Source of the DNA: Candidatus Omnitrophota bacterium
Lineage (GTDB): Bacteria > Omnitrophota > Gorgyraeia > Zapsychrales > JANLHA01
Reading direction: 5' to 3'
DNA length: 32,000 nucleotides
Assembly: GCA_963662715.1 (NCBI GenBank)
Contig: OY759724.1
Location: 3,240,001-3,272,000 of the forward strand
In this document: positions 1 to 32,000 of the stretch, in pieces
Layout: each line of letters opens with the position of its first letter
Position numbering within the stretch: position 1 is the first letter of the stretch
The notes under the pieces: model-generated
What the model saw: only the letters and a program-made list of their open reading frames with translations
Told to the model about the DNA's origin: nothing
Database searches by the model: none
Translations under genes and position numbers: made by a program

Positions 1-506
1 TCCCTGCCTCTGAACTGGAAATACTGCCCTGGCAAACCATATCTCCCATGATGCAGCAATGGATAGAATTTGACAACGCTTTTATTTGGATCATCGTCAT
101 CGTCGTCATGATTGTTGTCGCCATCGGCATCCTCAACACCGTTCTCATGGGCGTCTTGGAACGAACCAGGGAGTTTGGCATCCTGCTGGCCTTAGGAACT
201 CATCACAAGCAAATCGTGGCGATGGTGGCCTGGGAATCCGTCTTCCTGGGGATTATCGGCAGCCTTTGGGGCCTGGCCTTAGGAGTATCATTAAGCAGTT
301 ATTTCGGGAAAGTCGGTATAGATTTATCCTTATTCACCAGCGCCCTCAACTCATTTTATATGGACGCTTTTATTTATCCGGTCATTCATATGGGTTATAT
401 ATCGGTATCTGTGGCCCTGGTTTTGTTTACAAGTATCCTCGTGTCAATCTATCCGGCCTGGCATGCGGCCCATTTAAAACCCGTTGATGCTATACGGACT
501 ATTTAG
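1..506 (+). CDS. ABC transporter permease, FtsX/LolCE-MacB type (C-terminal part; 5' end outside window)
   Basis: Frame 3 is open from nt 3 with no stop (PASELEILPWQTISPMMQQW...), so the listed ATG at 48 is internal. The C-terminal FtsX-like pattern is present: TM helix, LERTREFGILLALG motif, then two more TM helices. An ABC ATPase gene follows 9 nt downstream. Confidence 0.8.
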   Translation, partial: PASELEILPWQTISPMMQQWIEFDNAFIWIIVIVVMIVVAIGILNTVLMGVLERTREFGILLALGTHHKQIVAMVAWESVFLGIIGSLWGLALGVSLSSYFGKVGIDLSLFTSALNSFYMDAFIYPVIHMGYISVSVALVLFTSILVSIYPAWHAAHLKPVDAIRTI

Positions 507-515
507 TCTTTTATT

Positions 516-1190
516 ATGGCTCTTATAGAAACAAAAAATCTCAAAAAAGTCTACACGATAGGAAAAAACATCAGAGCCGAAGCTCTGCGCGGCATCAACC
601 TGCAGATTACGGAAGGGGAATTCACGGCCATTGCCGGCCCTTCCGGTTCGGGGAAATCTTCCCTGTTAAATATCATCGGGGCTTTAGACACCCCCACAGA
701 AGGCCTTATCCTTCATGACGGGCAGGATGTCAGCCAGAAAACCCCGAAGCAACTAGCCTCCTTCAGATTACGGCATATCGGATTTGTCTTCCAGGCCTAT
801 AATCTTATCAACACATTGACCGCTCTTGAGAATGTTGAATACATTATGCTGCTGCAGGGCGTCAGCTGGCATACCCGCCAGAAACGCTCGAAAGAAATAC
901 TAAAACGCGTCGGGCTGAACGACTACATCCACCGGTTCCCTAATGAGATGAGCGGGGGACAGCAACAGCGGGTTGCGGTGGCCAGGGCCATGGCCGCTGA
1001 ACCGCGCATAATCTTGGCTGATGAACCCACGGCCAATTTAGATTCAAAAACAGCACAGGAATTGCTGAATCTTATGCTAGAATTAAACGATGAAAAAAAG
1101 ATCACCTTTGTTTTTTCAACTCACGACAGCCTAATCATGGAACGGGCCAAACGTCTCGTAATCTTAAAAGATGGAGTCATTGTCTCATGA
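516..1190 (+). CDS. ABC transporter ATP-binding protein (LolD/MacB-like)
   Basis: Walker A GPSGSGKSS, Q-loop FVFQ, signature MSGGQQQRVAVARA, Walker B RIILADEPT, H-loop STHD. 224 aa, the typical size. Confidence 0.92.
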   Translation: MALIETKNLKKVYTIGKNIRAEALRGINLQITEGEFTAIAGPSGSGKSSLLNIIGALDTPTEGLILHDGQDVSQKTPKQLASFRLRHIGFVFQAYNLINTLTALENVEYIMLLQGVSWHTRQKRSKEILKRVGLNDYIHRFPNEMSGGQQQRVAVARAMAAEPRIILADEPTANLDSKTAQELLNLMLELNDEKKITFVFSTHDSLIMERAKRLVILKDGVIVS

Positions 1191-2335
1191 AAAACTTTCT
1201 TTTGCTGGTATCCGTATTAATATTAGCCGTGACAACGGATGTTTTTGCCGAGGACTCAACGGACACTTTCAGTCTGAGCGGTTATTATAAAGCGCTCGTC
1301 GTCGGGAGCAAATCCCTGGCGACCAAGGAAAACATTTTTGCGGCGACCAACCGGCTCAGGCTGGAACTTAAAGCGCAAAAAGACCCTTGGCAGTTTTATT
1401 TGACCATTGACAACGAAGCTATTATCAATGACTTCGCCAATACGGCAGATTTCGCCTTTATCCGCTCACGCACCCAGGACAAAGTCGCGGCTATCGACGC
1501 AGACGTTGTTTCGGTCGACAACGACCATTTATACCTGAAACATTCCATCTACCGGGCTTTTATCAAATATTACACGCCGGAATTTCAGGCGGTGATCGGG
1601 AAACAACTCATCGATTGGGGACGTTTGAGGTTCTATTCTCCGGTCGACATCTTCAATTCCGTAGGTCCCGTCAATCTGGAACAAGACGAACGGATCGGGG
1701 TCGATGCCATCAACCTCAATTATTCCCCGGAGGCCTTCGTAGGCATCAATCTTGTCGCCGCTCCTGACAGCAAGGATGAAAATGCCAGCGGAGGGCTCAA
1801 GATTTATAAAACAATCTCGACATATGACCTGGCCTTGCTGGCGGCCTCTGTCCGTAAAGATCAGATATACGGGTTCTCCTTTGACGGCTACATTAAAGAT
1901 GCGGGATTCCGGGGAGAATTCACCTATACGGTTCAAGATGACAAACGGGAATTCCCCCGGGCAGCCCTGGGGATCGATTACCGATTCAATCCAAAATGGT
2001 ACACCCTTGTCGAACATTTTTATAACGGCGGCCATGATGACAACGATCCGGCCGCAGTAAAGTCTTCTTACACGCTCTCACGCAAAGTCGTATCCTTAAA
2101 GAGCCAGCTCAGCGGCCTTTGGATTCAGCATAACCTGACCCCTCTCCTGGATATTAACCACTATACGGTTTACGACTGGGACGGAAAAAGTGTCGTCCTT
2201 AATCCTGAAATCCAGTACGACGTAAATAAGAATACGGACCTGCGCCTTGGGACACAGCTTTATTTTGGACGATCCGATTCCGAATTCGGCGAGAGTGAAC
2301 ATGTTTATTACGGGGAATGCAGCATCTTTTTTTAA
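1187..2335 (+). CDS. putative outer-membrane beta-barrel protein (signal peptide, C-terminal aromatic residue)
   Basis: ATGA stop/start overlap with the ABC ATPase gene. N-terminal signal peptide MKNFLLLVSVLILAVTTDVFA|ED. Alternating amphipathic, Y/G/D/N-rich sequence. Terminal ...ECSIFF resembles an OMP beta-signal. Family not identified. Confidence 0.5.
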   Translation: MKNFLLLVSVLILAVTTDVFAEDSTDTFSLSGYYKALVVGSKSLATKENIFAATNRLRLELKAQKDPWQFYLTIDNEAIINDFANTADFAFIRSRTQDKVAAIDADVVSVDNDHLYLKHSIYRAFIKYYTPEFQAVIGKQLIDWGRLRFYSPVDIFNSVGPVNLEQDERIGVDAINLNYSPEAFVGINLVAAPDSKDENASGGLKIYKTISTYDLALLAASVRKDQIYGFSFDGYIKDAGFRGEFTYTVQDDKREFPRAALGIDYRFNPKWYTLVEHFYNGGHDDNDPAAVKSSYTLSRKVVSLKSQLSGLWIQHNLTPLLDINHYTVYDWDGKSVVLNPEIQYDVNKNTDLRLGTQLYFGRSDSEFGESEHVYYGECSIFF

Positions 2336-3753
2336 TAATGAATTTTATCGAGAAATATTTCCGGCGCTGGAAACGGGATAAATATATTCGTCTTCTGACT
2401 CATTCAGACCCTGAATTAATTGTCGCCTACGGTCAGGACCGTGTTCTTCCGGCTTTCCGCAAAGCAGCCGCGCAGATGCCCGCCTACAGGAAAATCCTGG
2501 AGGCACAAGGCGTTGAGCCGCAACAGATAAACAGCCTCTCGGATTTCCAAAATCAGGTGCCGGTCATCGCCAAAGAAGACCTTTTTCCCGTTTATCAACT
2601 GCAGGAGTTGGTGGCCGAAGGCCAATTTGATCAACTGGCCTCTGTTTTGGTCAGTTCCGGCTTTTCCGGACACCCCTCGTTTGGAATCGTTTCCAAACGA
2701 GAAGAAACTCAGGCGACTTTCCTCATTGATATTATTCTGGATTATCTCTTCCAGACAAGCAGGAAGAAGACCTTTTTGTTAAACTGTCTTCCGATGGGGG
2801 TCAAGATTCCTACGTGTCTCCCCCACTCTGAAACCAGTGTGCGCACGGATCTCGCCCTCTCGGTCATAAAAAAAATCCAGCCGTCCACAGAACAATTCCT
2901 CATTATCGGGGGACCTCACTTTTTAAAGAAACTGGCCGAGGATGGCATCCAACAGGGGCTGAACTGGCCGGCATTGAATGTCAACTTTATTCTGGGATCC
3001 GACTGGTTCTCCGAAAGCTACCGGTCCTATATGGCTCAATTATTGGGCATTGATTTTAATCACCCGGACAAAGGCTACCTGGGGGCCAATTTCGGGATAA
3101 CGGAATTAGGCCTGTCTCTCTTTCACGAAACGATAGAAACTATCCGGCTGCGCCGGGAATTACAGCGGAATCAGCAGCTCAACAGCCAGTTATTCGGCAG
3201 AACAATCAGCGTTATTCCCGAGCTCCTGGTTTATTATCCCAACCGTTATTTTCTGGAAAGCTTGGAGAACCAGGACCTTATTTTTTCAATGCTCGATCCT
3301 GACTCACTGATTCCCCTGATACGCTACAATTCCGGAGATACAGGGGACCTCTACCCGCATAACCGGCTGAAGGATATTTTATCCAAAGAAAACCACGAGG
3401 ACCTCCTGCCGGAACTTAAACTTCCTGTGGTGGCCCTGAAAGGCCGTTCGGGAAAGGTCCTCTCCATTGAGGGTAAAACCGTTGCCCCCGAAGAAATTAA
3501 ACAGGGCTTATACAGCGATTATGAAGTTGCTGCCTTAACCACAGGATATTTCAGGATGAGTGAAAACAAAAACATCGGACAGGTTGAAATCCAGTTAAAA
3601 AAGAATATTATAATCACCCCGGAACTAAGACAAAAGTTCCGCAAGGCCCTTCTTAAATATACACAAGCGGATATGGAGATCGTGATCTACCATTATCAGG
3701 ATTTCCCTTATAACATGGCCTTAAATTATGAAAACAAATTCCTGGCCATTTAA
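2317..3753 (+). CDS. adenylate-forming enzyme, PaaK / coenzyme F390 synthetase / CapK-like
   Basis: 478 aa. The N-terminal region and the degenerate P-loop-like VSSGFSGHPSFG resemble the phenylacetate-CoA ligase/F390 synthetase family. Alternative start ATG at 2338, 2 nt after the upstream stop. Neither start has a clear SD. Confidence 0.5.
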   Translation: MQHLFLIMNFIEKYFRRWKRDKYIRLLTHSDPELIVAYGQDRVLPAFRKAAAQMPAYRKILEAQGVEPQQINSLSDFQNQVPVIAKEDLFPVYQLQELVAEGQFDQLASVLVSSGFSGHPSFGIVSKREETQATFLIDIILDYLFQTSRKKTFLLNCLPMGVKIPTCLPHSETSVRTDLALSVIKKIQPSTEQFLIIGGPHFLKKLAEDGIQQGLNWPALNVNFILGSDWFSESYRSYMAQLLGIDFNHPDKGYLGANFGITELGLSLFHETIETIRLRRELQRNQQLNSQLFGRTISVIPELLVYYPNRYFLESLENQDLIFSMLDPDSLIPLIRYNSGDTGDLYPHNRLKDILSKENHEDLLPELKLPVVALKGRSGKVLSIEGKTVAPEEIKQGLYSDYEVAALTTGYFRMSENKNIGQVEIQLKKNIIITPELRQKFRKALLKYTQADMEIVIYHYQDFPYNMALNYENKFLAI

Positions 3754-3799
3754 ACCCTTCTTAACCCCAGGAATTTCATTAGCTTGAAAGGACACAAGC

Positions 3800-4603
3800 A
3801 TGTGGTCGGAGTCTTACGAACAATTGATAAACCGCAACATCGGGCTTATAACAAAAGAACAGCAAGACATCTTAAAAAATTCCTGTGTTGCCGTCTGCGG
3901 CCTGGGGGGCCTGGGCGGAACAGTCGCAGAAATATTAGCCAGGACAGGTGTGGAGTCCCTCAAAATCCTTGATCACGGCACGTTTGAGCCGACAAATCTT
4001 AACCGCCAGATATACTCCTTTATTGACACCAATGACCGGCTAAAAGTGGACGTGACGGAAGAATACTTAAAAAAAATCAATCCGGACATAGATATTAAAA
4101 AATTCGTGAATATCACCGAAGAAACGGCCCATTCCTTTCTTAATGGCGTTAATGTCGTTGCTTTGTGTGTCGATGCCCTTCTGCCTATCCTCATGCTCAG
4201 CCGGGCGGCCAGGGATTTAAAAATCCCTCTGGTTGAAGCGTGGGCTGTCGCTTACGGGAACGTGCGGGTCTTTACGGAAGAGACCCCTTCTCTCGAGGAA
4301 GCATACCAGTTCCCGACCATCGGCAGAGATATATCCAGCATCACGCCGGAAGAAGAAAGGAACCTGATTTTAAAATCGATCACCAGTATGTTCGTGCTGG
4401 AAGGCCTGCAGGATTTTTATCCCGAATCCGCTTCCAAACGTTTACTGGAAAAAGGCGAAGGCACCACATTAGCGCCTATGGTCTGGTTATCCTGTGTGAT
4501 GATGGCTTTTGAAGTCGTAAAAATCATCCTGCAGTGGGGGAAACCGGCTCTCGCTCCGGGATTTGCGGTTTATGATTGTGTTAATCATAGAATTCCGGAA
4601 TAA
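3800..4603 (+). CDS. ThiF/MoeB/HesA-family E1-like adenylyltransferase
   Basis: Rossmann motif VAVCGLGGLGGTVAEILARTGV, followed by LDHGTFEPTNLNRQ, which is typical of ThiF-family nucleotide binding. AAAGGA SD lies about 8 nt upstream of the ATG. Confidence 0.8.
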   Translation: MWSESYEQLINRNIGLITKEQQDILKNSCVAVCGLGGLGGTVAEILARTGVESLKILDHGTFEPTNLNRQIYSFIDTNDRLKVDVTEEYLKKINPDIDIKKFVNITEETAHSFLNGVNVVALCVDALLPILMLSRAARDLKIPLVEAWAVAYGNVRVFTEETPSLEEAYQFPTIGRDISSITPEEERNLILKSITSMFVLEGLQDFYPESASKRLLEKGEGTTLAPMVWLSCVMMAFEVVKIILQWGKPALAPGFAVYDCVNHRIPE

Positions 4604-4635
4604 AAAAGAGAACCTGCCGGGTAACGGACTGCTCT

Positions 4636-5526
4636 TCATGATAAAGATTTCAAAAGATCTCCGGCTGTTAAACTCTTTTTTTCAACGCCGTTTAATAAAG
4701 CCTCAAAATTCTTATGAAATATCTTCTGTTTAATCTCATCCGATAAATCCAGGCCATTAATACAGTCAACGAAATCTTTCATCCTGTGCGCCCTCTGACC
4801 AAAAGGCATCGGGTAATCCGTTCCGAAGATAAACTTGTCTTCCCCTATCCGTTCAATCAAATCCTTATTCAGAAGTTGTCTGATCTCATAAATATACGCG
4901 GCCGTATCAATATAGACATTCTGATTTTTTTCCGTGACCATAAAGGCCTCGTTGTGCCACAATGTGCCTAAATGCGTCAGCATGATACGCAAGTCAGGAA
5001 ACGCACAGGCCACTTGGTCCAGCAACAATGGATTCGCCTGGTCTAATTTAGCCAAGGCACCGAACGGGGTGGTTCCGATGTGAAAAACGACCGGGACATT
5101 GAGTTCGCTGGCTTTCTGATAAACCGGATAGACACGCTCGTCATTGGGATAAAAGTTCTGCAACGGCGGATGGAATTTAATCCCCTTCAGATTCCATTGT
5201 GTGACCGCCTGTTCAATCACAGACACGGCATCCGGACGGAAAGGGTGGACGGAAGCAAAGCCAATAAACCGTTCCGGGAACCGCCGGCAAATTTCGGCCA
5301 CATATTCATTAGAGGAATAAACAATAGGGGCTTCACAGGCGAATAATACGGTCTGCGAGACTCCGGCCTCATCCATCTGTTCTATAAGTTTCCGGGGATG
5401 CAATAACGGAAGTGTTTCGTCCAAATTCTTAAATACTTCCAGATCAAGAGAAATCTCCAAGTCGGGATTCTGCTGCAGCATCTTCTCTAATTCAATAAGA
5501 TGCACATGAGCGTTAATGATTTTCAT
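4636..5526 (-). CDS. metal-dependent amidohydrolase (Amidohydro_2/TIM-barrel hydrolase family)
   Basis: MKIINAHVHL... (HxH metal motif), later FHIGT, LTHLG and GTDYP motifs. The ORF track starts at GTG 5577, but ATG 5526 has a GGGG/AAAGGGG SD about 8 nt upstream and is preferred. Confidence 0.7.
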   Translation of the reverse strand: MKIINAHVHLIELEKMLQQNPDLEISLDLEVFKNLDETLPLLHPRKLIEQMDEAGVSQTVLFACEAPIVYSSNEYVAEICRRFPERFIGFASVHPFRPDAVSVIEQAVTQWNLKGIKFHPPLQNFYPNDERVYPVYQKASELNVPVVFHIGTTPFGALAKLDQANPLLLDQVACAFPDLRIMLTHLGTLWHNEAFMVTEKNQNVYIDTAAYIYEIRQLLNKDLIERIGEDKFIFGTDYPMPFGQRAHRMKDFVDCINGLDLSDEIKQKIFHKNFEALLNGVEKKSLTAGDLLKSLS

Positions 5527-5720
5527 AACATATCCCCTTTTAAACTGATTGACGGCCTGCTGCCGTGAGTGAACCACGGCTATGGTTTCATAAACACTTA
5601 GAGTGTATTATGGCCCAAGACATGAAGAATGACAATCTATTTCACCTGTTTTTTGCTCAAAAAACACAGATATACCGTACTTCATTATATAATAAAGTCT
5701 TTGTATTACAATAATAGAAT

Positions 5721-5750
5721 AGGGATGGAGACTCACGGTTCTCCATCCCT
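5721..5750 (-). terminator. third stem-loop downstream of the PEP-CTERM gene (11-bp stem agggatggaga/tctccatccct, 8-nt loop)
   Basis: Perfect inverted repeat 5721-5731 / 5740-5750. Moderately U-rich sequence follows on the minus-strand transcript. Confidence 0.45.
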
Positions 5751-5760
5751 ATTTATTTCA

Positions 5761-5795
5761 AAAAAAGGCAGGAGATATTATCTCCTGCCTTTTTT
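5761..5795 (-). terminator. canonical bidirectional intrinsic terminator
   Basis: A6 (5761-5766), 10-bp GC-rich stem ggcaggagat (5767-5776) / atctcctgcc (5780-5789), 3-nt loop, T6 (5790-5795). On the minus-strand RNA the hairpin is followed by U6. Confidence 0.85.
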
Positions 5796-5821
5796 AAGTG
5801 ATATGGCCAATCCTATCACTT
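5796..5821 (-). terminator. stem-loop immediately after the PEP-CTERM gene stop codon (8-bp stem aagtgata/tatcactt, 10-nt loop)
   Basis: Perfect inverted repeat 5796-5803 / 5814-5821, 9 nt downstream of the TAA at 5830-5832. No U-tract of its own. Confidence 0.4.
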
Positions 5822-5829
5822 TTAGGATC

Positions 5830-6654
5830 TTATTTCTTTCTTCTAAAACCAGCCAAACCTAACAAACCGGTTCCGAGCAATAACATGGATGTCGGTTCAG
5901 GAACAACTCTTCCTTCAATCGGGTCTTCGCTGTTTGCCAGCCAGCCAAAGCTGCCAGGAGCAACAGTGTCAAATTGACCGAAGAAATCAGCGTAGGAAAT
6001 GTTGCCTTCGTCATCGACTAACATATAGTCGTTGCTGTCAAACATATCAGCAGCGCTGCCGCCAATGACGACTAAATAGAAAGCACCGTCACCGGTAAAC
6101 GGCGTCGTTGTCGAATCAATATCATTATCATAAGTGATATGATCGTCTGTTGTATCGCCGTTACCAAACGTGATACCCGGAACAAGAGCTAGCCTTAAAA
6201 ACAACTCGCCGTCCGTGACTGTCGGGTAAGTGTTGCTTCCTGTTCTGTCTGTCGGACCACCTGTCGGATCAAAATCAGGGGTGTCATCAAGGTACAGGTC
6301 GATATAACCGCCAACTGATTGAATATTGAGTGATCCGTCAGAATTTACTGTCCAAGCATCATCGTCCAAGCCGTAAAAAATACCTGTTAATTCTTCACCA
6401 TCTTGACCGTCTTGCCAGAGCGTCTGCCCGGCATCCGTTTTGAGGGTGAAGACCTTGAAGATACTCCAAGCATCTTCTGTGCCGTCGGCATTGCCATAGC
6501 CATTGGAACTGCTAGTATACAGGGTGCCTGCGGTGTAATCGGAGAACTTAAACTCCACCTGCCCTGTATATCCGCCAAGGTCAAAGGCGTCTGCCGGAGT
6601 GCTGATAAAGGCAAGGCCTGCTATCAGCATTGTGATTAAAACAACTTTTTTCAT
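5830..6654 (-). CDS. PEP-CTERM sorting-domain protein (secreted, acidic D/G/T-rich exosortase cargo)
   Basis: Signal peptide MKKVVLITMLIAGLAFISTPADA|F. The C-terminus VPEPTSMLLLGTGLLGLAGFRRKK (nt 5833-5904) is a textbook PEP-CTERM: PEP, a Gly-rich TM helix, then a basic cluster at the extreme C-terminus. Strong SD GGAGGTAAAGG precedes the ATG. Confidence 0.92.
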   Translation of the reverse strand: MKKVVLITMLIAGLAFISTPADAFDLGGYTGQVEFKFSDYTAGTLYTSSSNGYGNADGTEDAWSIFKVFTLKTDAGQTLWQDGQDGEELTGIFYGLDDDAWTVNSDGSLNIQSVGGYIDLYLDDTPDFDPTGGPTDRTGSNTYPTVTDGELFLRLALVPGITFGNGDTTDDHITYDNDIDSTTTPFTGDGAFYLVVIGGSAADMFDSNDYMLVDDEGNISYADFFGQFDTVAPGSFGWLANSEDPIEGRVVPEPTSMLLLGTGLLGLAGFRRKK

Positions 6655-6867
6655 CCTTTACCTCCGTGTAAATTAATAATTATCTATTTATTATCATGTA
6701 AGAAGCTAGGTTCGAACTGATACTCCTTACGCCAAGTTGGAAATAAATTTCCTTAAAAACTCACCTGCCATGAACTGCTCTTTGCCCCCCTCCTTTCTTT
6801 CAACACTCATAACTGCTTGATAAACATCCACAAAAAAATCTGCTGAGTCCGGAACCAATGACCGATT

Positions 6868-7716
6868 TTATCGCGCCCCTTCTCCCGTAAAGACAACTCT
6901 AAACGTTCGCAGGAAAATCCGCACATCTGTCCACAGACACACTTTTTTGATGTAAAGAAGATCATATTTAATTTTTTTCTTAACATCTTCGATCGTTTCA
7001 TCATAACGGTGCCACACCTGAGCCAGGCCGGTGATACCGGGTTTGACAGCCAGCCGTCTTTCATATTCCGGAATTTTCTTTCTTAATTGATCCACGAACT
7101 CCGGCCTTTCAGGTCGCGGTCCGATAACACTCATTTCCCCTTTCAGGACATTAAAAAATTGCGGAATTTCGTCCATGTGGGACTTACGTAAAAATTTTCC
7201 GGCAGGAATGAGCCTGGGGTCATCTTTGGCGGCCCATACAGGACCTGTTTCTTTTTCCGCATTGACTCTCATTGTCCGGAATTTGTATATCTTAAATAAT
7301 CTTCCATCTTTTCCCACACGTATTTGGGTGAAAATGACAGGCCCTTTGGAAGTCAGCTTAATTAAAAGGGCCGCAAATAGAAATAGAGGAGATAAGACAA
7401 TAACCGCAATAATGGAGAGGACAAAATCGAAAGCCCGTTTGGCAATGTAATAAGTCTTTCGGACAAAACTAATAATCATCCCGAAAAATCCGCTGCCGAA
7501 CAAGGCTAAGGTGGATGGTTCCGGGGCTCTGGATTTCGGAATATCAGCCCGGTCCTCGATCGTCATCTGCTGATCGTTCAAAGGATAAATATCCTGTGTC
7601 CCTTTATAATCAATCAGGGTCATTGTGGCCCAGGCCGTGGTTGCAGCAACGGTGCTGACCAAAATAAGCAAAATAATAAGAGCTGCTTGTCTGATTTTCG
7701 TTCCCATTTTTATCAT
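6868..7716 (-). CDS. priming polyprenyl-phosphate sugar phosphotransferase (bacterial sugar transferase, PglC/WbaP-C-terminal type) with N-terminal signal peptide + PEP-CTERM-like extension
   Basis: Residues about 92-282 (AKRAFDFVLSIIAVIVLSPLFLFAALLIKLTSKGPVIF...FRTM...DEIPQFFNVLKGEMSVIGPRPERPEF...KPGITGLAQV) match the Bac_transf family. Residues 1-87 form an extra module (see the next feature). GAGG SD lies 10 nt upstream of ATG 7716. Confidence 0.85.
   Translation of the reverse strand: MIKMGTKIRQAALIILLILVSTVAATTAWATMTLIDYKGTQDIYPLNDQQMTIEDRADIPKSRAPEPSTLALFGSGFFGMIISFVRKTYYIAKRAFDFVLSIIAVIVLSPLFLFAALLIKLTSKGPVIFTQIRVGKDGRLFKIYKFRTMRVNAEKETGPVWAAKDDPRLIPAGKFLRKSHMDEIPQFFNVLKGEMSVIGPRPERPEFVDQLRKKIPEYERRLAVKPGITGLAQVWHRYDETIEDVKKKIKYDLLYIKKVCLWTDVRIFLRTFRVVFTGEGAR
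7456..7527 (-). other. internal PEP-CTERM-like sorting motif (residues 64-87: APEPSTLALFGSGFFGMIISFVRK) inside the sugar transferase ORF
   Basis: PEP tripeptide, an 18-residue Gly/Phe-rich hydrophobic segment and an RK cluster. It is preceded by a Sec-type signal peptide (residues 1-30, ...TTAWA|T; nt 7627-7716). Closely parallels the genuine PEP-CTERM of the neighbouring gene. Confidence 0.7.
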
Positions 7717-7771
7717 TTATATTAAACCTCACTAAGAAAGCGTTTTCCGCCGCTTTTCATACCCATTACGT

Positions 7772-7788
7772 AGCAATTTGCGTGCCAA
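7772..7788 (-). promoter_or_regulatory. sigma-54 (RpoN) -24/-12 promoter
   Basis: The minus strand reads TTGGCACGCAAATTGCT, an exact match to TGGCACG-N4-TTGCW with correct GG/GC spacing. The -12 GC is at 7773-7774, predicting a TSS near 7761. That gives a leader of about 45 nt to ATG 7716. Confidence 0.75.
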
Positions 7789-8061
7789 CTCCAGCAGCAA
7801 ACAAACTTCAAAACACATTTTTTTATTTCATTGAATTACAATGCTTTACATTATGCTGAATATACGCCATAACCAGACAAAACCCCCCAAGCACTGACAA
7901 GACATGACAAGCCACCCCAGGGAGACGTTGACCTAACACAACACTCTGTTGATGGCGTTAGACATTATATCTTTAATATAATAATATCTAGAATTTTAGA
8001 TTAGCCCTGCCAAACAACAGGCACAAAGAAAGAGGATTTGAAATTTCCCGAGGATCGGAAC

Positions 8062-8709
8062 TTACGGCAGATATTTATAAAGATACGGAGTGACCGTGCG
8101 GACAAAACTATCTATGGTTTGGAGGGATTTATCCGGATGATCCGGATCCACAACACTCGAGATACGAATAAGCGAGCCGCTGGAAGACTGCCCAGTCAAT
8201 TTTTTAATCGCGATAAGGGCCTGCCCTTTCAAATAACTATGCGTAAAGGTTGCCCCGACCTTAAACCAGTAACACATATGCTGACGAATGGCGCCCTGTT
8301 CCACCAGATATTTATTACAGAGGATATCCACCTCCGGCCGGCTGACATGAATCGTGTGGTAATCAGTGCTTAAAAAGGTCGCCCCCCCTCCCGTATAACA
8401 AATTTCCGGAGGATGAACGACTTTCCGGTTGGTCTGAGAGTAAACCACAAATAAATACACCGAGTCTCCATCGGCATTTGTATATTTCCGGGTAAAGGCA
8501 TTTCGCGTTTCCAGCAGGGCATATTCCTTATCTGTGATGGTTATCTCCTCTGCGACCCATCCATCGATTTCAGAAGGGAATTCATGAATGTTAGCCGAAT
8601 CAGCCTGCCGGTATTCCTTGAAATAAAGCGTCCAGGAAACTACGGCGGAAATAAGGAATAGTCCAATAATACAAATAAATTTTTTGTCAATTTTTCTAGA
8701 CATAGTCAA
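8062..8709 (-). CDS. epsI: exosortase-associated EpsI-family protein
   Basis: N-terminal TM anchor. FPSEIDGWVAEE... and HPPEICYTGGG motifs are characteristic of the EpsI/DUF3485 family. It lies 17 nt downstream of the exosortase gene. The track start 8709 is TTG; an ATG lies at 8703. Confidence 0.8.
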   Translation of the reverse strand: MTMSRKIDKKFICIIGLFLISAVVSWTLYFKEYRQADSANIHEFPSEIDGWVAEEITITDKEYALLETRNAFTRKYTNADGDSVYLFVVYSQTNRKVVHPPEICYTGGGATFLSTDYHTIHVSRPEVDILCNKYLVEQGAIRQHMCYWFKVGATFTHSYLKGQALIAIKKLTGQSSSGSLIRISSVVDPDHPDKSLQTIDSFVRTVTPYLYKYLP

Positions 8710-8726
8710 AATAAAATATTTACCGC

Positions 8727-9566
8727 CTATTCAATAACTTTGCTGACCCCCATAAGGAGAACAAAGGCTAAGGCAAAAATAAGAAACCCCGAGGCATCAT
8801 GCAGGAAACCGCCGGCGGCTTCAGCGCCCCAAATTTCACTGACGGTTGATAAAAATACGACCCGGCACACATTTGTGATGATGGCAATCGGGATCGTGGT
8901 TAAAAAAAGCCCGGCTTTCTTCCAAAACGGCCCTCTGAGCCAATAGGCAAAAATGCTCCCCAAAGCCGTTAGGGAGATCAAGGAACGCAAGCCGCTGCAG
9001 ACATCATCGACAACCACCTGCGTGTGACGCATGATGATAATACTCCCTTTACGCCTGGCCAGGATACCCATTCCGTTTAGAATCTTTTCCGCGATCGCTG
9101 CGGCAAACAGTTTCATCCGAAAGCTGATATTGACGATGGCCACTTCCGGCAACGGGAACATAAAAATCAAAAAGCTGACGGGAAAAAGGATCTCCTTAAG
9201 GATCTCCCGGCCGTAAAAATGCAGGACAAGCCCGAAAACAACCGTGAACATCGAAAGCCCGCCGGTAAAATTGATGCGGAACAAGGCACTGAAAAGGTAA
9301 AGTAAAACACCGGCACAAATAACCGGCAGGCCCAAGCGCGACTCCTGGACCGGAATATTTTTCAACTGATCCTTTTTCTGCCAGATCAAATAACCGCTCA
9401 CGAAAGGGATCAATATCCCGTGGCTGTAATAGGAATCCGCCACAAACCAGCGGCTCCACATCCAGAGAATCGTCGGGACATAAGCGACCAGAAAAATGAC
9501 ACCTGCTATGATCGGGCAGGAATGTTCTTTGAGGAGGGACTGAATGTTTACGATCTTCTGTTCCAT
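8727..9566 (-). CDS. exosortase (EpsH/Xrt family transpeptidase)
   Basis: Polytopic membrane protein with the N-terminal DSYYSHGILIPFVSGYLIW motif. Carries the conserved catalytic-type Cys in VDDVCSGLRSL, then NVCRV (Arg) and a late His (GFLHDASG). Subtype (XrtA-like with separate EpsI) cannot be assigned without HMMs. Confidence 0.9.
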   Translation of the reverse strand: MEQKIVNIQSLLKEHSCPIIAGVIFLVAYVPTILWMWSRWFVADSYYSHGILIPFVSGYLIWQKKDQLKNIPVQESRLGLPVICAGVLLYLFSALFRINFTGGLSMFTVVFGLVLHFYGREILKEILFPVSFLIFMFPLPEVAIVNISFRMKLFAAAIAEKILNGMGILARRKGSIIIMRHTQVVVDDVCSGLRSLISLTALGSIFAYWLRGPFWKKAGLFLTTIPIAIITNVCRVVFLSTVSEIWGAEAAGGFLHDASGFLIFALAFVLLMGVSKVIE

Positions 9567-9697
9567 AAAATAAAAACGGTCATCCTTTGAATTTTATGCG
9601 GCCATGTTTATGGCGCTTGCGCCAAGCTTAAACTTTCCGGGATAATCTATTGTTGTGATCTATCAATAATACAATATCTTCCCCCAACATTGCAACA

Positions 9698-11308
9698 TCA
9701 CTTTTGTTTACTTTTTCTTTCAAGATACCAGTGAATCATCCGCTTCAACCCTTCTTCTATGCTGACAGTCTGTTCAAAACCCATCTGACGAATCTTGTCC
9801 GACCCATGCCAGGTCATCATATTGATCTTTTTGATCCGGTTCGCTGTAATCGGGAAATTTATTCCGGTTATTCTAGCCAGGACATCGACCAGACTCGTAA
9901 CACATAAAATAGGCTTTAACGGCAGGTGCCAGGTGTAGGGCTTGCGGCCCAGGCCATCCGTGATATAACGGACCAGCTGTGCCGACGCATGATGCGGATA
10001 ATCCGAATAATTATATGCCGCGAGGCCCGGGCTTATTTTTTCCAGGAGAAACATCGTGGCCGCCACCAGATTCTCCACATAGGTGACGGACTTGATATTA
10101 TCTCCCTTCCCGACAAGAAAAAACCTTCTTTTGTAAATGGTGTCAATCAAGCGGAACATATTCGCATAATTATGCGGACCGTAAACAACAGTCGGACGGA
10201 CAATGAGCACCGCCCGCTGGGGGTCATCCTTAGCCCAGGCCTCGATCAACTCTTCAGCGGCCAGTTTTGATTCGCCGTAATCATTGGACGGATTCCGGGG
10301 GCATTCCTCGTGGGAACACTGGTCACTGTCCCCGTAAACCGCGACAGAACTGAAAAAAATGAATTTCCGTATCCCCAGCTCAGACAGGACATCAAGAATT
10401 CGCTGGGTTCCGGTTTCATTGATCTGAAAGAACTCTTCACGGGAGACTCCGAAATCATGGTGTTTGGCCGCCAGGTTAATGACCATATCCACGCCATGGG
10501 CCGCGGTACGCAAAGCCTGGCTGTCCATCAGATCGCCTTTGACACATTCATATCCCTCCCGGGGTTCGTCCGCCCGGCCGATATCAAGCCCCGTCACCTG
10601 ATGTCCGGAATTGAGCAACGCCCGGGTCAAATATCCCCCGATAAAACCCTCACTGCCTATAACAAGTATTTTCATGAAACCCAGCCCCTTTCTTACAAAG
10701 GATAAAATTTCGTCCGTGGCCAAAGCCAATCCCTTCTCCCCGTCCACAACAAGGTCGGAATTCTTCACCGTAGGAGACACATACCTTTTATGCATGGGCC
10801 TGACCGTTGCCAAATATTGTTCAATGATGCTTTCAACGTCCCGCCCCCGCTCCCGGACGTCCCGCAATATTCTCCGGGCAATCCGCAAATCGTCCGGAGT
10901 GTCAATAAACACCCTGTAATCGTAATACGGGCAAAGATCATCCAGCAGCGCGAACAGCCCTTCGATGATGACAACAGGTTTGGGATCGAAACGCTCAAAA
11001 GCCGGCTTGCGGGCATGCGTCCCGTAATCATAAACCGGTTTCTCTATGGGCTGCCCCTGCTGCAGGGCCGCAAGATGCTCTTTGAACAAAGCCAGGTCCA
11101 AAGCATCCGGATGATCAAAGTTGACCTTCATTCTCTCTTCGGCAGACAAACCGGAGAGATCCTTATAATAGGAATCCAGCTCAAGAACAGCGGCCTTGTC
11201 CTCACCTATTTCCCGGGCCATGTCCCTGGCGAATGTCGTTTTGCCCGAAGCAGAGCCTCCGGCTATCGCCAATAAAATAGGCTTCGGGGTATGTGTATTA
11301 TGATTCAT
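9698..11308 (-). CDS. fusion protein: uridine kinase/PRK-family P-loop kinase (N-terminal, nt 10676-11308) + NAD-dependent extended-SDR sugar epimerase/dehydratase (C-terminal, nt 9698-10675)
   Basis: N-terminal IAGGSASGKTTFA P-loop plus the DSYY, NFDHPDA, VIIEG and FIDTPDDLRIARRILRD pattern of Udk. The C-terminal half begins MKILVIGSEGFIGGYL (GxxGxxG) and contains SSVAVYG and the YGESK catalytic Tyr/Lys. There is no stop between the halves. Confidence 0.8.
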   Translation of the reverse strand: MNHNTHTPKPILLAIAGGSASGKTTFARDMAREIGEDKAAVLELDSYYKDLSGLSAEERMKVNFDHPDALDLALFKEHLAALQQGQPIEKPVYDYGTHARKPAFERFDPKPVVIIEGLFALLDDLCPYYDYRVFIDTPDDLRIARRILRDVRERGRDVESIIEQYLATVRPMHKRYVSPTVKNSDLVVDGEKGLALATDEILSFVRKGLGFMKILVIGSEGFIGGYLTRALLNSGHQVTGLDIGRADEPREGYECVKGDLMDSQALRTAAHGVDMVINLAAKHHDFGVSREEFFQINETGTQRILDVLSELGIRKFIFFSSVAVYGDSDQCSHEECPRNPSNDYGESKLAAEELIEAWAKDDPQRAVLIVRPTVVYGPHNYANMFRLIDTIYKRRFFLVGKGDNIKSVTYVENLVAATMFLLEKISPGLAAYNYSDYPHHASAQLVRYITDGLGRKPYTWHLPLKPILCVTSLVDVLARITGINFPITANRIKKINMMTWHGSDKIRQMGFEQTVSIEEGLKRMIHWYLERKSKQK

Positions 11309-11380
11309 ATGACATATCCTTGATTTTTTATTCCGGTTATCCTAACACATCTTCCGGGACGGTGTCCGCAATGTCTGGTT

Positions 11381-12481
11381 TCATTTTCTTGTGTGATCCC
11401 ATTTGGAGAAATCCTTTTTCATCAGAAATTTCAGCAAAGATAAAACCGGAGAAAAGACGGAATATAACAAAAGATATAATCTTTGCGGTTTCAAGACAAC
11501 AGCACACGCGAGCAATAGCGCTGCAAAAACAAAAAATATCTTGGGCTGCAGGATAACGGCGGCTGTTCCAAAAAGCCCTATCCACAAAGGAGCCAGCCAG
11601 CGGTTAATCTTGTGAGAAAAGACAACAAAAAAAAGCCCGGGATTCTTAACGATCTTACTAAACAACCGTTTAATGATATCAACGCCGCCGGTGATCACCC
11701 GTGTCCGCCGCTGAACTTCTGTTCTTTCATCGGTCCATTCCGAAAGGGCCTTTAAACGGCTTATATGCGCGGATTTCCGGTTCTGCAAGAGGATCGTCAG
11801 CGGGATCCACAAATCATCGGCCATGGCCTGTGCCGGGATGTCCTGATAATATTTCCTCCGGAACGCGTAAAGCCATCCCGTAGACACAATCAGTTTGCCG
11901 ATGCGGGATTCCGCCTCCCGCAGGGCCAGTTCATATCTCCAGTACAGCATCTGGATTTTCATGTCCCGGGCCTGATATTGCGGCACGCAGGACAGACAGC
12001 CCAGGCGGCTGTCAGCATCAAAGGCATGGATCATGGTTTCAAAAGCATCCGCATCCATCTGAGTATCCGCATCCGTTGAAATGACCAGATCCCCGTCCGA
12101 AGCATGGACGAGTTTATTAATGGTCTGCCCTTTGCCCTGGTTCTTAAAACGGAAGAGCTTCCAGGGGGCCGGGTGATGTTCCTGAATAAACGCCTCAATG
12201 ATACGGTCAGTCCCGTCGGTGCTTCCGTCCGATCCGATCAGGACCTGATAATCCCGGGACACCTGGTTCAGACAAGCCCTTATATTCTCCAATTTCTTGC
12301 GGATACACTGTTCTTCGTTATAGACCGGCATAATAACACTGATCTTTTCAACCTGTGCTTTTTCCTCCGCAGGATCACGCCGGTTTAAAACAGCAAAAAC
12401 CTTTAAATAAAAAAACACAAAAACATTATGCAGCAACATAAGAGAAGAAATAACGAGCAGCCCTTTTAATAACGTGTCCAT
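11381..12481 (-). CDS. family 2 glycosyltransferase with N- and C-terminal TM segments
   Basis: ISVIMPVYNEE..., GSDGSTDGT and TDADT (DxD) motifs. Hydrophobic N-terminus and a C-terminal helical region. Confidence 0.85.
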   Translation of the reverse strand: MDTLLKGLLVISSLMLLHNVFVFFYLKVFAVLNRRDPAEEKAQVEKISVIMPVYNEEQCIRKKLENIRACLNQVSRDYQVLIGSDGSTDGTDRIIEAFIQEHHPAPWKLFRFKNQGKGQTINKLVHASDGDLVISTDADTQMDADAFETMIHAFDADSRLGCLSCVPQYQARDMKIQMLYWRYELALREAESRIGKLIVSTGWLYAFRRKYYQDIPAQAMADDLWIPLTILLQNRKSAHISRLKALSEWTDERTEVQRRTRVITGGVDIIKRLFSKIVKNPGLFFVVFSHKINRWLAPLWIGLFGTAAVILQPKIFFVFAALLLACAVVLKPQRLYLLLYSVFSPVLSLLKFLMKKDFSKWDHTRK

Positions 12482-12487
12482 AACCCC

Positions 12488-13192
12488 TTATCCCCCGGCG
12501 GCAGCGCCCGAATCTTTCTGCCGGCTTTCGACAATCCCTTTCACATATTCCATTTGAGCGATCTTTTGATCAATGCCTTCCACGTAATTCGCATGATGCA
12601 TGATGATGCCCTCGGGCACGGGCAGATCCATGCCCGGTTTCCAGTGTTGGCCCGTGATGGTCCCTCCCCCGTAGAACGTGTCGGGCAGGTATGCGTACCG
12701 GCACCATCCCGTAAGATTCCTTAATGCATAAACGATCTTCTTTTTGCGTCCCGTCCGGAGAAACTGATTCATCAGTTTCTGGTCATCCTGAATCGCATGA
12801 AGAGAGTTGAAAACATTCTCCCACAATTTTAAGACACGTTTATTGGCCCTGGCCATCCAGAAACCCGCGCACAAGTAACCGTAAGGGTCGTCCCTCTGGC
12901 ATATGATGTCAAATTCCCCCATTTGCTCCAGCAGCACCTTTTGGGTCGGCTGAAAGAACTGGATATCCACATCAGAATAAACAAAAACATCTCCCCGGTT
13001 CTGCTCGATGGCCCGGAGAATTGTCTTCACCTTAAAAATAATCGCCTGACACCAGCTGGCTTCCATGTAGGCCCCGCCCTGTTCTTGTTCACAAAAAGCA
13101 AGATCAACGTCATAGTCATCTTTCAGCGACGGCAGGAACCAATTGTCCTTGAAAACCCGATGAGATTCGGTATACATGCCGACAAGCTTCAT
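12488..13192 (-). CDS. putative nucleotide-diphospho-sugar transferase (small GT-A-like protein, DxD motif SDVDIQF), paralog 1
   Basis: 234 aa. YSDVDIQFF and CQRDDPYGYLCAGFW resemble the Nucleotid_trans-type family. GAGGAAG SD. The ATG overlaps the upstream frame's stop (ATGA). About 60% identical to the upstream paralog. Confidence 0.55.
   Translation of the reverse strand: MKLVGMYTESHRVFKDNWFLPSLKDDYDVDLAFCEQEQGGAYMEASWCQAIIFKVKTILRAIEQNRGDVFVYSDVDIQFFQPTQKVLLEQMGEFDIICQRDDPYGYLCAGFWMARANKRVLKLWENVFNSLHAIQDDQKLMNQFLRTGRKKKIVYALRNLTGWCRYAYLPDTFYGGGTITGQHWKPGMDLPVPEGIIMHHANYVEGIDQKIAQMEYVKGIVESRQKDSGAAAGG
12555..12704. repeat. copy 1 of an identical tract shared by the two tandem paralogs
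   Basis: nt 12555-12692 are 138/138 identical to 13268-13405. After one extra g at 12693, nt 12694-12704 equal 13406-13416. Flanking sequence is strongly diverged. Confidence 0.9.
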
Positions 13193-13901
13193 TCTTCCTC
13201 CTTTAAAAAATCAGGGCCGGTCAGGGATGGTTTTATCTGGCGTTGACGACGGCCCGCACATATTAACTGAGCGATCTTTTGATCAATGCCTTCCACGTAA
13301 TTCGCATGATGCATGATGATGCCCTCGGGCACGGGCAGATCCATGCCCGGTTTCCAGTGTTGGCCCGTGATGGTCCCTCCCCCGTAGAACGTGTCGGGCA
13401 GGTATCGTACCGGCACGGCCTTATAAAATCGCTTAAGAAATACATCATTTTTTCTCTTCTCTTCATGCGAAGATACCGGTTGAAAGCCAACTGTTCCCTT
13501 TTCTCCTCTTTTTCCTGTTCATAAACCTTCTCCCATAATTTCAGAACAGGCTTATTGGCTTTAGCGACCCAAAAACCGGCACACAAAAAACCGTTGGGAT
13601 CATCCCGCTGACACACGATATCGTAATCGGCGATGCTTGCCAAAAGCGCTTTCCGGGTCGGCTGAAAGAATTGAATATCCACGTCAGAAAACACAAAAAC
13701 ATCCCCCCAGTTTTCCTTAACCACGTTGATAACCGTTTCCGTTTTAAATGATATGGATTTGCTCCAGGACGCCTCAAAGAATGCACCCCCGCCTTCCTCG
13801 CAGAAACGGATATCCAGGTCATAATCGTCCTGCAGGGAAGGCAGGAAGAATTCATCTTTAAAAATCCTGTGCGTCTCGGTGTAGACAGCCATCAATTTCA
13901 T
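13189..13901 (-). pseudogene. paralog 2 of the GT-A-like transferase, interrupted by a 1-nt deletion (frameshift near 13405/13406)
   Basis: From ATG 13901 it reads MKLMAVYTETHRIFKDEFFLPSLQDDYDLD...IRPCRY. The homologous continuation YLPDTFYGGGTITGQHWKPG...IDQKIAQ is in the other frame (ORF 13189-13416). That frame ends in a TGA overlapping the ATG of paralog 1. The in-frame product (to 13263) has a nonsense tail. This could also be a sequencing error. Confidence 0.6.
13268..13416. repeat. copy 2 of the identical tract (lacks one nucleotide relative to copy 1)
   Basis: See copy 1. The single-base difference (g at 12693 absent after 13405) is what shifts the frame of paralog 2. Confidence 0.9.
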
Positions 13902-13911
13902 GCTTAGGCCT

Positions 13912-15105
13912 TTATACCAGGGCCTGGATGACCGCCGTAATCTTATCGCCGATAACCTCCCAACGGTATTTTTTATCAACCAGTCCCCGTCCCCGCTCTG
14001 CCAATTGTCTGCGTTTATCCTCGTCACGAAGCAGGTCAACGATATGTCCGGCAAAGGACTGCGGATCATCGGCTATCAGAATATCTTCATGGCCCGTCAC
14101 CTCCAACCCCTCACATCCGATGGACGTTGAAACAATGGCCTTTTTTAAAGCCATCGCCTCTAAAATCTTTAAACGCGTGCCGCTGCCGATGCGCAACGGG
14201 ACGGCACACACCTGGCTCTGCATGATATACGGGGTCACAGTTTCCACAAAACCCGTGACATGAATAGAAGCATCTCCCGCGCACAGTTGACGCAGTTTCT
14301 CGGAAGGGCCTTTCCCGACGATCCAGAACGCGGCCTCCGGGACCCGTTCCTTGACCAGAGGGTAGATATCTTTCACAAAATACATCACGGCATCTTCATT
14401 GGGATGCCAGCTCATAAGCCCGGTGTAAACAATGCTGCAAGGGATTTCCCGGACATCTTCCAGAAGGTCAGGGACGTCCACCCCGTTAGGGATAACTTCC
14501 ACTTTGGCCGTTTTGACTTTAGCAAGGATCGCCTCCTTATCCGTATCTGAACAGGCAAAAATACAATCCATTTTTCCCCAGATCTCCCTCTCCAGCCGGG
14601 CCATGCGCCAGTATTCATAATACGCGTACGCCTTCTTTAACAGGTTTTTCTCCAGCAGAGCGTACCGCCTGATGATAGTCGATTCGACATTCTGTTCATT
14701 CAGGACCGTACGGCACGGTCCGGCAGGGATATAAACGGCCTGATAAACCGTATCACACATGATACAGTCGATACTTTGCTCTTTTAGCCATCCCGCAATG
14801 CCTTCCTTCATAAGAGGGCTGAAACGGCTGGTGACCCCCAGCGGCCGTGAAGACAACAAGCCCTTCAGCACACTCCAATAGAGGGCAACGCCTTTGTTCT
14901 TCATAAATTCCCGGGGAGGCGGAATGACAACATACTCCTGACATACCGCTTTTAAGGAATCGTGTTCAGCCGTATTCTTGTCTCCGTAACAGATAAGATA
15001 AATGTTATGTCTGGCGGCCAGTCTCTTAATGATATTCCCGGTCCGCATCTTGGCTCCCGTGTCAGACGGGAACGGGACCTCACGCCCGATGTACAAAATA
15101 TTCAT
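13912..15105 (-). CDS. family 4 (GT-B) glycosyltransferase, resembling the PEP-CTERM/EpsH1-system-associated sugar transferase type
   Basis: N-terminal MNILYIGREVPFPSDTGAKMRTGNIIKRLA... C-terminal GT1/GT4 signature VPLRIGSGTRLKILEAMALKKAIVSTSIGCEGL. Paralogous to 18515-19717 and 26705-27886. Confidence 0.85.
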   Translation of the reverse strand: MNILYIGREVPFPSDTGAKMRTGNIIKRLAARHNIYLICYGDKNTAEHDSLKAVCQEYVVIPPPREFMKNKGVALYWSVLKGLLSSRPLGVTSRFSPLMKEGIAGWLKEQSIDCIMCDTVYQAVYIPAGPCRTVLNEQNVESTIIRRYALLEKNLLKKAYAYYEYWRMARLEREIWGKMDCIFACSDTDKEAILAKVKTAKVEVIPNGVDVPDLLEDVREIPCSIVYTGLMSWHPNEDAVMYFVKDIYPLVKERVPEAAFWIVGKGPSEKLRQLCAGDASIHVTGFVETVTPYIMQSQVCAVPLRIGSGTRLKILEAMALKKAIVSTSIGCEGLEVTGHEDILIADDPQSFAGHIVDLLRDEDKRRQLAERGRGLVDKKYRWEVIGDKITAVIQALV

Positions 15106-15116
15106 AAAGACCTCTT

Positions 15117-16076
15117 CTACGGCTGTTGACGCTTGACATCATACCGGTTTCTGAAAGATTTCATTTTTATTTTCAGTTTCCAAATACATCTGAGGAACAG
15201 ATTAAAAATATGATTCGTATAAGTGTCATAATAGACAATCTGGGAAGGATTGATAAAGATAAGTCCCTTCCCCTGCCGGGCCATGTCCCGGTGCAAAGAG
15301 ACATGATCACATTCGGCTTCAACCCTGGCATCGGCATTCAGAAGACAATGGTACCGGAGCCCTTCAACGGACGGCTTCCGGTAAACAGCCAGGCCGTTAA
15401 ACGCCGAGGCCACCCGCATCATGGGCATCCCCTTTTTCAAAGGCTTTAAGAGATATTGATAGGCAAAAATCATCTCTTCGGTCTGCGGACGGGTATCAGA
15501 AACCTCTCTTAATGCGTAAGTATCGAAATAAACATAGCCGGAAAAGAAAGCCCTTCCCGGGGGGACATTCCGGCCGTTAGACGTGACCGCATCCCACGCT
15601 ATGGGCTGGCCGAACGTGTCGGCTATTCCGTCAAGCGAAATGTGAAACAGGTCCATGTCCACGATAATAAGGTAGTCGACCGTAAAATTCTTTTCAACAA
15701 ATTCCAAATATTTATTACGGTATTTCACCATCAGTTCCATGCGGTGTTTGGAAAACCACGGCCTGGCTTCATTATGGCTTTCAGCCGGGATCGTCTCCTG
15801 CCCGGAGTCTTCCGTAAGGATATAAACATCCTTTTTCCGGCCGGCCCATCTCTTTAAAACGTCTTTCGTGCCGTCTTTACTGTCATTTTCAACAACGACC
15901 ACATAAGACTGCGAAAAGCACGTCCTTAACTTTTCCAAGACAGCCATGTTTTTTTTCAGCCGTTTCTGGCAATCGCGCGCCAGGCCGCAAATGGCGACCT
16001 TTTTCTGCTTCATGTGTTCATAACCGCGCCTGACATTCTTCCGGTAATTTTGGGAACGGGAGACATACGGCAGCAT
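15117..16076 (-). CDS. GT-A-fold glycosyltransferase-like protein, family uncertain
   Basis: VVVENDSKDGT (nucleotide-sugar binding type) and IIVDMD (DxD). AAGGGGA SD lies 6 nt upstream of ATG 16076. Confidence 0.45.
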   Translation of the reverse strand: MLPYVSRSQNYRKNVRRGYEHMKQKKVAICGLARDCQKRLKKNMAVLEKLRTCFSQSYVVVVENDSKDGTKDVLKRWAGRKKDVYILTEDSGQETIPAESHNEARPWFSKHRMELMVKYRNKYLEFVEKNFTVDYLIIVDMDLFHISLDGIADTFGQPIAWDAVTSNGRNVPPGRAFFSGYVYFDTYALREVSDTRPQTEEMIFAYQYLLKPLKKGMPMMRVASAFNGLAVYRKPSVEGLRYHCLLNADARVEAECDHVSLHRDMARQGKGLIFINPSQIVYYDTYTNHIFNLFLRCIWKLKIKMKSFRNRYDVKRQQP

Positions 16077-16086
16077 AACAATCCCC

Positions 16087-18525
16087 TTATTCTATGATTT
16101 CCTCTATGCTGATATCATCAAACCAGGCCGTGCCTTTTCCGACCAGCTGGCAGGTAAAATATTCGATGGAGCCGGGTTCTTTAAACTGAAAAACCTGGAA
16201 GACCTGCGTCCAGTCCGTGGTTCCGGAAACCGGGTCTGTTTCAACATAAACGGTTTCACCGTTCTGGTATTTCACCTTCATCTTTATCAAGGCCCGGTCC
16301 GGTACATCCGAGGTCATGATCCAGGCTTTTATCACATAACGCTTCCCGGAGTCGATAGGGATGTCCTCTATATTCCAGGCCCCGACGCCCAGAGAATCCC
16401 ATCCGTCCGCCGAACCCTTTATCTCCAAACTGCGCAGCCCTGTGCGGCGCTTAAACCAGGAAATTCCCACGCGCGGACGGCCTTTCCATTGCTGCCGTTT
16501 CCAGCCCTGCTCCCCTTGTTCAAAACCCGGATTGGGTAAAGTTAAAGGCCTGGTCTTCCAGTCCCGGGACTCTGGCAAACCGGCCGGGCTGTCGGGCTGC
16601 ACAAACTCCTCAACCTTGGCTGTCCCGGGGGCCATCACTTCAAGCTGAATATCGTCAAACCAGGCTGTCCCATTGCCCACCATTTGAGCAACGATGTATT
16701 CAACGTCATTCTTTTCTTTGACCTGGAAACGGCTTTCATACCGCGTCCATTCCGTTGTCCCGAAGGGTCCGCCGGCCTCATAATACTCTTCACCCCCGCT
16801 TTCGGACTTGATCTTGATACGGACTTTAGCGAAATTCTCAACCTTATCCGTCTTTATCCAGGCCGAAAGTTTATATTCGACCCCCGGTTTGAGAATAAAT
16901 GAGGGCTGGTACTGGGCAGCCACCCCAACGGAATCCCATCCTTCAGCTTTTCCGCCCACGATTTTTAAAGCATACCGGCCCTTATGAGGAGACGCCGAAT
17001 CAATAACAACACGGCTGTCGCCCTTCCAGGTCTGCAGTTTCCAGGCCTGTGAACGCAGTTCAAAATCCCCGTTTGTGACCGGGATATTCAGGGACTTCAA
17101 TTCCTCTTCCGGCTGAGCCTGAGGATACTCATTCCGCACCAGACCGAAAACGCCGTCAAAATCCGGGACAAAATCCGTCAAATTCAAGGCATAGGCATAA
17201 ACCATATCATTAGCCTGCTTGATAAGGGAAACAGCCTCCTGGTAAGGTTCATCCTTCTGATCGACCAGGCCCCAGTTGGCCGGTTTTTCATCATAACAAT
17301 GCCGCGGGGGATCAAAGTACTGAAACCAGTGCATACCGACGATACGCGGGTCAGCGGCCACTTTCGCCAGGAACCGCCAGTAACTGACACCCCGGTCCTG
17401 CTGGGATTTGACCATGCCGTAAGGCAGGCCGGCGTCCTGGCCGGAAACAATAACCCCGAGGAGAATCGGTTTCTTGGTGTACGAATAAAGCTCGGCAATC
17501 TTTTCTTCGAATTCCGGATCAAGCCGGTAGCCTCTGTTCAGTCCGTAATAGCTGACGCCGAAAACATCCGTATACTCTCCGATCGCTTCAAGGATTTCCG
17601 GATATGTCCGGCTCGGACGGGTTCCCAAAACCATATGATGCGGGTCAAAGGTGCGCAACGTTTCAAAAAGGACTTTGGAGAACTGCAGGGCAATGGCCTT
17701 TAAGAATGCCAGTTTATCCTTCACAGCCTGCGCGGTATCTTCGACTTTTTCAGCGTTAAGAAGCTCTGCAAAATCCTTATAATCCGACTCCCAGGCCTGG
17801 TTCAGATCGTCAATGCCGGAATATTTGGCTTTCAAAAACTGCACCCAGGCCTGTTTCCCGGGACGGTCGGCCCCCAGGCGGATGAAATCATCTGTCAGGG
17901 CGCCGTGCCGCTGCTTGCTGCCGTACCATGACGGTTCGTCTGCCAGGAAATATCCCAGCAGCCAGGGATCGTCAATTAAAAAAGCCTGTTGTTTAAACCG
18001 TTCAAACATACTTTCGTAAACGGACTGCTGAAACTCGGGGGCAAAGACATCCGGGAAATAGCCATAATACCCTTCGGGGATCACGTTAGGGGCTTTTCTC
18101 GGCAGATCCACTCCCACAACATAGGCGAATCCCGGCTCCCGGAAAACCGAGGCCGAAGACCAGTCCCCGATCGTGTTGAATTCCCATTCCTTAAGACGTA
18201 ATCTCGTCACCCTGGCCCATTCCGTTTCATGGCCGTATTTTTGCACAGCCGCTTCCTGGTAAGGACGGCGTTTCGTATTCGTATCCGGGATCCCGGAGAA
18301 ACGGACGCTGTACACACCCACCGACCAGAAAACATTCCCCGCAGGCGTGACAATCCACCACCGGTCATGAATAGCCTCTGTATGAAAAGCCCCGGTCTTT
18401 GTTCCTTTTAATCCGGTCCAGCCGCCGAATTTGTCGAACTGCTGCTGGGCATGGCCAACGTCAGGTCCCGTAAAAACCCAAACCAGACAGACAAAAATCA
18501 TTATGATTTTTCGATTAATCTTCAT
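16087..18525 (-). CDS. secreted glycoside-hydrolase-like protein (TIM-barrel-type N-domain) with two tandem C-terminal CBM4/9-like (CenC-type) modules
   Basis: Signal peptide MKINRKIIMIFVCLVWVFTGPDVGHA|QQ. The N-domain has a GYFLADEPSW (NEP-like acid/base) motif. Two homologous modules of about 147 aa (nt 16636-17073 and 16090-16533) both start N(G/P)xFE...W and end GxGTAWFDDI. Confidence 0.6.
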   Translation of the reverse strand: MKINRKIIMIFVCLVWVFTGPDVGHAQQQFDKFGGWTGLKGTKTGAFHTEAIHDRWWIVTPAGNVFWSVGVYSVRFSGIPDTNTKRRPYQEAAVQKYGHETEWARVTRLRLKEWEFNTIGDWSSASVFREPGFAYVVGVDLPRKAPNVIPEGYYGYFPDVFAPEFQQSVYESMFERFKQQAFLIDDPWLLGYFLADEPSWYGSKQRHGALTDDFIRLGADRPGKQAWVQFLKAKYSGIDDLNQAWESDYKDFAELLNAEKVEDTAQAVKDKLAFLKAIALQFSKVLFETLRTFDPHHMVLGTRPSRTYPEILEAIGEYTDVFGVSYYGLNRGYRLDPEFEEKIAELYSYTKKPILLGVIVSGQDAGLPYGMVKSQQDRGVSYWRFLAKVAADPRIVGMHWFQYFDPPRHCYDEKPANWGLVDQKDEPYQEAVSLIKQANDMVYAYALNLTDFVPDFDGVFGLVRNEYPQAQPEEELKSLNIPVTNGDFELRSQAWKLQTWKGDSRVVIDSASPHKGRYALKIVGGKAEGWDSVGVAAQYQPSFILKPGVEYKLSAWIKTDKVENFAKVRIKIKSESGGEEYYEAGGPFGTTEWTRYESRFQVKEKNDVEYIVAQMVGNGTAWFDDIQLEVMAPGTAKVEEFVQPDSPAGLPESRDWKTRPLTLPNPGFEQGEQGWKRQQWKGRPRVGISWFKRRTGLRSLEIKGSADGWDSLGVGAWNIEDIPIDSGKRYVIKAWIMTSDVPDRALIKMKVKYQNGETVYVETDPVSGTTDWTQVFQVFQFKEPGSIEYFTCQLVGKGTAWFDDISIEEIIE

Positions 18526-19717
18526 GCATCACCTCTTGTATTTCCTGTTCAATTCTTTGCCCAATAATTTCCCAACTGTATTTCGTTTCCACCAGCTTGC
18601 GCCCGTTGACGCCTAAGGCCTGCGCTTTATCCGGGTGATTCAACAGATCCACGACTTTATCCGCGAAATCAGCCGGATCATCGGCTATAAGGATATCTTT
18701 CCCGTCTGTCACGTCAATCCCCTCGGCACCGACGGAAGTCGACACAACAGCCTTGCCCATGGCCATGGCCTCAAGGATCTTTAAACGTGTGCCGCTCCCG
18801 ATCCTTAAAGGCACAACAAAGACCCGGCTTTGCTGAACATAGGGCCGGACATCATCCACAAAGCCCGTGACGTTCAGGGAACGGTCAGCCGCGGCCAGCT
18901 GCCGGACTTTCTCGCCCGGGTTCTTACCGATGATATCAAAACTGACCTCAAGGACTTTTTCTTTTATAAGCGGATAAATATCATGGACAAAAAACAGGAC
19001 CGCATCTTCATTGGGATACCATCCCATCTCCGCCGTGTAAGAGAGCTTGGCCGGGATAAGCGGCCGTTGCGGGGCAGGAGAGAAGAAATCAACATCCACG
19101 CCGTTGGGAACAACAGAAAAACGCCCCTGGCCAAGCCGGGCTCCGGCTTCCTGTGCATCGACAGAGGAACACATAAAAACACGGTGAAAACGCGCCCAGG
19201 TCTCTTCCTCGTAGCGTTGAAATTTCTGCAATTGATCTTTTAAAATAAACCTTGCGACCGGATTCCGTCTTAGCCGGGTCGTTCTCTCCAGAAGTTTGGA
19301 CTCCAGGTTATGTTCATTCAGGACAGCTTTTCTCCCGCATAAAGATACGTTTACGGCGTAATAAACGGAATCGCAAAAGATCAAATCAACCCCTTGCTGC
19401 TGAATGATCTCCCCCAAAGTATCCCGCATCTCTTGAGACATCTTGCTCCTGACCAGCCAAGGATACCGGTAAAACACTCCTGATAAAAGCCGCAGGTAAT
19501 TGCGCCATCGGCTTTGGCTATGAACTTCCGGGGGGACACACACGACCTTGACCATGCGGCTGACCTCTTCCGGCAGAGAGGCGTTATCGCCGAAACAAAC
19601 ACAGAGCAATTCGTGGCGGGAGGCCAGTAATTTCATGATATTCCAGCAGCGCATGCGGCCGCCGTTGACGGGAGGGAACGGAATTTCCTTGGATATAAAA
19701 AGAATTTTCATAAACAC
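18515..19717 (-). CDS. family 4 glycosyltransferase (PEP-CTERM/EpsH1-associated type paralog)
   Basis: MKILFISKEIPFPPVNGGRMRCWNIMKLLA... and VPLRIGSGTRLKILEAMAMGKAVVSTSVGAEGI. The track start 19717 is GTG; an ATG lies at 19711. The 3' end overlaps the next gene by 11 nt. Confidence 0.85.
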   Translation of the reverse strand: MFMKILFISKEIPFPPVNGGRMRCWNIMKLLASRHELLCVCFGDNASLPEEVSRMVKVVCVPPEVHSQSRWRNYLRLLSGVFYRYPWLVRSKMSQEMRDTLGEIIQQQGVDLIFCDSVYYAVNVSLCGRKAVLNEHNLESKLLERTTRLRRNPVARFILKDQLQKFQRYEEETWARFHRVFMCSSVDAQEAGARLGQGRFSVVPNGVDVDFFSPAPQRPLIPAKLSYTAEMGWYPNEDAVLFFVHDIYPLIKEKVLEVSFDIIGKNPGEKVRQLAAADRSLNVTGFVDDVRPYVQQSRVFVVPLRIGSGTRLKILEAMAMGKAVVSTSVGAEGIDVTDGKDILIADDPADFADKVVDLLNHPDKAQALGVNGRKLVETKYSWEIIGQRIEQEIQEVMHED

Positions 19718-19718
19718 G

Positions 19719-20990
19719 CTACTTTCTGACTTTCACATCGTTTTTTTCCGGCCCCGGGTTCTGGCTCAAATGTGTCAGGGCCAGAGACAAGAAAACAACC
19801 AGCCACAAGGTTTTTTCCTGCTGGGCATGCAAAAAAAGCGCCGCCACCATAAAAGCAATAAGTCCCAAAAAAACACCTCGGGCATAACTGTCATAAGGCT
19901 TGATCCCGCTTTTGATGACCCTGTTGGCATGCCTTAAAGCCGAGAACAAAACCGACAGGAATAAAATAAGCCCTACGGAACCCATTTCAGCCATGATTTC
20001 CAAGTAAAGACTGTGCGCTCTGCCGGGAGATAAAGGATAATACAACCGGCAGTTATAATAATAATTTCCCGGGCCTGAGCCGAAGATCGGATAATCCAAA
20101 AACATTTCCCAGGCAGCCATCGCCAGATAATATCTCCTGACGGTGGAACCGATTGTGTCATCATGAGAATTTTCCAGCCTTGTCTTTTCAAACCTCTCCC
20201 AAACCGTTTGGGGCATAACAGAAACGAGTATAAAAGATAAAACACCGACTGTAATTAAAGCTGAAAACTTATTTTTGGCGCGGATAATGGCAAACAACAG
20301 CATAACCGCCAGCCCCAGCAGGCCTCCCCGGGACTGGGTCAGAATCAAAGCCGTAACCAAAATGACCGGGATGAAAAGCAATAGGAGTTTGACGATTTTA
20401 TTTTTTTCAGCCAGGCCCACGTAGAAACTGATGACAATGAAAGGCAATAAACTGATGGCAAAATAATTGGGGTCGAAATTCGTCCCTCTTAAACGCGACA
20501 TCATCAAAAGGTAGTCCGGACGGGTCAGGAAACTCAAGACAGACTGGGCTGAAGCCACAGCCATGGAAATGACGGCCACAATCGTCAGAAGCCTCAGCCT
20601 TTGCGGCGTCGTTATAAGCGCCAGGATTGTGAAGCCGAAAACCCAAAAAGAGGTGAATGTGGTGAAAAGCTCTCTGGAAAAGGATGTCGGCTGGGCAAAG
20701 CCGTCGATATAAAGATAAACCAAATATATGGAATAAATCTTAAAGCCGGAGGATTTAAGAAACGACCAGCTCCTCCCTTGTATAAGCAGGTGAATAACCG
20801 TTGCCAGAAAGGTCACGGCTCCGATGATCTTGATAGGGGTCATCATGGAAAAAGCGCCCAGGAACGAATACCCCATGGAAGGGATCAAGGCCTGGGGGAA
20901 CAGACCAACCGTGACAAGCAAGCCGATAAAAGGATTAACCACGATAACGATTCCGCCGACAATTCCCAAAAGGATAAAAAGTGCTGACAT
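19719..20990 (-). CDS. O-antigen ligase/Wzy-like polytopic membrane protein (putative EPS polymerase)
   Basis: About 10-12 TM helices. Contains the TQSRGGLLGL motif and a large loop typical of the Wzy_C/O-antigen ligase family. Confidence 0.75.
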   Translation of the reverse strand: MSALFILLGIVGGIVIVVNPFIGLLVTVGLFPQALIPSMGYSFLGAFSMMTPIKIIGAVTFLATVIHLLIQGRSWSFLKSSGFKIYSIYLVYLYIDGFAQPTSFSRELFTTFTSFWVFGFTILALITTPQRLRLLTIVAVISMAVASAQSVLSFLTRPDYLLMMSRLRGTNFDPNYFAISLLPFIVISFYVGLAEKNKIVKLLLLFIPVILVTALILTQSRGGLLGLAVMLLFAIIRAKNKFSALITVGVLSFILVSVMPQTVWERFEKTRLENSHDDTIGSTVRRYYLAMAAWEMFLDYPIFGSGPGNYYYNCRLYYPLSPGRAHSLYLEIMAEMGSVGLILFLSVLFSALRHANRVIKSGIKPYDSYARGVFLGLIAFMVAALFLHAQQEKTLWLVVFLSLALTHLSQNPGPEKNDVKVRK

Positions 20991-21079
20991 GACGATTTCC
21001 TTAAATAACTTAATAACTTTGTTTCATTGTTTCATTATGCCAAAGAATGCGGCTGTTGGCCAACACGTTTAACTTTTCT

Positions 21080-22216
21080 TTAGCATCTTCGATATATTTC
21101 TTCCGTCTCCCGGACCTGTTTCTTTAAATCAAAATGCTCTTCCACCCGTTTCCGCGCCCTCTGCCCGAGTTCCCTTCTTAGCTGGGGATCATCGATCAAT
21201 CTCTCCATAGCCTCTTTGAGAGCCTTGCTGTCCTTAGACGGCACGACCAGGCCCGTCTCTCCGTGAAGCACAGCTTCGGGGCTCCCGTCCACATCCGTGA
21301 CAATGACCGCCTTTTGCATGGCCGAGGCTTCCAAAGCCACCAGCGGGAGTCCTTCGAACAAAGACGGGAGCACCAAAATATCCAGACTTCCCAAAACAGG
21401 GATGATATCGCTACGAAAGCCCAAAAACTTCACCTTGTTGCTGATCATATAAGATAAACACAAATTTTCCAGTTCACGCTTTAAGCGGCCCTCTCCCACA
21501 ATAATGAATTCCGCCTTGTCCGCTTTACTTTTTAAAAGCCGGACAGCGTTCAGAAAATATTTATGCCCCTTCTGTTCTTCCAAACGGCCGATAACACCGA
21601 CCTTGACCTTTGTGTTTTTCTGCTCCCGCCTCTTGCCCTGGTCCCGCCCTGCCCGCCGTTTCTCCCCCGCAGCGGCCTCTCGCCGCTGCCCGGCGAACCT
21701 TTCAAGGTCTACTCCGTTATGAATAACCGTTATTTTCTCTGCCGGCACGCCTTTCTCCTTTACCAGAAACCGTTTTACGGCTTCGGAAACAGCAATGATT
21801 TCATCGACAAAGCGGTAAAAGAAACGGTCAATGATAAACGCTCTCTTAAGGCCTTTTCTCCAGGCTTCCCGGATATGAGCCGTTTCTATGGTCACCGGCA
21901 CCCCGGCCAGTTTGCTCAAGGGCGCGGAGAAAAACGTTGCGAAGAACAGGTGGGAATGAACAATATCCGGTTTCTCCCGGTTCAAAACATATAAATACTT
22001 CCTGATCTCGGAAAAATCTGTCCACCGGCGGATACGGACCGGATAATATTTCACTTTCTGTTTTATAAAATCCCCTTCCATCTTTGTCAGTAATTCCGGA
22101 GGGCACACAATAACCGGCTCAAAAGAATCCCTGTCCATGAAACGCAGAAGGCAAAGAACATGTTCTTCAACGCCGCCGCGCACTGTGCTGTTTAAAAAAT
22201 AAAGGACTTTTGTCAC
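21080..22216 (-). CDS. family 4 glycosyltransferase with a highly charged inter-domain insertion
   Basis: GGVEEHV N-domain motif. C-terminal LPSLFEGLPLVALEASAMQKAVIVTDVDG (E-x7-E type). GTG start with AGGAG SD 6 nt upstream. Confidence 0.85.
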   Translation of the reverse strand: MTKVLYFLNSTVRGGVEEHVLCLLRFMDRDSFEPVIVCPPELLTKMEGDFIKQKVKYYPVRIRRWTDFSEIRKYLYVLNREKPDIVHSHLFFATFFSAPLSKLAGVPVTIETAHIREAWRKGLKRAFIIDRFFYRFVDEIIAVSEAVKRFLVKEKGVPAEKITVIHNGVDLERFAGQRREAAAGEKRRAGRDQGKRREQKNTKVKVGVIGRLEEQKGHKYFLNAVRLLKSKADKAEFIIVGEGRLKRELENLCLSYMISNKVKFLGFRSDIIPVLGSLDILVLPSLFEGLPLVALEASAMQKAVIVTDVDGSPEAVLHGETGLVVPSKDSKALKEAMERLIDDPQLRRELGQRARKRVEEHFDLKKQVRETEEIYRRC

Positions 22217-22269
22217 GCAAAGCTCCTAAACGTTATTTCAAAATTCTTCCGGGCCGGCCAGCCCGCACC

Positions 22270-23409
22270 TTAATGAGCATGCTGCTCCATCATCGAGAAG
22301 AAATCCCTTACGTCATTCACCTGACATGCCGGGTTCCGGGTGGAGACCAGGACCGCGTCCATCCGGCCGTCATCAATATCGTAACCGTGCATCCCTTCCG
22401 GAGCGCGGCACCCCATATAGCTCGGATTGATGATCGTTCCGTTATTCATTAAAAACAACTCCTCCCCGTACATGTTGTCCTCAAAATAAACATGCCGGGA
22501 CTTCTTCTCTTCCGGAGAAAGGACCCGTCCATAGGGTTTATCCCGCAAAAAATTCACAATCGCTTCCCGGGCCCTGTCGTTGAAAAACCAGAAACGGGCC
22601 ATGGTGGAATCATAAAAAGGGATATAATCTTCCGTGATTTTAAGTCCCAAACCTTCGATGCCGGTCTGCAGATCATAAGTTTCGTAAACCGGCGACATGC
22701 TGTGGTCTGAAAACACATATAAATTGACCTGATCATGCTTCTTCCTTGCCCGGGTCACCAGTGTACGGATTTCCCGCTCGTAATAATCGATCATCTTGTT
22801 GGTGCCGTCCGCATCCTTGCATCCTCTATGCAAGTAGGCGTCTGATTCAGAGAAATAAAGAAAATAATACGGGCTGTCGGTCTCCTGGACATCCCGCTGG
22901 GCCTGGGAAAAGATTTCCTGGTCTTTCATCGGGTAAGCATAGCATTTATAATCGATATGTCTTTCCTGAAGGATGTCGAACAGGTTCTTCCCGTTGCGCA
23001 TGCCCCGGGGGGCATAGATGCGCTTGTTTTCGCAAATGTCATAAAGATGCAAACGTTCCACCGGGATCAAATACGTTTCAAAATATCCGTTATATCCCAT
23101 CATGCGTTTTGATATTTCCTCAACGAGCTTCCGGGTGTAACGGTTGTTCAGGAGTTTCGGAGGCAGGCGCTGAAACGCCTTGGTCCAGAGGAAACAGTTC
23201 TGTTGCGGGCTGTAGTAATAGAGGAACCAATGTTTATGTTCCGGAGGATACCGGCCTGTCAATATAGACGGGATGACGCCGCTGGAAAAGCCCAGGATAC
23301 TCTTCACCGGCCTTTTGATCGGGCATATATCATCCAGGAAGGGACGGTTCTTAATATAATCCCAGCCCAAAGCGTCGATAAGAATAAAGATTGTCGTTTC
23401 CTTCATCAA
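22270..23409 (-). CDS. alkaline-phosphatase-superfamily protein (type I phosphodiesterase/nucleotide pyrophosphatase-like)
   Basis: N-terminal FILIDALGWDYI (metal-ligand Asp region) and VFSDHSM (DH metal motif). No signal peptide seen. Confidence 0.6.
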   Translation of the reverse strand: MMKETTIFILIDALGWDYIKNRPFLDDICPIKRPVKSILGFSSGVIPSILTGRYPPEHKHWFLYYYSPQQNCFLWTKAFQRLPPKLLNNRYTRKLVEEISKRMMGYNGYFETYLIPVERLHLYDICENKRIYAPRGMRNGKNLFDILQERHIDYKCYAYPMKDQEIFSQAQRDVQETDSPYYFLYFSESDAYLHRGCKDADGTNKMIDYYEREIRTLVTRARKKHDQVNLYVFSDHSMSPVYETYDLQTGIEGLGLKITEDYIPFYDSTMARFWFFNDRAREAIVNFLRDKPYGRVLSPEEKKSRHVYFEDNMYGEELFLMNNGTIINPSYMGCRAPEGMHGYDIDDGRMDAVLVSTRNPACQVNDVRDFFSMMEQHAH

Positions 23410-23418
23410 AGGCCCCCT

Positions 23419-24492
23419 TTACTTCACGATCGTTTTCCATTTCTGAACAACTTCTTCCCGCTGCCCCGGCAAAGAGGAATCCGCAAAATAAAGACGGGCA
23501 GCGTCCCGGTAAATCAGGAACTGCGGAGAAGTCAGAAAACATTTTGTCACGATATCCCTGAACTGAAAATACCGCCACTGATTCCTCAGCAAAACCTTGG
23601 CCCACCCCTGGGCACAGGATATCAGATCCGGGACAGAAAGGATATACTGCAGGCCTTTTTCCAGATCAAGGTCCTTATACTCCAGAATCTGGGCTATTTC
23701 GTACAGCCAGACATATTTCAGGGTTTCCCGAAGCATCCGCCATTGTTCCAGCATTTCAGCCCGGGAAAGCTGAAAAAATTTCCGTTTGAGAATGTGCTCG
23801 AAAGCCTGCACGCACGGCGTAACATCCAAACGGTTTTTATCTATGATATCCTTGCGGGAAAGATTCAAATGAATAATTTCGTTTTTCTTTTCATCATAAA
23901 GACATTTGTATCTCTTCTCAAAGGCTAGGAGCGAATTCACGATCTGCACGTAGCCTTTATCGATATGATAAGATTCAAAACTCTCGCCGTTTTCAATCTC
24001 GGTCAAAAGGATCAGCTGTTCCACCATCCGGTTATTGAGCAGGATCAAACCATCCAGCCTGGAAATATCCTTTTCTCCGTAAGCGGGGATAAAATGGAGG
24101 ATATCTTCATCCCCCCAGAGGACTTTACCGAACTTGCGCACTTCTACGGTGAAAATATACGGTTTGAATCTTTTTAAAATCGTCTTTGAGGTTATCCCCA
24201 AACTGACGTCAATATCCCGGCCTTTTTGCTTTAAGACCGCCTTAAGGTCTGCGGCAAAAGACGAATTTTGCCGTTTGAAAAAGGCTTCCTCTTTGACGAC
24301 CAACAAGAACTCGATGTCGCTTAAATACCGGACAGGACCGTTCTCAACGATAGACAACTCTTCCCCCCTGGCAAAACTTCCGGCCAAAACAACAGCCTCC
24401 AGATCAGGGCCGAAATGCTCCACAATCCCGTCCCGGCACTGCTCAATGATCAGCGTGGAATCATTCCGTTCTTCAGGGCCATGACTTGTCAT
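23419..24492 (-). CDS. Pol-beta-superfamily nucleotidyltransferase-like protein, function unknown
   Basis: VVLAGSFARGEE...LSDIEFLLVV fits the GS-x9-13-(D/E)x(D/E) minimal NTase motif. ATG 24492 has an AAGGGAGG SD 8 nt upstream and is preferred over the TTG at 24516. Confidence 0.4.
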   Translation of the reverse strand: MTSHGPEERNDSTLIIEQCRDGIVEHFGPDLEAVVLAGSFARGEELSIVENGPVRYLSDIEFLLVVKEEAFFKRQNSSFAADLKAVLKQKGRDIDVSLGITSKTILKRFKPYIFTVEVRKFGKVLWGDEDILHFIPAYGEKDISRLDGLILLNNRMVEQLILLTEIENGESFESYHIDKGYVQIVNSLLAFEKRYKCLYDEKKNEIIHLNLSRKDIIDKNRLDVTPCVQAFEHILKRKFFQLSRAEMLEQWRMLRETLKYVWLYEIAQILEYKDLDLEKGLQYILSVPDLISCAQGWAKVLLRNQWRYFQFRDIVTKCFLTSPQFLIYRDAARLYFADSSLPGQREEVVQKWKTIVK

Positions 24493-24529
24493 ATCCGGGC
24501 CTCCCTTGGGACCCAACTAAACAGAAACC

Positions 24530-25675
24530 TTATTCCGCTGTTTTCTGCCATAGGTGAACAACCTTTTTAATGTCAGCATTACTGGTGAATTCCTCTTCGA
24601 TTTTCCTGCGGGCTCTTAAGCCCATCTTTTTGGCCTGCTCAGGATTTTTCAAAACGAGCAGAATCCTTTCAGCCATAAGCCGGTCATCCCTGATGGGCAC
24701 TTTATAACCGGTCTCGCCATCCACAACCAGGTCCTCGGCCCCGGCAAAACGCGTCACGACAACGGGCTTCCCGGCTGACATCGCTTCGGTCATCGCGATG
24801 CATGTCCCCTCAAAAATGGAAGGGACGACATAAACATCACAGGCCGCTAAAAAACGCGGGATATCATCGTGAGGGACGCTTCCGGCAAATTTGACATGAG
24901 CGGAGAGGCCCATCCCGGCCGTCAATTTTTTTAAAGCCTCTTCTTCTGCTCCCGAACCGACGATCAATAACAATATGTCCGGCAGATGCTGCCGCACGGC
25001 ACGCAAGGCCTTCAGCAGCGTGGGGATATCTTTCTGTTTCACCAGTCTGCCGGTAAAAAGCAGTAAATGGCTGTGTTTATTATTGAGATACTTCTCCCTG
25101 ATCTGCTGTCCGGAAACATCCTGAAACTTCCGGACCTCCGAGTTGACCGGGATCACGGCAATCATATCTTCACGGATTCCTAATTGACTCAATTTATGTT
25201 TTTCATAACGGGTCCCGCAACGGACCGTATCCGCCTGCTTTAACACAAACTGGCCAAGCCGGTTAAAAATTTTATTGATTTTCCGCAGGCTCATCCAGTA
25301 AGGGTTGTTCAGGAAATCAATATGAACCTGGACGTTCAAACGGATCTTAAACCTTTTTTTCAAGAAATATCCGACCAGACCTGTCGTGAACGGATCCTCC
25401 ACCGTCACGACATCGATCTGATGGCGTTTGATCACGACAGAGCACAAACGGTACGCATCCAGCATAAACGTTACTTTATTAACAGAGTTTGTGGGATAAA
25501 TGAACAGGTTGTCCCCCCATGTCTGCGGGACAAAAGCCAAAGCTTTCGGGGAATAAATCACCATATGAAAGGTGTTAAACGATTTGGCATATTCCAGTTG
25601 CCGGGCCCGCACATCCCCCCGGACTTTATCGTCTTTGATCATCAGGTAATCTAATCCTAAACAGAGAATATTCAT
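24530..25675 (-). CDS. family 4 glycosyltransferase
   Basis: C-terminal VPSIFEGTCIAMTEAMSAGKPVVVTRFAGAEDLV signature and a two-Rossmann layout. Confidence 0.85.
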   Translation of the reverse strand: MNILCLGLDYLMIKDDKVRGDVRARQLEYAKSFNTFHMVIYSPKALAFVPQTWGDNLFIYPTNSVNKVTFMLDAYRLCSVVIKRHQIDVVTVEDPFTTGLVGYFLKKRFKIRLNVQVHIDFLNNPYWMSLRKINKIFNRLGQFVLKQADTVRCGTRYEKHKLSQLGIREDMIAVIPVNSEVRKFQDVSGQQIREKYLNNKHSHLLLFTGRLVKQKDIPTLLKALRAVRQHLPDILLLIVGSGAEEEALKKLTAGMGLSAHVKFAGSVPHDDIPRFLAACDVYVVPSIFEGTCIAMTEAMSAGKPVVVTRFAGAEDLVVDGETGYKVPIRDDRLMAERILLVLKNPEQAKKMGLRARRKIEEEFTSNADIKKVVHLWQKTAE

Positions 25676-25691
25676 TAATAGCCCTTCCGCC

Positions 25692-26642
25692 CTACCGGAC
25701 TCGTAAACCTTTGTCTTTCAGCCCAAAGACAGATCTTCGCAAAAAGACGTACCAACTCACGAAACAACCCACACATTTTCCCCACCCGCTGATCAGCACA
25801 CAAAACAGTTTGCGGAGACTGGGCTGTTTGATAAAGGCGACAATGCCGGTATTATTGGTAAAAATATAGGCCAGAGTGCGTTTCAGATCATAATTCATGA
25901 ACATCAAGTAAGTTGAATTCCTTGCGATATAATATTGCCTCCGGTAATCAAAAGTATTGCGCTGCACGATGTCCCGCGGGGCCGTGGTGTGGATCACTTT
26001 CATTTTCGGATTAAACAATATTTTATACCCGGCTTTTTTGACCCGGACGGATAAATCTGTTTCTTCCCCGACATTGGATCCCGTATAATTGGGATCAAAC
26101 CCGTTGACCTGTTCAACAGCGTTTTTACGGAAAGACATGTTGCAGCCCCGGATATGGTCGACTTCCACAATTTTTCCCGGATCCCGGTGGAAGTTGCCGA
26201 CCCTGACCCCGTTATAAGTCACTGTTCCTATAGAATTATACTGAATCGCTTCGGCATTTTCGGCATTTTCGTCAACAATAAACCCGCCTACCCCGCCAAC
26301 CTCGGCAGACGAATATCCGTTCACACATTCTCTCAGCCAATGCTCCTGCACAAAACTGTCATCATCGATAAAAGCCAGAATCTCTCCCTGGGCATGCTGT
26401 ATCCCTAAATTTTTTGATTCCGGTCTCCGGCCGGCGCCGTTTTCAAGAAACAGATATTTCACCTGCGGGTAGTCCCGCTCAACAATCTCTCGCGTGGTAT
26501 GGTTCGTTGAAGTGTCGACCAAAATCACTTCAAAAGCCGAATAATCTTGTTGGAATACGTACTGCAGGCATTGGCCGATAATCTGCGACCTGTTACGGGT
26601 CGGAATGATCACGGATACGAACATCTCTTGTTTATTCACCAT
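25692..26642 (-). CDS. family 2 glycosyltransferase
   Basis: VSVIIPTRNRSQII, VILVDTSTN and AFIDDDS (DxD) motifs. Confidence 0.85.
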   Translation of the reverse strand: MVNKQEMFVSVIIPTRNRSQIIGQCLQYVFQQDYSAFEVILVDTSTNHTTREIVERDYPQVKYLFLENGAGRRPESKNLGIQHAQGEILAFIDDDSFVQEHWLRECVNGYSSAEVGGVGGFIVDENAENAEAIQYNSIGTVTYNGVRVGNFHRDPGKIVEVDHIRGCNMSFRKNAVEQVNGFDPNYTGSNVGEETDLSVRVKKAGYKILFNPKMKVIHTTAPRDIVQRNTFDYRRQYYIARNSTYLMFMNYDLKRTLAYIFTNNTGIVAFIKQPSLRKLFCVLISGWGKCVGCFVSWYVFLRRSVFGLKDKGLRVR

Positions 26643-26704
26643 AACTTTCTCGTACCTCTCCGTTATGCCTGCCGGTCCTGATGAAAGAACCGCCAGCCGT
26701 GAAA

Positions 26705-27886
26705 CTAAGGGGTTAATTTCCGATAAATATCATTCAAGTCCTTACTCCTCTGCTTCCAGCTGTATTCAGCTTCAATAAGGGCCCGGGCCTTTTCGGTCAG
26801 GCGTAAACGGGCCGGCGGATCATTGAGGAGTTCAATGACTCTCTGCGCAAAAATCCCGGGCTTGTCCTCCACAACAATATTCTGCCCGCGGGAGACATTG
26901 ATTCCGACAACGCTGTTGGTCGTGGAAACAATCGCGATCCCCATAGACATGGCTTCCAGAATTTTGTTCTTTATGCCGGTGCCGTAGCGCATCGGGCAGA
27001 CGTAAACAGAGGCCTTATAAATATACTCCCGGATGTCATCGACCGTACCGGTGACAACAACGTTCGGGTCGGCCTTAAGCCGCTGAATCTCCTCACAAGG
27101 CCGGGCGCCGACAATATAAAATTTCGCCTCCGGGACAGCCTTACGGATATCCGGGAAAATCGAATGATAAAAATACAGCGCGGCATCCACATTGGGGATG
27201 TAGGACATATTCCCCGTAAAAATCACATTCTTTTCCCGGCCTTCAAAGGGACGATACCCGTAGTAATGCATATCCACGCCGTTACTCATGACCGAAATGT
27301 TCAGCCCCGGGGCGTGTCGCTTTATAACCTCCTTGTCCTTGGGGCTCACAACAACACAATGATCAAATTTCGAATAAATGTCCTTTTCACAGGCCACGGC
27401 TTTAACCCATTGGATGAAATATTTCACTTTGTCCAGGAAAGCGTCCCGGCTGATCAACAACTGCCAGGCCCGGGCAGAAGGCGAATCATGCGGACAGATG
27501 ATTTTGGGGATATCCGCACTCCGGTAAACATATTGGCCGATACTGGCGCCCTCAACATGAACCAGGTCAAAACTCTCTTTTTCAAGCCACTGCCTGATCT
27601 TGCCAGCCATCTCTTCGTTCCAGGCATATTTCAAAAATAAATTCCGCAAGGATTCCCTCTTCGTTTTAGGATATTCAAAAAAGACCGTGTCCACAACTTT
27701 ACAATATTTTGAAATAGAACCGATAAAGTTCAACTCGTTTTTATCAACATAAAATGACAGCAAATAAATATCATGTTCCCTGGACAGTTCCTGGATCAGG
27801 TTATACGGGATAAGGCGGAACCCGTCATGGCACGGGAAAAAAGGCAAGTGTTCGGTTATAAATAAAATTTTCATGTTTTTGGACAT
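26705..27886 (-). CDS. family 4 glycosyltransferase (third PEP-CTERM/EpsH1-associated type paralog)
   Basis: MKILFITEHLPFFPCHDGFRLIPYNLIQELS... and CPMRYGTGIKNKILEAMSMGIAIVSTT. Confidence 0.8.
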   Translation of the reverse strand: MSKNMKILFITEHLPFFPCHDGFRLIPYNLIQELSREHDIYLLSFYVDKNELNFIGSISKYCKVVDTVFFEYPKTKRESLRNLFLKYAWNEEMAGKIRQWLEKESFDLVHVEGASIGQYVYRSADIPKIICPHDSPSARAWQLLISRDAFLDKVKYFIQWVKAVACEKDIYSKFDHCVVVSPKDKEVIKRHAPGLNISVMSNGVDMHYYGYRPFEGREKNVIFTGNMSYIPNVDAALYFYHSIFPDIRKAVPEAKFYIVGARPCEEIQRLKADPNVVVTGTVDDIREYIYKASVYVCPMRYGTGIKNKILEAMSMGIAIVSTTNSVVGINVSRGQNIVVEDKPGIFAQRVIELLNDPPARLRLTEKARALIEAEYSWKQRSKDLNDIYRKLTP

Positions 27887-27893
27887 CCTTTAC

Positions 27894-29477
27894 TCAGGCG
27901 TTCCGCCTTTTACGGTGACCCCATATCATAATCTTCTGCAGAGGCACGGCCTGCAGCAGATACGCCCTTTCCTGTTTATCAAATAAAACAGGGATGGCCA
28001 GACAGGCATAACATACCGTGCTTATGATCCCGCAGACAACAACATTAAAGTAACTGGGGGCCACGATAAATTTAAAAAGCTGCCGGACGAAAAACAGGTA
28101 TCCGGCGGTTAACAGGAAACACGGTGCCGCAACCTGCAGGTAATATTTTTTATGATCAAACTGGATAACATGGCAGATATAAACCGGCATGACGAACAAA
28201 CCCAAAAAGACCGAGGGAATGGCCGTCCCCAGGGCCACGCCCTTCAGCCCCATAAAACGGACCAGAATGATGCTTAATGTCAAGTTCGTAAGGGAGCCGA
28301 ACAAACTCACCAATGAAGGAAATTTATGCCGGGAAATCCCGTAAACGAGATTAATCCCGGTGACGTTCGTTAAAGAAAGCGCAGAGCTGACCACCAAAAT
28401 CACCAACAAAGGATAGGCGGCGATATACTCCGGGCCGACCCAGCGCAGGATAAACGGTTTTCCCAGAAGAATAATATTGCCGCCGATAATCAGGGAAAAA
28501 CACCAGGCAAGCTTGGAGACAAAAACATATTTTTCACGTATCGCGCCGAAATTGCCCACAGCTTCATACTGGCTGAATATCGGGGTCATCAGCCCCGTGG
28601 AGGACCATACCAACTGCGAAAAATATTTTGCCAGGCGCGCCGCGATGGAATAGACCGTTACAAACCCCACTCCCAGGAATCCGGCAATGACAAAATTATC
28701 GATGTCATTTCCGATCCTGGACGAAACCTGGCCGAGAAAAGAATAAATACTGTAGCCGAAGAATATCTTTAATTTTTTCCGGTTAAAATATTTAAAGGAA
28801 AATTTCATATACTTCGCAACAGCCTTTGTAAAGATAATCGTGATGATATGGCAGAAAACATTCACGGACAGCATAATGACGGCAATGGCGATGAGTCCAT
28901 ACCCTTTTTTCAGGAATAAAATGATCAGGCCGGTGCGTAAAAGCAGGTTCAGCAGGTCGACTCCGACATTAATATCGTACCGGAGGTGCGACTCCAGAAC
29001 CCCGTAAAATGTCCGGATCACAAACATTAAAGAAACGCTGACCCCGGTAATAAGCAAAAAGTTGCGGAATAAAAAGGCCTCGGCCGGATCGGGGATAAAA
29101 TACCGGGAAAAGAAAGCGACAATAACGGTGATACCAAAAGCCGCTAAACCGATAATGGAAAAAACCAGCAGCGCCGTATTAATGACCTGATTGCCTTCCT
29201 CATAATTTTTCAGTCCGAGTTCCTTGGACAAGAACCTCCGGACAGCTGCCGTTAGCCCCAAATCGAGCAAATCATAAAATCCGAAGACAGACCCGACCAG
29301 CATCCACATCCCGTAAACTCTGTCTCCCAGGGACTTGATGAGAAAAGGCGTCATAAAAAGCGCAACGATACAGATCGAGAACAGATTTGCGGCCCGGAGG
29401 ACGGATCCCAGGACAAGTAACGTCCCCTTTGTGTTTCCTGATTTGTTCACGCTTATTCCCTTCTTAAGGCTCCTCAC
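27894..29477 (-). CDS. wzx: Wzx-type oligosaccharide flippase (MOP superfamily polysaccharide biosynthesis protein)
   Basis: 527 aa, about 12-14 TM helices, typical Wzx composition. The track start is GTG 29477, overlapping the upstream gene by 14 nt. An alternative GTG at 29450 has an AGGGA SD. Confidence 0.8.
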   Translation of the reverse strand: MRSLKKGISVNKSGNTKGTLLVLGSVLRAANLFSICIVALFMTPFLIKSLGDRVYGMWMLVGSVFGFYDLLDLGLTAAVRRFLSKELGLKNYEEGNQVINTALLVFSIIGLAAFGITVIVAFFSRYFIPDPAEAFLFRNFLLITGVSVSLMFVIRTFYGVLESHLRYDINVGVDLLNLLLRTGLIILFLKKGYGLIAIAVIMLSVNVFCHIITIIFTKAVAKYMKFSFKYFNRKKLKIFFGYSIYSFLGQVSSRIGNDIDNFVIAGFLGVGFVTVYSIAARLAKYFSQLVWSSTGLMTPIFSQYEAVGNFGAIREKYVFVSKLAWCFSLIIGGNIILLGKPFILRWVGPEYIAAYPLLVILVVSSALSLTNVTGINLVYGISRHKFPSLVSLFGSLTNLTLSIILVRFMGLKGVALGTAIPSVFLGLFVMPVYICHVIQFDHKKYYLQVAAPCFLLTAGYLFFVRQLFKFIVAPSYFNVVVCGIISTVCYACLAIPVLFDKQERAYLLQAVPLQKIMIWGHRKRRNA

Positions 29478-30297
29478 GCAGAAGGCCTAATGAGCATCGG
29501 ATCTTATAAACAGCCTTTTTGGAATACTTATACACAAAAAAACACAATTTATCTTTTATGCTGAGCGGGGCATAATGTTTGTCCCGGATTCTTTGAGTAT
29601 TACGGGCCACGCCTCCTTTGGCCATGCTCTGCCCCGTAATGCTGTTTTCGTGTAAGCGATAGTTCCCCAATGTTCGGTTTATATATTTTACGTGGGCAAC
29701 CTGTACCGCCCGTATGAGAAAATCAAGATCCATGGCATATTTCTCACAAATATCATAATTGCCGATCAGAGCATGCAAAGACTTGTGATAAAAATAGGCT
29801 GACGGGTTCACCGGGTGCGGCGCGCCGGATAAAAGGTCAAAAAGCGTCAGTTTCCTGGGACGGTTGACATAAAGGACATCATCATTCTGATCCAGGACAT
29901 TGCAGTTCCCGATCAGCAAGGCCGGTTCGGGAAGACTGTCCAACAGAGCAATAACCTCATTCAAAACATGCGGTTCATAAAAATCATCACAGCCCAGAAT
30001 GGTCACATACCGCCCCTGCGCCAGGTCCAGCCCTTTGTTCAATGCCTCTGACAACCCCTCGTCAGGATCAGCAATGAAACGGACATGGGGATAATCCTTG
30101 GCATATTGTCCGGCGATCGTTCCCGTGGCATCCGTGGACCCGCCGTCAATAATAATATGCTCCAGGTTGGCGCATTCCTGCTGAATAACGCTGGCAAGAC
30201 ATCCTTTAATAAAACGTTCGCCGTTACGGACAGGCGTGATAATGGACAATTTAACCGCCGGTTCATTCATGTGATTCTTTAAGATCCTCCTCCGCAA
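29464..30297 (-). CDS. family 2 glycosyltransferase
   Basis: LSIITPVRNGERFI, IIIDGGSTDAT and LGCDDFY motifs. The track start 30297 is TTG; an ATG lies at 30270. Confidence 0.85.
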   Translation of the reverse strand: MRRRILKNHMNEPAVKLSIITPVRNGERFIKGCLASVIQQECANLEHIIIDGGSTDATGTIAGQYAKDYPHVRFIADPDEGLSEALNKGLDLAQGRYVTILGCDDFYEPHVLNEVIALLDSLPEPALLIGNCNVLDQNDDVLYVNRPRKLTLFDLLSGAPHPVNPSAYFYHKSLHALIGNYDICEKYAMDLDFLIRAVQVAHVKYINRTLGNYRLHENSITGQSMAKGGVARNTQRIRDKHYAPLSIKDKLCFFVYKYSKKAVYKIRCSLGLLREEP

Positions 30298-30314
30298 AAC
30301 ATTTTAAAATATTC

Positions 30315-31523
30315 CTATTTCATCAAATGGCATGTTCTTCTGACTTCATCCCTGTATTTCTCGGCCTGCATCAGCAAAACATTCTTCAAACACCTCTTAT
30401 CCTGCATCAATAATTCCAATTTCCCGGACAACTTATTTTCAAAAAGGCCTTCAATCGGCAGGACATAGTCTGTGTGCCCGTAAAAATCCCGAAAAATCCC
30501 TTCGGCTTTCCGGCTGTACTTAATGACAATGGCCGGAATGCCTTGAGACAAGGCGGCAATAGTCGCATGCGTCCGGCAGCCGATAAAATAGTCGCATTGA
30601 CCGATGATATATTTATATTCGTTTGCACTTAAATCCGGAGGGATCAGCGTCAGCCTGGACTCACAATCAGGGTCCTCATTAAGCCGCTCCTGAATCAGTT
30701 TCGACAGGTCATAATCATTGTTGCGGTTTTCAGGGACCGCGACATGGGGAACCAGCACAATTTGACAATCATATTTCTGGACCATATCATGAATGGCACG
30801 GGTCCAGGCCGAGACATATTGTGCTTTGTCAAGTTTCATATATCCGATTAACCCTCCGCTTAAAGACATCCCGATCGATACCCGGTTCTGTTTCAGAGGC
30901 ACATCTTTTCGGGGTTGACACGGCTTAAGCAAAAAGGCCGGGTCAGGCGCATAGCCGCAGGGGATACTCTCGTCAAGAGACCGGACATAATAAAAGGTTG
31001 CTTTCTCCCGGCACGTTACAAAACGGGCTTTCAGCAAGGCCGCTTTCAGCCGTTTCTCGTTCTGGGCAGAGAGAGTATCAATAGAACAACCTAATAAGAA
31101 AAGACGGTCATTATACCGGGTAGCAATTTCAAGCTGGGTCACCCATTTATTAAAACTGATCTGACCATAGCATTCCGTAAGCTGGTCACGGCCGCTCATG
31201 ACGATAAAGTCGGCGGATTCTAAATTCTTCCGAAAAGATTGCGTTAAAGCAAAAGTCATATTCCCGTCCAAAGAAAGACTGGGCCGCAGCGTTCTTAATA
31301 TTTTATTCCTGATACGCTGACAACAACCGGCCTTATAATAATTCAGCAGCCTGACGTGTTTTGTGTCCACTCTCTCAGGGATATATTTTCTGTCATACTT
31401 TAAATCTTCGGTGATAACCTCTATCTCGGCTCCCTGGGGCATCAGGTCAATTAAAACTTTAAGGATGGCTTCGTCTCCCTTGTTGCGACAATTGATATGA
31501 CCGAGTATAAGAACTTTAAGCAT
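30315..31523 (-). CDS. polysaccharide pyruvyl transferase family protein (CsaB/WcaK-like)
   Basis: N-terminal LILGHINCRNKGDEAIL (GxxNxGDxxI-type motif) and a later GCRTHATI motif. Size and context fit PS_pyruv_trans. Confidence 0.7.
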   Translation of the reverse strand: MLKVLILGHINCRNKGDEAILKVLIDLMPQGAEIEVITEDLKYDRKYIPERVDTKHVRLLNYYKAGCCQRIRNKILRTLRPSLSLDGNMTFALTQSFRKNLESADFIVMSGRDQLTECYGQISFNKWVTQLEIATRYNDRLFLLGCSIDTLSAQNEKRLKAALLKARFVTCREKATFYYVRSLDESIPCGYAPDPAFLLKPCQPRKDVPLKQNRVSIGMSLSGGLIGYMKLDKAQYVSAWTRAIHDMVQKYDCQIVLVPHVAVPENRNNDYDLSKLIQERLNEDPDCESRLTLIPPDLSANEYKYIIGQCDYFIGCRTHATIAALSQGIPAIVIKYSRKAEGIFRDFYGHTDYVLPIEGLFENKLSGKLELLMQDKRCLKNVLLMQAEKYRDEVRRTCHLMK

Positions 31524-31532
31524 AAGTCATCG

Positions 31533-32000
31533 TCAATCCTGGTTATGAATAAAGATATCTTTGCTCTTACGGTACAACCGGTAAAGCCCCGGGGCAAATT
31601 TCCTCACAAAAAGTGACAGTTCATCTTTTAATGCCGTTAGATGATAGCAGATCAGGATTTTTCTTTTTAATCTCAACAGATACGGTTCCTGAATCAGGCT
31701 AAAAAGATGCATCCATTCTTTCAGTCCCGACTGCAGCATTTCCTGTACCGTCAATTTAATCAAAAGCCTTTCGTTCTTTATGATCTCCTGTTCGTCGAGT
31801 TCCAGGACACTTAAGTCCAGACCGTTATTTTTAAAAATAAAATAATTCCGGTAACACTTCTCACAGCGGCAACACCAGCGTTTCTCTGTGCGGAAATGAC
31901 ACGAATTCTGATGTCTGGCGAGGCTGGGATATTTAAGGTGCAGAGTCGCAACAACGTCATATTTCGGCAGTTCACTGAGCCTCGATTCAAAAAGAACACC
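31533..32000 (-). CDS. hypothetical protein, C-terminal 155 aa only (5' end beyond window), Cys-rich motif
   Basis: My manual translation of the minus strand in the frame of track ORF 31533-31763 finds no stop up to nt 32000 (GVLFESRLSELPKYDVVATLHLKYPSLARHQNSCHFRTEKRWCCRCEKCYRNYFIFKNNGLDLSVLELDEQEIIKNERLLIKLTVQEM...). The track entry is therefore a truncated view starting at an internal TTG. Confidence 0.5.
   Translation of the reverse strand, partial: GVLFESRLSELPKYDVVATLHLKYPSLARHQNSCHFRTEKRWCCRCEKCYRNYFIFKNNGLDLSVLELDEQEIIKNERLLIKLTVQEMLQSGLKEWMHLFSLIQEPYLLRLKRKILICYHLTALKDELSLFVRKFAPGLYRLYRKSKDIFIHNQD

Follow-up and report, generated by a model that had tools for sequence, protein, structure and literature searches.

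A PEP-CTERM sorting signal embedded ahead of the polysaccharide-priming phosphoglycosyl transferase of Omnitrophota

What is a protein-sorting signal doing in the middle of a polysaccharide-initiating enzyme? The prediction of exosortases, in 2006, came from the way they co-occur with PEP-CTERM proteins and exopolysaccharide loci, and the PEP-CTERM domain was described as sitting at the extreme C-terminus, with a median of 3 residues after it (Haft et al. 2006, PMC1569441). The window that we have analyzed, a stretch of 32,000 nucleotides from a Candidatus Omnitrophota bacterium, contains an open reading frame at 6868-7716 (minus strand, as are all the features whose coordinates are given below) that departs from this definition. 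As a preliminary description of the locus had claimed, the module lies away from the C-terminus, with 195 residues behind its basic pair R86-K87, and the enzyme likewise follows the module in all 120 of the homologues listed.

The frame reads through 282 amino acids without an internal stop, in the order signal peptide, 33-residue spacer, PEP-CTERM module and PglC-type phosphoglycosyl transferase, and reading the sequence bears out the layout and residue positions of the preliminary description. Residues 1-30 (nt 7627-7716) form a predicted Sec signal peptide, with a basic n-region, a hydrophobic core and a signal-peptidase-I site AWA↓T; a Kyte-Doolittle profile has a hydropathy peak over residues 10-28. 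An alignment of homologues shows A30 nearly invariant within a conserved TTAWA(A/T) motif. Both the signal peptide and the topology are predictions, made by inspection and from the Kyte-Doolittle profile and the conservation of the AxA site. The predicted periplasmic spacer (residues 31-63; nt 7528-7626) is hypervariable and predicted to be disordered, with a mean pairwise identity of 0.17 among homologues over residues 31-60, and its length is conserved, the AxA-to-PEP distance being 33-37 residues in most of them. No function is evident for this ecto-peptide.

The PEP-CTERM module occupies residues 64-87 (nt 7456-7527) and comprises A-PEP, the transmembrane helix STLALFGSGFFGMIISFV and the basic pair RK. 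P65-E66-P67 is followed by a hydrophobic stretch of 18 residues, and then by R86 (118/120 of the homologues listed) and K or R at position 87 (115/120). A five-residue cytoplasmic junction, TYYIA (nt 7441-7455), in which T88 is at least 90% conserved and Y89 is invariant, joins the basic pair to the enzyme, which begins with K93-RAFDF six residues past K87. Residues 93-122 (KRAFDF...LSPLF...; nt 7351-7440) are the re-entrant membrane helix, with its break at S109-P110 and with K93, R94, D97 and P110 invariant. The cytoplasmic catalytic domain follows (residues 123-282 and the stop codon; nt 6868-7350), carrying the D182-E183 dyad and P200-R201-P202. Residues 68-85, ahead of the re-entrant helix, are predicted to make a transmembrane pass in the mature protein, which would then not be monotopic. 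The predicted topology, from the outside through the transmembrane helix to a cytoplasmic enzyme, is self-consistent, in agreement with the earlier proposal.

Profile scoring, which had been suggested at the outset, recognizes both the signal and the enzyme. The PEP-CTERM models TIGR02595 (17.4 bits, cut-off 16) and PF07589 (24.6 bits, cut-off 20.7) each match at residues 64-87, and the Bac_transf model PF02397 scores 234.7 bits over residues 93-276, spanning model positions 1-178 of 179. The embedded motif had been held to be as good as the genuine C-terminal signal of the neighbouring cargo protein. It does lie above the cut-offs, but the cargo protein (5830-6654) scores higher with both models (30.9 bits with PF07589 and 26.8 bits with TIGR02595), so that the earlier judgement was a little generous. 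Among transferase models the EPS_sugtrans family TIGR03025 matches at 313.8 bits (cut-off 295.55), while EpsB_2, TIGR03013, reaches 270 bits against a cut-off of 393.35 and matches model positions 240-443 only, through the catalytic part of the protein. The TIGR03025 alignment extends back to residue 44; we rejected this as homology to the cytoplasmic domain of the large transferases, since the matches to PDB structures and to Pfam start at residues 86-93.

The enzyme carries the Ser-Pro break, the Asp-Glu dyad and the PRP motif, S109 being at least 90% conserved and P110, D182, E183, P200, R201 and P202 invariant in the alignment. Its catalytic domain matches the sequences of WbaP and PglC structures with E-values from 8e-36 to 2e-31, and a Foldseek comparison with PglC (8e37_A) gives E = 3.7e-13 and a TM-score (target) of 0.76. 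In the AF2 model pLDDT is 85-93 across most of the catalytic domain, and the helix is broken at residues 107-109. The same model was uninformative on packing of the transmembrane helix against the enzyme, with pLDDT <50 at residues 36-73 and ~60 at 71-80, and it draws residues 77-107 as one continuous helix, which a membrane does not allow.

How widespread is the fusion? We took as homologues the 120 best database matches listed, all from Candidatus Omnitrophota and 60-84% identical to the present protein. PEP is invariant in all 120, and in 119 of them it stands 28 residues ahead of the enzyme start KRxxD. The PEP-CTERM module has a mean pairwise identity of 0.73 and the catalytic domain one of 0.78; outside the catalytic domain, no part of the protein is better conserved than the module. 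On the evidence of these alignments the module and the upstream part are under purifying selection. Among the best 150 representatives of clusters at 50% identity, 35 have PEP at the same junction. These include long forms of 372-485 amino acids with ecto-domains of 130-265 residues; a PKD domain is present in one, and one, MFC2061069.1, comes from Elusimicrobiota. Three of the long forms were checked on contigs from NCBI, JGI and ENA, and there the fusion is in frame. Residues before PEP in the long forms are cargo-like (AIPEP, VVPEP, PIPEP), and stand-alone PEP-CTERM proteins of 232-280 amino acids share up to 62% identity with the N-terminal domain of one fused protein (P0140), most of the matches lying at 47-62%. 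The search for the same domain order that had been proposed has thus found it in all 120 of the best homologues listed and in divergent relatives in a second phylum. More distant genome matches (L017-L084) are ordinary transferases from which PEP is absent. We conclude that the gene is a natural, conserved four-part chimera, in which the enzyme starts five residues after the module. NCBI and JGI name these proteins plainly as 'sugar transferase'. A separate observation concerns another protein, P0165, in which about ten PEP-CTERM units follow one another in tandem as a 'polyprotein', and which hints at a more general processing of internal PEP-CTERM signals.

The transcription and translation signals are placed for the long form. 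Between 56 and 71 nt ahead of the ATG, at 7772-7787, stands a perfect -24/-12 element for sigma-54, TGGCACGCAAATTGCT; allowing up to one mismatch, the window contains no other match. At least one such match occurs in 60 of 100 shuffled windows, and so a single match is not significant alone; its significance comes from conservation in the homologous loci. In 13 of 15 loci TGGCAY-N5-TTGCT precedes the orthologous gene, and its count in the 2.23 Mb of all loci analyzed, on both strands, is only 15. The element is absent from four loci (L085-L088), and a search upstream of the promoter for inverted repeats, which might be enhancer-binding sites, found none. A Shine-Dalgarno sequence GAGG (7727-7730) precedes the ATG at 7716 by 10 nt. 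Both positions agree with the original assignment of these elements to the long form and not to the internal Met80 (nt 7479), before which there is no SD-like sequence; the homologues also start at the long-form methionine, with a signal peptide. No terminator-like site lies between the transferase and cargo genes, and an intrinsic-terminator-like hairpin with a 14-bp stem and a T-run is located past the cargo gene (5718-5753). The two genes are probably co-transcribed, judging from this arrangement. They would form an operon driven by sigma-54, and the priming enzyme and cargo would therefore be made together. RpoN dependence of PEP-CTERM genes has been shown in floc-forming bacteria.

The neighbouring genes supply both a sorting enzyme and its conventional substrate. 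At 8727-9566 is an exosortase of the EpsH family (PF09721 219.1 bits; TIGR02602 166.3 bits, cut-off 105.55; TIGR04178 signature 72.3 bits), and at 8062-8709 the exosortase-associated EpsI (TIGR02914 91.1 bits, cut-off 42.8; PF11984 107.4 bits). Among the exosortase models only the generic TIGR02602 and the TIGR04178 signature pass, even the best of the named subtype models falling below their cut-offs (XrtD 198 against 400, XrtW 184.5 against 425, XrtA 171.5 against 208). The canonical cargo gene at 5830-6654 encodes 274 amino acids, with a signal peptide and the C-terminal sequence VPEPTSMLLLGTGLLGLAGFRRKK (nt 5833-5904). An exosortase orthologue, 53-64% identical, is encoded upstream of the PEP-CTERM transferase in 13 homologous loci, and EpsI directly upstream of it in homologous loci; the two occur upstream together in L001, L003, L005-L008 and L010-L015, and also in L087 and L088. 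In L016 the exosortase is nearby on the downstream side, and in the distant loci L085 and L086 there is none within 10 kb of the transferase. Canonical cargo comes directly after the transferase in nearly every locus examined, and just upstream in L087. The locus also has Wzx, Wzy-like, glycosyltransferase and pyruvyl-transferase genes, and the PEP-CTERM transferase is its only Bac_transf protein. We found no other priming enzyme in this Wzx/Wzy exopolysaccharide locus. Related loci contain mini PEP-CTERM genes of ~90-105 amino acids, with a lipobox signal, a Gly/Ser linker and an HNPEPAT motif.

The signal in the transferase has a flavour of its own, SRA-PEP-ST, against VV-PEP-(T/A/M)S in cargo, and is the more conserved of the two. 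Before PEP the short Omnitrophota form has R in 108/120 and A in 119/120 of the homologues listed, where the neighbouring cargo has V/I-V/I. This R-A could mean that the transferase is handled differently, for example by binding without cleavage. In L087 both neighbouring cargo proteins have C-terminal signals that share 61-62% identity with the transferase module.

What, then, might the module do? We think it fairly probable that it functions in recognition by the exosortase and thereby ties the EPS-priming enzyme to the sortase, and that it is probably cleaved, leaving the enzyme as the retained remnant. The sole job of the signal peptide and spacer would be to set PEP on the periplasmic side of the membrane. 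There the exosortase/EpsI pair encoded just upstream would recognize the module, as it would that of the canonical downstream cargo, and recognition would put the enzyme that starts the polysaccharide at the sorting machine. Most likely the exosortase would process the transferase like cargo, removing a small ecto-peptide that corresponds to a full cargo domain in relatives, and the transmembrane helix and transferase, normally the discarded part, would stay in the membrane as a working enzyme. Such a cleavage would break the stretch SRAPEPSTLALF in the mature membrane protein. We know of no exosortase whose cleavage site has been established by biochemistry. Cleavage is the least certain step of this scheme, and we find it and a stable uncleaved tether about evenly balanced. 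The preliminary description had offered both exosortase-linked readings, processing or activation of the enzyme and a pseudo-substrate tether, and both are strengthened by the purifying selection on the module, the synteny, the sigma-54 co-regulation and the relatives with cargo domains; the sequence alone cannot separate them.

A bolder version, which we put forward as possible and hold tentatively, would make cleavage of the embedded PEP-CTERM signal an obligatory maturation or licensing of the priming enzyme. The active remnant would stay at the sortase, so that initiation and sorting were coupled one-to-one in space and time. Coupling of this kind could arise if the lipid-linked glycan made by the enzyme were the acceptor or the matrix for exosortase cargo.

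Of the alternatives the best survivor, which we nevertheless regard as doubtful, is that the module docks in the exosortase site without turnover, as a pseudo-substrate that either holds the enzyme together with exosortase and EpsI or gates the sortase. The short form would suit such a role, with its conserved pattern S/A-R-A-PEP-S-T ... G-M ... S-F-V-R-R/K-T-Y, unlike the local V-V-PEP cargo, with an ecto-part that is a constant-length spacer and looks functionless, and with a module more conserved than typical cargo tails. However, a complete motif should be cut by a thiol transpeptidase. Moreover, the ecto-domains of the long forms are homologous to true cargo and have cargo-like residues before PEP, and release of the ecto-domain is therefore their sole sensible reading.

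It is improbable that the module is the relic of a former PEP-CTERM signal, now a mere N-out transmembrane anchor that no longer interacts with exosortase, comparable to the dispensable N-terminal transmembrane region of WbaP-type enzymes. Extra N-terminal transmembrane helices do occur in the large phosphoglycosyl transferases, and the two distant loci without exosortase inside 10 kb would fit an anchor. Yet the periplasmic PEP invariant in 120/120 of the homologues listed, the conserved S/A-R-A and the signal peptide that exposes them would all be needless for an anchor; the conservation of the module is on a par with that of the catalytic domain, synteny with exosortase/EpsI and with cargo holds in most loci, and in L087 the flavour of the module matches that of the local cargo.

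Finally, an artefact or recent accident, by which a mini PEP-CTERM gene was fused through a lost stop, a frameshift or mis-assembly, or in a variant by which only a protein starting at Met80 is made, deserves almost no credence. A PglC-like N-terminus starting at Met80 would be plausible, with Met there in 115/120 of the homologues listed, and mini genes do exist in related loci. But the best independent homologues listed, which come from many different assemblies and sources, all 120 have a continuous frame with fixed spacing, the upstream part is under purifying selection, and promoter and SD serve the long form. The recent stop-loss fusion and the two-gene or assembly-artefact outcome raised in the preliminary description are both refuted, because PEP is invariant and its spacing fixed in homologues and divergent relatives alike. 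We rejected an origin from the mini PEP-CTERM genes, which are of a different type in signal, linker and motif. Likewise the Met80 start was rejected as an explanation, since upstream residues under selection would stay unexplained; it has no SD-like sequence, and distant relatives have no Met at the equivalent position. An additional internal start at Met80 may exist, without accounting for the conserved upstream coding sequence.

The preferred reading, that the module is recognized by the exosortase, bears on the tie between the sortase and polysaccharide synthesis. A sorting signal inside a polysaccharide-priming enzyme, across Omnitrophota and in Elusimicrobiota, is the first direct sequence-level link that we have found between the two processes, and the fusion points to a putative direct link of polysaccharide initiation with protein sorting. 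Full-text literature searches turned up no description of a PEP-CTERM/transferase fusion. The protein would be a compact substrate for the sortase, being small, with its ends on opposite sides of the membrane, a dispensable peptide as 'cargo' and an assayable enzyme as 'remnant'. There is also a consequence for annotation rules, in that a strictly C-terminal working definition of PEP-CTERM excludes real, selected cases. Omnitrophota are abundant, mostly uncultured nanobacteria with a host-attached lifestyle, to which surface and matrix biogenesis is therefore relevant.

Comparison with known systems shows what is shared and what is new. Like the established PEP-CTERM/exosortase system (PMC1569441), the present one has the tripartite arrangement of PEP, transmembrane helix and basic cluster, an EPS locus and a sigma-54 promoter; it differs in that a whole enzyme follows the module and the 'cargo' is a variable peptide of 33 residues. 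Residues 93-282 share with PglC of Campylobacter (PDB 8e37, 8g1n) the fold, the Ser-Pro break, the Asp-Glu dyad and PRP. PglC, however, begins a few residues before its re-entrant helix and never crosses the membrane, whereas the transferase here has 92 extra N-terminal residues, which provide a predicted true transmembrane pass and a periplasmic end. The TIGR03013 (EpsB_2) and large WbaP/WcaJ-type enzymes are likewise Bac_transf priming enzymes with extra N-terminal membrane segments, and TIGR03013 is genomically tied to the exosortase system (XrtA/PEP-CTERM); but their polytopic N-terminal domain of ~240 residues lacks PEP, and the link to exosortase is one of co-occurrence only. A motif, transmembrane helix and basic tail served by a dedicated membrane-associated sorting enzyme are common to the sortase/LPXTG, archaeosortase/PGF-CTERM and rhombosortase/GlyGly-CTERM systems, in which that enzyme detaches the transmembrane segment from the exported part. 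We know of no case in which the sorting remnant is a conserved enzyme. All three of these systems leave a short, disposable peptide behind in the membrane, whereas in the Omnitrophota protein the part that stays there would be the phosphoglycosyl transferase itself.

The ORF at 6868-7716 (minus strand) encodes 282 residues without interruption, and re-reading it from the sequence confirmed all the residue positions of the preliminary description, together with its observation that no in-frame stop separates the parts. The product, here termed the PEP-transferase, begins with a predicted signal peptide (M1-A30, ending TTAWA before T31), followed by a polar spacer of 33 residues (31-63) and the PEP-CTERM module A64-PEP-STLALFGSGFFGMIISFV-R86-K87 (nt 7456-7527). 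The module lies above the cut-offs of both TIGR02595 PEP_CTERM (17.4 bits, cut-off 16) and Pfam PF07589 (24.6 bits, cut-off 20.7) over residues 64-87. Five residues, TYYIA, connect K87 to K93, where K93-RAFDFVLS... forms the typical beginning of a small sugar-phosphate transferase. The enzyme is matched by PF02397 Bac_transf over residues 93-276 (234.7 bits) and by TIGR03025 (313.8 bits, cut-off 295.55), while solved WbaP/PglC structures match the catalytic part in sequence from residue 86-92 on (E 8e-36 to 2e-31). An AlphaFold2 model, with 48 homologues as alignment input, has the PglC fold (Foldseek against 8e37_A, E 3.7e-13, TM 0.76), and residues 36-73 are predicted to be disordered. The PglC-like transferase, the embedded signal and the observation as a whole are all confirmed. 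Position 80 (7477-7479, minus strand), within the module's TM helix, is methionine in 115 of the 120 close homologues listed (G-M-I/V). No SD-like sequence is seen ahead of it in the window sequence; an additional internal start here, yielding a plain PglC-like enzyme, is possible.

How well is the module preserved? Among 5.8 billion proteins searched, the matches were, besides the window's own protein, homologues of ~280 aa, 60-84% identical over their full length; those with names are from Candidatus Omnitrophota. PEP is present in the N-terminal part of all 120 homologues listed, and lies exactly 28 residues ahead of the KR of KRxxD in 119 of these 120. In an alignment of 48 sequences P65, E66 and P67 never vary, and conservation reaches at least 90% at A64, T69, S75, M80, R86 and T88. 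Mean pairwise identity is 0.30 in the signal peptide, 0.17 in the spacer, 0.73 in the module, 0.60 in the re-entrant helix and 0.78 in the catalytic domain; thus purifying selection on the module is about as strong as that on the active site. The AxA site is 33-37 residues from PEP in most homologues, so that the spacer peptide is free to evolve in sequence but held in length. Selection on the module and the conserved spacing rule out an assembly artefact and refute the recent stop-loss fusion that had been one of three initial readings.

The window contains a large minus-strand exopolysaccharide (EPS) locus, and all the following genes of it lie on that strand. A pyruvyl transferase gene and several GT2/GT4 glycosyltransferase genes come first, and the locus includes a Wzx-type flippase (27894-29477) and a Wzy_C protein (19719-20990). 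Amid the glycosyltransferase genes lies one (16087-18525) whose product of 812 aa carries two carbohydrate-binding (CBM_4_9) stretches. A 536-aa fusion (9698-11308) of a uridine kinase/phosphoribulokinase-family domain (13-189) and an NAD-dependent sugar epimerase/dehydratase (214-428) directly precedes the exosortase gene (8727-9566), whose product is below every named subtype cut-off. EpsI (8062-8709), a 345-nt gap, the PEP-transferase and a canonical PEP-CTERM cargo gene (5830-6654) follow, and then a terminator-like hairpin with a 14-bp stem (5718-5753). No second Bac_transf protein was found among the window ORFs scanned. Past the cargo gene is a ThiF-family gene (3800-4603, plus strand); at homologous locus L001 (13265-18712) a cluster of ThiF, MMPL, LolA-like (TP_0789-like) and DUF1302 genes begins immediately beyond the cargo genes, possibly an accessory module for export that these loci conserve.

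The 345-nt gap houses a perfect sigma-54 element, TGGCACGCAAATTGCT (7772-7787, minus strand), and GAGG is placed 10 nt ahead of the PEP-transferase ATG. With no terminator-like site found between the PEP-transferase and cargo genes, and the hairpin after them, the two look like one sigma-54-driven operon. Of 15 loci, 12 have TGGCAY-N5-TTGCT at 31-90 nt ahead of the start codon, and L006 adds a 13th upstream copy once its start codon is corrected. The placement is highly specific, since 2.23 Mb (both strands, all loci fetched) contain just 15 copies of the strict motif. Genes for a sensor kinase and sigma-54 activator lie nearby in L003 and L088, with rpoN in L088. The motif is absent from L085-L088, where the PEP-transferases are more divergent.

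Scanning GTDB species genomes with profile A2, 80 residues spanning the module and re-entrant helix, detected the family in MAGs of Omnitrophota, some of them carrying the deposited label 'Planctomycetales' or 'Lysobacterales', and in one Elusimicrobiales MAG; other matches were ordinary transferases lacking PEP. Wherever upstream DNA sufficed (L001, L003, L005-L008, L010-L015, L087 and L088), exosortase and EpsI genes lie upstream on the same strand, and in L001-L015 they encode proteins 53-64% and 43-52% identical, respectively, to those of the window (tblastn). In L016 the exosortase is downstream. One to six canonical cargo genes directly follow the PEP-transferase in nearly every locus; in L087 they are just upstream. 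No exosortase was found within 10 kb of the PEP-transferase in L085 (P0198, Elusimicrobiota) or L086 (P0155). PorV/PorQ-like outer-membrane proteins are encoded near these divergent long forms (L085:18199-19221 and L086:14428-15360), and L086 also encodes a protein with a T9SS-type Por_Secre_tail. In several loci a small 23S_rRNA_IVP-family gene (PF05635, a four-helix-bundle protein), absent from the window, lies beside the exosortase and EpsI genes or separates them (L001:8365-8724, L003:2714-3100, L087:1820-2173, L088:8275-8640).

The same domain order, sought elsewhere as the preliminary description had proposed, is found in the Omnitrophota homologues and in an Elusimicrobiota protein with a longer ecto-domain. 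Against 1.84 billion cluster representatives (50% identity clusters) A2 gave 496 matches at E <= 1e-10, and among the best 150 of these, 35 carry PEP or PDP where the module meets the enzyme. Six long forms, P0133 (458 aa), P0140 (485 aa), P0143 (480 aa), P0149 (428 aa), P0198 (421 aa, NCBI MFC2061069.1) and P0155 (372 aa, with a PKD domain), run signal peptide, ecto-domain of 130-265 residues, PEP-CTERM module, transferase; four of the six modules are above the PF07589 cut-off, and for P0198, P0155 and P0133 the reading frame was confirmed on contigs of three separate origins. The P0140 ecto-domain is up to 62% (most 47-62%) identical to stand-alone 232-280-aa proteins ending in a canonical PEP-CTERM, one annotated 'PEP-CTERM sorting domain-containing protein [Candidatus Omnitrophica bacterium]', and thus the pre-PEP part of these relatives is a bona fide cargo domain. 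The two cargo proteins encoded just upstream in L087 have C-terminal signals 61-62% identical to the module of the fused enzyme there, IPEPGTLLLFGTGLLGMIGSFARKRF. This fits the likeness of PEP-CTERM tails within one genome (Haft 2006, PMC1569441) and suggests one sortase for all.

Mini PEP-CTERM proteins of 89-141 aa, for which the window has no gene, form a family that recurs downstream of the PEP-transferase in related loci (plus-strand ORF starts L003:13639, L006:9706, L007:9376, L010:9769, L011:12448, L014:8720, L015:2263 and L088:13317). They have a lipoprotein-type signal (...YGC or ...TAC lipobox), a Gly/Ser-rich spacer and a distinct (H/T)NPEPA(T/S)M signal, so one end would be anchored by lipid and the opposite end tagged for exosortase. 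P0165 (NCBI MCA9247495.1, Planctomycetales MAG, 8.7-kb contig) comprises 2500 aa in about ten tandem units, each ending in a full PEP-CTERM and RRRR and running without a stop into the apparent signal peptide of the next. Either this is a polyprotein with internal PEP-CTERM signals, which would be coherent in topology, or missed stops or recoding have joined a run of genes.

What is observed is the order of the domains, the selection acting on the module, its genomic company of exosortase, EpsI and cargo genes, and the promoter; a probable topology follows from what is established about Sec targeting and the positive-inside rule. Once the signal peptide is cleaved, the N-terminus would be a short periplasmic segment, and the chain would cross the membrane once, from PEP on the outer face to R86-K87 inside; the re-entrant helix and the catalytic domain would both lie at the cytoplasmic face. 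A signal peptide and a length-fixed, sequence-free spacer are what is expected if their sole job is to expose PEP outside. The neighbouring exosortase/EpsI would recognise the module, bringing the priming enzyme to the sortase. Selection and synteny strengthen the two exosortase-linked readings proposed at the outset, processing or activation of the enzyme and a pseudo-substrate tether, while artefact and recent fusion fall away. Judged from the sequences, cleavage is somewhat more likely than a permanent tether, because the long-form relatives carry real cargo domains, useless if kept on the inner membrane, and cargo-like residues ahead of PEP. Binding of the module by exosortase without cleavage is nevertheless a serious rival, since R-A stands ahead of PEP in the short Omnitrophota form, unlike the V/I-V/I of cargo, and no function is evident for the ecto-peptide of that form. 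The invariance of the periplasmic PEP motif makes a pure relic anchor unlikely.

These proteins are publicly named 'sugar transferase' or 'exopolysaccharide biosynthesis polyprenyl glycosylphosphotransferase'. The PF07589 and PF02397 pair is present in precomputed domain tables and full-text literature searches gave no description of the architecture; it is thus latent in databases and apparently undescribed. PEP-CTERM is 'virtually without exception near the C-terminus', and atypical cases were suspected to be non-functional (Haft 2006, PMC1569441). In its sequence the PEP-transferase behaves like a PEP-CTERM substrate, yet its signal is not C-terminal. It shares fold and catalytic motifs with PglC, but is predicted not to be monotopic, and at 270 against 393 bits it is no member of TIGR03013, the large transferase family tied to XrtA systems. 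As far as can be told, what appears new is an internal, selected PEP-CTERM signal whose 'remnant' would be the EPS-priming enzyme. This goes against one of the features by which a well-known sorting signal is defined; comparative support for it is strong, and the mechanism is one that we infer. The PEP-transferase is also a compact system for experiments on the unexplained connection of exosortases with polysaccharide synthesis.
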